Below, piece after piece: positions 1-64,000 of a stretch of DNA of 64,000 bases. This DNA comes from a bacterium. GTDB lineage: Bacteria > SAR324 > NAC60-12. Location of the stretch: the NCBI GenBank assembly GCA_965205865.1, contig CBDBHR010000023.1, forward strand, positions 32,001 through 96,000. Direction: 5' to 3'. A model generated the notes under the pieces. It worked only from the letters and a program-made list of their open reading frames with translations, was not told where the DNA came from and did not search any database. A program made the translations under genes and the position numbers. Position 1 is the first letter of the stretch, and every line of letters starts with the position of its first letter.

Positions 1-323
1 ACCGCGTGTCCTACTGCCGCGGCATCTTAATCAAGACCGATGACCCCGATGTCATGTTCGTCGGCAACGGCGACAATATTCCCGGTGTCACCGGTGCCTT
101 GCAGCGCACCCAGGATGGTGGCAAAAGTTGGCAACCGGTGTCCCTGCCGGTAGAGCCCAACTCCGTTATCTATTGGATAAGCTCTCACAAGGAGCGGCCC
201 AACGTAATCGTCGCGGCCAGCCTCCTCGGCTATGTGTACGTGAGCGAAGACGGGGGTGATTCGTGGCAAAAGCTGCAAAAGGAGTTTGGCGAGGTCCGTT
301 CCGTGGCCTTGCTGCCCAACTAG
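1..323 (+). CDS. BNR/Asp-box repeat (WD40/YVTN-like beta-propeller) protein, 3' part
   Basis: Asp-box motifs TQDGGKSW and SEDGGDSW; frame probably begins upstream of the window. Confidence 0.75.
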   Translation, partial: RVSYCRGILIKTDDPDVMFVGNGDNIPGVTGALQRTQDGGKSWQPVSLPVEPNSVIYWISSHKERPNVIVAASLLGYVYVSEDGGDSWQKLQKEFGEVRSVALLPN

Positions 324-438
324 TACCGTAGGGCAAAAGTGTGTACACGTTTTTCTCCTTCCGGCTATTCGCAGCGTTGTCATTCCTGGCTTGCCCAGGA
401 ATCCAGGGTCTATTTCGATACCCTGGATTCCCGCTTTC

Positions 439-2175
439 CAGGCTGTTGCAGATTTTTTTGCCTGCATAACGGGTCATACAATCAGTGAGAACGGGGTATG
501 ATCCCAATTCTCATCATAATGATGAAATGGTTTTTGATCTTTAAAATTGTTAGAATCATATAAACCTTTGCGTATGAAGCGTAGAGAAAGCGAATCAATC
601 GAATCACCTCAAGGAGGCGATAGAGAATATTGAGGTTGTGAGCAATGGCCATGAGCATAAATTCGCCTTTGACTTGTCTCTGCCCTCGAAATCGAAATGA
701 GGTAAAACCGAGATTGGCCTTCAAGTTGCCGAAGACCGGTTCGACGGTACTCATGCGCGTTTTGAGTCGTTGTTTGGCTTCTGGGGTTTGCAATTTATTG
801 CGCATGGCTTCGGCGTAGGGCTCGCGCTCTTGGCGATGGATCTGTTTGAGTCGCGAGCGATTCTTCGGGGGCAGACACCGCTGAGCGAGGGGACAATCTT
901 CACAGGATGGGGCCTGATAGGTGCTCCCTTGGGCCTGGCCCCGCTTGAAGTTACGCTGAAAGGAGAGCTGTTGCCCATTGGGACACTGATAGACATCATT
1001 TTTTGCATCGAAGAAAAAATCAGAACGTTCGAGCTTTCGATCGTTTTGCAGTAATTCTTCCAGGGGGGTCGGCTGGAGAGGGTTGGCTCTATTTTGCGGT
1101 TGCGGGTCGGCAATGACGGCATCAATCTGATGCTGCTCGATATAGTTGAGTTGCTCAAAACTATGATAACCGGCATCCATATTATAACGACGTTGCCGAT
1201 CTTCGGGAAGGTGGGTTTCTGCCTGTTGATGCATCGGCGCAAATTGTTGGGTATCGTTGGCTTCGCAGACCACCTCAGCGGCCACAATCAGATGAGTGGC
1301 ACGATCGACGGCTGCCTGCACATTATAACCGGGTGTGTTAATCGAGGGCATCATGCGTGCGTCGGCATCGGTCAGATTGATCTTATGGCCATCCCGATGT
1401 TCGGGTTTGAGGGTTTGCTGACGCGCTTGAAGATCTTGCTGAGATTGGAGAATCGTTGCTTCGAATTGCTCAAGACGGGCTTTTTCGCCACGAAGGGCGG
1501 CTAAGTCTTCTTCATCGCCTTGATGATCTTCAGACTCGCAATTTAGAGGGGAGGCGATCGATTGACGCGTTTTTTCTAAAAGACGTTCTAATTGTTCTGC
1601 ATTTTTCGAGCGTTTCTTACTGGCAGAGGTTTTCAGCTTCGAACCGTCAAGGTTTATTTCAGCGAAACCGGAGACCTGCTGATCAATGGCCATTTGAATC
1701 AATTGCTCAAAATAGAAGGGCAGGCGTTGCAAATGACGACGACGGAACCGGCTCAAGGCACAGTGGTCGGGGGTCAGATGCGCTGAAACATAGATATAAC
1801 AAAGATCGCGTTTACAAAGTTTCTCCAAAACACGACTACTCTCAATGCCTTCACTGTAGGCATAAAACCAGGTCGCTAACAGAATCGCCGGATCATAGGC
1901 ATCCCCCCCTTGCGATTTGTAGGAGCCATAAAGCGAGGATAAATCCAAGCGGGAAACGAAATCTACCACAAAACGGCATTTATCGTTATCCGGGATCAAG
2001 TGGTTCAAATCGGTGGTGGATAATTGGAGGGTGGAACGATCATTACTCAGAAAACCCATAATAGAAATCCATTTTTACTATGGTTATATGAAAAGTGGAC
2101 TCAAACCAGATACTAGACTATGAAAAGTGTAGCAAAATCCACCTGGAAAAAGCAAATAAAATCTGCAACAGCCTG
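439..2175 (-). mobile_element. IS1182-family insertion sequence
   Basis: Terminal IRs caggctgttgcagatttt (439-) and aaaatctgcaacagcctg (-2175); 4-bp TTTC duplication on both flanks; encloses a DDE transposase. Confidence 0.9.
482..2059 (-). CDS. IS1182-family transposase
   Basis: 525 aa; DUF772-like N-terminus (AYDPAILL..YAYSEGIESSR), LDGSK, GYNVQ, DAGY, YQCP zinc region, VEPVFGNLK. Confidence 0.9.
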   Translation of the reverse strand: MGFLSNDRSTLQLSTTDLNHLIPDNDKCRFVVDFVSRLDLSSLYGSYKSQGGDAYDPAILLATWFYAYSEGIESSRVLEKLCKRDLCYIYVSAHLTPDHCALSRFRRRHLQRLPFYFEQLIQMAIDQQVSGFAEINLDGSKLKTSASKKRSKNAEQLERLLEKTRQSIASPLNCESEDHQGDEEDLAALRGEKARLEQFEATILQSQQDLQARQQTLKPEHRDGHKINLTDADARMMPSINTPGYNVQAAVDRATHLIVAAEVVCEANDTQQFAPMHQQAETHLPEDRQRRYNMDAGYHSFEQLNYIEQHQIDAVIADPQPQNRANPLQPTPLEELLQNDRKLERSDFFFDAKNDVYQCPNGQQLSFQRNFKRGQAQGSTYQAPSCEDCPLAQRCLPPKNRSRLKQIHRQEREPYAEAMRNKLQTPEAKQRLKTRMSTVEPVFGNLKANLGFTSFRFRGQRQVKGEFMLMAIAHNLNILYRLLEVIRLIRFLYASYAKVYMILTILKIKNHFIIMMRIGIIPRSH

Positions 2176-2526
2176 TTTCGCGGGAATGACATAGAGAGTA
2201 TGTACGGACTTTCGCCGCAGTGTACTGGGTAGATGTGATTTTCTATTTTTGTCATTCCTGGAGATCCCGGACTTGATCCGATTTTTAACTACTCAGAAAA
2301 CCCATAATAGAAATCCATTTTTACTATGGTTATATGAAAAGTGGACTCAAACCAGATACTAGACTATGAAAAGTGTAGCAAAATCCACCTGGAAAAAGCA
2401 AATAAAATCTGCAACAGCCTGTTTCGCGGGAATGACATAGAGAGTATGTACGGACTTTCGCCGCAGTGTACTGGGTAGATGTGATTTTCTATTTTTGTCA
2501 TTCCTGGAGATCCCGGACTTGATCCG
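2044..2526. repeat. 237-bp near-tandem direct duplication containing the IS1182 end
   Basis: 2044-2280 repeated at 2290-2526 with a 9-bp spacer. Confidence 0.9.
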
Positions 2527-2608
2527 GGACCAGGAATCCAGGGGTATGCAACGCTACCAGGTAACTGGATCCCGGATCATCCCGTACTTGATCCGGGACC
2601 GGGATGAC
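2497..2608. repeat. GTCAT-tagged REP-like doublet with nested hairpins
   Basis: gtcattcctgg..ccaggaatcc / ggatcccgg..ccgggatgac; each arm loop carries tcccg(g/t)acttgatccggga. Confidence 0.85.
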
Positions 2609-2652
2609 ACATCATTGTAATCATTAATTATTCTAATGCAGGAGACAGGAAC

Positions 2653-3333
2653 ATGGCGAATGGAAAGATAAAAACAGCAGTGATTACCGGCGTGCATCCG
2701 CACGATGTGGTGGGCTTCCAGTCCATGCTTCGCTCCCTTCCCGAAATCGAGGCCTACCCTCAGAACATGTGGGACTTCATTACGAACCCGGCGCGCGGTC
2801 CAGGGACCTACGAGGTACTACTGTTCTACAACATGCACCAACGTACGCCTGCTGAAGAAGATGGCAAATTCGAGGCCGCCATGAAGGAGACGCTGGAGGG
2901 CCTTGGCGATGGGGACCAGGGGATATTTCTGCTGCATCACGCGCTGGTAGCCTTTCCCGACTGGTCGCTATGGAGAGAGCTTAGCGGCATGCCTCAGCGA
3001 GGGGGGAACCACCCGTGTGCCTTTGACCAGACCGTGCGCATCGACGTCGCGGACACCGAACACCCCATCACTACCACACTGGAGCCGTGGAAAATCGTCG
3101 ACGAGACCTATATCAGAGACGATGCGGACGAGGATAGCCACATCCTGCTCACCACCGATCATCCCCAGAGTATGAAGACGATCGCGTGGACGCGGACCTT
3201 CGGTAAGGCGAGGGTCTTCTGCTATCAGAACGGGCACGATAACCAGGCCTACTCAAACCCCGGTTTTCGAACGGTAGTGGGGCGGGGCATCCAGTGGTTA
3301 GCGGGGAGACAAACTACCATCAATCATCAATAA
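2653..3333 (+). CDS. ThuA-domain (class I glutamine amidotransferase-like) protein
   Basis: HPIT..., DETY, AWTRTFGKARVFCYQNGHD, RGIQWLAG; SD ggag upstream. Confidence 0.8.
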   Translation: MANGKIKTAVITGVHPHDVVGFQSMLRSLPEIEAYPQNMWDFITNPARGPGTYEVLLFYNMHQRTPAEEDGKFEAAMKETLEGLGDGDQGIFLLHHALVAFPDWSLWRELSGMPQRGGNHPCAFDQTVRIDVADTEHPITTTLEPWKIVDETYIRDDADEDSHILLTTDHPQSMKTIAWTRTFGKARVFCYQNGHDNQAYSNPGFRTVVGRGIQWLAGRQTTINHQ

Positions 3334-3414
3334 AAGAGGGAAACCGTGAGGCTGAAAGACAAGGTCGCTTTTATCAGCGGGGGAACCATTTAACTGAATT
3401 CTTAGGAGCTATTC

Positions 3415-4491
3415 ATGCCAATATTAACGAAAAATCAGATTGTCCGTATAACCGATGTGATGTTGCAGGCGGGAGGAGCCTCGGCCGGCCACGCTGGTAT
3501 CGTGGCGGACCACCTGGCCCATGCCAATCTTGCGGGATACGATTCCCATGGGTTCCTTCGCATCCCCCAGTACCTGAAAGAAATTGAGGAAGGCGTTGTC
3601 GATCCAAAGGCAGAGCCAGAAGTCGTTGGCAACCATGGGGCGATCCTCCAGATCGATGGCCATGCTACCTTCGGACAGGTGGTTGCCACACGAGCGACCG
3701 AAATGGCGATCGAGCAGGCTCGTGATCATGGAGTCAGCTTGGTGACGATGGGAAACCATACCAATACGGGTCGAATCGGAACCTACCCCGCAATGGCAGC
3801 AGCGGCTGGCATGGCTGCTATCTTTTTCACGGGCTGGGCGGGTAGACCGGTCGCCACCGTGGCTCCCTTTGGAGGACGCGAGGCCCGACTAGCGACGAAC
3901 CCTTTAGCGATGGCATTTCCTCATGCCGAAGGCGCCCCTATCCTGCTTGATTTTTCCAGCTCCATGACGGCTGATGGGACGCTACGGTTATACCGTAACC
4001 AGGAACAGGAGCTTCCTGATACTTGGATCATTGATAAGCAAGGGGTTCCCAGTAGGAACCCGAACGATTTCTTCGATGGGGGTGCGCACTTACCCGTCGG
4101 CGGGATGCAAGGGGGCCACAAGGGATACGCGCTCTCGGTCATGATCGCGCTTTTCGGGGGACTTCTTGGCCAGATCGCTTTGCCTCCAGGAAAGATTGAT
4201 TTTTGGGGAGGATCCACGATACTCGTCATCGACCTGGGCCGCATGGCGCCCCTGGAAACCATCCGGGCCGAGGTCCAACAGATGATGAGATACCTTCAAA
4301 ATACCCCCCTGATGGAAGGATCGAGCGGGGTTTTCTTTCCGGGGGAAAGATCCGCCAATACTCGCCAAGAGCGATTGGCCCTGGGCATCCCTGTGGATCC
4401 CACCACTTGGGGTCAGGTAGAAGTCCTCTTCGACCAATACGGGGTCCGTGACCAATTGGCCGATGTCCTTCCCTCCGGAGGAAATCCGTAG
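3415..4491 (+). CDS. Ldh_2-family (malate/L-lactate/sulfolactate dehydrogenase-like) oxidoreductase, copy 1
   Basis: ANLAGYDSHG, DGHATFGQ, TNPLA, GGHKGYAL, FPGE motifs. Confidence 0.9.
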   Translation: MPILTKNQIVRITDVMLQAGGASAGHAGIVADHLAHANLAGYDSHGFLRIPQYLKEIEEGVVDPKAEPEVVGNHGAILQIDGHATFGQVVATRATEMAIEQARDHGVSLVTMGNHTNTGRIGTYPAMAAAAGMAAIFFTGWAGRPVATVAPFGGREARLATNPLAMAFPHAEGAPILLDFSSSMTADGTLRLYRNQEQELPDTWIIDKQGVPSRNPNDFFDGGAHLPVGGMQGGHKGYALSVMIALFGGLLGQIALPPGKIDFWGGSTILVIDLGRMAPLETIRAEVQQMMRYLQNTPLMEGSSGVFFPGERSANTRQERLALGIPVDPTTWGQVEVLFDQYGVRDQLADVLPSGGNP

Positions 4492-4601
4492 AATGGCCCT
4501 ATTGATCCAATTAACCGCTTTATAGAGTCACCAGATGAGATTTGATCTAAACACCTTAGCACTTTCAGAAATTGCTAGCGCCCTACGTTAAGGAGAAAGT
4601 G

Positions 4602-5579
4602 ATGGACCCACTGGAATTGGTCGAGATTGGAAATACGGGGCTCAAAGTAAAACGGCTGGGGACCGGCTGTGGACCGTTGGGTCGATTTGTTACCGACGAC
4701 GAGGCCGCCGCAACTCTCAGAAAATGCATCGAACTGGGAGTCAGCTACTTTGACACGGCACCAAGATATGGCGGAGGCGTTAGCGAGCAACGCCTCGGCA
4801 AGGTTCTCTCTGAAATCACACGGTCCAGTTTCACGATTTCCACCAAAGTAGGCAAGTTATTGGAACCAAACCCGCCTGCTCCGGTGGGAGCGGTCATTGG
4901 ACCGAACAGGGAGAACGAGATGCCTTGGATATACGATTACGACACCACCATGCGGGTTTTCGAGGGGAGCCTGAAGCGGCTGAAACTAGACTACGTCGAC
5001 ATCCTTTTGATCCACGACCCGGACAACCATTTCGAGCAGGCGATGGACGGGGCCTATAAGGCCCTTTCAGAGTTGCGTTCCCAACGGGTGATTTCCGCCA
5101 TCGGCGTCGGCATGGGCCAATGGGAAATGTTGGCCCGTTTCGCTCGGGAGGGGGACTTCGATTGCTTCCTACTGGCGGGACAGTACACCCTTCTTGTCCA
5201 TTCGGCGCATTCCGAATTCCTTCCTCTCTGCCAAGAGAAAAAAATAAGCGTAATCATCGGCGCCCCGTACAACAGCGGTATTCTGGCCTCCGACCTGACA
5301 GAGAACGCGACCTTCAACGAACTGCCGGCCTCGGCCAAAGTCTTAGAGCAAGCAAGGCATTGTAAAGCGATCTGTGACCGCCACGGCGTACCGCTCAAGG
5401 CCGCCGCTCTCCAGTTCGTTTTTGGCCATCCCACCGTCGCAGCAGTGATACCAGGCTCGCGGTCTGTATCGGAAGCGGAAGAGAACTTCCAGATGATGGC
5501 ACATCCCATCCCCCCCGCCCTGTGGCAGGAGCTACGCCACGAAGGTCTCATACCTGCCGACGCTCCCACTCCACAATAG
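4602..5579 (+). CDS. Aldo/keto reductase (D-threo-aldose 1-dehydrogenase-like)
   Basis: FDTAPRYG, ISTKVG, LLIHDPD, APYNSGILA, IPGSRS; aaggag SD before ATG 4602. Confidence 0.9.
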   Translation: MDPLELVEIGNTGLKVKRLGTGCGPLGRFVTDDEAAATLRKCIELGVSYFDTAPRYGGGVSEQRLGKVLSEITRSSFTISTKVGKLLEPNPPAPVGAVIGPNRENEMPWIYDYDTTMRVFEGSLKRLKLDYVDILLIHDPDNHFEQAMDGAYKALSELRSQRVISAIGVGMGQWEMLARFAREGDFDCFLLAGQYTLLVHSAHSEFLPLCQEKKISVIIGAPYNSGILASDLTENATFNELPASAKVLEQARHCKAICDRHGVPLKAAALQFVFGHPTVAAVIPGSRSVSEAEENFQMMAHPIPPALWQELRHEGLIPADAPTPQ

Positions 5580-6039
5580 CAATGCGGCTAAGCGGTCGGG
5601 CCGGAGCATCGACGAGATCGATGTCGTAGCGTTAATTCCCTTCGCCGTTAGTGAGAAACGTTCCGTGCAGGAGAAGGCAAAGCAACTCTTGAAGAAGACG
5701 TTGGTCTTCCACACAAGGCTCCTGAAGGATCTGGGCGTGGAAGTCGCGGACGAATCTTCACGGAAGGATCTGGAGTATCAGAACATTGCGCCCACCACGG
5801 ACTATGCGAATGAATTAAACAGGGCCGTCGAACAGCTTCAAGTCCCGGAGGAGGCGCTAGATCGAGGGATCGATGAGATGATGGCGGTGGGATCCCTCCA
5901 GCAATGTCTCGATACTTTCGAGAAGTTCGTGAACTTGGGTGCGACGAACATAAACCCACAACCCCTCATCGCCGATGAGGAGAGTGACGAAATCCTGTCC
6001 AAAGAAATCATTCCTTACTTCAAATCGAGAGGCTCATGA
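5578..6039 (+). pseudogene. 3' fragment of an LLM-class flavin-dependent oxidoreductase
   Basis: Near-identical to 29120-29581; no start region, early in-frame stop. Confidence 0.8.
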
Positions 6040-6334
6040 AAGTTTTGTTAACGGGAGGAACGGGATTCATAGGTGCCAGGTTGGCACGCGCCTTGTTAGA
6101 TAGAGATGTTTTGACGGGGGTTACCGGCGAAGAAGAGGCCATCGATGAGTTGGTGCTCTTTGACTCGGTTGAGGGACCCGGGCTTTCTAAAGATCCGCCA
6201 AGACGCGCCAGGAGCGATTGGCCCAGGGCATCCCGGTGGATCCCACCACTTGGGCTCAGGTAGAAGCCCTCTTCGACCAATATGGGGTCCGTGACCAATT
6301 GGCCGATGTCCTTCCCTCCGGAGGACATTCCTAG
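6036..6334 (+). pseudogene. Chimeric relic: N-terminus of an NAD-dependent epimerase/dehydrogenase joined to the 3' end of an Ldh_2 gene
   Basis: MKVLLTGGTGFIG Rossmann start; 6189-6324 matches the 3' ends of both Ldh_2 copies. Confidence 0.8.
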
Positions 6335-6378
6335 TACATTGGGTCAAAAATTATTATAAATTCATTTTTGAAGAAGCC

Positions 6379-6760
6379 TCATTCAGGAGATTTTTGTCTT
6401 TGTTCTCGTCTGCGATAATGTTCAAAGAGTTGATTTGCTTCCTGAATGAGTTTTTCCTGGACTTGTTCGAATGAGATTTCAGAATGGATCATTTTGGGCT
6501 TCGCGGTATCACAATCTTCAAAATAGGTGAGTCCCTTGAGGTAGAGAATCGGGTTAAATTGAGGGTACTTGTTTTCTGCCGCCTCAAAAATCTCTTGTAA
6601 TGAAACTTTTTCGAGCAAGCAATACAAATCAAAATAATCTTTTTGGGTCGCTCTTTGATTGGCGACAATGACCTTCATCGGGGCAATGTCTCGGAAATCA
6701 GCAAGAAGGGAAAATTCCGTTTCAATGAGTTTGTATTGGAGAGGATAGCGGTAAAAAAAG
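6379..6760 (-). pseudogene. AbiEii-like nucleotidyltransferase toxin, 3' fragment
   Basis: DIAPMKVIVANQRATQKDYFDLY and LKGLTYFED motifs; 5' half absent. Confidence 0.7.
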
Positions 6761-6846
6761 GGTCAAGTCTTTTTTTGCTTTAAAGAAAAGCCTTATCGAA
6801 AGAACAGGGGAAACGGATTTCCAAGGGTGCCCCTTGTCAAGCTACC
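6756..6846. repeat. About 90-bp dispersed direct repeat, copy 1
   Basis: gggtcaagtctttttttgctttaaagaaaagccttatcga...gggtgccccttgtcaagct also at about 10488-10577. Confidence 0.85.
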
Positions 6847-6990
6847 TTTTCCTCAAGGCCAGCGGGCGATGCCTGTCTGCTACTCTACCCCTTTATACCG
6901 TCAGACGAAAGGGGGCGGAAACCGATAAGCCGTACCTAAATGTACATGCCTGTCTACTACTCTACCCACCATTTTGTTGAATTCCCTCGG

Positions 6991-7263
6991 TCATTTGTTT
7001 TTCCAAGTATCCAAATAACGTTGTATATCCTTGGGAGAGTAATTTTTTAAGACCTCTACCGGGAAGAAGTCCTGCAACGGTTCATCAAAGATGCCGCAGG
7101 CCTCGCTTGGTACGGGGATATTGTCCAAGTACAAATCGGCCGGGATCCTCATTTTTTCGATGGATCGGACCGTGGGGTGAAGTTGACCCTGGGGTATCAA
7201 TTCTAATCCTAGCGATTGGAAGCCTCTTGGAAAAGTTGTCATATTTGCTTGTCTCTCAGTCAT
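6991..7263 (-). CDS. Small hypothetical protein
   Basis: 90-aa ORF with no recognised motif. Confidence 0.3.
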   Translation of the reverse strand: MTERQANMTTFPRGFQSLGLELIPQGQLHPTVRSIEKMRIPADLYLDNIPVPSEACGIFDEPLQDFFPVEVLKNYSPKDIQRYLDTWKNK

Positions 7264-7323
7264 GATTTGGCTATTATAGAAACAGAGGTTACAGTAACTC
7301 TTGTTTCTCTAATGGTAAAAATA

Positions 7324-8661
7324 ATGAAATTTTATAATCGGCTCGATGAAATAAACCTATTGGGGCAATTAAAGAAGCAATCGGCGGTTGCCTCACGATT
7401 GACAGTGCTCATGGGCAGGAGGAGAGTGGGTAAAACGAAACTTGCTCTGGAATTTGCAAACAATCACAAACATCTCTATTTTTTTATCGCCAAAAAATCA
7501 GAAAACTTACTTTGTGAGGAATTCCTGACAGAAATAAAAAAACAGTTTTCGATCCCGGTCATTGGTGACATTCGATATTTTAAAGAGATATTCACGCTGC
7601 TCCTCGAATTATCCAAAGCAGAGCCATTTACCCTGATCCTTGATGAGTTTCAGGAATTCGCTACGATCAATCCAGCCGTCTACTCTGAGCTTCAACATTT
7701 ATGGGATATCAATAAAGATCAGACGCATCTCAATCTGATTTGCATTGGTTCGGTTTATTCTCTCATCAACAAAATTTTCCAGCATTCGAAAGAGCCTCTG
7801 TTTGGTAGGGCTGATTGCATGATTTTTCTCAAACAATTTTCCATCAATACCCTGAGCCAGATTTTAGCGGACTCTCAAATAAAAGATGGCAGAACCTTGT
7901 TTGACTGGTATGTATTGACTGGCGGAGTGCCCAAGTATATTGATAGTTTGATAAGCAATAGCGACGGTTCTTTTGAAAGTATGCTACAATTTATGATCTC
8001 AGAGTACTCCCCGTTTTTACAAGAAGGAAAGCAGGTCCTCATTGAAGAGTTCGGCAAAGAGTATGGCACTTATTTTTCGGTCCTTGAACTGATCAGTCGT
8101 GGCAAAACGAGTCGTCGGGAAATCGAGTCAGTCATGGAGAGAAATATTGGTGGTTTCCTGAATAGACTTGAAGAAGACTACTATCTCATCGACCGGGTCA
8201 GGCCCATCAATGCCAAACCAAACGCCAGGCTTGTCAAATATTACCTCAAAGATCACTTCCTCCGATTTTGGTTTCGTTTCATCCATCGCAGCTGGCGAGC
8301 AGTCGAGATTGGGAATTTCGACTATATCAGGCAGGTGATTCAGAGAGACTATCAAACCTATTGCGGTCGTCTTCTTGAACAATTCTATCAGGATCTCTTT
8401 GCCGCAAGCGGGAACTATAATCGTCTGGGTGCTTATTGGGAAAAGAAAAACCTCAATGAAATTGATCTGGTGGCCATCAATGATGCTGAGAAAATCATTG
8501 TCATGGCTGAGATCAAATTGAACAAAGAACGAATCAATTTGAATCTGCTTCAGGAAAAATCTAAAAACCTGATAGCCTCTTACCCAAACTATCAGCCTCA
8601 ATGGCTTGCCCTTGGCATCGATGATATTCAGCAATATGCCTTCCAGTCGACAAGTGAATGA
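7324..8661 (+). CDS. Archaeal-type ATPase with DUF234/PD-(D/E)XK-like C-terminus
   Basis: FYNR..E, Walker A GRRRVGKT, LDEFQ, TGGVPKY, D.FLRFWFRF, EIDLV...AEIK; ATG 7324 preferred. Confidence 0.88.
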   Translation: MKFYNRLDEINLLGQLKKQSAVASRLTVLMGRRRVGKTKLALEFANNHKHLYFFIAKKSENLLCEEFLTEIKKQFSIPVIGDIRYFKEIFTLLLELSKAEPFTLILDEFQEFATINPAVYSELQHLWDINKDQTHLNLICIGSVYSLINKIFQHSKEPLFGRADCMIFLKQFSINTLSQILADSQIKDGRTLFDWYVLTGGVPKYIDSLISNSDGSFESMLQFMISEYSPFLQEGKQVLIEEFGKEYGTYFSVLELISRGKTSRREIESVMERNIGGFLNRLEEDYYLIDRVRPINAKPNARLVKYYLKDHFLRFWFRFIHRSWRAVEIGNFDYIRQVIQRDYQTYCGRLLEQFYQDLFAASGNYNRLGAYWEKKNLNEIDLVAINDAEKIIVMAEIKLNKERINLNLLQEKSKNLIASYPNYQPQWLALGIDDIQQYAFQSTSE

Positions 8662-8744
8662 GGGGGTTGATCTTTCTATCCATTTCAATTATTGTAATGA
8701 TTGTTTGAAATTTTACTTCAAATTATCATGATAATCGGAACCAG

Positions 8745-9884
8745 ATGTTTAGAAGAAAACTCAATTTATCCGCGGAGGAAACCTTTTTCCTCTGGGGGCC
8801 TCGGCAAACGGGTAAAACCACTTTATTGAAGGCTCAATTTCGCGAGTCTCTGTGGATCGATTTATTGAAATCCGAAGAATTTCGCCGCTACATGCAAGCG
8901 CCGCATCAGTTGCGGGAAAGGGTTGCCGGCAATCCGGGCATAAGGCATATTGTCATTGATGAAATCCAGAAAGTCCCGGACCTCTTGGATGAGATCCATT
9001 GGCTGCTGGAAAACACGGTGGCGCAATTTGCCTTATGTGGATCGAGTGCCCGCCGCGTCAAGCGGGGTCATGCCAATCTCCTGGGAGGACGGGCCAGTCG
9101 TTTTGAATTATTTGGCTTAAGCGCCAGCGAAATGGGAAGCGCGTTTGATTTGACACAATGCCTCAATCAGGGGTATTTACCCCGGCATTATCTGGGCAAG
9201 CATCCCCAACGCAGGCTCAATAGCTATATTTCGGATTATTTGAAAGAAGAAATTGCAGCTGAAGGCATGGTACGCCGTCTCCCGGTGTTTGGGCATTTTT
9301 TAACCGCCGCCGCCTTATCGGATGGTCAAATGGTCAATTATTCAAATATCGCGAGAGATTGTGGGGTTTCCAGCCATACGGTCCGCGCTTACTTTGAAAT
9401 CTTGGAAGACACGCTGCTGGCTTCCTTTTTGCCCGCCTATCGCAAACGGATGAAACGCCGCACCATTCAAGCGCCTAAGTTTTATTATGCCGATGTGGGC
9501 CTGGTCAATTTTCTCTGTAAACGAGGCCCCCTGGAAGTGGGATCGGAATTGTTTGGCAAGGCATTTGAAAATTGGGTATATCACGAATTGAAAACTTACA
9601 ATCACTATGCGGAAGCCTTTGCTGATCTCTCCTACTGGCGCTTGGCCAGTGGCATCGAGGTGGATTTTATCATCAATGACTTTTGGTTGGCACTCGAAGC
9701 AAAGGCCACCCAAAACGTCAAACCGTCCCACCTCAAGGGGTTGAAAGCAATCGCGGAGGAAATCACTTGTCAAAAACGGGTGCTGGTTTGTTTGGAAGAG
9801 CACAAACGCGAAACGCAGGACGGGATCTTGATTCTGCCTTACCAAGTTTTCATTGAAGAAATGTGGGATGGGATCTATTTTTAA
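8745..9884 (+). CDS. AAA_14 ATPase with DUF4143 domain
   Basis: GPRQTGKT, IDEIQK, CGSSAR, LLGGRA, PKFYYADVG, EVDFI..EAK. Confidence 0.9.
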   Translation: MFRRKLNLSAEETFFLWGPRQTGKTTLLKAQFRESLWIDLLKSEEFRRYMQAPHQLRERVAGNPGIRHIVIDEIQKVPDLLDEIHWLLENTVAQFALCGSSARRVKRGHANLLGGRASRFELFGLSASEMGSAFDLTQCLNQGYLPRHYLGKHPQRRLNSYISDYLKEEIAAEGMVRRLPVFGHFLTAAALSDGQMVNYSNIARDCGVSSHTVRAYFEILEDTLLASFLPAYRKRMKRRTIQAPKFYYADVGLVNFLCKRGPLEVGSELFGKAFENWVYHELKTYNHYAEAFADLSYWRLASGIEVDFIINDFWLALEAKATQNVKPSHLKGLKAIAEEITCQKRVLVCLEEHKRETQDGILILPYQVFIEEMWDGIYF

Positions 9885-9922
9885 TAGGTGAGATTCCGGT
9901 TCTCATTTCAGCCAAGCTTGTC

Positions 9923-10014
9923 ATGAAACTTTTTCGAGGAAGCAATACAAATCAAAATAATCTTTTTGGGTCACTCTTTGATTTGCGGCAATGACCTTCA
10001 TCGGGGCAATGTCT
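9923..10014 (-). pseudogene. Second short fragment of the AbiEii-like gene
   Basis: Matches 6600-6691 with a few substitutions. Confidence 0.8.
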
Positions 10015-10068
10015 TCGTAAAGATGGCTAGATTATGGTACCTTTTTATGAAACATGATAGTCTGTCGC

Positions 10069-10266
10069 TCAATCTCTTTTTGTATTTTCAGCTATCATGC
10101 TTAATAAACCAATCATTTTATCTTGACCGGATTCAAGATTTTCTAAACGTTTGTTGACACCTTGAAGTTCCGTTTTTACTTCTGATATTTCATTAAGTAA
10201 TTTTTCATCTCGCTCGGCTAGTTCTTGTTGTAGCGTTTGCATTGATTTGTGATCGCTAATCATCAT
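10069..10266 (-). CDS. Small coiled-coil hypothetical protein (possibly frameshifted at the 5' end)
   Basis: Heptad-like LQQELAERDEKLLNEISEVKTELQGVNKRLENLE. Confidence 0.45.
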   Translation of the reverse strand: MMISDHKSMQTLQQELAERDEKLLNEISEVKTELQGVNKRLENLESGQDKMIGLLSMIAENTKRD

Positions 10267-10487
10267 TGATCCGTTTTACGGCATCAAGCATATTATCTTG
10301 TGTGATGTCTTCAGTTTTCAACAGTTCTAACATTTTTTCCCTTTAGCTGGGGTTTTGGTAATCTTTTAGAAGTACTTTAGCAATTAAAACGCCACAGAAC
10401 AAGTCAATCATCCGGAACCTTAACACAGCGCATTTTACTTCGATTTAAGGGTGTCGCAAGTACAAAATTGTCTCTCAAATCAAGCTG

Positions 10488-10577
10488 AAAAGGGGTCAAG
10501 TCTTTTTTTGCTTTAAAGAAAAGCCTTATCGAGAACATGGGAAACGGATTTCCAAGGGTGCCCCTTGTCAAGCTCCC
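10488..10577. repeat. About 90-bp dispersed direct repeat, copy 2
   Basis: Matches 6756-6846. Confidence 0.85.
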
Positions 10578-10758
10578 TATTTATCAAATATTTTGACAGG
10601 ACAACATATTCTTGAAGTTATTGAAAAGTGATAGAATTGAAGATCTGTAAAAAGGCTTTTGAGGTAAATAGGTAACATATCATCATCTTCCCGTAGGATC
10701 AATTAAACAATATCTGTAAATATCTGTAAATATCTTGAATTATTATTAGATCTATTTT

Positions 10759-10896
10759 ATACCGAGTTTCGTTTAAAAAAGTGATATTCCAAAGCATCTG
10801 TCATTCTGAGAGTAGCGAAGAATCTCAATGATTTCAAAGAGATCCTTCGCTTTTCTCAGGATGACATAGGGTACACTTTTAAACGCAACTTGGTAT
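10759..10896. mobile_element. MITE-like element enclosing a GTCAT-tagged hairpin doublet
   Basis: Outer IRs ataccgagtttcgtttaaaa / ttttaaacgcaacttggtat; inner gtcattctgag...ctcaggatgac at 10800-10865. Confidence 0.7.
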
Positions 10897-10937
10897 TACA
10901 TGAATTATCACAATCACTCATTCGGGACAGATAACAG

Positions 10938-11450
10938 ATGTACAGTATTGGTCAGTTTGCAAAAAAGGTTGGTAAAACCGTTGAAACCATTAGAATATGG
11001 GAGCGAAAAGGGATTCTTGCGCCTGCCTACAGGAGCCAGGGAGGACACAGAATGTATAGCGAAGAACAACTGGCACAAGCACTCCAGAAAGATCAACCCA
11101 AAAACAGGATCAATATAGGTTATGTTTGTGTGGATTCCCATCATCAAAAAGATGATCTTCTCAGACAAGAACAATTGATTGAATCCTATCTTGCTCTTCA
11201 AGGGAAACCTTATCAAATCATCACGGATATAGGAAGTGGCATAAACTACAAGAAGCAAGGATTGAAACAGTTGCTCTTCACTATCATCAGTAATCAAGTA
11301 GAAACGATCTACGTCCTCCACAAAGATCGTTTGCTTCGATTTGGCTTTGAACTTTTGGAAGAGGTTTGCAGACTCCATAACACTAAGATAGAAATTATAA
11401 ACCAATCTGAAGAGGAAACCTCTGAAAAGGAATTAGTCGAAGAGATGATG
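10938..11450 (+). pseudogene. IS607-family TnpA (MerR-HTH serine resolvase), degenerate and truncated
   Basis: MYSIGQFAK..GGHRMY HTH, DIGSGINY, HKDRLLRFGFE, ELVEE; catalytic YARVSS reads YVCVDS; no tnpB; ORF reads on into unrelated sequence to 11717. Confidence 0.8.
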
Positions 11451-11581
11451 AAAAACAGATCGAGTGCATCAGGTTGGAATAGTCCTGATTCGATTGTGGA
11501 ACGCACCGTGAAAAAGCCCTCAACAGCAGATTCCTCCGGAAAAAAACCGGTAAAGCGTTTCCTGTACCTCCTGAACCGGTT

Positions 11582-14500
11582 GTGGACAAAACGAAGTCCA
11601 TTTCCAGTCCGGAAAAACCGGAGATTCCGGGTTATTTATTGGAGGAGGTCATTTTTGAAAGCGGCCGGACCCGGTTCTGGCGTGGCAGGCGGAAAAGCGA
11701 CGGGCTTTCGGTCCTGATCAAGGGAGCGGCATCCCCCCAGCAGAGCGCGCAGGATCTGGCGGAAATGCGGCATGAGCATGAGATCATCCAGGCTCTCAAG
11801 ATCGATGGGGTCCTCAGGTCACGGGAACTGGCGCAGTGTGAAAACGGATGGGCGTTGATCCTGGAAAACACGGAAGGGCTTCCTTTAAGAAAGCTGATGG
11901 ATACCGCCCGGCTCGACCTGCCGGACTCGCTCAAGGTAGCGGTTTCACTGACAGGCACCCTGAAAGAAGTGCACCGGCAGGGCATTATTCATAAAATGAT
12001 CAACCCGTTGAATATTTTTGTCGATCCGGCATCGGGAACGGTCAAACTGACCGGCTTCGGCCTGGCCACCCGGTTGCCTAAGGAAAATTTGACGACGTTG
12101 AGTCCCCAGCTAAGCGGGGAAACCCTGCCCTATATCTCCCCCGAACAGACCGGCCGGATGAATCGCCCCCTCGATTATCGCAGTGATTTTTATTCCCTGG
12201 GCGCCACCCTTTATGAACTTTTCAGCGGGAGAGTGCCTTTCCAATCCCGGGAGGCCATGGAAATCATCCACGCTCACATTGCCCGGCAGCCCCCGCCCCC
12301 TGACGAGATTGAACCGCAAATACCCAGAGTCCTTTCCCGCCTGGTGATGAAACTGGTGGCCAAGCGTGCCGAGGCGCGCTACCAGAGCCACTCGGGCCTT
12401 TCAGCTGATCTCCTGGCATGTGTGGAGCAGCTGGAAAACCAGGGGAGCCTGTCCGACTTTCCCTTGGCTCGCCATGATATGCCTAAAGAACTGCAGGTCG
12501 CCCCGGGGCTTTACGGCCGGGAGGATGAAATCGCCGCTCTGGAAGCCGCTCTGGAGCGAGTCAGCCAGGGAGCGACCGAGATGGTGCTGATCTCAGGATC
12601 CGCTGGTGTCGGTAAAACCGCCCTGGTCGGTGAAATTCACAGGTCCATTGCCCAAAAAAACGGCTTTTTCATCTCCGGCAAGTTTGACCAGCTCCGGCAC
12701 AATATTCCCTACAGCGCCCTGATCCAGGCGCTGCGGGGACTCATCCGGGAGATATCGGTCGCAAACAAATCCGGAATGGAGCGTTGGAAAAGCAGGATAC
12801 GGGCTGCCCTGGGGCCCAACGGACAACTGATGACCCGGGTAATCCCGGAACTGGAGCTGATGATCGGCCCGCAACCTCCGCTGCCGGAAATGGGAGCGCT
12901 GGAGGCCCGCAACCGCTTCACAACCGTTTTACTGGATTTCATCGACCTTTTCTGTGAAAAAACCCATCCGCTGGTTATTTTTCTGGACGACTTGCAGTGG
13001 GTGGACGCCGATACCCTCAAGCTGGTGGAACGGATCGCTCAGCATCCGGAGAGGAAACCTCTGCTTTTCCTGGGAGCCTATCGCGACAACGAGGTGGAGG
13101 CCGATCATCGGCTGACGATCAGTTGTGAGGTGATCAAAAAAACAGGCCAGCCTGTCCAAACGATCCCCTTAAAGCCCCTGAACCCGGAGAACATCTCACA
13201 ACTGCTCGTCCATACCTGCCACTGCCGTCCTGAGGATGCCAAACCGCTGGCCGAGGTTCTGGCGCGCAAAACCGGCGGCAATCCCTTCTTTGTGAGCCAG
13301 TTTTTGACCGTACTCTCCGAGAAGGACCTGATCCGCTACTCCCTTGAGGAAAAACGATGGATCTGGGAGCTGGCTGCCATCGAATTCCTGGCGGTGACCG
13401 AGAATGTGGTGGATTTGCTGATTGACCGGCTCCACCGGTTTTCCGCTGAAACCAGGCGACTCTTAAGCCTGGCGGCCTGCATCGGCAATACCTTTGACCT
13501 GGAATCCCTGGAACGGATCAGCGGAGCCGGAGGCAGGGAGATCGATGAGAACCTGTTGCCGGCCCTGGAAACCGGGTTGATCCTCGGTTTTTCCCAGGCC
13601 CCGCAGCCGGATAATCCGACCGCCGGAGCGAGCGTGGAGGGTGGCAGCTACAAATTCCTGCATGACCGGGTGCAGCAGGCTGCCTATGCCCTCATTGCGC
13701 AAAAGGAAAAACAGCCGGTCCATCTTCGTATCGGTCAGACCCTGCTCAAGCAATACGCTCCGGAGGAAAGTGACGCTCTGCTCTTTGACATCGTCCACCA
13801 TCTCAACCTGGCCCGGAGGGTGAAGGATAAATGGAAAGAACGATTGCACCTGGCGGAACTCAACCTGGAAGCCGGTCTTAAGGCCAGAGCGGCTTCGGCT
13901 TTTGAACAGGCCCTGGAATACTTTACCATAGGCCTGGACCTCTTAGGAGCCGCCGCCTGGAAACGGCAATACCCCCTGGCCTTATCCCTGCACGACGGTG
14001 CAACGGAGATGTCATGGCTCTGCGGCCGGTTTGACCTGATGGAGAAGCTGGCGGGTGCCGTAAAAGACAACGTCCGGCAGGACCTGGAGCTGGCCAATGT
14101 TTATCAATGCTTGATCAAGGCATACACCTCCCGGGGTGAATTAAAGAAGGCCATGGAAACGGGCGAGGAAATTCTGAAGAAATTGGGGTGTCAACTGGGC
14201 CGTTTGTCTCCCGACCAGTGGCAGCAGACCCTCGTTCAAATCAAATCCGGCTTGGCCGGTAAAAGCGTCGCAGAAGTGATGCGCTTTGAGCAGCACACCC
14301 AACCGGATGCCAAGGTCCTTATCCATATCCTATATGAACTCCATCTGCCATATGGCGAGGCTGGGGTTACTTTGGATGACGGTCTTTGGCAGCCCATCGC
14401 TTTAAAACGCATCTCTTTCCTGCTCAATCATTTTCATCCGAAACATTCACCCGAATTCTATTGTTTTCTTGGAATGATATATTGCATTATGCAGGATTTT

Positions 14501-17404
14501 GAATTTGGTTGGGAACTTGGTCGTCTGGGCATAAAGCTCATGGAAACGCTTGATCTGAAGGATATAAACTGTAGAGTTTCCAGGGTTTTCAACATCGCAA
14601 TCCGGATCTACAGGGAGCCGCTATCTGAGACATTGGATCCCTTACTAGAAGCTCATAAGATGGGAATCGAGACGGGAGATTTCACCAATGCCGGTCGTAA
14701 CGCCGTCGCAAGATGTCAGATTGCGTTTATGTGCGGGAAAGAGTTGAATTGGCTGAAAGGGGAATTGTCGACGTTGAAGCTTGCTATCAAGAAGATCAAT
14801 TGTATTATCGTGTCTCCCCACGTCGAAATCCTGACGAAGGTGATCATGATTCTGATGGATGAACCTTCGACCCTGTCGACGGTTATCATTGATCAATACG
14901 ATAGGGTAACGGGTGCAGAGTTCGTATATCATGACCAGAGCAGTTTTAATTACCAAAAGCTGGTGCTGCAATACCTGTTCGAAGAATACGAAGCAGCCCG
15001 TGAGACGGCTTTTGAAATGATCAACCTGATGAAAACCTACAAGGATCCCCTGATTGATGCCCTGGCCAACTGCTACCTATCCCTCGCTCTCCTGGCAGTT
15101 TACGGCCAGGTGCCTGAGGGGGAAAAGGAGGAGATCCTCACCCAGGTTCATGACAATCAGGATACGTTGGAGAAACTGGCGCGCAGTGCCCCGCCCAATT
15201 ACCGGCACAAGCATCACCTGGTGGAAGCCGAGCGAATGCGGGTTATGGGCGGCGAAAGCGATGTGATCATGTCCCATTATGACCAGGCCATCGCTTTGGC
15301 CAGAGAGAGCGAATTTATTCACGAGGAAGCCCTGGCCGATGAACTGGCAGCCAAGTACTTGCTCAGCCAGGGGCTGAAAACCCCCGCCCGAACTCACCTG
15401 CAGGCGGCATTGGAAAAGTACGAAACCTGGGGGGCTAAACGGAAGGTCGCGCACCTGAGGTCTCGATATCCCGGGTTGATTGCCGATGATCGTGCCGAAG
15501 GGGCGGTGTCTCCTTCGCCCAACCTGGATCTGGCAACAATTCTCAAAGCCTCGGAGGCCATCTCCAGTATCCTCGAGTTGGAACCGCTGCTGGAGTTTCT
15601 GCTTGGCATTCTCATAGAAAATGCCGGGGCCCAGACAGCAACCCTGATTCTGGAAACCGAAGGTCAGTCTCTCATCGCTGCCCGCGGGAGCGCCGAGCAG
15701 GTCGAATATTTCCTGCCGCTTTCCCTGCCTGTGGAAAAGGTCGGCTCTATCTCCCTCTCGGTCATCTCCTGGGTTAAACAAAACAATGAGCATCTTGTGT
15801 TAGACATCGCCGGCCGGGAGGAACGGTTTGTCGAGGATGACTATATCCGGAGGGAACGTCCTAAATCCATCCTGTGCGCACCGATACATCATAAGTCAAC
15901 CTTGACCGGAATCATTTACCTGGAAAATAACCTGGTTGAGGGGGCCTTCACCTCCCGGCGACTCGAGGTGATCGAGCACCTTACCTCCCAGATCGCCATT
16001 TCCCTGGAAAATGCCAGGCTTCACGAAAACCTCAAACGAACCGAAGCGAAATACCGGGGAATTTTTGAAAATGCCACCGAAGGCATCTACCGGGCGAGCC
16101 TGGTTGGCAGATTATTGAGCGCCAATCCAGCGATGGCCAGGTTATTCGGATACTCTTCCCCGAATGAGATTATGGAATCCATCACCGACATCGGGCTCCA
16201 GCTTTATGTGAATCCGGAGCAGCGTCATCAGTTCCTGGATCTCATCCGGCAACGACGCCCCGTTTCTGATTTTGAAGTGAATTTTTTCCGTAAAGACGGC
16301 AGCACCTTCTGGGGATCTCTGCACGCAAGCCCAGTCTATGATGAGACCGATGAATTATGCTTCATCGATGGGATTATTTCCGACGTAACGGAGCAGAAAA
16401 ACCGGATGGAAGCCCTGCATCAAGAAAATGTCCGCCTGCGCTCCAACATTAAAGAGCGTTATCGGTTCGGAAAGATCATCGGCAAAAGCCCCGTGATGCA
16501 GGAGATTTATGAATTGATCTTAAAGGCGGCGGCTAGCGATGTTGGCGTCATTGTATACGGTGAATCAGGGACGGGTAAAGAACTGGTGGCCGAAGCCATT
16601 CATGAGATGAGTGATAGAAAAGAAAAACCCTTTGTTCCCGTCAACGCCGGTGCTGTTCCGGAAAACCTCTTGGAAAGCGAGTTTTTCGGCTACAAAAAAG
16701 GGGCCTTTACCGGAGCCAATGCGGATAAGCGCGGCCTGCTCCAACAGGCAGAAAAAGGAACGCTTTTCCTGGATGAATTGGGCGAAATCGGCCCCAATCT
16801 GCAGGCCAAACTGCTACGTGCTCTTGAAGGCGGAGGGTTCACGCCAGTAGGCGGACTTGAAGTGGAAACCTCCGATTTTCGCATCATTGCTGCCACAAAT
16901 AAGGATTTAAAAGAACAGGTGAAAAAGGGATTAATGCGGGAGGATTTCTTTTACCGCATCCATATTATCCCCATTCACTTGCCGCCTCTCAGGGAACGTA
17001 AAGAGGATATCCCCCTTTTGATCGAGCATTTTATGCAAAACCACCCCCCCTCAAAGAACCTGCCCAAAATCACCGTCGCTGTCATGGAAGCTCTGCTAGC
17101 CTACGATTGGCCGGAAAACGTCAGGGAACTGATCAACACCATGCATCGATACCTGACGCTCAAGAAACTCGACTTCCTCGATACCTCTTTAATCGATGAC
17201 AGCCAAACAGAACCATCGGTCTCGGTTGAGGAGAGTGAAACCAATGAACCCTTGGATGCCACTGTGAAGCGATTCGAAAAACTGTATTTGACCAGGGTGC
17301 TGGAAGATAATGACTGGCAACAGGGCAAAGTTTCAGCCTTTCTGGGGGTTGATCCTAAAACGTTGTATCGAAAAATAAAACAGTACCACCTAAAACCCTC
17401 ATAA
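11582..17404 (+). CDS. Multidomain sigma54-dependent activator: Ser/Thr kinase-like + AAA ATPase + helical repeats + GAF + PAS + sigma54 AAA+ + HTH
   Basis: YISPEQTGR, GSAGVGKT, LDDLQW, FLHDRVQQAAY, YLENN GAF, FENATEG PAS, GESGTGKE, GAFTGA, FLDELG, KTLYRK. Confidence 0.92.
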   Translation: MDKTKSISSPEKPEIPGYLLEEVIFESGRTRFWRGRRKSDGLSVLIKGAASPQQSAQDLAEMRHEHEIIQALKIDGVLRSRELAQCENGWALILENTEGLPLRKLMDTARLDLPDSLKVAVSLTGTLKEVHRQGIIHKMINPLNIFVDPASGTVKLTGFGLATRLPKENLTTLSPQLSGETLPYISPEQTGRMNRPLDYRSDFYSLGATLYELFSGRVPFQSREAMEIIHAHIARQPPPPDEIEPQIPRVLSRLVMKLVAKRAEARYQSHSGLSADLLACVEQLENQGSLSDFPLARHDMPKELQVAPGLYGREDEIAALEAALERVSQGATEMVLISGSAGVGKTALVGEIHRSIAQKNGFFISGKFDQLRHNIPYSALIQALRGLIREISVANKSGMERWKSRIRAALGPNGQLMTRVIPELELMIGPQPPLPEMGALEARNRFTTVLLDFIDLFCEKTHPLVIFLDDLQWVDADTLKLVERIAQHPERKPLLFLGAYRDNEVEADHRLTISCEVIKKTGQPVQTIPLKPLNPENISQLLVHTCHCRPEDAKPLAEVLARKTGGNPFFVSQFLTVLSEKDLIRYSLEEKRWIWELAAIEFLAVTENVVDLLIDRLHRFSAETRRLLSLAACIGNTFDLESLERISGAGGREIDENLLPALETGLILGFSQAPQPDNPTAGASVEGGSYKFLHDRVQQAAYALIAQKEKQPVHLRIGQTLLKQYAPEESDALLFDIVHHLNLARRVKDKWKERLHLAELNLEAGLKARAASAFEQALEYFTIGLDLLGAAAWKRQYPLALSLHDGATEMSWLCGRFDLMEKLAGAVKDNVRQDLELANVYQCLIKAYTSRGELKKAMETGEEILKKLGCQLGRLSPDQWQQTLVQIKSGLAGKSVAEVMRFEQHTQPDAKVLIHILYELHLPYGEAGVTLDDGLWQPIALKRISFLLNHFHPKHSPEFYCFLGMIYCIMQDFEFGWELGRLGIKLMETLDLKDINCRVSRVFNIAIRIYREPLSETLDPLLEAHKMGIETGDFTNAGRNAVARCQIAFMCGKELNWLKGELSTLKLAIKKINCIIVSPHVEILTKVIMILMDEPSTLSTVIIDQYDRVTGAEFVYHDQSSFNYQKLVLQYLFEEYEAARETAFEMINLMKTYKDPLIDALANCYLSLALLAVYGQVPEGEKEEILTQVHDNQDTLEKLARSAPPNYRHKHHLVEAERMRVMGGESDVIMSHYDQAIALARESEFIHEEALADELAAKYLLSQGLKTPARTHLQAALEKYETWGAKRKVAHLRSRYPGLIADDRAEGAVSPSPNLDLATILKASEAISSILELEPLLEFLLGILIENAGAQTATLILETEGQSLIAARGSAEQVEYFLPLSLPVEKVGSISLSVISWVKQNNEHLVLDIAGREERFVEDDYIRRERPKSILCAPIHHKSTLTGIIYLENNLVEGAFTSRRLEVIEHLTSQIAISLENARLHENLKRTEAKYRGIFENATEGIYRASLVGRLLSANPAMARLFGYSSPNEIMESITDIGLQLYVNPEQRHQFLDLIRQRRPVSDFEVNFFRKDGSTFWGSLHASPVYDETDELCFIDGIISDVTEQKNRMEALHQENVRLRSNIKERYRFGKIIGKSPVMQEIYELILKAAASDVGVIVYGESGTGKELVAEAIHEMSDRKEKPFVPVNAGAVPENLLESEFFGYKKGAFTGANADKRGLLQQAEKGTLFLDELGEIGPNLQAKLLRALEGGGFTPVGGLEVETSDFRIIAATNKDLKEQVKKGLMREDFFYRIHIIPIHLPPLRERKEDIPLLIEHFMQNHPPSKNLPKITVAVMEALLAYDWPENVRELINTMHRYLTLKKLDFLDTSLIDDSQTEPSVSVEESETNEPLDATVKRFEKLYLTRVLEDNDWQQGKVSAFLGVDPKTLYRKIKQYHLKPS

Positions 17405-17574
17405 AGTAAAGAATCCACCTTGACTGGCCGCCCTCCATTTGTGTTTTTCAAACAAAATCCGTACAATGCGATTAAAATTGGTGTCAAATACAACTCTTCC
17501 AAAGAGGAATGGAGAGCCTTGCGGACGGCTAGTCTCTGATTGAAAAATGCCGCTGTGCCTACCTAAAGCTCTAT

Positions 17575-18192
17575 ATGAAAAAACCTGACAAATACGAAGT
17601 CGAAGATCCTGATTTTGATCAGGAACACCATATTCTAAAAAATAAATTGGGGATTGTTGATCCTCTTGAGTTGGAACGTGTAGAAGTTAGAGCTTTAGTA
17701 AAGGCTACCCAACAAGCGGTCCGGCATTATGAGGTAGATCATTGCTTTTCCAGCAAAGATGTGCGAGATCTACACAAACTTTTCCTGGAGGAGATTTTTG
17801 AATGGGCTGGACAATACAGGAGGGTTGATATTTCCTCACCCCAAATTCGATGGTGCCATGCGCCTCACATTCCAACCGAGATGGAACGGTATTCTCAATT
17901 GCTCAATCATTTCACACCTTTTAGTCCAGTTTCATCAAGAGAAGAAATCTATAGCAAGCTTGCCCAGATCCATGGGGAACTGATTGTGATTCATCCTTTT
18001 CGGGATGGAAATGGACGAGTGACCCGGTTATTGTGTGATCTTCTCTTGGGACAAGCCCAATTAGAAATGAAGGATCCCAGCAGGTTTTATGAGCAACACA
18101 TTCGAGAGGAATACCATCAAGCGATTCAAGAAGTATGGAGCCGTGGGAAAAATCACAAACTCATTACGCTTTATTCTCGGCTAATTCGCTAG
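17575..18192 (+). CDS. fic: Fic-domain protein
   Basis: Canonical HPFRDGNGRVTR motif; LKNKLGI and IFEWAGQYR. Confidence 0.92.
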   Translation: MKKPDKYEVEDPDFDQEHHILKNKLGIVDPLELERVEVRALVKATQQAVRHYEVDHCFSSKDVRDLHKLFLEEIFEWAGQYRRVDISSPQIRWCHAPHIPTEMERYSQLLNHFTPFSPVSSREEIYSKLAQIHGELIVIHPFRDGNGRVTRLLCDLLLGQAQLEMKDPSRFYEQHIREEYHQAIQEVWSRGKNHKLITLYSRLIR

Positions 18193-18355
18193 AGGTAGGA
18201 GAAGCATGGCGTTGCATTTGCTGAAGTTCCTCTTCCAAAGGTTTCACGGCTTCTTCCATTCCTTCCAGTAAGGAAGAAGCAATTGCACGTTCTAAGCTCC
18301 ATATTTTCAGTTCTCTTTCGTCTTTCAAACGAGGGTGAGCTTCATAAATTTTCAT
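18164..18355 (-). CDS. Small protein with a Fic-inhibitory-like (S/T)xxxEG motif; putative antitoxin
   Basis: 63 aa, RAIASSLLEGM; overlaps the fic 3' end convergently. Confidence 0.55.
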   Translation of the reverse strand: MKIYEAHPRLKDERELKIWSLERAIASSLLEGMEEAVKPLEEELQQMQRHASPTSSELAENKA

Positions 18356-18507
18356 GGGGGAATCTCTCTAAAATAAATTTTATCATATGCTGATTATACC
18401 AAATCTATAAGATTGAGCAACCAATTCTTCCCAAACCTCTTGAGGCACTGTCATCTTCTCAAACAGTTTTGATAACAAATCAAGAATCCCTCCAATGGCA
18501 GATTCAT

Positions 18508-18598
18508 TCGGTCTCGGTTGAGGAGAGTGACACCAATTAACCCTTGGTTGCCACTATGAAGCGACTCGAAAAACAGTACCATCTAAAACCCTCATAAA
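18508..18598 (+). repeat. Degenerate, internally deleted copy of the regulator 3' end
   Basis: Matches 17216-17283 joined to about 17377-17405. Confidence 0.85.
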
Positions 18599-18605
18599 TC
18601 AAATC

Positions 18606-18824
18606 GGGCATTTCTGCCCAGTAATCAGGCATTTCTGCCAGAATCTCGAATTAGTGTTTAATATCAATACATTACTGCTGAAAATCCATCATTTTTTGCG
18701 TTTAAGTGTGGCAAAATTGCCCCATTTTACCAAAAAATCACCTCAAAACTGGCAGCCCTCTTTCCCATAAGTCGCCTCAGCCCCCACCAATCCTGCGTTT
18801 CGAGCGGATGGCATGACTTTTGAA
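18606..18824 (+). promoter_or_regulatory. Putative sigma54 promoter with upstream activator palindromes
   Basis: GGCA-N4-TGCC palindromes at 18606, 18627 and 18709; -24/-12-like TGGCATGACTTTTGAA at 18809-18824 (non-consensus -12). Confidence 0.55.
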
Positions 18825-18836
18825 GTATAGGTCGTC

Positions 18837-19202
18837 ATGGAGATGTTAATTGTGGGTGCGAACTGTTTGGAGCAAGAGTACCTGAACGACCTGACCCGGG
18901 ATCCCGAACATCGTGTGGTGATGGTCGATTCGGGGGAAGAGGCTTTGCAGCAGGTGCGATTAGAAGCCTACGATTTGATTTTTTTGGATCTTTCCCTTCC
19001 CGATATATCAGGAGCCGATCTGATTACAAAAATCAAAGAAGAACTGCAGGAAGTGAAGATCATTGTGACGACAGAGTCGAACTCGAAAGAATTGGAGATT
19101 CAGGTGAGGAAGAAGGGTATCCTCTTTTATTTGATTAAACCCATTGTCCCCCATTATTTGAGAAGCATTATTGACCATTTAATCACCGTTGGGGCGAAAT
19201 AG
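18837..19202 (+). CDS. Stand-alone response regulator receiver
   Basis: DLIFLDLSLPD phospho-acceptor region, T, YLIKP. Confidence 0.85.
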   Translation: MEMLIVGANCLEQEYLNDLTRDPEHRVVMVDSGEEALQQVRLEAYDLIFLDLSLPDISGADLITKIKEELQEVKIIVTTESNSKELEIQVRKKGILFYLIKPIVPHYLRSIIDHLITVGAK

Positions 19203-19444
19203 CGATTAGCCGTCAGCTATCCGCTATCAGCTTTTGGATCTTATTGATATTATAGATCTTTTTTATTACTGAAAACCCGATGAAAGGAGGAAATGCCTAT
19301 GGAATAAAACCCGTTTTGAAACAGCTGATGGGCGCGTGAGAGCGTCATTTTGTCATTTATTTTTTTAAGGAGAATCTTATGAAATCGAAAATCGCTATTC
19401 TGTTAATGCCATTTATTCATTCATTTTTTTTTAAGGAGAATCTT

Positions 19445-21229
19445 ATGAAATCGAAAATCGCTATGTTTAATCTAAACAGCAAATCAACCTTCAGTACAAC
19501 CATGCTGGCCCTCATCCTGGGAGGAGCAGGCTTCTTGGGCAGCCCGGCCTGGGCAGCCGAAATAATTGGTTTTTCGTCGGAGGCGGCAAAGAACGCCGGG
19601 CCGCAATACGGTGGGACGATTACATTCCTGGATGGATATGGAGCGGCTCAGGCGCCTACATCCTGGCACAAAGGACCAGGCAGTTTTTGGAATGCTGGTA
19701 TTTGGCATGAACCGATGTATGAGACCCTTTTGGCTAATGACATTGTGCTTAAGGGGCCACGCGGCACAGGGGAATCTGGATTTTATCACTCTGCAGGTGA
19801 AATTATGGAAGTGATGACAGGTCGATTGGCTGAAAGATGGTCGTTACCCGATCCGAAAACACTTATATACCATCTACGTCGGGGAGTCATGTGGTCGGGT
19901 AAGCCGGGAGTCATGGAATCAAGGGAACTGACAGCGGAGGATATCGTTTATAGCTTTGAATTGGGTTGGACGCGCTATCCGGATTGGTCAACTACTAAAG
20001 ACGTGGAGTCGATAACAGCTAAGGATAGGTACACGGTTATAATAAAGAGTAAACAAATCCCTAAAGAATTTGAAACTTACTTTGGAGCCGGGCATTGGCT
20101 TGGGAACACCATCGTACCTCGTGAGCTGACGGACGAGGCTATGAAAGACTGGAAGACTCATGTGGGGCTGGGGACAGGCCCGTTTCATCTCCAGGACGTC
20201 GTGGAAGGCAGCTATGTATCTTACGTAAGGAATCCCAATTACTGGGACAGTTACGTATTCAATGACAAGAAATACGAGATCCCGTTTATCGACCGCTTGG
20301 TAAAAACTCTAATAAAGGATAAATCCTCCCAGGTCGCTGCGTTACGAACAGGGAAGATTGACGTGTTCGATGCACTCGAAAAAAAGTTCACCGACTCGCT
20401 AAAAAGATCAGCTCCCGAAATAAAGATGATAGAGAGAGTGGCGGAGAGAGCCTGGAGAATGGGCATGAGGCTGGATGTGAAGCCCTTTGACGATCTCAGG
20501 GTGCGCAAAGCAATAAGCATGGCTATAGATCGAGAAGCCTTTATCAATACCATTCAGGGAGGTCGTGGAGAGATGTTAAACGCTGAGATCCATGTAGGAC
20601 ATTCAGAGGATTATTATACTCCTCTGGAGAAGCTACCGCAATCAACTCGGGAAAATTTTGAGTATAACCCTGATCGTGCGAGGCAACTATTAGCCGAGGC
20701 AGGCTACCCGAACGGTTTCGAGACTACCATACAAGCATATTCACGGGAGCCTGAGCGAGATGTGGTGTCTTTTCTGGCAGCTATGTGGAAGGATGTCGGA
20801 ATCGACGTTAAAATTGATCTGCGGGAAGCGGCTACTTTGGATGGATTGCTATCTAAAAATGAGCATGCGCCGCTTACTTTTGCTGCTAACTCAGTTTTTA
20901 TGGCGGGAGCTACTTTGCACAGTTATGCAGTTGATGAGGCTAATACTTATCACGTCGCGGTGGTTGATGACCCTGAAATAAACGAGGTTTATGAAAAGTG
21001 GGCAAACACATTTGACAACGTTGAAGCGGCAAAGATCATAAAGGGTTTGAACGAGTTGTGGCTGTCGAAAGCTTATGTAGCCTATTTACCAAGTCCATAT
21101 GTAACCGTGGCTTACTGGCCATGGGTAGAGAACTACTCCGGCGAAGTCAATGATGCTTCTACTTTTTCTGTAGGCGGGATTTTCGCTCGTACCTGGATCA
21201 ACAGCGATTTAAAGGCAAAAATACAGTAA
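19445..21229 (+). CDS. ABC transporter substrate-binding protein (family 5, peptide/nickel type)
   Basis: LAERWS, ELTAEDIVYS, GTGPF, RNPNYW, PFDDLRVRKA, LLAEAGYPNGF; alternative in-frame start at 19379. Confidence 0.9.
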   Translation: MKSKIAMFNLNSKSTFSTTMLALILGGAGFLGSPAWAAEIIGFSSEAAKNAGPQYGGTITFLDGYGAAQAPTSWHKGPGSFWNAGIWHEPMYETLLANDIVLKGPRGTGESGFYHSAGEIMEVMTGRLAERWSLPDPKTLIYHLRRGVMWSGKPGVMESRELTAEDIVYSFELGWTRYPDWSTTKDVESITAKDRYTVIIKSKQIPKEFETYFGAGHWLGNTIVPRELTDEAMKDWKTHVGLGTGPFHLQDVVEGSYVSYVRNPNYWDSYVFNDKKYEIPFIDRLVKTLIKDKSSQVAALRTGKIDVFDALEKKFTDSLKRSAPEIKMIERVAERAWRMGMRLDVKPFDDLRVRKAISMAIDREAFINTIQGGRGEMLNAEIHVGHSEDYYTPLEKLPQSTRENFEYNPDRARQLLAEAGYPNGFETTIQAYSREPERDVVSFLAAMWKDVGIDVKIDLREAATLDGLLSKNEHAPLTFAANSVFMAGATLHSYAVDEANTYHVAVVDDPEINEVYEKWANTFDNVEAAKIIKGLNELWLSKAYVAYLPSPYVTVAYWPWVENYSGEVNDASTFSVGGIFARTWINSDLKAKIQ

Positions 21230-21236
21230 TGAGCCC

Positions 21237-21267
21237 ATCGGGGAATGGAGCGATCTCATTCCCCGAT
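21237..21267 (+). terminator. Intercistronic stem-loop after the SBP gene
   Basis: atcggggaatg / cattccccgat perfect 11-bp stem, no long U tract. Confidence 0.55.
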
Positions 21268-21299
21268 TATGATAGGGTAGAGAAACAAGGGGATACAAA

Positions 21300-22280
21300 A
21301 TGCAAGCCTACATAATCAGGAGAGTCCTCCTGATTATACCCACTATATTCGTAGTGAGTCTCATCGTGTTCTTTGCCATTCGCTTAATTCCCGGCGATGT
21401 CGTGTCCCAGATGGCATCTGGGCTTGGAAAAATGACAGAAATGACCAAAGAGGAAGTAAGAAAACGCCTGGGACTGGATGCGCCGATCCCTGTCCAATAC
21501 GGACGCTGGTTAGGAGTGATTCGGGACCAACATGGCTCTTTTTCCGGACTTTTTCAAGGCAGCCTTGGATTATCCCTATGGAGCCAGCTCCCGGTGACTG
21601 GGATAGTCCTCAAGCGATTACCATTAACCTTTGAGCTTGCTCTCTTTACTTTGACAATAGCCATCCTGATAGCCCTCCCTATCGGGATCTATTCCGCGAT
21701 ACGGCAGAACACCATGGGCGACTACACCGCGCGCAGCTTTTCTATGTTCGCTATCGCGATGCCCGACTTCTGGCTGGGGACGCTGGTAATCGTCTTCCCC
21801 TCGCTTTGGTGGGGGTGGTCTCCGCCGATAGAGTATACCAGTTTCACTAAGGACCCGCTTAAAAACCTGGGGCAGTTCATCGTGCCCTCTCTTGTTTTGG
21901 GCATGCTGATGTCGGGGTTAGTCATGAGGATGACGCGAACCATGATGCTGGAGATCCTCAGGCAAGATTACATCAGGACAGGTTGGTCAAAGGGACTCAA
22001 GGAGAAGGTGGTCATCCTCCGGCATGCGCTTCCCAACGCCCTCATTCCGGTGATCACCGTCATCGGATTTATGTTACCGTGGGTGATTGGGGGGACCATT
22101 ATCATAGAGAGGATATTCGGCTTGCCCGGCCTGGGTCATTTATTGGTACAGGCCATTAATGATAGAGACTATACCGTAATCTCCGGAATAACGATATTTG
22201 CCGCTATCATTTTAATGCTGGCCAATCTAGTGATTGACTTGACCTACGCCCTTCTGGACCCCAGGATTCGGTATAGATAA
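21300..22280 (+). CDS. ABC permease (DppB/OppB type)
   Basis: YIIRR, LIPGD, QDYIRTGWSKGL, HALPNA, LDPRIRY. Confidence 0.92.
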   Translation: MQAYIIRRVLLIIPTIFVVSLIVFFAIRLIPGDVVSQMASGLGKMTEMTKEEVRKRLGLDAPIPVQYGRWLGVIRDQHGSFSGLFQGSLGLSLWSQLPVTGIVLKRLPLTFELALFTLTIAILIALPIGIYSAIRQNTMGDYTARSFSMFAIAMPDFWLGTLVIVFPSLWWGWSPPIEYTSFTKDPLKNLGQFIVPSLVLGMLMSGLVMRMTRTMMLEILRQDYIRTGWSKGLKEKVVILRHALPNALIPVITVIGFMLPWVIGGTIIIERIFGLPGLGHLLVQAINDRDYTVISGITIFAAIILMLANLVIDLTYALLDPRIRYR

Positions 22281-22291
22281 AAGGAGCGATC

Positions 22292-23222
22292 TTGAATGAT
22301 ACCCTGGAATTCTCACCCGAAATCAGGGAGCCCAAGCGACGTGCCAGGCTGGTGGTGTTCTTGACCAGGCTGGCCAAGGAGCAACCCCTGGGTCTTATTG
22401 GGGGGATTATCGTGCTGCTCTTTCTTTTTACTGGTATTTTTGCCGATTGGCTAGCTCTTTACGGAGTGAACGACATTCACCCGAGAGATTACCTGCATCC
22501 CCCCTCATTTAAGTATTTCCTCGGGGCGGACAACCTGGGGCGGGACATTTATAGCCGTATTGTCTTTGGGGCTCGTATCTCGATGATTGTCGGTTTAGGG
22601 GCGACTGCTCTGGCGATACTGATTGCCTTATTGCGGGGTCCCTTCCGGGTTTTTCGGCGGTAAGTTCGATATGGTGGCGCAGCGGTTTGTGGATGGCTGG
22701 ATTTGCTTTCCCCCGTTCATCATTTTCTTATTTGCGGTCTCTATCGTGGGGCCAGGGATGTGGCAGCTGGTTATCGCGATGGGGTTGGTACAAGGTATCG
22801 GCGTTTCAAGGATCATGAGAAGCGCCGTTATCGCCATTCGAGAGAATATGTATGTAGAAGCGGCGGCGGCGATTGGCAGTCCGACTACGAAAATCATAAC
22901 CCGACATATCCTGCCCAATATTATGCCGACCATCATCATCCTGTTTTCGGCAACTGTGCCGGCTATGATTTTAGGGGAAGCCGCCCTCAGCTTCCTGGGT
23001 TTGGGCATCCCCCCGCCAGATCCTACCTGGGGAGGAATGCTCAGTGGCTCCGGACGCTCTTACATGTTCCTATCTCCTTTGATGTCCATCTGGCCTGGTC
23101 TTGCTCTGATGATTGTCGTCTACGGCCTCAATATTTTCGGCGACGCCCTCAGGGATTTGCTCGACCCCCGGTTGCGGGGTGCTGCAGGGCGCTATGGCGG
23201 GTCTCGCCAAAAGAGAGCTTAA
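22292..23222 (+). pseudogene. ABC permease (DppC/OppC type), frameshifted near 22630
   Basis: N-half (LGADNLGRDIYSR) and C-half (YVEAAAAIG, HILPN, GDALRD) in overlapping different frames. Confidence 0.85.
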
Positions 23223-23284
23223 TGATTTTCAGAGCAAGATTATTGGCTGTCTTAAGTACTTAAATAAAGAAAAATAAGAAAGGA

Positions 23285-24346
23285 ATGATTATGCTTACCA
23301 AAAAACGGTCAGAATGGCGCACTTGGGAGGATTGGAAAAAAATCGCCTCTCAGCAGATCGAAGTACGTGGCCTCACAAAAAATCTGGAAGAGATTGAAGC
23401 ACAGGGATTCACCGTGATCTCCCCTGAGCAAATGGGCGACCCTCGCCTGTTTGAGCAAACCAAAGAAGCGCTCTTACGGGTTGGAGAAGAAATCACCGGG
23501 GTGCGGCCCAATGAGGAGACCGGGGAACATGGTTTCACCGACTGCACGGGTACCACCCCAACCCAAAATTTTTACCACGGGATTCTGGAAAAGGATCCGA
23601 TTTTTGAGGAAATCATCCAGCATCCCCTGACTCTGCCCTTGATCGATTACTACCTGGGTCCCGGTTGCCTGCTTTCCGGGTTCAGCGGGATTGTCAAATG
23701 GCAGGGCCCGGAGGGCTATGGGGACGCAATTTACTTGAATTACGGGGGCTTACATGCCGATACCAACATGTATCCTTTTGAACCGTTGCCCGATCCCCCC
23801 ATGAGGTTCAATACAAACTGGTTGCTGAGTGATTATACCAAAGACAACGGGGCACTGTCGGTCGTCCCGGGATCCCATAAACTCCGCCGCCACCCCAAGC
23901 CGGGGGAGGGGGGGGATCAGGCCATCGCTGTCGAAGCACCCGCGGGTTCGGTCATTTTTTTCCACGGGGCCCTCTGGCACGGAGCCTTCCCTCGGATCAA
24001 TCCAGTTTTACGATTGTGCGTCTTCTCTGCCTACGATGCCTTCTACTGCCGCACGATGGAGCATTACCACAACCGGATTTCGGAAGAAAGTCTGGCTCGC
24101 AATGGGGAGCGGTTCCGTCAACTGCTCAACATTGATGATATCTATGGCCATGAGGATCATCAGGGCCCCATTCCCCGGCGGGAGCGAGCCTCCGGAAAAA
24201 CGTATAGCCAAATCATGAATCAGATCGTCACCCACCATGGGAAAAAGTATCGCGTTGAGAATGACGACCGCATCGTCAATTGGGGGGCAATGCGCTACAT
24301 CCCCATCGATGACGAAGAAAATGAGGAATCTCTCGCTCAATCCTAG
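23285..24346 (+). CDS. Phytanoyl-CoA dioxygenase (PhyH) family Fe(II)/2OG oxygenase
   Basis: LHAD...NGALSVVPGSH...WHG facial triad. Confidence 0.88.
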   Translation: MIMLTKKRSEWRTWEDWKKIASQQIEVRGLTKNLEEIEAQGFTVISPEQMGDPRLFEQTKEALLRVGEEITGVRPNEETGEHGFTDCTGTTPTQNFYHGILEKDPIFEEIIQHPLTLPLIDYYLGPGCLLSGFSGIVKWQGPEGYGDAIYLNYGGLHADTNMYPFEPLPDPPMRFNTNWLLSDYTKDNGALSVVPGSHKLRRHPKPGEGGDQAIAVEAPAGSVIFFHGALWHGAFPRINPVLRLCVFSAYDAFYCRTMEHYHNRISEESLARNGERFRQLLNIDDIYGHEDHQGPIPRRERASGKTYSQIMNQIVTHHGKKYRVENDDRIVNWGAMRYIPIDDEENEESLAQS

Positions 24347-24394
24347 GAATTGATGAGAACTTTAGAGGAGTTTCTGTGATATGGAGGTAGTAAC

Positions 24395-25193
24395 ATGAGT
24401 GACATGTTTGATCTTACCGGAAAGGTGGCCATCGTTACCGGCGGTAACGGCGGTATCGGGCGCGCCATTGCCGTGGGGTTGGCACAGCACGGGGCGGATA
24501 TCGTCGTGGCGGCGCGCAATGAACAGAAGACGGCCGTCGTCGTCAAAGAAATCGAAGCCCTGGGTCGCCGCTGCATCGGGGTGCGCTGCGACGTCCTTGA
24601 GCAGGACGACATCCTCAACACCGTTGATAGGGCGGTCCGCGAACTGGGTGGCCTCAACATCCTGGTCAATAATGCCGGTATCGCTCCCGGCGGTGAACCG
24701 ACCCCAGACCGTGGCCCTGGAGACCTGGCATCGGGTCATCGATACCAACCTGACCTCGGTGCTCCTGTTCTCTCAGGCGGCTCACCCGATGCTGGTGAAA
24801 GCCGGTGGGGGCAAAATCATCAATATTGGGTCGGGCTATTCCCTGATAGCCGCTGCAGGTGGTGCGCCTTATTCGGCGAGCAAGGCCGGTATGTTGAGCC
24901 TGACGCAGGCGATGGCCCTGGACTGGGGAGCCGATAACATTCAGGTCAACCTGTTGGCGCCCAGTTTGACCCATACGGACATGCCCGCCCGTTTCCTTGA
25001 AAACAAAGAGCGCACCGCCTACATCATCGACGAGACCCCGGCCGGTCGGATAGGCGAGCCGGAGGACCTGGCGGGGGCGGCTGTGTTTCTTGCCTCCCCG
25101 GCCTCTGACTTCGTTTCGGGAACGTTCATCAACGTTGACGGGGGTCTGAAGGCCGGCGACAAGGCGCTGCATCACATGAGCCAGGAGCTCTGA
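24395..25193 (+). pseudogene. SDR oxidoreductase (KduD/glucose dehydrogenase-like), frameshifted near 24700
   Basis: TGGNGGIG and NNAG in one frame; YSASK and VDGG in another. Confidence 0.85.
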
Positions 25194-25763
25194 GTGGTCA
25201 AAACCAGACCAACCGGCTGAGGAATGACTTCAGAGGGTGAGGTAACGCAGAAATAACCGGGCCGATTCCAGTTTAAATGGAGGGTTTCAGGCGAGGTCTC
25301 GCCTAAAGAGAGCTTTATGATTTTTGGAGAGAAGAGCTTTAATTATTTTAATTTGCAGGTAGTAATTGACTCTGCCTGTACCTGGTGTTCAGGGCCCACC
25401 ACAAAACTCCTACTGCTTTAAAAAAAATCAGCAAGTCTCAGGCACTGTTTTTCAGCTGATTCATGCCCAGATTCACAAAAAATATTTTTTAAATCTTAAT
25501 AATATTAAATATTTAAAAATTAAATGAAAAAAGTTTATATCTTTTACTTGACAAAAATGGAGGGGGCTATTATCCACGATATATATATTACTATATATAA
25601 TATATATTATAAATGCAACTGCTCCAATCCAGGAGTAGTGGAGTCGTTCGGTTGGTTAATGGCCCAGTTCCGGGTGAGTGAATCAGCCTTAACTAGACCG
25701 ATTCAGCATTTTACTTCCTGAGCGGCTGAGTCTGAAGTTATGCACATCGAAATCGAGAGGAAT

Positions 25764-26078
25764 ATGGCTGTACTTTATTACGCTGAAATAAAACTTAAAA
25801 AAGATAAGAAGGATGAATTTCTGGGTTTATTGAAGTCTCCAAAAGGATTTGCTATCGCAAAATCAAAACCTGGGTTTATTTCTCTGGAAAGTGGAGTTTC
25901 CACAGATGATTCTGGTCAAAGTACTGTCTACTTATGGGTGAAATGGGAGAAAAAGGAAGATTATGAAAATTACACGAAAGATCCTAACCGAGATCCTGAA
26001 AGTGAGTACATGCAGAAAACGGCAGGTATGATAGACGGGCCTCCAAAAAAGGTGGTTTGGCTTGAAATTATTGAGTAA
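25764..26078 (+). CDS. Antibiotic biosynthesis monooxygenase (ABM) family protein
   Basis: PGFISLE, KWEKKEDYENY; gagagga SD. Confidence 0.7.
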   Translation: MAVLYYAEIKLKKDKKDEFLGLLKSPKGFAIAKSKPGFISLESGVSTDDSGQSTVYLWVKWEKKEDYENYTKDPNRDPESEYMQKTAGMIDGPPKKVVWLEIIE

Positions 26079-26090
26079 GCGGTAAAGAGT

Positions 26091-26981
26091 ATGAGTATTC
26101 AGATTGGCGCGTTTTTTCCGACCAATGACATGCCGGCCGACCGAGTCGCGATCCGCGATTGGGCCCAGGCGGCAGAGGCGATCGGCTTCGATTTTGTTGT
26201 GGTCTCGGACCACGTCCTCGGGGCTGACTGGTCAGCGCTACCCGACTTTGATGAGTCTTTTGTTAAAGCAAATGGTAGTTACGATGTGGACGACTCGTTC
26301 CATGAAATCTTTGTGACCATGGCTTACATTGCGGCGGTGACCGAGCGGGTCGGCCTCGCCAGCGGGGTGTTGATTCTGCCGCAACGGCAAACCGCCCTGG
26401 TTGCCAAACAAGCGGCCCAGCTCGATGTCGTCTCCGGCGGCCGGTTGCGCCTGGGAATTGGGGTGGGGTGGAACCCCGTCGAATATGAGGCGCTGGGTCA
26501 GGACTGGCGCGTGCGGGGGCGTCGCCAGGCGGAGCAGATCGAACTGATGAACCAGCTCTGGACCAACCGCACGGTCACGTTTGATGGCGAGTTCGATCGG
26601 GTGCACCACGCGGGGATCAAGCCACTACCGATTCAACAGCCGATTCCGATTTGGTTTGGCGGTGAAGTGGAGCCGGTGTTGAGACGCGCTGCGAAATACG
26701 GCCAGGGGTGGATTCCAAGGTTTCGGCCGGACGAGCAGATGGAAGGTCCCCTGGAACGCCTACATACCTATCTACAGGCCGAGGGGCGGGAGCCAAGCAC
26801 ATTTGGTCTCGAGGGCTTGGTGATCAGTGGCATCGGTGGACCGGACAAATGGCAGACGGAGGCCGAGCGCTGGGTGGCTCTTGGGGCCACTCATGTAACG
26901 TTTTACACCTCGGGGCAAGGCATTGGCGCGGTAGAGCAACAAATTGAGGCCATGAACCAATTCTACGATGCCGTACGATGA
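26091..26981 (+). CDS. LLM-class F420-dependent oxidoreductase
   Basis: SDHVLG, VLILPQR, LDVVSGGRLRLGIGVGW, PIPIWFGG. Confidence 0.9.
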   Translation: MSIQIGAFFPTNDMPADRVAIRDWAQAAEAIGFDFVVVSDHVLGADWSALPDFDESFVKANGSYDVDDSFHEIFVTMAYIAAVTERVGLASGVLILPQRQTALVAKQAAQLDVVSGGRLRLGIGVGWNPVEYEALGQDWRVRGRRQAEQIELMNQLWTNRTVTFDGEFDRVHHAGIKPLPIQQPIPIWFGGEVEPVLRRAAKYGQGWIPRFRPDEQMEGPLERLHTYLQAEGREPSTFGLEGLVISGIGGPDKWQTEAERWVALGATHVTFYTSGQGIGAVEQQIEAMNQFYDAVR

Positions 26982-27006
26982 GAACCGAGTTTATCCAGGA
27001 GGAAAA

Positions 27007-27942
27007 ATGAACCTACCCACTTGGACCCGCGACGCCGGGACAATGAAACGAGATATCGACGAGCATGGATATTGTCTCGTCAAGGAAGCACTGACACCGG
27101 AACAGCTTGCCGAAGCTCGCGAGCGCCTCAGCGAGCAGGCCGAGGCCGAGCGCAAGGCCGGCGTCGCCTTCTTCACTAACGGCCGGATCCCTGGTGACCT
27201 GGGAACATTTCCGGAACCCGAGTATGGTAACAGCCAGAAAGTGAACTTTCTCGCAAACAAGGGCCGCATCTTTCGCGAGATGGCTTCGCTGCCGGACATT
27301 CTGGACATTGTGCACCATGTGCTCGGCGAGGAAATCCGTATCCAAAATCTCTTGGCCACCATCATTCGCAGTGGCGGCCAGGCGCAGACGCTGCACCAGG
27401 ACCAATGGTTCGTCCCATCGGCCGGCCGCTATGACGAGCCGATGCGGGCCGGATCGATCACACGCGCGAATCCTGGCCAGCCCGAGACACCGGGAGCGAC
27501 ACTGATGCCGTGCATCGTGTGCAACGTCATGTGGATGCTGGACGACTTCACCAGCCAAAACGGTGCAACCTGGATCGTGCCCGGCAGCCACAAGCTCGGA
27601 CGCCGACCGAACAAGGACGACCTTAAGGACCAGATGCAGGTGACAGGCCCGGCCGGCAACTGCTTCATCTTCGACGGCCGGCTCATTCATGGAGCCGGAG
27701 CCTACCTCTCTCAGGATCCGACTGGCGAGCGGAAGGCCCTCACCTTCGCTTACCAACCGCCCATGTTCAGGCCCTTCGAGAACTATCCGATGGCGTTGCT
27801 TCCTGAGGTGTATGAGGAAGCGTCCCAAGAGCTTCTCGATCTCCTGGGCTTCAAAGTCTGGTTTGGCGTGGGCCATCTGGGCGACCGCAATGCGAAGCGC
27901 ATCTCACTCAACACACCGATCATCGGGGAGCTGAAGCCGTGA
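27007..27942 (+). CDS. PhyH-family dioxygenase
   Basis: LHQD, NGATWIVPGSH, DGRLIHG; aggagg SD. Confidence 0.88.
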   Translation: MNLPTWTRDAGTMKRDIDEHGYCLVKEALTPEQLAEARERLSEQAEAERKAGVAFFTNGRIPGDLGTFPEPEYGNSQKVNFLANKGRIFREMASLPDILDIVHHVLGEEIRIQNLLATIIRSGGQAQTLHQDQWFVPSAGRYDEPMRAGSITRANPGQPETPGATLMPCIVCNVMWMLDDFTSQNGATWIVPGSHKLGRRPNKDDLKDQMQVTGPAGNCFIFDGRLIHGAGAYLSQDPTGERKALTFAYQPPMFRPFENYPMALLPEVYEEASQELLDLLGFKVWFGVGHLGDRNAKRISLNTPIIGELKP

Positions 27943-27973
27943 GCGAGGCTTCGTAATTGGGAGACAGCCAAGG

Positions 27974-28027
27974 AAAGTGGGATTCATAGGCCTCGGCGCC
28001 ATGGGCATGCCTATGGCCATCAATATT
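27974..28027 (+). pseudogene. N-terminal stub of a 6PGD/3-hydroxyisobutyrate dehydrogenase-type gene
   Basis: Reads KVGFIGLGAMGMPMAINI, then similarity ends. Confidence 0.6.
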
Positions 28028-28077
28028 ACAATCTGCCCTCTTTTTTTAGGGGGTGCGTGAATGAAGAAAGGGACACT

Positions 28078-28845
28078 ATGAAACGTTTCGAGGACAAAGT
28101 GGCTATTATCACGGGGGGAGCTCAAGGGATTGGGGAAGCAACCACCCGGAGACTCGCCAACGAGGGCGCCATGACGGCCATTCTGGACATCCAGCTTGAG
28201 AAAGCACAGGCGGTGGCTGAGGAGATCCTCTCCCAGGGAGGAAAAAAGTCGATCGCGGTGAAGATGGATGTGACCGACAGCCAGGAGGTGAAGCGCGCAG
28301 TCCGGGAAGTGGAGGAGACCTTTGGAAGGGTGGACGTCCTGATAAACAATGTCGGTAGGGAGGAGCAAGGGCTTTTTATTGAGAGTACCGAGGAGAGCTG
28401 GGACTGGAAAATAGCGCTGAATCTCAGGGGACCCATGACGGTGACCAAAGCCGTCCTGGAGGGGATGGTCCCCAGAAAGTATGGCAGAATTGTCAATATT
28501 AGTTCTGATGCAGGTCGGGCCGGGCAATTCGGTGAAGCGGCTTATGGAGCCGCCAAGGCTGGGATCATCGCCTTGACCAAGGTTTGGGCACGAGAGCTCA
28601 TGGAACATAATATCACGGTGAACAGTGTTGCCCCTTTAGCCACGACTCCTGGAAGTGCCCTTAATGGGAAGCGATGGGGGGAGTCAAATGCTTTTAAAAA
28701 GAGTCCTCCCTCTCCTCCTAAATTGTACGACAAGACGGGGACACCTGAAGAAATGGCTGCGGCTGTGGCATTCTTTGCCTCGGACGAAGCAAGCTATATT
28801 ACTGGACAGACCCTCAGTGTGAATGGGGGGAGGTTTATGTTTTGA
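28078..28845 (+). CDS. SDR family oxidoreductase (FabG/BadH-like)
   Basis: TGGAQGIG, NISSDAG, YGAAKAG, ITGQTLSVNGG. Confidence 0.9.
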   Translation: MKRFEDKVAIITGGAQGIGEATTRRLANEGAMTAILDIQLEKAQAVAEEILSQGGKKSIAVKMDVTDSQEVKRAVREVEETFGRVDVLINNVGREEQGLFIESTEESWDWKIALNLRGPMTVTKAVLEGMVPRKYGRIVNISSDAGRAGQFGEAAYGAAKAGIIALTKVWARELMEHNITVNSVAPLATTPGSALNGKRWGESNAFKKSPPSPPKLYDKTGTPEEMAAAVAFFASDEASYITGQTLSVNGGRFMF

Positions 28846-28879
28846 GAAGGAGAGCTTTATGATTTAGAGCGTTTGTTCC

Positions 28880-29581
28880 GTGCCGATGAAGCTCCTGTGG
28901 GGCTCTTCCATCGACAATCCGGTCAGCTATTCCGGGGAGCACTATCGCCTCGAGGACGCCCATCTCTCTTTGCTGCCGGTCCAGAAGCCCCATCCGCCCA
29001 TCTATATCGGCGCATTCACGTCGACGAATCTGTTCAACATCATTGGCGAGATGTGCCAGGGCTGGCTGTCGGGCAATCCGAATACGGAGGCCTCCTTCAA
29101 GAGAAAGGTCTCCGTGATGAGCAATGCGGCGGAGCGGTCGGGCCGGAGCATCGACGAGATCGATGTTATAGCGCAAATTCCCTTCGCCGTTAGTGAGACA
29201 CGTTCCGTGCGGGAGAAGGCAAAGCAACTCTTGAAGAAGACGTTGGTCTTCCACACAAGGCTCCTGAAGGATCTGGGTGTGGAAGTCGCGGACGGATCTT
29301 CACGGAAGGATCTGGAGTATCAGTACATTACGCCCACCGCGGACTATGCGAATGAATTAAACAGGGCCGTCGAACAGCTTCAAGTCCCGGACGAGGCGCT
29401 CGATCGAGGGATCGATGAGATGATGGCGGTGGGATCCCTCCAGCAATGTCTCGATACTTTCGAGAAGTTCGTGAACTTGGGTGCGACGAACATTCTTGCA
29501 GTTCCCCTCATCGCCGATGAGGAGAGTGACGAAATCCTGTCCAAAAAAATCATCCCTTATTTCAAATCGAGAGGCTCATGA
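28880..29581 (+). pseudogene. LLM-class oxidoreductase lacking its N-terminus
   Basis: YSGEHY, PVQKPHPPIYIGA; N-terminal third absent. Confidence 0.75.
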
Positions 29582-29606
29582 AAGTCATCAATAAAAGAGG
29601 GAAATC

Positions 29607-29918
29607 ATGAGACTGAAAGACAAGGCCGCTTTTATCAGCGGGGGAGCCAGGGGCTTGGGCGCAGCGATGGCCACGCTGTTTGCCAGGGAAGGGATCCGCG
29701 TCAACTGCATAATGCCGGCCAACATCGAAACAATGATGATCGCCCACTTTTTGGAGGAGGAGGAATCTCGACAGGACCTGTTCAACAGTATTCCCCTGGG
29801 CCACGCGGGCCAGCCGGAAGACGTGGCCTACGGCGCCCTTTACCTGGCTTCGAACGAGTCCTCTTTTGTCACCGGCAGCGATTTGGTCATTGACGGTGGA
29901 GCAACCGCAGGGAGGTGA
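29607..29918 (+). pseudogene. SDR oxidoreductase with an in-frame internal deletion
   Basis: ISGGARGLG..AREG joined directly to IRVNCI..; catalytic YxxxK region missing. Confidence 0.85.
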
Positions 29919-29923
29919 TAAAT

Positions 29924-29948
29924 GGTTCCCATGCTTCGCGTGGGAACC
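29924..29948. repeat. Palindromic hairpin (REP-like)
   Basis: ggttcccatgcttcgcgtgggaacc. Confidence 0.5.
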
Positions 29949-29979
29949 CGAGAACAAACTGAATTCCCAGGAGCTATCT

Positions 29980-31065
29980 ATGCCAATATTAACCAAACAT
30001 CAGATTGTCCGTATAACAGATGTGATGTTGCAGGCGGGAGGAGCCCCGGCCGGCCACGCTGGTATCGTGGCGGACCACCTGGCCCATGCCAATCTTGCGG
30101 GATACGATTCCCATGGGTTCATTCGCCTACCCCAGTACCTGAAAGAAATTGAGGAAGGCGTTGTCGATCCAAGGGCAGAGCCGGAAGTCGTTGGCGACCA
30201 TGGGGCGATCCTCCAGGTTGATGGCCATTCTACCTTCGGACAGGTGGTTGCCACGCGAGCGACCGAAATGGCGATCGAGAAGGCTCGTGATCATGGAGTC
30301 AGCTTGGTTAGTATGGGAAACCTGACTCATACGGGTCGAATCGGAACCTACCCTGAAATGGCAGCAGCGGCCGGCCTGGCTGCCATCATGTTTACGGGCT
30401 GGGCGGGAAAACCGTGGGCCCCCCTGGTTCCCTTTGGAGGACGCGAGGGCCGACTCGGTTCGAACCCTTTAGCGATGGCATTTCCTCATGCCGAAGGCGC
30501 CCCGGTTCTGCTTGATATTTCTACCTCGATCACCTCTGAGGGTAAGATACGGGTATACCGTAACAAGGAACAGGAGCTTCCGGATACTTGGATCATTGAT
30601 AAGCATGGGGTCCCCAGTAGGAACCCGAACGATTTCTACGATGGGGGTGCGCAATTTCCCGTCGGTGGCATGCAAGGCGGCTACAAGGGATATGCGCTCT
30701 CGGTAATGATCGCGCTTTTCGGGGGACTTCTTGGCCAGATTGCTGTCCCTCAAGGAAAGACTTATATGGCGGAAATGTGTGAAGGATCCACGATACTCGC
30801 CATCGACATAGGCCGCATGGCGCCCCTGGAAACCATCCGGGCCGAGGTCCAACAGATGATGAGATACCTTCAAGACACCCCCCCGATGGAAGGATCAAGC
30901 GGGGTTTTCTTTCCGGGGGAAAGATCCGCCAATACCCGCCAAGAGCGATTGGCCCAGGGCATCCCTGTAGATCCCACCACTTGGGCTCAGGTAGAAGCCC
31001 TCTTCGACCAATACGGGGTCCGTGACCAATTGGTGAATGTCCTTCTCTCTGGAGGAAATCCTTAG
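29980..31065 (+). CDS. Ldh_2-family oxidoreductase, copy 2
   Basis: Close paralog of 3415-4491 with intact HTGRIG motif. Confidence 0.9.
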   Translation: MPILTKHQIVRITDVMLQAGGAPAGHAGIVADHLAHANLAGYDSHGFIRLPQYLKEIEEGVVDPRAEPEVVGDHGAILQVDGHSTFGQVVATRATEMAIEKARDHGVSLVSMGNLTHTGRIGTYPEMAAAAGLAAIMFTGWAGKPWAPLVPFGGREGRLGSNPLAMAFPHAEGAPVLLDISTSITSEGKIRVYRNKEQELPDTWIIDKHGVPSRNPNDFYDGGAQFPVGGMQGGYKGYALSVMIALFGGLLGQIAVPQGKTYMAEMCEGSTILAIDIGRMAPLETIRAEVQQMMRYLQDTPPMEGSSGVFFPGERSANTRQERLAQGIPVDPTTWAQVEALFDQYGVRDQLVNVLLSGGNP

Positions 31066-31144
31066 AATGGCCATAAGGAATTGTTAGGCGCCCAAGGGGA
31101 TGACTGAGATTCACTCGTTCCACACACTGGTTGGGCTGACTGTC

Positions 31145-31543
31145 TTATGGAAAGTTTTCCCATACGACTTCAACCGGATAATGGGTAAATACTGGATCAC
31201 GGCTCACTAAGATAGTGTCTTCTACATTTGCTTGTGCGATCAATAGACGATCAAATGGATCTTTATGATGGGAAGGCAAACTGTCTAATGCTAAGACATG
31301 CGTTAGACCAATGGGCAAGATCTCAATATTATTGGTCTGTCGTTGATTTTCAATTATTTCTGCCAAAGGTAGATTGAGTTTCAGTTTTCCTAATTGAAGC
31401 TTGATTTGCATTTCCCAAACGCTTGCCATACTTAAAAGAAGAATATTCGTTCGATCTCGGCACAGCGTCAAAACCGTTGAAGAAAGTTTCTCTGGTTCAC
31501 TATCCCACCAAATAAATGTGTGTGTATCCAATAACACTTTCAT
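31145..31543 (-). CDS. vapC: VapC/PIN-domain toxin
   Basis: LLDTHTFIW, SVWE, HKDPFDRLLIAQA, SRD. Confidence 0.9.
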   Translation of the reverse strand: MKVLLDTHTFIWWDSEPEKLSSTVLTLCRDRTNILLLSMASVWEMQIKLQLGKLKLNLPLAEIIENQRQTNNIEILPIGLTHVLALDSLPSHHKDPFDRLLIAQANVEDTILVSRDPVFTHYPVEVVWENFP

Positions 31544-31619
31544 GTAGTTCCTGTCCAAAATTCATCCGATAAGGGGGTATCGAAATCTGCACTCGTCCAA
31601 ATTGCCCCGGTATGCAATA
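31540..31619 (-). pseudogene. 3' remnant of a DUF2281-like antitoxin truncated by IS256
   Basis: Reads LHTGAIWTSADFDTPLSDEFWTGTT*, with ATGA overlap into vapC. Confidence 0.7.
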
Positions 31620-33002
31620 GAGCTATAATCGAATCTGGTGTTTGAGGAATTGAAAAAAGGCGGCATATCTGGTTGACTAGAATTTTCGAATATCAATCAA
31701 CCAAATAAAAAGGATATGCCACTATGGGAAAGAACAGCATTTTAGAGTTCGATAATAAAGAGAGTGTTTCAGATGTTCTGAACGAGTTGTTACGAGACGG
31801 GGCACAGCAATTAATACGTCAGGCAGTAGAAACAGAATTGAGCGAGTATTTGTCTCAGCATCAACGCATAGCCGATGATGGAAGGCTTGCGTTGGTACGC
31901 AACGGCTACCTGCCAAAACGAGAAATCCTGACAGGTATAGGCCCAGTCAGTGTCCGCATCCCCAAGGTACGTTCAAAAGATGGGAAGGCACTGACTTTCC
32001 GTTCTGCCTTGGTTCCGCCCTATGTCAGAAAAACCAGATCCCTGGAAGCAGCATTACCATGGCTGTACCTGAAAGGTGTTTCTACCGGAGAGATGGAGGA
32101 AGCATTAAAAGTCCTGGTCGGTCATGATGCACTGGGCCTCTCAGCCAGCACTGTCTCACGCCTCAAGAGTGAATGGGCAAATGAATATCATCATTGGCGG
32201 GAGGCACCACTGGATGAAGACCGCTGGGCCTATGTCTGGGTAGATGGCATCTATTCAGGTCTTCGATCCGAGAAAGATAAACTTTGCGCATTGGTTATCA
32301 TTGGAGTCAACGAAAGAGGTCAGAAACGTTTTTTAGCCATCGAAGATGGTGTACGAGAGTCCACTCAGAGTTGGAGAGAAGTTCTGCTGAAACTCAAAAG
32401 CCGTGGCATGAATGTTCCTCAGTTAGCTATTGGTGATGGAGCCATGGGGTTTTGGGCTGCCATGGATGAAGTATATCCTCAGACACGTCATCAGCGCTGC
32501 TGGGTACACAAAACAGCTAATATCCTTAACTCTCTGCCCAAAAGCTCACAGCCTAAAGCTAAAGAGGCGATACATGAAATCTGGCAGGCAGAGACTAAAA
32601 TCAATGCGGAGAAAGCCTTTGAACTCTTCATTGAAACCTATCAGGATAAATATCCAAAGGCCACCCTTTCTCTACAGCAAGATCGTGAAGAGTTACTGGC
32701 CTTTTATGATTTCCCTGCTAAACATTGGCAGAGTATACGAACCAGCAACCCGATTGAATCCACCTTTGGTACCATAAGGCACAGAACTAAAAGATCAAAG
32801 GGCTGTCTCAATCGTGAAGGAATGCTGCACATGATGTTTAAGCTGGGACAATGCGCAGAAAAGAATTGGAGAAAGTTACGTGGCTTTGATTACCTGGCAA
32901 AGGTGATTGAAGGTGTACAATTCTCTGATGGAATCGAGGTGATTCCTGAAATCCGGATTGCCGCTTGATTTTTAACTCAAACACCACTTTTGACAATAAC
33001 TC
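31620..33002 (+). mobile_element. IS256-family element, complete
   Basis: IRs gagctataatcgaatctggtgtttgag / ctcaaacaccacttttgacaataactc; no matching flanking duplication. Confidence 0.92.
31724..32968 (+). CDS. IS256-family transposase
   Basis: RNGY, YLKGVST, WVDG, IGDG, QRCWVHK, TSNPIES. Confidence 0.95.
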   Translation: MGKNSILEFDNKESVSDVLNELLRDGAQQLIRQAVETELSEYLSQHQRIADDGRLALVRNGYLPKREILTGIGPVSVRIPKVRSKDGKALTFRSALVPPYVRKTRSLEAALPWLYLKGVSTGEMEEALKVLVGHDALGLSASTVSRLKSEWANEYHHWREAPLDEDRWAYVWVDGIYSGLRSEKDKLCALVIIGVNERGQKRFLAIEDGVRESTQSWREVLLKLKSRGMNVPQLAIGDGAMGFWAAMDEVYPQTRHQRCWVHKTANILNSLPKSSQPKAKEAIHEIWQAETKINAEKAFELFIETYQDKYPKATLSLQQDREELLAFYDFPAKHWQSIRTSNPIESTFGTIRHRTKRSKGCLNREGMLHMMFKLGQCAEKNWRKLRGFDYLAKVIEGVQFSDGIEVIPEIRIAA

Positions 33003-33883
33003 ATACGGGTTGCTTCTTCTGCCATAAGGATGGCCCTTAACTGGTCAACATACGGCAAGCGGTTCTCCGGGTATTTCTCGTCGTAGTCCCAGTGGTCAGG
33101 ATTCTTGGTAAAGGTTTTGGAGACACCTTCGACATAGTCGGTCAGCATAAAGGGCCCGCTGCCGACCACGTTCTTCCAATCCTCATAGTTGCCGTAATGC
33201 TCGATCACGTCGCGGGGTAGTATCCAATTCTGATTTGCGTTGAGGATTGGATGTAGCGCGTCGAGGGATAGCCTTGTCATCTTCATGACAACCGTGTATT
33301 TGTCGGTGGCTTCTATCGATTCCCATGGCAGGTTGAAAAGGGGGCCAGGCTTAAGGGGACGTTCGGTGAAGTCACCCTGAGCGGTAAGGCGCTGATAGGT
33401 ATAGACGACATCATCGGCGGTTAGCTCCCGACCGTTTACTAAGCGACTGGCCTCACTGTCCGGATCAAGAGCGTAGTGAACGCCCTGACGGATGTGGAAG
33501 ATGTAAGTTAGTGGGTCGGGCGTTTCCCAGCTTTCCGCCAGATGCCCTGTCAAGAAGCGCGTAGGGACGTAACTGTCTGTCCAGTCAAATTCTTCCCTAT
33601 CCAGTGCCCAGTCCCCGAGGGCGAGCTTCTCATTAACACCGTCTATGAGCCAGCCCGCTTCCCAGGCAACAGCAAAGGGGTCTACATTGTCGCTTACTCT
33701 TCCACCCCAGGCGTAGGTCAATGTCCCGCCATACTCCGGCGCGGTCACCACCTTGCCGGTGCTGGGGTCCGTCACCATCTTTTTATCAGCAGCCACGGCT
33801 GCCGGGCTGACCCAGATTGCGATCACGGCCAGGATGAAGGTTAAAAATATTGATTGGATTTTTCTGTTTTTTCTAGTTTTCAT
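33003..33883 (-). pseudogene. Family-5 ABC substrate-binding protein truncated by IS256
   Basis: Signal peptide, PEYGGTL, LAESWE, GSGPF; stops at the IS end after about 290 aa. Confidence 0.85.
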
Positions 33884-33939
33884 ATTTCCTCTTACAATTG
33901 AGGTGAAATAAAAAGATTCACCACACCATTGGACGAATC

Positions 33940-33985
33940 GGATTTTCGCTCCCCGCTTTCGCGGGGACAAGTTTGCGAGGACAAG
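33940..33985. repeat. Degenerate REP arm with nested hairpin
   Basis: tccccgctttcgcggggacaag resembles tccctgctttcgcagggacaag at about 34570. Confidence 0.65.
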
Positions 33986-34459
33986 TTTTTGTACAGCAGA
34001 CCAGATGCCTGCCACTTTCGGCCCCACGAGAGGGGCAAAAAGTTGCTTGAAATACATATCCATGAGAACTCCTTATACAAGAGATTGACAATACTTCACC
34101 CAGCCATTGACCCCATCGAAAGAACGGGGGCTCGAACACCCGGATGAGGAACAAAAGATTCCCGGGGAGGATCCATCGCTTTCACGTTCTCTCACGATAT
34201 TGTTCAATCGATCGATCGGGAACCCTCATTTTTCACTAAAACAACTCAGTGAAGGCATGATCCTAGCACAACAACAACAACCCAATGTCAACCCCCCAAG
34301 GCAAAATAAATGCGGGATTCGCAAAAAAATTATAATATAAAATCGATGATGTTTATTGAAAATGTTGGATGGCAAAGGACTGGGAGTTTCCTTTGACCCA
34401 CGACTCTCTTGTGTTGAATTGTGGGATTTCCGGACCCCATACCTTCCAATGTTAAATTA

Positions 34460-34675
34460 ACCTGAGTGCGACATAAATCTTCAATAATATGAGTATCCTA
34501 GTGTATATGTCATCCTCGCGAAAGCGGGGATCCGGATTTCAGTCCGGCTGCATACCTCTGGATTCCTGCTCCCTGCTTTCGCAGGGACAAGCTTCGCAGG
34601 AATGACAAGCTTTCTCTAAGATATGAAGATTCTATAACATATTGAATTTATTAAAATCTTATCTCGAACTCAGGT
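34460..34675. mobile_element. MITE (ACCTGAG...CTCAGGT) carrying a GTCAT hairpin doublet
   Basis: IR ends, 7-bp TAAATTA direct repeat on both flanks, inner doublet 34509-34606. Confidence 0.8.
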
Positions 34676-34968
34676 TAAATTACGCTGCGACGCTTTCTGG
34701 CTTTGGGGAGTAGTCGGGAGTCCTGGAGGGAACCTCGGGTGGCTATTAATTGATGGCAAGCAGCACGAAAAAAAGATAAATTTCGGAGCGTCTTCTGCGA
34801 AGGGTCAATGGAAAGAACACTTGCTTGGTGACGCAGCTTCGGCAATCTCCTGATATTTGTGCTATATTTTTAAATTCTCTATCAAATAGAAGTCATTGAA
34901 ATCGCTTCCCAGTCATACCTTTTCTGGAAATTGTGGATGACAATAAGACAAACAGTAGGAGACTAAAG

Positions 34969-36252
34969 ATGGATTGGGATTTGAACCCGCCTCCCCTTTC
35001 AGAGATGAAAGATCGCGATGTCCGTGAAAGAGGCAATCATCTCAAAGGAAAACGGATTGCGCTTTTGCTCACAGGAAGCATCGCTACCTACCGCGCACCG
35101 GATTTGGTCCGAGAGCTACGTCGCGAAGGAGGCGAAGTTGTGGTCTTTATTACGAAAGAAGGTCTGCGCTATGTGAGCAAGGAAGCTTTGGAATGGACAT
35201 CCCTCAACCGGGTGATTGATGAGTTTACTGCAGATGCGGAGCATTTGAGCGATTCTGCTCCATTTGACGCTTATTTGGTCGCGCCGGCCACTTACAATGT
35301 GATCAACAAAGTCGCCCGAGGAATTGCGGATTGTGTTGTCTCATCCACTTTGGCATCCGCGTTGGGGAAGCTTGAACAAAAGCAGACCACGGTGCTGATC
35401 GCTCCTGCAATGCATGGTAATTTGCACAACAGCATCCTGAGCGACTCATTGAAGAAGCTCCGCTCCATGGCAGTCTCTCTCATTCCACCACGCCAAGAAA
35501 ACGGGAAAAACAATTTACCTTCCAAAGAAATACTGGTTGCTGAGACAATTCGAGGAATCAAGCCCTCTCCCCTGAAAGGGTTGGATATTTTAGTAACGGG
35601 AGGATCGACTCCCGTTTATCTGGATAGCATCCGCCGCATCGTCACTCGTTTTACCGGCGCCTTATCAATCGAGATTGCCAAAGAGGCCTACTTTCAAGGA
35701 GCAACGGTACATCTGGTTATAGACGCTCACAGTCATTCCCCTCCCGATTATCTGAAGAGTCATCTTGTAGAAAACTATGACGATTACGGGGAAACCGTTA
35801 AGCAATTGCTGCAAACCAAGCCGATCTCCGCAGGTATTTTTTCTGCCGCTGTTGCGGATTTTCGTCCGGAAACGGTTTTTCCCGGAAAAATGCCCAGTGG
35901 GCAACCTCAAATGCTCAAATTGGTCACTACGGAAAAAATCACCCAACAAGTCTCTGAACAATTTCCAACACTGCTTATGGTCACTTTCAAGTATGAAGAA
36001 AAGCTCAGCCATGAGAAATTGATGACGATTGCCGAGTTTTATTTGAAAAAAGGATCTTCTATTGTCGTGGCAAACCGGGGGGAAGAAAAAGGAGCGGCTG
36101 GAGAACAAGTGGCTTGGTTGGTTGAACAAGATCTGCCGGCTCAAAAAATGGAGGGAAAACCTCAAATTGCGCATATCCTGCTGAAAAGGCTTGCAGAGAA
36201 ACTATCAGGTTCTCCAATTGCGGATGACCAGCCAGTGTCGTTTTTCTTGTGA
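34969..36252 (+). CDS. coaBC: Bifunctional phosphopantothenoylcysteine decarboxylase/synthetase
   Basis: TGSIATY, APATYN, APAMH, VTGG.T...DSIR, AAVADF, FKYE, VVAN. Confidence 0.85.
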   Translation: MDWDLNPPPLSEMKDRDVRERGNHLKGKRIALLLTGSIATYRAPDLVRELRREGGEVVVFITKEGLRYVSKEALEWTSLNRVIDEFTADAEHLSDSAPFDAYLVAPATYNVINKVARGIADCVVSSTLASALGKLEQKQTTVLIAPAMHGNLHNSILSDSLKKLRSMAVSLIPPRQENGKNNLPSKEILVAETIRGIKPSPLKGLDILVTGGSTPVYLDSIRRIVTRFTGALSIEIAKEAYFQGATVHLVIDAHSHSPPDYLKSHLVENYDDYGETVKQLLQTKPISAGIFSAAVADFRPETVFPGKMPSGQPQMLKLVTTEKITQQVSEQFPTLLMVTFKYEEKLSHEKLMTIAEFYLKKGSSIVVANRGEEKGAAGEQVAWLVEQDLPAQKMEGKPQIAHILLKRLAEKLSGSPIADDQPVSFFL

Positions 36253-36477
36253 TGATCTCTTCCTTTGTCCGGTGACCAGAAAAAGTATTGCGACAAATGT
36301 AAGAAAATGAGCAAAGTTTGGTAAATTTATTGCTTATTTGATTCCATTCCGTATATAGTGGATGCTGATTCGGCGGAGGAGACGCCTCCCTCTGATTCCG
36401 AGCCCTTATGAAGAGAGCTTGAAAATTAATTCTGTTGCTCTTTTACTTATGACAAATCGTATAATTTGGAGAATAAT

Positions 36478-37107
36478 ATGAAAAGGTTGATAGTTGCAGG
36501 AATGACACTCGCACTGAGTCTAGGAATGTCAATTGCGGTTTATGCTGCCGGGGATGCGGAAAAAGGGGAAACCCTTTTTAACGTTTGCGCAGTCTGCCAT
36601 GGCGAAAATGGCGAAGGAAATCCCGCGCTGAATGCCCCGGTTATTGGAGGACAGGAAGTTTGGTACGTTGAGAGGCAATTGCAAAATTTCAAAGCCGGTT
36701 TCCGCGCAGGAGATCCAAGAGATATCTATGGCGCCCAAATGCGCGCAATGTCCATGACGCTGGCCGATGATCAGGAAATTGCAGACGTGGCCGCTTACGT
36801 GAACTCCTTGAAACCTCCTAAACCTCCGAACAGCGTGACAGGCGACGCTGCTTCAGGACAAGCGAGTTTTGCGCTTTGCGTGGCCTGCCATGGGGCAAAA
36901 GGGGAAGGAAACAAAGCCTTGAATTCACCTAAATTGACAAACCAGTACGATTGGTATGCAGTGCGACAACTGAAAAATTACAAAGAAGGTATACGAGGAG
37001 TCAATCCCCAAGATCTATTTGGCATGCAAATGCGTCCCATGGCAATGATACTTATTGATGACGATGCCATCAACAATATGGCCGCATATATCAACACTTT
37101 GGAATAA
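36478..37107 (+). CDS. Diheme cytochrome c4 type
   Basis: Signal peptide; CAVCH and CVACH; distal Met motifs. Confidence 0.9.
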   Translation: MKRLIVAGMTLALSLGMSIAVYAAGDAEKGETLFNVCAVCHGENGEGNPALNAPVIGGQEVWYVERQLQNFKAGFRAGDPRDIYGAQMRAMSMTLADDQEIADVAAYVNSLKPPKPPNSVTGDAASGQASFALCVACHGAKGEGNKALNSPKLTNQYDWYAVRQLKNYKEGIRGVNPQDLFGMQMRPMAMILIDDDAINNMAAYINTLE

Positions 37108-37226
37108 AACTCGAGCACAACGGCTTTCTTCTATAACGATTGAAAGCCGGATTCTCCGTTTCGACTCACTCTTTTTGTTATAAATCCGGCTGGATTCTGA
37201 GAGTCCCCCACTCCAATTTAAAAAAA

Positions 37227-37253
37227 TTAGCACTCACCGGACATTAGTGCTAT
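37227..37253. promoter_or_regulatory. CIRCE element 1 (HrcA operator)
   Basis: TTAGCACTC-N9-TAGTGCTAT. Confidence 0.85.
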
Positions 37254-37297
37254 TTTTTCTTGATTTCTGAAAAATATCTGGTATATTCGTAGGGTTA

Positions 37298-37324
37298 ATA
37301 GCACTCACCTTTGTTGAATGCTAT
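37298..37324. promoter_or_regulatory. CIRCE element 2
   Basis: ATAGCACTC-N9-GAATGCTAT; a sigma70-like ttgatt..tatatt lies between the two CIRCEs. Confidence 0.75.
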
Positions 37325-37380
37325 TAATTTGAGTAAATAGTAAGCACATTCATATTAACCCTATTGAAATTAGGAGGAAC

Positions 37381-37665
37381 ATGATTCGTCCCTTACAAGA
37401 TCGAATTATAGTAAAACGATTAGATGCGGAAGAGAAGACCGTTGGTGGTATCTTCATTCCGGACACGGCAAAAGAGAAGCCTCAGGAAGGGGAAGTCATT
37501 GCGGTTGGCAAAGGAAAGCGTTCGGAGAGTGGTGAGATACAGGCATTGGACTTGAAGAAAGGCGATCGTATATTGTTCAGCAAATACGGAGGAACCGACA
37601 TCAAGATCGATGGACAAGAGTATCTTATCATGCGCGAAGACGATGTTTTGGGAGTGATTGAATAA
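37381..37665 (+). CDS. groES: Co-chaperonin GroES
   Basis: [26 protein letters not shown]. Confidence 0.98.
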
Positions 37666-37693
37666 AACATATCCCAAGGATTATTTTCAGTAA

Positions 37694-39388
<1,695 letters not shown>

Positions 39389-39417
39389 TTCCCGTTTTCT
39401 GCTTTTCAAACGATCTC

Positions 39418-39444
39418 GGGCTGGCAACTTGCCAGCCCTTTTTT
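39418..39444 (+). terminator. Rho-independent terminator of groESL
   Basis: gggctggcaa-c-ttgccagccc followed by T6. Confidence 0.85.
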
Positions 39445-39461
39445 CTGAGAAATATTCCCTC

Positions 39462-39812
39462 CTATCGTTCAGTGGCTTCTAATTCGGCCTTGCAATCGAT
39501 GCAAAAAGTGGTAACCGGCCGAATCTCGAGACGTGGCCGTCCAATCATTTTTCCACAGCTTTCACAAAGTCCGAAGGTTTTGTCTTCAATCCGATCAAGG
39601 GCTTCTTGAATTTTACTCAGCAATTTTCGTTCACGGTCTCTAATCCGTAAGACGGTGTTGCGGTCTGTTTCCAGAGAAGCCCGGTCATTGGGATCAGGAA
39701 AAAGGGTGCTTTCGCTTTTCATTTCATGGACAGTGGTAGTACTTTCAGCTAAGAGCGCCTTTTTCATCTCAAGCAATAATTTTTTAAAATATTCTAAATC
39801 TTCCGGAATCAT
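39462..39812 (-). CDS. dksA: RNA polymerase-binding protein DksA
   Basis: DPNDRA coiled-coil tip; CESC...CIDC zinc finger. Confidence 0.92.
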   Translation of the reverse strand: MIPEDLEYFKKLLLEMKKALLAESTTTVHEMKSESTLFPDPNDRASLETDRNTVLRIRDRERKLLSKIQEALDRIEDKTFGLCESCGKMIGRPRLEIRPVTTFCIDCKAELEATER

Positions 39813-39943
39813 ATATACCTCGAAACAATCGATTTCCCATGATGCTCTTTTTCAATAAATCGTCAATTCGCTCCCTCGACTACGGAACAATGATAGGATG
39901 AAGGATCGTCTTTGCTAAGCGTTATGGAGGTATCAGCCAAGGA

Positions 39944-40477
39944 TCAAAAACGGAAAAAGATGCGTTCGTATACACGTTTGGCAAATGCATTGGTGACTTC
40001 ATCAAGTCCACGTCCGATCGTTGAGCCAGTCAACCCCGTGCTGGTTTCTCCTTGTTCGTAAAGGAGAATTCCTCTCGCATTCAAGCCTTTTTCACTCCAG
40101 AGGACGATGTTCTGCTTCCTATCGTTGAGAACAACGATTCCTTTCAACTCCAATTGTAGCACGACTGTGGATCCATCTGCGGAAACAGAGGTTTGTTTGG
40201 CATCAAGGGTCTGTAGTTGGATATCTAAAACCAAATCCGCATCTTGTGGCCTGCCTAATTCTACAGAGGAGTTGTTGCGGAACAATTGCCGCAATCGCAG
40301 CATCAGCCGAGTTTCCAACCCTGCCTGAAAAGTCTGGTTTTGGATAGGGACAATCGCCAAGGTTGTCGCATCAGAAGGGAGTTGGGGATTGGTCCCTTCC
40401 AGTTGATAGCCACACGCGGCTAAACCGATTAGCATGACTATGACTAAAATTCGTAAAATACCAAAGGGCTTCATCAT
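39944..40477 (-). CDS. lptE: LPS assembly lipoprotein LptE-like
   Basis: Lipobox LAACGYQL; NQT..AGLE. Confidence 0.75.
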   Translation of the reverse strand: MMKPFGILRILVIVMLIGLAACGYQLEGTNPQLPSDATTLAIVPIQNQTFQAGLETRLMLRLRQLFRNNSSVELGRPQDADLVLDIQLQTLDAKQTSVSADGSTVVLQLELKGIVVLNDRKQNIVLWSEKGLNARGILLYEQGETSTGLTGSTIGRGLDEVTNAFAKRVYERIFFRF

Positions 40478-40776
40478 CGTCCGTCAAAATCTATTACTTG
40501 ATCGGCCTGAAAAATTACTCTTTTGTTGCCATTTTCAATTCTGCGTTTCTTGCCAGCGTCCAAGTTGGCAATTATCGTTATATACGGAAATTTCAGGAAA
40601 TACAAAACCGGAATGTCTGCTCCGTGAGAGTCCCAAAAGGATTGTCCAGCGGCTACAACAAAGAACTTGTCATCCTCGGGTTCATCAAGTATTTTTCAGA
40701 TCTGTCTTTCCAGAGGAAAAGAAGGTCACGCTGTTAAATCCTCCGTTCCCCTCGAATTCCCGCCATATCTGCAATT

Positions 40777-40853
40777 GCGTCCGTAGCTCAGTCGGATAGA
40801 GCAACGGATTTCTAATCCGTCGGTCACAGGTTCGAATCCTGTCGGACGCGCCA
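40777..40853 (+). tRNA. tRNA-Arg (anticodon TCT)
   Basis: Acceptor gcgtccg/cggacgc, anticodon arm acgga-tt-TCT-aa-tccgt, GTTCGAATC T-loop, CCA end. Confidence 0.97.
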
Positions 40854-41103
40854 ATACAATCAATAATTCAAGTGGCCTTTGCGATAGGTCTCTGCTTAAA
40901 GTACAATAACGGCTCTACATCTTTCTGCAAATGCAGTAACTTCTTTGGAAAATTTTCGACGTCCTCCTCCAGCTTTGATAATTATTAAAGGAGAAACCAC
41001 TAGGTGTGGTATGCGGAGTTAAACCCTTCTGCTGTTTCTCGTTGCCATTTTTGCTGACTTATTAGCCCCTTATGGAATGAACGATGCTATGGTGGGAGGT
41101 CGT

Positions 41104-41191
41104 CTGCTTTCGCAGGAATGACAAGGTTTCTCTAAGATATGAAGATTCCATAACATATTGAATTTATTAAATTCTTATCACGAACTCAGGT
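41104..41191. mobile_element. Right half of the ACCTGAG-type MITE
   Basis: Near-identical to about 34593-34675. Confidence 0.8.
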
Positions 41192-41398
41192 GAAATTAGC
41201 TTTTCTGACCTCATGGCTGCTATGGGACGAAAAACCTGGGGTTGTAAATATTTCAACTCGCAAAAATCACCCGAACAAAAGTTATTTTCTCAGGACAACA
41301 TAAAATGCTTGATTTATCAGCTACTGGCAGCAGCATAATTCTCAATATATGTCTGAAGTCCGGCATTCAAGGACTATAAAAAAAACATTCCATTCCTT

Positions 41399-41692
41399 GT
41401 GGTTTCAGGATATATCGAAGAAAAACGAATTTTGTCGAAAGGAAAATATTCCAATGGAAAAATGGGACTGATTCTACTAACAATTTTGGCACTTTTTGCG
41501 GTAGATGGAAGAGTATCCTATGCCTTTGCGGAAGACGAAGATACGGTTGGCTTTGTCAAATCGATAGAATATGGTAATTACACTGTCGGCCTTGGAATCT
41601 TCAATCTGTCCAAATTACCGGCAGAGGTGTTGAACACGCTGAAGGAATTGGGTTTGGAAAAAAATGTTGCTTTAGGAACAAACCTTAAATAA
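41399..41692 (+). CDS. Hypothetical protein, possibly a secreted fragment
   Basis: Hydrophobic signal-like stretch; no recognised motif. Confidence 0.3.
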   Translation: MVSGYIEEKRILSKGKYSNGKMGLILLTILALFAVDGRVSYAFAEDEDTVGFVKSIEYGNYTVGLGIFNLSKLPAEVLNTLKELGLEKNVALGTNLK

Positions 41693-42102
41693 CCTGTAAT
41701 TCTTCCAATTGTGTGAGCAAAATTGGGGGACATGTACACCGCTGCGCATCCCAACTCTACTGTTTTATGCCTGCTGTTACGTGTCCCCTAATTTTGCGTA
41801 TCCATACTTCTAACTTATTTAAATTTCATTCCTTAGTCATCGTGACTCCGACGTCTTGGGCGACCGACTCTTCGGATGACCATAGTTGGCTCATCGTCGA
41901 TGCTGATGGGAGCAAATATCGCAGTCTCGATCCTTTTCTCCAGGATGATCTTGCAAAGAAGGTAGAGGTATTAGGGGGATCACATCAAAAGCATAATTTA
42001 CCGCAGCCGTCCCCGCCACACTTTCGCTCCCAAGCAGGCAAATCCCTTATTGGTTTTCTTCTCGGCAGAACTTCCTCCCATTGATTCCTGGAAACGAGCT
42101 TT

Positions 42103-43098
42103 TCAATATGTATAGCTTTTCAGGTCTAACTCTTTAAATCGGTGACAGGCTACAAAGGCTTCTGGTTTTCCGGGAATTGGTTCAAGCTCAGGTAGTACTT
42201 CTTGGCAAATATCTTTTGCATAGGCGCAACGGGGGTGTAATACACAACCAACCGGTGGATTCGAGGGGTCCGGGATACTGCCTTTTAATAAAATTTCCCG
42301 GGTGCTGCCTGCTTTATATTTTGATATGGCTGCCAATAATGCTTCCGTATATGGATGTCTGGGGTTTTCATAAATATCTTGAGAAGAAGCTATTTCAACA
42401 ATCTTTCCCAAATACATGACGATTATTCTTTCGCTGATATATTTCACGACACCCAAATCGTGGGCGATAAACAGGTAAGATAATTGAAACTCATCCTGAA
42501 GATCCAAAAGCAGATTCAATATTTGAGCTTGAACGGATACATCTAATGCCGAAACAGGCTCGTCACAGACTATGAAATCGGGGTTTATGCTCAGTGCTCT
42601 GGTAATTCCAATACGTTGTCTCTGACCGCCACTGAATTGATGGGGATATTTACGTATATCATGTGCCGATAACCCGACTCTTTCCATCAACTCTTCTGCT
42701 CGCTCTATTCTCTCTTTCTTACTGCCAACGTTATGTATTGCCATCGGTTCGGTCACGATATCCGCAACTTTCATTCTTGAATCCAGCGATGAATAGACAT
42801 CCTGAAACAGCATTTGAAAATGTTTTCTCATACTCTTCATTTCCTTCTTCGGAACTTCAGCGATATCTATAACCTTTCCATTTATATTGAATTCAACACT
42901 TCCCTCTGTCGGTTCATACAACCTGACGATACAACGGCCTACAGTTGTCTTTCCGGATCCACTTTCTCCGACTAATCCGACAGATTCTCCTTTTTTTATA
43001 AAAAAATCCACTCCATTAACGGCCTTGTTATAATTCACAATCTTGTAAAAGAAACCTTTGCGGTTGGGAAAGTACTTTTTAAGACCTCTTACCTGCAA
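42103..43098 (-). CDS. oppF: Oligopeptide-type ABC ATPase (OppF/AppF)
   Basis: GESGSGKT, FSGGQRQR, CDEPVSALD, C-terminal Cys motif; true start may be 43122. Confidence 0.92.
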   Translation of the reverse strand: MQVRGLKKYFPNRKGFFYKIVNYNKAVNGVDFFIKKGESVGLVGESGSGKTTVGRCIVRLYEPTEGSVEFNINGKVIDIAEVPKKEMKSMRKHFQMLFQDVYSSLDSRMKVADIVTEPMAIHNVGSKKERIERAEELMERVGLSAHDIRKYPHQFSGGQRQRIGITRALSINPDFIVCDEPVSALDVSVQAQILNLLLDLQDEFQLSYLFIAHDLGVVKYISERIIVMYLGKIVEIASSQDIYENPRHPYTEALLAAISKYKAGSTREILLKGSIPDPSNPPVGCVLHPRCAYAKDICQEVLPELEPIPGKPEAFVACHRFKELDLKSYTY

Positions 43099-43118
43099 TA
43101 TATTTTCGTTAGGCGTAT

Positions 43119-44132
43119 CTATAACCCCTCCTTGTCATCATATTTCCAACAACTCACAAAATGCCCATCCAGATCAAAAAGCTCCGGGGTTTTCTTTTTA
43201 CAAATTTCCATCGCGACATCACACCTTGGTTCAAAGCTGCATCCTTGCGGGAGCAGGTAAGGATTTGGCACAGACCCTTTAATTGAAGAGAGTCTTCCTT
43301 CCGTTCTGATTTCAGGTCGGGATTTGAATAACGCTTTCGTATAAGGATGCAGAGGTTCTTCAAACAGCTTCCTGGTGTTTGCCTTTTCCACAATTTTACC
43401 AACATACATGACGACGACATCATCCGTCACTTCCCCGATCACACCAAGGTCGTGGGTAATCATCATAAGGGACATTCCCAGTTCTCTTTGAAGGTCTTTT
43501 ATTAAATTCAATATTTCAGCCTCTATGGTAACATCCAGGGCTGTCGTAGGTTCGTCTGCAATAAGTAGATTGGGATTGCATGAAAGTGCTATCGCTATCA
43601 TCACCCTCTGTCTCATCCCTCCACTCAATTGAAAAGGATACTCGTTCGTTCTTTGCTCTGGAGCAGATATTCTCACACGTCGGAGGGCTTCAATTGCAAT
43701 TTCTTTTGCCCTTCTTTTATCCACTTTTTGATGCAATCGTATTGCTTCCATCAGTTGCTGGCCTATTTTGTACACGGGATTCAGGGACATCATGGGTTCC
43801 TGAAAAATCATTGCAATCTCATTTCCCCTCGTGTTACGGATTTGTTTACTATGAATCCCCAATTTTGCAATATCAATACGACTATCGCCATCGGGATAAT
43901 AATATATATTCCCGCTTTCAATCTTACCTTCCGGTTGTGGATGTAGAAGCATAAGAGACAAAGCTGTGATGGTTTTCCCGCATCCGCTTTCACCAACGAT
44001 GCCAAGAGATTTCCCTTTTTCTATTTGAAAACTGAGCCCGTCAATTGCTCTGACAGTTCCCTGCTCAATATGGAAATACACTTTTAAGTCTCTTACATCT
44101 AATAAAACATTTTCCTTTTTCAATTCGTTCAT
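43119..44132 (-). CDS. oppD: Oligopeptide-type ABC ATPase (OppD/DppD)
   Basis: GESGCGKT, LSGGMRQR, ADEPTTALD. Confidence 0.92.
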   Translation of the reverse strand: MNELKKENVLLDVRDLKVYFHIEQGTVRAIDGLSFQIEKGKSLGIVGESGCGKTITALSLMLLHPQPEGKIESGNIYYYPDGDSRIDIAKLGIHSKQIRNTRGNEIAMIFQEPMMSLNPVYKIGQQLMEAIRLHQKVDKRRAKEIAIEALRRVRISAPEQRTNEYPFQLSGGMRQRVMIAIALSCNPNLLIADEPTTALDVTIEAEILNLIKDLQRELGMSLMMITHDLGVIGEVTDDVVVMYVGKIVEKANTRKLFEEPLHPYTKALFKSRPEIRTEGRLSSIKGSVPNPYLLPQGCSFEPRCDVAMEICKKKTPELFDLDGHFVSCWKYDDKEGL

Positions 44133-44171
44133 CCTTTCAAAACAGGAAGCGATTTTTAAAACATCAGAAAA

Positions 44172-45287
44172 TTAATCGGAATAGGGATCATAAACATCTC
44201 TTAAAGCATCTCCGATAAAATTGAAACAAAGAACTGAGATTACAATTATTCCTGCAGGACTTATCAACCATGGATAATGCTTTAATGTCTGCACTTCTCT
44301 AAGCTTGGTCAAGAGAAGACCCCAGCTTGTCATTGGCGGTTTTATACCCAGACCTAAAAAACTCAATGCCGCTTCACCTATGATCATCATTGGTATACTC
44401 AAGGTGGCAATAACGATGATATGACTCAAAACGTTCGGTATGATATGTTTTATAATAATTCTGCCCGTACCGGCACCGGATACTTCTGCAGCATAAATAT
44501 AATCCGATCGTCGAATGGCCAACACTTTCCCTCTGAGCTCTCTTGCCAGACCGGTCCAACTGATAAATCCAAATATAATGACGATTCCTAAATAGACATA
44601 TGTAGAGGGCCATTCCTTGGGTATTATCGCTGCAAGCGCCATCCAGAGAGCTATTTGCGGAATGATCCTGAAGATCTCGATGATCCTTTGAAGAATATTG
44701 TCAACCCAGCCACCAAAGTATCCGGAAATTGTTCCCACAATTGTCCCGATAGTAACCAAGATAATGACTCCGATGATCCCAATCGACAGCGAAATTCTCC
44801 CGCCAAAGATAATCCTTGTTAACAAATCCCTCCCAATGATATCGGTTCCCAGCAAAAACAATTTTCCTTCTCCGACTCCAAATAAGTGAATGTCACTTTT
44901 GATGAATCCTAACATGGTATATTCTTCACCATGAACAAAAAAATTGAGAAAATCTTTCTGGTTTACATCATCTTTATAAATAAACCTGAGGGTTTTCGGA
45001 TCCCTTGCAGCGATTTGTCTATACATGAATGGCCGGAAGTAAAATTCACCTTCTCTGCCGACAAACCGGATTTTTGTAATCTGTGGGGATGCGTATACAA
45101 AGTATGTATGGTTAGTAAGCATCCCATAGGGAGCAAAAAAATCGGCAAATACGACGACTATGTACAAAATCATCAGAATGATCGCTGAAGCAACAGCAAC
45201 TCTGTGCTTAAAAAATCTCCGCCACATGAGTTGCCCTTCAGACAGAACTATATATTCTTCATTTTCTTGATATTTTTTTAAGAACAC
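44172..45287 (-). CDS. oppC: ABC permease OppC type
   Basis: LGTDIIGRD, HIIPN, GDALRD. Confidence 0.9.
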   Translation of the reverse strand: MFLKKYQENEEYIVLSEGQLMWRRFFKHRVAVASAIILMILYIVVVFADFFAPYGMLTNHTYFVYASPQITKIRFVGREGEFYFRPFMYRQIAARDPKTLRFIYKDDVNQKDFLNFFVHGEEYTMLGFIKSDIHLFGVGEGKLFLLGTDIIGRDLLTRIIFGGRISLSIGIIGVIILVTIGTIVGTISGYFGGWVDNILQRIIEIFRIIPQIALWMALAAIIPKEWPSTYVYLGIVIIFGFISWTGLARELRGKVLAIRRSDYIYAAEVSGAGTGRIIIKHIIPNVLSHIIVIATLSIPMMIIGEAALSFLGLGIKPPMTSWGLLLTKLREVQTLKHYPWLISPAGIIVISVLCFNFIGDALRDVYDPYSD

Positions 45288-45301
45288 GGTAGGGAAGTTC
45301 C

Positions 45302-46306
45302 TTATATTAATTCAAATCTAATACGAGGATCTGTCAGGGCAAGGACGACATCGGCAATTAAATTACCAATGACGAGGATAACTGAAATAACCAATAAGAT
45401 GGTACCAGCCAAATACATATCCTGAGAAATTAATGAATCGTAAAACAGTGGACCAATCGTGTTCAAATTCAACACAATAGAAACAAGCATTTCAGTAGCG
45501 ATAATCTCGGGAAGATATACGCCAATCCTGCTGATTATGGGATTGATCGCTATTCTTGAAGCATGTTTCCATTGAACGACTGGCTCTGATAGCCCTTTGG
45601 CTCTTGCAGTTTGTATGAAGGGTTGTTTGAGAACATCCAACATATTGCCCCTCATTATACGCATGGTGTTTGAGGTTTGCGCAACGCCAATTGCAATGAT
45701 TGGCGCAGGAAGATGCTTTAAAAAATCAATAGTTTTTGCCATGTCCCAAGGAGCTCCAATAAATTCATTGGAGTATAAACGACCGACGTATGAGGAATCC
45801 ATCCAGAATATTGATATGGCAATGATAAGTACCGCGAGTATAAATCCGGGAATAGCGATACCAATAAAAGCAATAAAGGTTAATAAATAATCCAACAGAC
45901 TGTACTTATGCGTGGCTGAGTACAACCCTATCGGTAAAGCGATCATCAGCGCGAAAAACAATGCACAAAGATTTATAAAGATCGTCATGGGAAGTCTTTC
46001 CTTTAAAAGATCTGCGACAGATGTGCCCTGCAGTGACATCGCAATACCAAAATCTCCTTCAGGAAAGCCTTTCACCCATTTCCAATACTGAATCCAAAAA
46101 GGTTGACCCAGACCATATTTTTGTCTCAGCATTTCTATAAGATCTTTGGAGACACTCCCCCCTCCAGTCATCGTTGCGCGCGCAGCATACGCATCCGCAT
46201 AGTCACCAGGAGGCAACTGAATTATACCAAAACAGATCACTGAGATTATGATGATGACCGGTATTGATATTAAAATTCTTCTCAGCGTGTAGGTCAATAT
46301 GCCCAT
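45302..46306 (-). CDS. oppB: ABC permease OppB type
   Basis: LPPGD, TARAKGL, DPRIR. Confidence 0.9.
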   Translation of the reverse strand: MGILTYTLRRILISIPVIIIISVICFGIIQLPPGDYADAYAARATMTGGGSVSKDLIEMLRQKYGLGQPFWIQYWKWVKGFPEGDFGIAMSLQGTSVADLLKERLPMTIFINLCALFFALMIALPIGLYSATHKYSLLDYLLTFIAFIGIAIPGFILAVLIIAISIFWMDSSYVGRLYSNEFIGAPWDMAKTIDFLKHLPAPIIAIGVAQTSNTMRIMRGNMLDVLKQPFIQTARAKGLSEPVVQWKHASRIAINPIISRIGVYLPEIIATEMLVSIVLNLNTIGPLFYDSLISQDMYLAGTILLVISVILVIGNLIADVVLALTDPRIRFELI

Positions 46307-46492
46307 TGCGGTATATTTACTCTTTAGATCTTTCTACTATAATCAGGACTCCTTACATACTGTAATTCATCAGGTATTTACTCAACCGTGTAACGATATT
46401 GATAGAGGGTGGTGAATTTAAATCACGTTTCGAAGTTAAAAAAAACACCATAAATATTTTATAATATGCTGACATAAGATAAACGACATGGA

Positions 46493-46525
46493 TCCGGGAA
46501 GCGGTACGTTGCGCCACTTCCCGGA
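46493..46525 (-). terminator. Stem-loop downstream of the SBP gene
   Basis: tccgggaag.gg / cc.cttcccgga inverted repeat. Confidence 0.5.
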
Positions 46526-46545
46526 AAATTTCCCACTTCTCTTAA

Positions 46546-48396
46546 TTAGGGCCTGTTCGCAGGATGTTTCGCATAGACTTGCATATATCTGAATGGGGGA
46601 TCAAAGTTTCCATATTCCTGGACTCTTGTTGACTCCAAGACCATGTTTCCAAGTCTGTTTGAATTAATGAAAGGACGTTTGCGGACACCGACATGTATCA
46701 TAAATACATTTTCAGCCATAATTCTATTCGCCTCTTTTCCCAGTTTTATACCCTCTTCGATACTTGCGATACTAGCCGTTCTCAGTATTCGGGTAAATTC
46801 ATCGAATTCCGGGGAAAATCCTCCCGTCATATGCGCCTCTTTATGGAAGAATGGAGAACCCGTGTCGGTAGGAACCCACCTATCCACTGCAAGAAGTGGT
46901 TCATTGTAGTTTTCAAAATCCGAAGTAGATATTTCAAAATTTCCTGCATATAAATTTGTGGTGTGAAGAGTCTGGTGGGTTTCATTCAGAATCAAATTAA
47001 TGCCCACTTCTTTAACAGTAGCAACAATTATTTCCGACATTGGAGTAAAGAGATCATGGGCGTACATATCCCAAATCAGTTCCAATTTCTCGCCGGTTGG
47101 AAGTTCTCTGATGCCATCACCATCTCGATCCACAATATTGGCGTCGTTCAGTATCTGTCGCGCCCTATCGGGATCATATTCGGAGTACAGGTATCCATAC
47201 TTCTCGTCAAAATATGGAGAATCAGGAGCCCATGAACAACCTATTGGCGTCATCAGATCAAATGCCAAGCTTCTTGATATGGTCGGTCTATCGATTGCCA
47301 GAGAGAGTGCTCGTCTGAAATTTACATCTCTTTGGACAGCCCTGGCTTCAGCATCCTCGGCATCAAAATTAAAACTTATTTTCATGCCAGGAGCATTTGA
47401 AAAACCGATAGAATAGTCTCTACCCGGTTTACCTTGTTCTTCCAGCCACATCGAATAGTGTGGATAACCCGTCCACATATGATCATGATCATATTCTCCA
47501 GTCATGTTGCCTAAACCAACGGCGGGTCTGTCACCAGCGACCAATATCTCAAATTCATCAAAATAGGGGAGCTGGTTTCCATCGGGGTCAACCTTCCAGT
47601 AATATGGATTTCTTGTCATATGCAGTTTTTCGTCAGGCACATATTCATCGACTACCCAGGCATTCAGAGTGACTCGGCCACCTTCGGAATCGACACCGAG
47701 AATCTTTATTTTTTCATTCAGTGTTTCGTAATCGGAATCCGGGTTATACTTTGGGTGCCACTGGGAGAAATGATGTTTAGGCAACGCGGCCCAGGTGACA
47801 TTCGAATATTTTTTCTCAAAAAGAAAAGCTTTGTCATCATACTCGAACTTTAGCGTGTAATCGTCAACTTTCATGAGAAGAGGAAAATTTCCATTTGCGT
47901 CATAAAAGTTTCCTTCATAGAACCATACATAGGCGACATTATCGTCATCAACTATATCTTCCATGAAGAAAACAACGTCATCCGCAGTAAATGGCATACC
48001 ATCCGACCATTTGATCCCTTTTCTCAGGTTTATGATTAACTCGGTGCCATCGTCGTTCCAATCCCAGGACTCTGCAAGATTGGGCAGTATTGGCCCTTCA
48101 GCAGGAAATGGATAGGTAAATTGAAAAAATCCATTTCTGTCAACCCGGACCGGAAGTCTCTCGTCGTCCAGAAAGAATGCGGTACCGAGAACCAATTTAT
48201 CACCATATGTTCCAATTTCACTTACCGGTACCTCGACTAACGGATTTTCCGGCAACCTCTCCTCAAGAGGCGGCAACTCGCCTGCTTTAACCATTTCAGC
48301 CAGCATCGGCGCTTCCCCGGCAAAAATGGAAGATGCTGAAAAAACAAAACCAATCATAAATACCACACCCGTAATTTTTCTCATTATTCTACTCAT
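46546..48396 (-). CDS. Family-5 ABC substrate-binding protein (oligosaccharide/peptide type)
   Basis: EAPMLAEMVKAGELPPLEERLPENP N-terminus, KWSDG, RNPYYWKVD. Confidence 0.9.
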   Translation of the reverse strand: MSRIMRKITGVVFMIGFVFSASSIFAGEAPMLAEMVKAGELPPLEERLPENPLVEVPVSEIGTYGDKLVLGTAFFLDDERLPVRVDRNGFFQFTYPFPAEGPILPNLAESWDWNDDGTELIINLRKGIKWSDGMPFTADDVVFFMEDIVDDDNVAYVWFYEGNFYDANGNFPLLMKVDDYTLKFEYDDKAFLFEKKYSNVTWAALPKHHFSQWHPKYNPDSDYETLNEKIKILGVDSEGGRVTLNAWVVDEYVPDEKLHMTRNPYYWKVDPDGNQLPYFDEFEILVAGDRPAVGLGNMTGEYDHDHMWTGYPHYSMWLEEQGKPGRDYSIGFSNAPGMKISFNFDAEDAEARAVQRDVNFRRALSLAIDRPTISRSLAFDLMTPIGCSWAPDSPYFDEKYGYLYSEYDPDRARQILNDANIVDRDGDGIRELPTGEKLELIWDMYAHDLFTPMSEIIVATVKEVGINLILNETHQTLHTTNLYAGNFEISTSDFENYNEPLLAVDRWVPTDTGSPFFHKEAHMTGGFSPEFDEFTRILRTASIASIEEGIKLGKEANRIMAENVFMIHVGVRKRPFINSNRLGNMVLESTRVQEYGNFDPPFRYMQVYAKHPANRP

Positions 48397-48549
48397 ATTT
48401 TCACCTTTTGATTTAATGTTATAAAACAAAGATAGATTCAAACCGGAACAAAATTTACTGGAAGAAGCGAAATAAATCAAGAAAAATTCTGGAAGTCGGC
48501 GAAATGTTGTCAGGTCAAAGCGGATTGTATTGAAGAAGGTGCTGGCGTA

Positions 48550-50541
48550 TCAGGCATCAGGTACAATTTCTATCAGTAATTCATTGGCAGCAACTTGTGT
48601 TCCTGCGTCCACATAGATTGCCTGCACGGTTCCCTCGATTTCCGCCAAAATTTCATGTTGTATTTTCATCGCTTCCAATAGGGCGAGACAAGTTCCGATT
48701 TCGACATGATCGCCCAATTCGACAAAGATCTCAAACAGGGCTCCATGCATGGGAGCGACAATATGTCCGCTCCCATCGATTCTTTTTCCGGAAGCAGGAA
48801 AGGCAATCTCATTGCGAAAACGAAATGTTTCGCCTGCGAGTGAAATATGAATGACACCTGCAGAGGGTGCTGAATAGTTGACATCTCGTCGACACCCGTC
48901 AATGCTCAAGCGTGCGACGCCTTCAGCAAACGTCAAGAGTTTGATGGAAAGCGAGGAATCTACTCCGCGAATTTGATAACCCTCTCGAGTCTCGGGTGAA
49001 ACAGTCAGCTCAACACGCTCTCCGTTTGAGAAATAAACATACTGGGTGAGGAGTCGACCGCCATTGGACCAATTCAATAACTCGGAAGAGACGCGCACAC
49101 ATTCTTCCAAGGCGCATTGACGTTCAATGCAGTATTGGAGAAGCGCCGCTGTCGCCATCGATTCAAAGTCAGGTTGGGGATTTGCCAAGTCTTCGGGGCT
49201 CAATTCTTCTGCGATGAATGCCGTTGTTACCTCACCCTTGGCAAACGCCTCTTTGTTCAAAAGCATGCTCAAAAAACTCTTATTCGTGATTAAACCGAAG
49301 ATCTCAGTATGCTCGAGAGCATTGATCAAGCGATGACGGGCAAGTTCCCGGGTTTCCCCCCAAGCAATCACTTTGGCAAGCATCGGATCATAAAAAGGTG
49401 AAATTTCCTGACCCGTTTGAATACCGGAATCGATCCGGATTCCAATTCCTTCGGCAGGCCGCCAATGATCAATGGTGCCTGCGCAAGGCAAAAAGGCTTG
49501 TGCGGGATCTTCCGCATAAAGACGACCTTCAATGGCATGCCCCGCATACGCGACATCGGCTTGGGTCAATTCCAGGGGGAGACCTTCCGCGATTTGAATC
49601 TGCAAGGCTACCAAATCCAGCTTCGTGATCATTTCGGTTACCGGGTGCTCCACTTGAAGGCGGGTATTCATTTCGAGAAAGTAAAAATTTCCTTCCTCAT
49701 CCAGAAGAAATTCGATAGTGCCCACGCCCTTGTATTTTATGCTGCGCGCGGCCTCAACCGCAGCTGCTCCCATTTGTGCTCTCAGTTCATCGGTCATTAC
49801 CGGACAGGGCGCTTCTTCCACTACTTTTTGATACCTGCGTTGTATCGAACAATCGCGCTCCCCCAAATGGATGACGTTTCCATGATTGTCTGCCACTATT
49901 TGAAATTCGACATGACGGGGGCGCAAGATCGCCTTTTCCAAAATTAACTCATGCGAGCCAAAAGCGTTCAAGACTTCAGAACGAGCCGCAGTCAAAGCCA
50001 TTGGTAAATCTTCTGCGCGCTCTACCAGCCTCATTCCCCGCCCTCCACCGCCAGCAGCCGCTTTCACCATCAAAGGACAGCCAATCTCGTTCGCAACGGA
50101 AGACATCGTAGTATCGGATTGATCGGCATCGAAATACCCGGGCAGACAAGGTATCCCGGCCGCAATCATACGCCGTTTGGCCTCTGCTTTATTGCCCATC
50201 AACTCAATCGCATCGGCACCTGGTCCGATGAACACAAGCCCTGCCTGCTCGCATGCTCTCGCAAATTCGGCGTTTTCCGATAAGAATCCATAACCGGGAT
50301 GAATGGCTTCCGCACCCGTTTGCCGGGCGGCTTTCAGTATTCGTTTGATATTGAGGTAGGATGCCGCAATGGGAGGCGGACCAAGCAACGCCGCATCGTC
50401 AGCTATTTGCGCATGAGGCGCTGTGGCATCGGCTTCCGAATAAACAGCGATGGTTCGGAAACTCAACGATCGAGCTGTTTTGACGATACGGACTGCAATT
50501 TCTCCTCTATTGGCAACCAAGATGCTGTTAAAAGCTCTCAT
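48550..50541 (-). CDS. atuF: Acyl-CoA carboxylase biotin carboxylase/carrier subunit (geranyl-CoA carboxylase alpha-like)
   Basis: ANRGEIA, HPGYGFLSEN, EMNTRLQVEHP, EAMK biotinyl site; context with atuA/atuC. Confidence 0.8.
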   Translation of the reverse strand: MRAFNSILVANRGEIAVRIVKTARSLSFRTIAVYSEADATAPHAQIADDAALLGPPPIAASYLNIKRILKAARQTGAEAIHPGYGFLSENAEFARACEQAGLVFIGPGADAIELMGNKAEAKRRMIAAGIPCLPGYFDADQSDTTMSSVANEIGCPLMVKAAAGGGGRGMRLVERAEDLPMALTAARSEVLNAFGSHELILEKAILRPRHVEFQIVADNHGNVIHLGERDCSIQRRYQKVVEEAPCPVMTDELRAQMGAAAVEAARSIKYKGVGTIEFLLDEEGNFYFLEMNTRLQVEHPVTEMITKLDLVALQIQIAEGLPLELTQADVAYAGHAIEGRLYAEDPAQAFLPCAGTIDHWRPAEGIGIRIDSGIQTGQEISPFYDPMLAKVIAWGETRELARHRLINALEHTEIFGLITNKSFLSMLLNKEAFAKGEVTTAFIAEELSPEDLANPQPDFESMATAALLQYCIERQCALEECVRVSSELLNWSNGGRLLTQYVYFSNGERVELTVSPETREGYQIRGVDSSLSIKLLTFAEGVARLSIDGCRRDVNYSAPSAGVIHISLAGETFRFRNEIAFPASGKRIDGSGHIVAPMHGALFEIFVELGDHVEIGTCLALLEAMKIQHEILAEIEGTVQAIYVDAGTQVAANELLIEIVPDA

Positions 50542-50598
50542 TTGTTGTTGACCTCTTTATTAATTTCGGTCCTCGGGTGAAGAATTGTACCGGTCGAG

Positions 50599-52221
50599 TC
50601 AGAGGCGAGCTACGCCGAAACAGTTGGGTTGCACTGTTCGGCGTCGTGCTTCCCAGCAGGTGTCCAAGGCAAATCCAATTACTTTTCGTGTATCGCGGGG
50701 ATCAATCACGCCCTGGTCCAGCATGTGCCCGGAGGTGTAGAAGGCATCCGATTGGGAGTCGTAATGTTGGATCAATCGATCCTTTTGGGTTCGAAGCGCT
50801 TCTTCATCCACACGCTCACCCCGCCGTTCCGCGGAGCCCCGCATGACTTGATCCATGGTGAGCGCCGCTTGCTCTCCTCCCATCACTCCCGTCTTAGCAT
50901 TGGGCCAGGTGAACAAAAAATCAGGCTGATAGGCGAGGCCACACATACCATAATTCCCCGCACCAAAGCTTGCTCCGATATAAATCGTAATTTTGGGCAC
51001 GCGGGCGTTGGAGACGGCTTGGATCATTTTCGAACCGTGCTTGATCATCCCGTCTTGTTCATAAACTTTCCCTACCATGTAACCGGTGGTGTTGTTGAGA
51101 AAAATCAGAGGAATATTGGCCTGATCGCAAAGTTGGATAAAATGCCCGGCCTTGGTGGCGCCATCGGGATCAATCGGCCCATTGTTGCCAAGAATGCCAC
51201 AAACTTGACCAAATACATAGGTTTGCAGACAAACGGTGGAGGGGCCGTAGCGTGGTTTGAAATCCTCGAAATCAGAACCATCCACCAAACGGATAACCAC
51301 TTCACGCACATCATAGGGCTTTCGATAATCGATGGGCACGACCCCAGCAATTTCATCAGGATCATAAAGTGGCTGCCGAAATTTTTTTCGTGGAGATTTC
51401 GGACAGTGATCATTCCATCCCAATCGTTTCACCATATCTCGCGCGATCAACAGACCATGGGCATCATCCTCTGCCAAGTATTCCACCGACCCGGTGACAG
51501 TGGCATGCATTTCGGAGCCGGCAAGTTCTTCTTCATCCGAGATTTCCCCAGTGGCCGCTTTAACCAAGGCTGCCCCTCCCAGTGAAGCACGTCCCCGTCC
51601 CCTGATCCCAATCACGTAATCACTCATTCCCGGCATGTAGGCCCCTCCTGCAGTGGAAGGGCCATGCAGTATCACGAATGTCGGGATTCCGGCGGCACTC
51701 AATCTCGCAAGACCGAAGAAGAGTCCGCCTCCATGCGCCCATTGACTGACTTCATACTTCATCAAGTTAGCCCCTGCACTTTCAACCAGGTGGACAAAAG
51801 GCAATTTCTTTTCAAGAGAAATTTTGAGACAAGCTCTGCCCTTCTCCCCGGATTTTGCGGTCGATGCCCCCGCATTGATGCCACTGTCATTGACGCAAAT
51901 CATGCAACGGACACCGCTGACAAATCCAATGCCGGCAAGAGAACTGGCGCCAGGGATGCTTTTTTCCCGGTCCTTTATCTCCACCATATAATTGGCAATA
52001 CCGTAGAGTTCCAGAAATGGCATGCCAGGATCAAGTATGCGTGACAACCGTTCCCGCGGTGTCAGTTGTCCACGCTCTTCAAAGCGGAGACGTCGCCTTT
52101 CGGAAACTAGTTCTGCCCGCTTTTTCAGGGTGTGAAGTTCTTCGACCAATGAAAGCATTTCCTTGCGGTTTGTGGCAAAGGAGTCACTTTTCACGTTAAT
52201 TTTGCTCACAAAAATGCTCAT
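50599..52221 (-). CDS. atuC: Acyl-CoA carboxylase carboxyltransferase (geranyl-CoA carboxylase beta-like)
   Basis: VESAGANL, TAGGAY, GASFGAGNYGM, IDPRDTR. Confidence 0.82.
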   Translation of the reverse strand: MSIFVSKINVKSDSFATNRKEMLSLVEELHTLKKRAELVSERRRLRFEERGQLTPRERLSRILDPGMPFLELYGIANYMVEIKDREKSIPGASSLAGIGFVSGVRCMICVNDSGINAGASTAKSGEKGRACLKISLEKKLPFVHLVESAGANLMKYEVSQWAHGGGLFFGLARLSAAGIPTFVILHGPSTAGGAYMPGMSDYVIGIRGRGRASLGGAALVKAATGEISDEEELAGSEMHATVTGSVEYLAEDDAHGLLIARDMVKRLGWNDHCPKSPRKKFRQPLYDPDEIAGVVPIDYRKPYDVREVVIRLVDGSDFEDFKPRYGPSTVCLQTYVFGQVCGILGNNGPIDPDGATKAGHFIQLCDQANIPLIFLNNTTGYMVGKVYEQDGMIKHGSKMIQAVSNARVPKITIYIGASFGAGNYGMCGLAYQPDFLFTWPNAKTGVMGGEQAALTMDQVMRGSAERRGERVDEEALRTQKDRLIQHYDSQSDAFYTSGHMLDQGVIDPRDTRKVIGFALDTCWEARRRTVQPNCFGVARL

Positions 52222-54020
52222 CGGAGGGTCTCCACCATTTTGATCGGTATTTTGATCGGATGATCGAGCAGCAATTGCGCATATCCTTTTCCTTGCGCAT
52301 CATCCCGAAGACTAGCCACCCCTCCCCCTCCCAATACTTCGTGCAAAAGGAAATTGACGGCATGGGATCCGGGCAGCAGGTAGCGTTCCACGTTCCCTTG
52401 CAGAAAATGAGCAAAGCGCCCCGCTATAACCTTTTCTGTCAAGGAATCCCAAATATAGGGTAGATATTCCGGTAGACGGGCAATGATTCCTACATTAGCT
52501 TTGTTGCCTTTATCTCCGCTGCGTCCCCAGGCAAGCTCAACCAAAGGTACTTCCATCATTGCCGAATCGTTTCCAAAAACTACTGGTGGGACCGGACGTT
52601 GGATGGCCTGCTCATCAAAAATGGCACTTTGTTTGGGAATGAATGCGATCGATTCCCCCTCTAAATCGATTCGGATGGAGATCTCATTTTTTGGAATGAG
52701 GAATGAGAAAAGCCTGACCACCGGCGAGGGTTTTGGGCGACTTCCCGCAAATCCTGCGCCACCTGGTGGTGTGGCCAACCCCAAACCCGACGCTTCTTTC
52801 AATAGAATACGGATGCCTGTCTGATCCGCATGTTTGGCAGCCAGTTTAAGCACCACCTCGCGAGATCCTTCGATGCGTTTTGACGCCCCATATTGACTTT
52901 CCGCCCCCAGCACTTCGACGCTGGTTTCCGTGAAATCGGCTAAATTTGCGTCTCGTAACGCCTGCCGGGCTCTATTGAAGATGGCCCGGGCAAAGCCGAG
53001 AGCTTTTTTGTCGGCATCCATGCCATAAAATGTTCTGTAGTTCCCACCGCGAAACCCGTCGGAGTGGGTGGCAGATACTTTATAGGTATCAGTCGCCGGA
53101 TAGCCGCACGCACCAGCCACTGAAACTCGATCCGGCGCTTCTTGCCTGATTTCAACTTTTGAAAAATCACAGACCACATCCGGTACGATATAGGCTTGCG
53201 GGTCTCCAATCTCGTAAAGCATTTGCTCGGAAACCGTCCCCACATTGACAATTCCTCCCGTTCCTGCGGCCTTCGTCACCAGAAAACTGCCGTCAGAAGA
53301 AATTTCTGCAATGGGATATCCAATCTGGTCGATGCTATTCACCACCTCTTGCCAATCGGTGAAATTCCCCCCGCTGGCTTGTGGACCACATTCCAGGACA
53401 TGTCCGGCCAAGGTTCCGCTGGCGAGGCGATCCCACGCTTCCTCTGCCCAGCCAAATTCATGGATGCAGGCACCCAAGGTAACGGCACTGTCCACCGCGC
53501 GACCGGTGATCACGATATCCGAGCCCTCATCCAAAGCCAAGGCAATGGGAAACGCCCCGAGATAGGCGTTGACGCTCGCCAGCGTTGCGGATTCGGGGAA
53601 GTCCTCATCAGAATACATTTCCTTTACGCCCCGACGGGATAACGCGTCTCCCATCTCGATCAAATCGTCACCCAGGACGATTGCCACTTTCAAATCCAGT
53701 TTTTGATCGGCAATGAGTTTTCGCACGGCCTGGCCACATGCTCTTGGGTTCACGCCACCTGCATTAGTGATTATTTTTACTCCTTGACGAGCAATTCCTT
53801 TGAGATTGTCCTGCATGACAACCGTCACAAAGTCCCGGGCATAGCCGGCATTCGGGTCTTTCGCTAACGCCCGCGCCATGATCGACATCGAGATCTCGGC
53901 AAGATAATCGTATACGATATAGTCCAAACCTCCTGCAGTTAAGAATTGTGGAGTCGCCATGTTTGATTCTCCCCAATAGCCACAGGCTCCTCCGATACGA
54001 ATAATGTCTTTAGATGCCAT
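52218..54020 (-). CDS. atuA: Acyclic terpene utilization AtuA family protein
   Basis: GGACGYWGE, DYLAE, NAGGVNP, ECGPQASGGNF, RSGDKGN, DAQGK; ggagggg SD. Confidence 0.9.
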   Translation of the reverse strand: MASKDIIRIGGACGYWGESNMATPQFLTAGGLDYIVYDYLAEISMSIMARALAKDPNAGYARDFVTVVMQDNLKGIARQGVKIITNAGGVNPRACGQAVRKLIADQKLDLKVAIVLGDDLIEMGDALSRRGVKEMYSDEDFPESATLASVNAYLGAFPIALALDEGSDIVITGRAVDSAVTLGACIHEFGWAEEAWDRLASGTLAGHVLECGPQASGGNFTDWQEVVNSIDQIGYPIAEISSDGSFLVTKAAGTGGIVNVGTVSEQMLYEIGDPQAYIVPDVVCDFSKVEIRQEAPDRVSVAGACGYPATDTYKVSATHSDGFRGGNYRTFYGMDADKKALGFARAIFNRARQALRDANLADFTETSVEVLGAESQYGASKRIEGSREVVLKLAAKHADQTGIRILLKEASGLGLATPPGGAGFAGSRPKPSPVVRLFSFLIPKNEISIRIDLEGESIAFIPKQSAIFDEQAIQRPVPPVVFGNDSAMMEVPLVELAWGRSGDKGNKANVGIIARLPEYLPYIWDSLTEKVIAGRFAHFLQGNVERYLLPGSHAVNFLLHEVLGGGGVASLRDDAQGKGYAQLLLDHPIKIPIKMVETLR

Positions 54021-54449
54021 CGTCCCCTCCTTCTTGCTGTAATCGTTATCGATCTTTACATCACTCCATTCAATAAATTCCCGGCTTTTTTTTATCAGTA
54101 GCGCAGGCGTCTCGCCCACAAGAGAAGGCTGGAGACGGCCCCTCTGCCAAATTCTATGCCGGAGTACTCTTTGGAATGGCGCTTCAAACAATATGAAACT
54201 TTATAAAACACATTTCTTTAGACCGCGTCAAGTTCAAACTTTGAGAAGGAGTAGAATTTGAAGTTGGCGCAATACTTTGCAGTAAGGCTCGTGCCTTCAC
54301 TTTTGATACTTCTGAAAATGTGCTAGCTTTGATTTCAGAGGGAAATTTTAATGTGTTCTTGGCCTGAAGTTGCGGTGTATGGTTCCGCGTTCCGTAATTA
54401 TTCACTGATGTTACGTGCACGGATTTTGCAGTTATGCGTCTCATCGAGT

Positions 54450-54825
54450 TGTCATTCCTGGCGAAGACCAGGAATCCACAGGGCTGGCGATTCAGGTGAC
54501 TAAAACGTTTCATATAAATCTTTCCATTGAGGATTATTTTTCTCAATGAGTTCGATTTTCCAAGCTCGTTTCCATTTCTTGAGTTGTTTTTCTCTCCGGA
54601 GAGCAGCTGTCACCTCTGAAGCGGTCTCATAGTATACCAATTGATGTACTTGGTATTTACTGGTAAATCCTTCTATGAGATTTTTTTTATGTTCATAAAC
54701 TCTTTTAAGAAGATCATTTGTCACTCCAATATATAGAGTGCCATTTCTTTTACTTGCTAAGGTATAAACGTAGTAGGTTTTCATGATGGCGACTCCCGGA
54801 TTCCTGGTCTTCGCCAGGAATGACA
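54450..54825. mobile_element. Candidate REP-bounded GIY-YIG element
   Basis: Perfect 28-bp inverted pair tgtcattcctggcgaagaccaggaatcc (54450-54477) / ggattcctggtcttcgccaggaatgaca (54798-54825) tightly enclosing one gene. Confidence 0.7.
54500..54784 (-). CDS. Stand-alone GIY-YIG nuclease (UPF0213-like, 94 aa)
   Basis: YYVYTLAS..NGTLYIGVT.DL.KRVYEH, REKQLKKWKRAWK, NPQWKDL; gggag SD. Confidence 0.92.
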   Translation of the reverse strand: MKTYYVYTLASKRNGTLYIGVTNDLLKRVYEHKKNLIEGFTSKYQVHQLVYYETASEVTAALRREKQLKKWKRAWKIELIEKNNPQWKDLYETF

Positions 54826-54929
54826 CACTTGTGGGAAGCGTATTCATGGAAACCGCTGAATGCAAAAAATATACACGTAATATGACTTATTCAAAGAGAA
54901 GGCATAACTTTGGACGGTTGAGAGGGATT

Positions 54930-55832
54930 ATGAAACTGAAAAATCTATTTTTTTTACTGATTCTGACAAGCAGCGCCAGCTTACTATGGGGGACAGCACT
55001 TTACGCTGCCGAGCAGGAGGAAATTGAGCGTGGGGAGTATATTTTCAGAGCCACGGGAGGATGTGGTTGTCATACCGATTATGAGAATGACGGAGCGTTC
55101 CTGGCAGGAGGACGGGCGATCAAAACCCCTTTTGGAACCTTCTATGGAACTAACATCACGCCCGACCGGGAAACGGGAATCGGAGAGTGGAATGAAGAGG
55201 ATTTCATTCGGGCAATGACCCGGGGCACAGGTCCCGACGGCACTCACTATGCGCCTGTCTTCCCTTATACTTCTTTTACACGGATGACTCGAGAAGATCT
55301 ACTTTCCTTGAAAGCATATTTATCTGCCGTCCCTGCGATTCGCCAGGAAAACAAAACCCATGACTTGTTCATCCCTTTTGGGGAACGGCTGGGTTTTTTC
55401 TTGTGGAAAAAAATGTTTTTTCAAGAAAGCTCGTTCCAACCTCAAGCGGACAAATCCCCCCAATGGAATCGTGGAGCTTATTTGGCAGGTGTGTTGGCTC
55501 ATTGTGAAGAATGCCACACTCCCCGGAATATACAGGGTGTTTTGAAAAAAGATATGCGTTATGCAGGCTCGAGAGATGGGCCGGAAGGGGAACTCGCCCC
55601 CAATATCACGCCTGATGATGAGACTGGTATTGGCGAGTGGGTGGTAATCGATATCGTTGATTTTCTACAAAATGGGATCAAACCGGATGGCGATGACACG
55701 CAAGGCCTGATGAGTCAGGTGATCGAGCATGGCTACGCGTATATGACTACGGAAGATCTGCAAGCTCTGGCCGTCTATCTGAAAGCCCTTCCCCCTATTT
55801 ATAACCCTCTGGAGGAAGGGGACGAAGAATAG
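54930..55832 (+). CDS. Cytochrome c (gluconate/alcohol dehydrogenase cytochrome-subunit-like)
   Basis: Signal peptide; CGCH and CEECH; repeated NITPD..TGIGEW. Confidence 0.88.
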   Translation: MKLKNLFFLLILTSSASLLWGTALYAAEQEEIERGEYIFRATGGCGCHTDYENDGAFLAGGRAIKTPFGTFYGTNITPDRETGIGEWNEEDFIRAMTRGTGPDGTHYAPVFPYTSFTRMTREDLLSLKAYLSAVPAIRQENKTHDLFIPFGERLGFFLWKKMFFQESSFQPQADKSPQWNRGAYLAGVLAHCEECHTPRNIQGVLKKDMRYAGSRDGPEGELAPNITPDDETGIGEWVVIDIVDFLQNGIKPDGDDTQGLMSQVIEHGYAYMTTEDLQALAVYLKALPPIYNPLEEGDEE

Positions 55833-55833
55833 T

Positions 55834-57078
55834 ATGAATTCTCCAATCCCTGATGAAATCCCGAAGTACGCGTTCATTGAAGATTTTGATCTCTATGGCA
55901 AAAGAGTTCTCATTCGTGCTGATTTCAATGTGCCTTTGGACGAGGATTTGAATATCCGAGATGCAAGCCGAATCAAAAGCAGCCTGAAAACAATCCGATA
56001 CGCCTTGGAACATGGGGCGAAAGTCATTCTCATGTCGCACTTGGGACGTCCAAAAGGCAAGCGGGTCAAAAAGCTCAGTTTGAATCCGGTAGCAATTGCG
56101 TTGACCCAAATGCTCAAACAGCCGGTCCAATTGATGTCGGACTGTGTGGGCCCTGTTGTCGAAATGAGGATTGATCGCATGCAAATCAGAGAAGTTGTGC
56201 TGCTGGATAATCTGCGTTTTCACAGGGAGGAAACAGACAACACGATATGCTTCGCCCACTCGTTGGCCCGATTGTGTGACATCTATATCAACGATGCCTT
56301 TGGCACTGCTCACCGTGCCCACGCTTCCACTGCAGGGATTACCCGTTTCGCTGACGAATCGGCCATGGGTTATCTTTTACAACAAGAAATCCAGTATCTG
56401 GGCAACATCCTTCACAACCCTTCACAACCCTTTGTTGTCATTCTGGGGGGTGCCAAAGTATCGGATAAAGTGAAAGTTATTAAAAACTTGATGCGTTCCG
56501 TCCGGATTCTGATCATCGGAGGAGGGATGGCCTGTACTTTCTACAAAGCCTTGGGTTACGAAATTGGCGACTCCCTGCTGGAAGAAAAAGCACTGCCGAT
56601 TGCTCATGACATCCTGGAACAGGCAGAGAAGCAAAAGGTACCATTGCTCTTCGCAGAAGATTGCGTGATTGCTGAAAACCTGGAAGAAAACGCAACGACT
56701 GAAATTATCCAGGCATCACAGGGAGTTCCTGCCGGATGGAAAATTCTGGACATTGGTCCCCAGGCAACCCAAACTTTCAGCCAAACCCTGCAACGCGCCA
56801 AAACCATTTTTTGGAACGGACCCATGGGAGTCTTTGAATCAGCGCCCTTCGCCCATGGGACTTTAGGCATTGCCAAAGCCATGGCCGAGGTGACAAAAAA
56901 TGACGCAGTGACCGTCGTTGGAGGCGGCGATTCGGTTGCTGCCATCAAAGAGATGGGATTGGCAGACCAAGTTTCTCATATCTCTACGGGGGGAGGGGCT
57001 TCCTTGGAATTTTTAGAAGGACTACTCTTACCAGGAATTGAAGCCATCCCCAAACGCACCCATAATAAGCTAATTTAA
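55834..57078 (+). CDS. pgk: Phosphoglycerate kinase
   Basis: RADFNVP, SHLGRP, DAFGTAHRAHAS, WNGPMGVFE, STGGGASLE. Confidence 0.98.
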   Translation: MNSPIPDEIPKYAFIEDFDLYGKRVLIRADFNVPLDEDLNIRDASRIKSSLKTIRYALEHGAKVILMSHLGRPKGKRVKKLSLNPVAIALTQMLKQPVQLMSDCVGPVVEMRIDRMQIREVVLLDNLRFHREETDNTICFAHSLARLCDIYINDAFGTAHRAHASTAGITRFADESAMGYLLQQEIQYLGNILHNPSQPFVVILGGAKVSDKVKVIKNLMRSVRILIIGGGMACTFYKALGYEIGDSLLEEKALPIAHDILEQAEKQKVPLLFAEDCVIAENLEENATTEIIQASQGVPAGWKILDIGPQATQTFSQTLQRAKTIFWNGPMGVFESAPFAHGTLGIAKAMAEVTKNDAVTVVGGGDSVAAIKEMGLADQVSHISTGGGASLEFLEGLLLPGIEAIPKRTHNKLI

Positions 57079-57130
57079 CCTGAGTTCGACAACATATTGA
57101 ATTTATTAAATTCTTATCTCGAACTCAGGT
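57078..57130. mobile_element. Minimal 53-bp ACCTGAG-type MITE without REP
   Basis: acctgagttcga / tcgaactcaggt IRs; interior matches the right end of 34460-34675. Confidence 0.8.
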
Positions 57131-57167
57131 TGATTTGAGGAGTTGTGAGGCAATCCCCATTCGGGAC

Positions 57168-58742
57168 TCAACCAGAAGCGACTTGCAGATTTTTCGAGGA
57201 TGATTCGGAAGGTGAGACTTCCACAATTTGGAGATTGATCATTTTTATGGTAGCCCGCACTGCTGCCACGACTTGATCGGTATCCACCCCAATTGTTTTG
57301 ATGCGCTTGCCTTTGTTTTCCCAGGTGATGGTCGCCTCTGTCAAGGCGTCGGTTTGGCCACCTTTGGGAATGCGGATTTCATAATCCAGTAGTTTGGGAC
57401 ATTCGATCTCTTTTTTATCCAGAATTTTACCCATTGCCGTCATAAATGCGTCATACCCTCCATCGCCCTCTCCTGTCGCTAAAAATTCTAGGCCATCAAT
57501 TTCCACACAAATGGACGCTGTTGCCCGTAAAGGCCATCCGCTACTCATGGTACAACTCACCAGACGTATGCGGGTATAGGTGTCGCTTTCCAACACTTCG
57601 GTGATGATGAAGGGCAAATCGGTCATGTTGATGTTTGCTTTGCGGTCGCCCAACTCGACGATACGATCCAGAACTTTTTGATAGTGCTCTTCCGAAAGGT
57701 TGAGTCCCAACTGCTCCAGGTTTTTGGCCAACGAGGCTTTCCCACTCATTTTACCGAGGGCATAGGAACGAATCCGTCCAAAACGTTCTGGAAATAAGGG
57801 ATTGTGATACAGTCCTCCTTTTTTGTCCCCGTCGGCATGAATCCCGCTGGTTTGGGTAAAGACATCTTCCCCGATAATGGGAGCATTGCTGGCAATGCGT
57901 TTTCCGGAAAAAATCTCGACGAGTTCACTGATTGGTCCCAGATGGGATTCATCCACCGAAAGTTTCATGCCCAATTTGTCTCGCAATACCACCGTGATTT
58001 CGGCCAGAGACGCATTGCCCGCCCGCTCTCCCAAACAATTCACGGTGCAGTGGATACTGCGCACTCCAGCTTTGACGGCAGCCATGGCATTGGCGGTTCC
58101 CAAGCCATAATCGTTGTGGGGATGGAAATCGAAATGAGCCCAGGGGAAGCGTTGGATCATATCGGAGAGACTCTCATACACTTCGTCAGGTCCCATCACT
58201 CCCAAGGTATCCGGTAGCATGAAATGCCGGATGCCATTGTCTCGCAACAATGCCATCATTTCGTAAACATACCCGGGATTGTCTTGGTAACCATTGGACC
58301 AGTCTTCCAGGTAAATGTTGATCTTGCATCCCTGTTCGTGAGCATATCGAATTGTCTTTCGGATGTCGGAAACATGTTCATGCAAGGTTTTCCTCAATTG
58401 CCGTCGACAATGATTTTCACTGCCTTTGGTGAGAAGATTCAAAACCCGACCTCCTGCAGAGACAATCCAGTCCACACTTCTTCGATGATCCACAAAGCCC
58501 AGCACTTCGACATGGTCCAGAAAGTTTTGACCCCCAGCCCATTCCGTTATACTGCGCACCGCGTCCCGTTCTCCGTCCGAAATTCGGGCAGAGGCGATTT
58601 CAATGCGGTCAACGTTCACTTGCTCCAGCAGAGATTTTGCCAGATGGAGTTTTTCACGAGAATTGAATGCAATCCCTTGTGTCTGTTCTCCATCGCGGAG
58701 GGTGACGTCCATGATTTCGATAGCTTGTCCGGACAATTGCAT
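57168..58742 (-). CDS. cimA: Citramalate synthase / 2-isopropylmalate synthase family
   Basis: DVTLRDGEQ, YLEDWSNG, HPHNDYG, GERAGN, C-terminal regulatory domain. Confidence 0.8.
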   Translation of the reverse strand: MQLSGQAIEIMDVTLRDGEQTQGIAFNSREKLHLAKSLLEQVNVDRIEIASARISDGERDAVRSITEWAGGQNFLDHVEVLGFVDHRRSVDWIVSAGGRVLNLLTKGSENHCRRQLRKTLHEHVSDIRKTIRYAHEQGCKINIYLEDWSNGYQDNPGYVYEMMALLRDNGIRHFMLPDTLGVMGPDEVYESLSDMIQRFPWAHFDFHPHNDYGLGTANAMAAVKAGVRSIHCTVNCLGERAGNASLAEITVVLRDKLGMKLSVDESHLGPISELVEIFSGKRIASNAPIIGEDVFTQTSGIHADGDKKGGLYHNPLFPERFGRIRSYALGKMSGKASLAKNLEQLGLNLSEEHYQKVLDRIVELGDRKANINMTDLPFIITEVLESDTYTRIRLVSCTMSSGWPLRATASICVEIDGLEFLATGEGDGGYDAFMTAMGKILDKKEIECPKLLDYEIRIPKGGQTDALTEATITWENKGKRIKTIGVDTDQVVAAVRATIKMINLQIVEVSPSESSSKNLQVASG

Positions 58743-58939
58743 AGTGACCCTTCTTGGAACTGAAACAGATTGATTTTAATAGCGAATTCCCGGAAAAAGA
58801 GGCTATACTCGCATATTATCCTGGAAAGTCAACAACTAATAGCAAATTCCAGGCAAAATAGAGGGATAAGGATTCCGTCCATTTTCCTCCATTTTGCTAT
58901 TGGGGCGCCTTGATGAATTGCTCTATTACAATAGCCAGC

Positions 58940-59317
58940 TTATTTTTTTACGAGGAAATGCAAAAGCACACTGCCTGTCAGTACAAAAGTGAGGAAAAAA
59001 TGAATTTCGGTGGAAAAGGCCAGAGGTTGGCTGCCGTAGAGCAATAAAAGGATTCCTGAGAAGATCAACCCGACCCCCGCAATCAGTTGTACAACTCCGG
59101 AAATCGAAACCCCGGACACTGTTTTCAATCGCTGGCGGTTCGTGCGAATATGATCCCATGCGTACATGGGAAAAATCACAATGAAAAATACTCCAGCCCA
59201 GATGTGCAAGGTTGAAATGACTGAAAATCCCGTGAAGACTTCCCATTCCGCTCCAAAACTCAGAATCAACCCGGATATCACTAAAAAAATGCCACTGCCC
59301 ACCACTAGTTTACGCAT
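58940..59317 (-). CDS. Small membrane protein with helical His residues (DUF4405/cytochrome b-like)
   Basis: Four hydrophobic segments with spaced His. Confidence 0.6.
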   Translation of the reverse strand: MRKLVVGSGIFLVISGLILSFGAEWEVFTGFSVISTLHIWAGVFFIVIFPMYAWDHIRTNRQRLKTVSGVSISGVVQLIAGVGLIFSGILLLLYGSQPLAFSTEIHFFLTFVLTGSVLLHFLVKK

Positions 59318-59700
59318 AAAATCGCTCTATGTATTCGGTTGCACTCCCCAAGCAGAATGCATGCTTTTTAAATTTCGCTCGTTTTTACCTGAATTGAGCG
59401 ATTTTGGAAAAGTTTAAATGAATCGCTCAACTCCTGGTCGAGGATTTCGGGAGCAGAGTCCTGCTCAAAAGTATTTTTTTTCGCTGCCACAGGAGGCAGC
59501 GCTACCATTAAAACTGCCATGCCAATGTTTTTTAAGGGTAGCCTCGGCTCCCATCATGGGGATATTCGATTTTGAATTTTGAGAGAAAAGAATAAGGATG
59601 GAAAATTAGGGAAGAAGGAGTGTAATGGCCAAAGACCATTGTGGTTAAACAATGAGGAGTTAAGGGACCCACTGTCGCTATTCGGATCGGGAATGGGATC

Positions 59701-60264
59701 ATGAAAAAATGTCGGATCTTGCTCTTCGCAGCAAGGATCATTGGGCTGCAGACTCTGCAGGTTTATGGACAACCTACCATTGGATTTACCCAGGAAGATC
59801 GAGAGCGCATCATTCGGTTGGAAACCACCTTGACTCTCTTTAGGGAAGCCAACGATCAGCGTTTTATCGAATTACGGGAAGATATGAACAAACGCTTTGA
59901 ACAGATCGATAAACGCTTTGAACAGATCGATAAACGCTTTGAACAGATCGATAAACGCTTTGAACAGATGATGGATACGTTGCAAATGATTGCCGGTATT
60001 TTTACGGTCCTGACCCTGGGAGTGATCGGATTTGCTTATTGGGATCGACGCAGCATTATTCGTAAAGCAAAAGAAGAGACCCTGGCAACGATTGAACAGG
60101 ATGCCTCCACTAACGACCAAGCGATGATCGATCGGGCGGTTGCTCAGGCTGTCCAAGAAATCAAAAAAGACAATCGTCTGCAAGACTTGATGGCTGCTTT
60201 ACGCAAACTGGCCGCCACCGACCTGCCTCTGGCAAACGTGCTCAAAGAATTTCATTTATTGTAG
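59701..60264 (+). CDS. Coiled-coil membrane-anchored hypothetical protein
   Basis: Signal-like N-terminus, KRFEQID heptads, TM segment, WDRR. Confidence 0.8.
   Translation: MKKCRILLFAARIIGLQTLQVYGQPTIGFTQEDRERIIRLETTLTLFREANDQRFIELREDMNKRFEQIDKRFEQIDKRFEQIDKRFEQMMDTLQMIAGIFTVLTLGVIGFAYWDRRSIIRKAKEETLATIEQDASTNDQAMIDRAVAQAVQEIKKDNRLQDLMAALRKLAATDLPLANVLKEFHLL
59890..59969 (+). repeat. 21-bp tandem repeat (about 3.8 copies)
   Basis: aaacgctttgaacagatcgat units. Confidence 0.95.
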
Positions 60265-60290
60265 TTTCTAAAGGAAAATAGGGTCAGACT

Positions 60291-61175
60291 GTGCGCCGGG
60301 AAAGCTGGCAAGAAATAGAGAGTGAAAGTCTCTTACTCGGTAAGGCAGTAACGACCCGCCGAGTCCCCGAGTCATGAGTGGCTGTTCGCAAGGATAGGCG
60401 CTAAGCGTTGACAGGGGAGAACATAGGCTCGGTTTAGATCTATGGGTCCATCAATGGAGAAGGCGAGAAGCTCGCGGGGAAGTTTACATCATTCGCTATG
60501 CGGATGATCTCGTTGTGGGTTTTCAATACTGCGAAGATGGCGAAAAGTTTAATCGCCAACTAAGACAACGCCTTTTAAATTCGGATTAACTTTACATGAA
60601 TGGAAAACACGCCTCATCGAGTTCGGACTATTCGCCGCGATTAACCGGAGGAAGCAAGGTTTGGGAAAACCGGAAAATTTTGACTTTCTAGGATTTACCC
60701 ACGTCTGCGACACTCGGGTAAAGGACGGAAAATTCAAGCTCACCCGTCTCACCATTTCCAAAAGGCTGCGAAAGAAACTGAAAGAAATATATTTTCAGGT
60801 AAAACGCAAACGTCATGAAAATGCGCATGAACAAGGAAAATGGCTTAGTTCTGTTTTAAACGGTCTGTACAATTACTACGGAGTTCCCGGCAACAGGGGG
60901 GCCTTGAATGCTTTTCGTACCGAAATCCATCGGATGTGGTTCAAATCACTAAGACGGAGGAGCCATAAAGCAAAGAGAATGAACTGGAACCACTTCAAAT
61001 TGCTGGTCAAACTACACATTCCTTCTGTCAGGATAACCCACCCGTATCCGAATCAACGTTTGACCGTCTGACTCGGGGCAGGAGCCGGATGCGTTAGTAG
61101 CGCACGTCCGGATCTGTGCCGGAGGAAGGACGAAAGGTGGCTGGAAACCACTATAAGTCAGTTCTTTACGGTGAC
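60291..61175 (+). mobile_element. Group II intron remnant, internally deleted
   Basis: 5' GTGCG at 60291; domain V gagccggatgcg..cgcacgtccggatc at about 61082; domain VI ending ..gtgac. Confidence 0.85.
60434..61071 (+). pseudogene. Group II intron reverse transcriptase/maturase, 3' fragment with frameshift
   Basis: LDLWVHQW..RYADD (60497-60508), frameshift near 60575, FDFLGFTH, domain X ending HPYPNQR. Confidence 0.88.
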
Positions 61176-61324
61176 CTTTTGTGCGTTTACCATTTGAACG
61201 TTTTTAATGAGCAGTTCTGCAAGCCAATTGATAAATGTTGGAAAGGCAAAATGTACGCATAAGACTAATCTTTATCAAAAGCATGCCATTAGCCGATCTG
61301 CTCTATCTTATTTTTCGATGATAA

Positions 61325-61475
61325 TCATGCACTTTTAACTTCAGGAAGAGTATCGATCTTTTCCAATTCTTTTCCAAGTTTACGTTTTGCAATTCTAACG
61401 TCATAATCTGCTTGCAAATTAATCCAAAATCGTTCCGATAGACCAAAAATTTTGGATAATTTGAGAGCTGTTGTC
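61325..61475 (-). pseudogene. higA: HigA-type antitoxin 3' fragment cut by IS256
   Basis: TALKLSKIFGLSERFWINLQADYD motif. Confidence 0.8.
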
Positions 61476-62285
61476 GAGCTATAATCGAATCTAGTGTTTG
61501 AGGAATTGAACAAAGGCGGCATATCTGGTTGACTAGAATTTTCGAATATCAATCAACCAAATAAAAAGGATATGCCACTATGGGAAAGAACAGCATTTTA
61601 GAGTTCGATAATAAAGAGAGTGTTTCAGATGTTCTGAACGAGTTGTTACGAGACGGGGCACAGCAATTAATACGTCAGGCAGTAGAAACAGAATTGAGCG
61701 AGTATTTGTCTCAGCATCAACGCATAGCCGATGATGGAAGGCTTGCGTTGGTACGCAACGGCTACCTGCCAAAACGAGAAATCCTGACAGGTATAGGCCC
61801 AGTCAGTGTCCGCATCCCCAAGGTACGTTCAAAAGATGGGAAGGCACTGACTTTCCGTTCTGCCTTGGTTCCGCCCTATGTCAGAAAAACCAGATCCCTG
61901 GAAGCAGCATTACCATGGCTGTACCTGAAAGGTGTTTCTACCGGAGAGATGGAGGAAGCATTAAAAGTCCTGGTCGGTCATGATGCACTGGGCCTCTCAG
62001 CCAGCACTGTCTCACGCCTCAAGAGTGAATGGGCAAATGAATATCATCATTGGCGGGAGGCACCACTGGATGAAGACCGCTGGGCCTATGTCTGGGTAGA
62101 TGGCATCTATTCAGGTCTTCGATCCGAGAAAGATAAACTTTGCGCATTGGTTATCATTGGAGTCAACGAAAGAGGTCAGAAACGTTTTTTAGCCATCGAA
62201 GATGGTGTACGAGAGTCCACTCAGAGTTGGAGAGAAGTTCTGCTGAAACTCAAAAGCCGTGGCATGAATGTTCCTCAGTTAGCTA
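61476..62285 (+). mobile_element. IS256 copy 2, truncated by another IS
   Basis: Essentially identical to 31620-32429; identity stops at 62285. Confidence 0.92.
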
Positions 62286-64000
62286 GACCCTAGCCGAAAA
62301 GGGTTTCGAAAATAGTAAATGTAACCAATTTGATTCTATTTGATTCTCTATTTGATTCAATATGACGAGAAAACGATTTTTTTGTTTTTTATTCGCCCAC
62401 AGCACAGTTTTTATAGGGAAAAAATCTTTTTTGGACATACTTTCCTCGCCCCTGCTCATATTTCACACTCCCCCATTGAATATTCAGGCCGCTTGTTTGA
62501 GTTGTCTTTTTTTCAACTCAATCATTTTGCAAAAATTATAGGTTAATGCTTTTTCCAGCAACTCTGCCCGAACGTTTTCAATCCCTCTGCGCATAACTTG
62601 TCCGAAATGGAAACGATGCTTAAGATGAAACATCAACGACTCTGCAGCAGATCTTCCATTTCGTGATTCCAAATAGATTTCACTTTCCCATTCTTCAATC
62701 GGGGTCATCTTTTTTCCCTTTGCCCCACTAATACTAAAAACCTTAACGCCTTTGCCCATCCACTTTTCTCTGATCGCCTGATTGGCATATCCATCATCAA
62801 GGCTCACTTCAGAGGGAATGGTGATGGTGCATCGCAAATGTTCAACAAGGGCAGGGTCGAGTTGCCCTGAATCAGCAGCATTGCCCTCCGGAGTAATTAA
62901 CACGGAAATAAAACCATTTCCGCTCCTTCCTAATTGAGGCTTATATCCGATAAGCGCTTCTCGATCTCCCTTTTGAATATAAGCCGAGCTCTGATCGGAA
63001 AGACTCAATACTTTCTCAGTAGAAGGAACCTTCTTTTCTTCAAAAACTCTTTGATGACAGTAGATGATTACCCGTTGCAAATTAGAAATATCTTCATTCA
63101 TCATTTCAATGAGGCGAATCAAACGCGTTTTCCGAGAAGGGGGGAGAAGAGCTTTTTGGGCACGGATATCCACCTTTGCCATTTCTTTTAAAAATTTCCC
63201 ATGAGCGCTTTGAGCTTTCTTCAATAGGGTTTTGTAATGTTTTTTTCGCTTCGTTTTACTGTCCTTTTTACCTGTCTCAAAAGCCATCATCTTAGAGAGC
63301 TTATTCATCTCCTTGATGAGGAAATCAAAATTTCTTTCACTGATCTCAGCGATTCCAAATGTATCAAGGGAACGCCCTCGATGGTAGCTTCGCTCCACGA
63401 GACGAGTCAATATCGACGAATCAGTAGGCCAAGCTGTATTTCCTTTTACAGAGGTGCTATCCAGTTTTAAAATATCAAAATCGTCCAACTCTTCATCGAG
63501 AACCATTCGAATTTGAGCATCGAAAATAAACTGTCTGCTCTCGTTGCTGACAGCATTGACATTATCAAGGATTGTACTCGCTCCCGGCATTTTCAATCCA
63601 CGGTTGAGCAGAAGCAGATGCAGTGTGATTGACTCTGAAAGAAATATTTGGGCCGTTTGGGATTTGATACTTCCTAAATATCCCCGAATCATCATAAAAA
63701 GGTAGACTAAAAAAGCCGACATCCGAGGACACCCTATTTCCAGCCTCAGTTCTTCCGGCTTCAATTCCTCATCTTCTACGGGAAGATGAGGAAGCCATGG
63801 ATTCCGGGCTTCCTGCCATCGTTTATCCTCTAAACGCTCTTTCTTTTTATTTCTTGCGTATTTCTCCAAATCCTGTTCAATTTTGTCCAATATCTCCGGC
63901 TCTCGCTCAGACAATTGATCAAGTTCTGATAAGAAATTTTCAAATTCTGTATCAGGAGCGCTTAAAATAAGATGTTTTTCTGCTCGAATGAATGGTTTCA
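62286..64000 (-). mobile_element. ISNCY/IS5-like element, partial (runs off window)
   Basis: Begins where IS256 identity ends; contains a DDE transposase. Confidence 0.75.
62484..64000 (-). CDS. DDE transposase (ISNCY/IS5-like), start outside the window
   Basis: LDSTSVKGNTAWPTDS, GYKPQL, SLDDGY, RSAAESL..LK; frame open to 64000. Confidence 0.85.
   Translation of the reverse strand, partial: KPFIRAEKHLILSAPDTEFENFLSELDQLSEREPEILDKIEQDLEKYARNKKKERLEDKRWQEARNPWLPHLPVEDEELKPEELRLEIGCPRMSAFLVYLFMMIRGYLGSIKSQTAQIFLSESITLHLLLLNRGLKMPGASTILDNVNAVSNESRQFIFDAQIRMVLDEELDDFDILKLDSTSVKGNTAWPTDSSILTRLVERSYHRGRSLDTFGIAEISERNFDFLIKEMNKLSKMMAFETGKKDSKTKRKKHYKTLLKKAQSAHGKFLKEMAKVDIRAQKALLPPSRKTRLIRLIEMMNEDISNLQRVIIYCHQRVFEEKKVPSTEKVLSLSDQSSAYIQKGDREALIGYKPQLGRSGNGFISVLITPEGNAADSGQLDPALVEHLRCTITIPSEVSLDDGYANQAIREKWMGKGVKVFSISGAKGKKMTPIEEWESEIYLESRNGRSAAESLMFHLKHRFHFGQVMRRGIENVRAELLEKALTYNFCKMIELKKRQLKQAA

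Follow-up and report, generated by a model that had tools for sequence, protein, structure and literature searches.

The small GIY-YIG nuclease gene ssn lies in the window (the whole stretch of 64,000 nucleotides of a SAR324 genome analysed here) between two inverted TGTC-tagged hairpins, and the unit that has moved at this locus is larger than the hairpin-gene-hairpin cassette: it extends from 54405 to 54886 and is bounded by ends of the IS701 type (Table 1). Very probably, the ssn cassette is the cargo of a MITE of the ISAba11/IS701 type, which a DDE transposase would have moved in trans.

The ssn reading frame (94 codons and a stop, 54784 to 54500 on the minus strand) encodes a protein with a single GIY-YIG domain, matched by the Pfam model over residues 4–77 with 58.1 bits (cut-off 22.6, E 1.1e-15). 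It is framed by two 28-nt arms that are 100% complementary and separated by 320 nt, so that the perfect inverted arrangement described in an earlier, sequence-only reading of this DNA is evident. Each unit folds into an 8-bp stem with a 6-nt loop; the fold stability of the 51-nt windows is not unusual (z −1.5 and −1.3). The Shine-Dalgarno-like GGAG motif is located 8 nt ahead of the ATG and two bases inward of the upstream unit. A promoter scan gave 2 sites against 1.8 expected, and in RNA run X17 the element is covered by short contigs alone. The element has atuA as its left-hand neighbour; to its right come a cytochrome c gene and pgk, and the right target duplication is 39 nt ahead of the cytochrome c start codon.

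Ssn proteins are single-domain GIY-YIG proteins of ∼94 aa which carry GTC-tagged hairpins (SRMs) on their flanks and cleave single-stranded DNA within a few nucleotides of the hairpin, on its 5′ side (Chenal et al. 2025, PMC11893778). Like SsnA of Neisseria meningitidis, the protein in the window consists of 94 residues forming one GIY-YIG domain, with an SRM on both sides of its gene and conserved Tyr, Tyr and Glu residues. Its identity to the N. gonorrhoeae orthologue, which lies within an NTS cluster, is 61.6% over 86 of the 94 residues, a value within the strict rule for Ssn homology of at least 60% identity over at least 75% of the length (PMC11893778). Residues Y7, Y18, R28 and E65 are invariant in 120/120 of the homologues listed. 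Y7, Y18 and E65 align with the Neisseria protein and, judging from a spacing that suggests an offset of one, would be equivalent to Y6, Y17 and E64 of the Ssn paper. Among 8000 scored candidate homologues (51–165 aa) 7770 reach E≤1e-20; a PDB sequence search with the ssn protein gave 0 matches, and the search for viral homologues gave three weak 20-aa matches alone, which were set aside.

The published degenerate SRM pattern fits both units, and the gene is thus flanked on both sides, as are 42% of the Ssn homologues (PMC11893778). As judged by sequence, the 94-aa gene and its TGTC-tagged hairpins are the published Ssn/SRM module. The earlier suggestion that the nuclease and the hairpins belong together therefore agrees with a pairing published in 2025, and the suggestion that the nuclease acts at the hairpins is in keeping with the cutting of hairpin-bearing single strands described for its relatives (PMC11893778). 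By analogy with these relatives, the protein most likely binds the flanking SRM hairpin as single-stranded DNA and would cleave it a few nucleotides to the 5′ side of the GTC tag. In the host genome (G000) the SRM pattern occurs 140 times, compared with ∼25 occurrences expected from three 1-Mb first-order Markov simulations. The association with tagged hairpins that the sequence-only reading anticipated for homologous genes is also found in another phylum: at 28 homologue loci (30 fetched, two left out for short flanks), an SRM lies within 250 nt in 20 cases and on both sides in 12.

Homology between the window element and other genomic copies ends 45 and 61 nt past the hairpins, at inverted repeats that start with CTGATGTTAC and GTCATGTTAC. 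Direct repeats of 7–8 bp, TTATTCA in the window, surround 8 of 13 end pairings, and the remaining five lack a target duplication; a looser genome-wide scan returned the same eight duplication-flanked pairs together with one unrelated pair. The empty site between atuA and the cytochrome gene is present in run X10, where one contig of 1844 nt (depth 18.9) joins 54397 to 54887 and skips 489 bp; the joint is ambiguous over 7 bases. The skipped length corresponds to one element plus one copy of the duplication. The site is occupied in run X5, in which a contig passes from the left flank into the arm, and in a genome of the same genus (G001) the atuA-cytochrome order is kept and the element is absent. 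Mobility, as proposed earlier, is thus borne out by the target duplications and the empty site, with a joint that falls outside the hairpins. The 482-bp element contains no transposase and is present in multiple dispersed copies, features of a non-autonomous element.

Table 1. Features of the ssn-bearing element (window positions) and group II intron loci (host-genome contigs).
Feature	Position	Strand	Basis
7-bp target-site duplication, left copy, TTATTCA	54398..54404	+	flanking repeats; joint of the empty site ambiguous over 7 bases
482-bp non-autonomous element, ISAba11/IS701-type ends around the SRM-ssn-SRM cassette	54405..54886	.	pieces at 24 loci; 489-bp empty site; ends common with IS701-family elements
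Terminal inverted repeat (TIR) downstream of gene, begins CTGATGTTAC	54405..54430	+	23/26 bases as in the end of IS701 transposase locus L063
Rest of 45-bp arm, TIR to hairpin	54431..54449	+	kept in other copies
SRM / CGTC-type REP hairpin downstream of gene	54450..54477	+	complementarity, SRM pattern, fold
Spacer, hairpin to stop codon	54478..54499	+	retained in gene-less derivatives
ssn gene, 94-aa single-domain GIY-YIG nuclease, intact, Y7 Y18 R28 E65	54500..54784	-	Pfam match and alignment
Shine-Dalgarno-like GGAG motif (putative function)	54793..54796	-	sequence
SRM / CGTC-type REP hairpin upstream of gene	54798..54825	-	complementarity, SRM pattern, fold
Inner part of 61-bp arm upstream of gene	54826..54860	-	kept in other copies
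Terminal inverted repeat upstream of gene, GTCATATTAC in the window, GTCATGTTAC in the majority of copies	54861..54886	-	18/26 bases fit the other end
7-bp target-site duplication, right copy	54887..54893	+	flanking repeats, empty site
Group II intron loci	G000:C23:187328-188242, C23:120929-121742, C29:587335-588492, C28:322040, C30:745928, C3:76712		

The ends of the element are shared with complete insertion sequences of the IS701 family. At a metagenome locus (L063), located with a degenerate end pattern, such an end comes after a transposase that scores 273 bits on the NCBIfam IS701 model NF049921 (cut-off 250); it is identical to the window end at 23 of 26 bases and to the end of another genomic copy at 25 of 26. 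Complete elements with these ends (L064, L065, L071-L074) occur in two genomes of the same family (G031 and G008) and on four plasmids, where one copy is annotated 'group ISAba11 transposase' and another (L074) has a 7-bp target duplication. The named records that share these ends bear SAR324 or Deltaproteobacteria in their titles. The exact left-end pattern has 0 matches in the genome contigs and the degenerate pattern has 10 there, 1 in metagenomes and 0 in viral contigs. Two genomes of the same family (G008 and G016) carry MITEs of 183–217 bp that have the same ends and unrelated contents, and in G001 the single hairpin-gene-hairpin cassette, 85% identical, lacks IS701-type ends; shell and cargo are therefore separable. 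A decayed ssn cassette together with a second doublet is found between degenerate IS701-type ends in another genus (L003:1246-1790, G010:C18). Its arms differ from those of the window element, its duplication matches at 6 of 7 positions, and each end is within 5–6 mismatches of a family end, compared with 0 of 300,000 random positions at up to 7 mismatches. A search for the outer TIR gave 1 weak match in the 28 homologue loci and 1 in 60 random stretches, which, with a recovery of 2 clear and 1 weak of 8 G000 copies and with L003 missed, is weak evidence that the shell may be lineage-specific.

Some observations count against the preferred reading, in which the cassette travels as MITE cargo. 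In G000, which is 91.9% complete, an intact ISAba11-type transposase was not found, either at 1e-10 or above the family cut-off, and the best trace is a 28-aa remnant (E 0.007). In addition to the five pairings without duplication, the duplication of the window element is 7 bp long, or 5 bp when the terminal A/T is assigned to the element, and differs from the published lengths, which are 4 bp in classical IS701 (PMC2266710) and 6 bp in a single insertion of ISAba11 (PMC7519801).

The ISAba11-type TIRs are themselves targets of insertion. An IS110-family element (Pfam DEDD; G000:C23:185654-187269 and G000:C28:49460-51072) and its 88-bp miniatures (e.g. G000:C3:28221-28306) are inserted at one position inside the TIR, and 11 of 13 matches of the IS110-family left-end pattern are preceded by an ISAba11-type TIR or by the junction of the IS110-family element itself; the remaining two appear unrelated. 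This resembles IS4321/IS5075, which reportedly target Tn21 ends. The recurrence of 88-bp modules at GTTAC had made an integron- or dif-like site-specific cassette array a candidate, which was rejected: the module is the IS110-family miniature, and a target duplication surrounds the outer unit. A lone ISAba11-type end at G000:C3:99655 (-) precedes a pair of hairpins of the GTAG type.

Pieces of the element of at least 45 nt are present at 24 loci of G000; 11 span the whole gene and two consist of both arms without the gene. All of the gene-spanning copies (11/11) carry at least one arm. Twelve aligned gene copies are 88–98% identical, and six of these retain the 94-aa frame. The changes among them (11 synonymous, 35 non-synonymous) give a pN/pS of 0.78 with one replaced segment masked and 0.85 unmasked, and neutrality is not rejected (p 0.46); the comparison with G001, whose close orthologue has an early stop, gives 0.25 (p 1e-4). 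Three loci share a frameshift near codon 19–20, in identical or similar form, and gene conversion could account for the sharing. This decay fits copying without need of the gene, with the nuclease as a passenger that is not needed in cis. By itself, near-neutral decay does not discriminate, because copies of an autonomous element are expected to decay too. Both G000 and G001 possess, intact and in syntenic position, a second ssn gene (57% identical) that has hairpins of its own and could supply any host function. In genomes of another phylum matches were obtained in 53 of 251, with a maximum of 3 per genome in assemblies whose fragmentation may collapse repeats, and the ssn copy number in G000 looks unusual.

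One of the two gene-less copies joins both hairpin sides at a short shared motif, and the other, 185 bp long, has a separate target duplication; in addition, a contig of run X3 skips the gene. Deletion derivatives of the unit, as postulated by the sequence-only reading, thus do exist in the genome, but the four doublets of the window that it had named as such lack the element arms and are not among them. The hairpins and flanks of the cassette also recur in mosaic tandem arrays with units of 16, 23, 44, 50 and 51 nt (G000:C28:58339-58751, C30:58200-59821 and C30:64144-66201). The array junctions lie 4 to ∼20 nt 5′ of the tag and show microhomology, and a fixed cut-site offset was not seen at them. 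At G000:C24:181416 a transposase gene, which we take to be IS256-like, is inserted directly after the GTCA tag of the upstream hairpin of one copy.

The four window doublets are indeed head-to-head GTCAT...ATGAC pairs, so that the likeness in layout to the ssn unit holds to this extent, but their stems differ from the ssn-flanking unit, and the one at 34508 alone matches the strict SRM pattern. The pair at 379-2190 is one short doublet that is split by a 1.74-kb IS in the hairpin loop. This IS (window 439-2175), which is presumably IS1182-like, is a recent insertion with a 4-bp duplication and 7 near-identical full copies in the genome, and most of its other copies are also located in SRM loops. 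A 237-bp perfect tandem duplication (window 2044-2280 / 2290-2526) comprises the end of this IS and its flank. Other repeats in the window are four 21-nt tandem repeats within a gene for a DUF16-like coiled-coil protein (59878-59982) and long duplicated segments that are 92–99% identical (3324-6334 and 29120-31075; 31620 and 61476).

The doublet at 34508 forms the centre, or cargo, of a second MITE family of ∼214 bp with 37–38 copies, represented in the window at 34460-34675, 41109-41198 and 57078-57130. These elements have ACC(T/C)GAGTTCGA ends around an SRM doublet, with 6–7-bp duplications in 24 of 36 pairs and 131 matches of the end pattern in the genome. When the flanks of all 109 head-to-head doublets in the genome were clustered, a count which starts from doublets and hence covers doublet-bearing repeats, both flanks were repeated in 85 cases, one flank in 13 and neither in 11. 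The largest flank families have 37, 15 and 12 members, and the ends and duplications of the large families differ, being of TA-, GGCACC- and CTAG-type (3, 9 and 3 examples). Doublets are central to at least five unrelated repeat families in G000, which requires repeated entry. These data show that hitchhiking inside several MITE-like shells is a major route for CGTC-type REPs in this genome. A group II intron (Rfam RF00029; Table 1) is located at the same TGTC-tag position of SRM hairpins at 5/5 of the 5′ junctions, with 5/5 of the 3′ junctions continuing in CA, and looks like an intron that targets SRMs.

The element combines properties of several known systems. With MITEs of the ISAba11 group of the IS701 family it shares ends of the form CT(G/C)ATGTTAC that are common with complete elements, a short AT-rich duplication and the lack of a transposase. 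Gene-carrying MITEs that are mobilised in trans have been described (PMC7519801, PMC2266710, PMC9330008, PMC10969869), but in the element studied here the cargo is a nuclease accompanied by its own target hairpins, and the length of the duplication differs from the 4 and 6 bp noted above. Like the CGTC-tagged REPs of Di Nocera et al. (2013, PMC3733652), the hairpins have a TGTC tag, an 8-bp stem and a short tail and form head-to-head dimers. According to that account CGTC REPs have no dedicated transposase, and most are not tied to other repeats, with a few families inside longer palindromes, whereas 85 of the 109 dimers in G000 have both flanks repeated. REPtrons of the REP-RAYT type (PMC3733652) similarly have a small enzyme gene between inverted tagged hairpins. 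Unlike in REPtrons, the gene in the window gives matches of the GIY-YIG type only, with no HUH tyrosine transposase, and the hairpins do not delimit the mobile unit. The Ssn layout has been likened to that of an IS, movement not being shown, and the main text of the Ssn paper contains no MITE, paralog or target-site term (PMC11893778), whereas 11 gene-spanning copies within IS ends and duplications are present in the host studied here. The amplification of an ssn gene as MITE cargo, and with it a hitchhiking route for CGTC-type REPs, is new; no description of ssn amplified as IS701-type MITE cargo was found in the literature searched, to which subscription papers and the Ssn supplements, both outside the search, may add in ways that bear on novelty.

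The events that led to the present arrangement may be pictured as follows. The hairpin-gene-hairpin cassette would have come between two ends of an ISAba11/IS701-family IS, replacing the transposase gene. A DDE transposase, whose nature is suggested by the shared ends, would then have copied the 482-bp unit in trans into AT-rich 7-bp targets. The copies then decay, and deletions between short repeats remove the gene from them; they also give rise to tandem hairpin arrays and gather other elements.

An alternative which must be considered, although it appears unlikely, divides the process into two tiers: Ssn and host repair would mobilise SRM doublets or the ssn cassette itself into IS interiors, or delete between them, and the DDE shells would only amplify the products. 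It would account for the repeated entry of doublets into at least five unrelated repeat families, for the second decayed cassette in G010 with its IS701-type ends and different arms, for the cassette without arms in G001 and for the tandem arrays made from cassette ends. However, no hairpin-bounded empty site was found (the G001 cassette locus had no alignable counterpart in G000), and the array junctions show no single fixed offset from the tag. Moreover, GIY-YIG nucleases hydrolyse DNA, and to our knowledge they have no strand-joining step. Ssn cutting could trigger the entry of doublets or cassettes into unrelated shells, in line with the IS-like layout remarked on in the Ssn paper (PMC11893778). 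That Ssn cleavage at SRM hairpins itself puts doublets, and at times also an entire ssn cassette, inside ISs of many families and thereby removes their transposase genes is quite unlikely; if true, Ssn would be a MITE maker, CGTC-type REPs would spread in two tiers, from nuclease-triggered entry to amplification by unrelated transposases, and it would be answered why these REPs have no dedicated transposase.

It is improbable that the amplification itself was selected, with extra ssn copies strengthening the restriction of single-stranded DNA, directed against transforming DNA or hairpin-bearing elements, and with the MITE as a vehicle. SsnA lowers the transformation of NTS-bearing DNA in Neisseria (PMC11893778), SRMs are present in many mobile elements of the host genome, and the gene was under purifying selection between genomes. 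Nevertheless, half of the aligned copies are broken and the variation among them is near neutral, the close orthologue in G001 is interrupted by its early stop, and each of the two genomes retains the resident second ssn gene intact and in synteny. Very improbable, and at the window locus largely refuted by the 489-bp empty site, is the sequence-only reading's autonomous element, in which the hairpin-gene-hairpin unit at 54450-54825 moves by itself and the window doublets are its deletion products: the layout, the gene-less derivatives elsewhere and the SRMs on both sides of 12 of the 28 homologue loci agree with it, but boundaries, duplication and empty site all lie outside the hairpins and coincide with IS701-family ends, every gene-spanning copy retains at least one arm, and the stems and flanks of the window doublets are different.

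The transposition of the ssn cassette as MITE cargo bears on a point left open in the Ssn paper, the mobility of SRM-ssn-SRM units (PMC11893778): in one lineage, the cassette has moved within borrowed IS ends, with a base-exact empty site. The presence or absence of an ssn cassette should consequently not be taken as proof that Ssn is a transposase. The 482-bp element provides another natural Ssn/SRM pair and a small, defined substrate with which both models of mobility can be tested. For the question left open in the CGTC-REP paper of what spreads these repeats (PMC3733652), one lineage now offers an answer, in that most of the doublets in its genome reside in other repeated shells.
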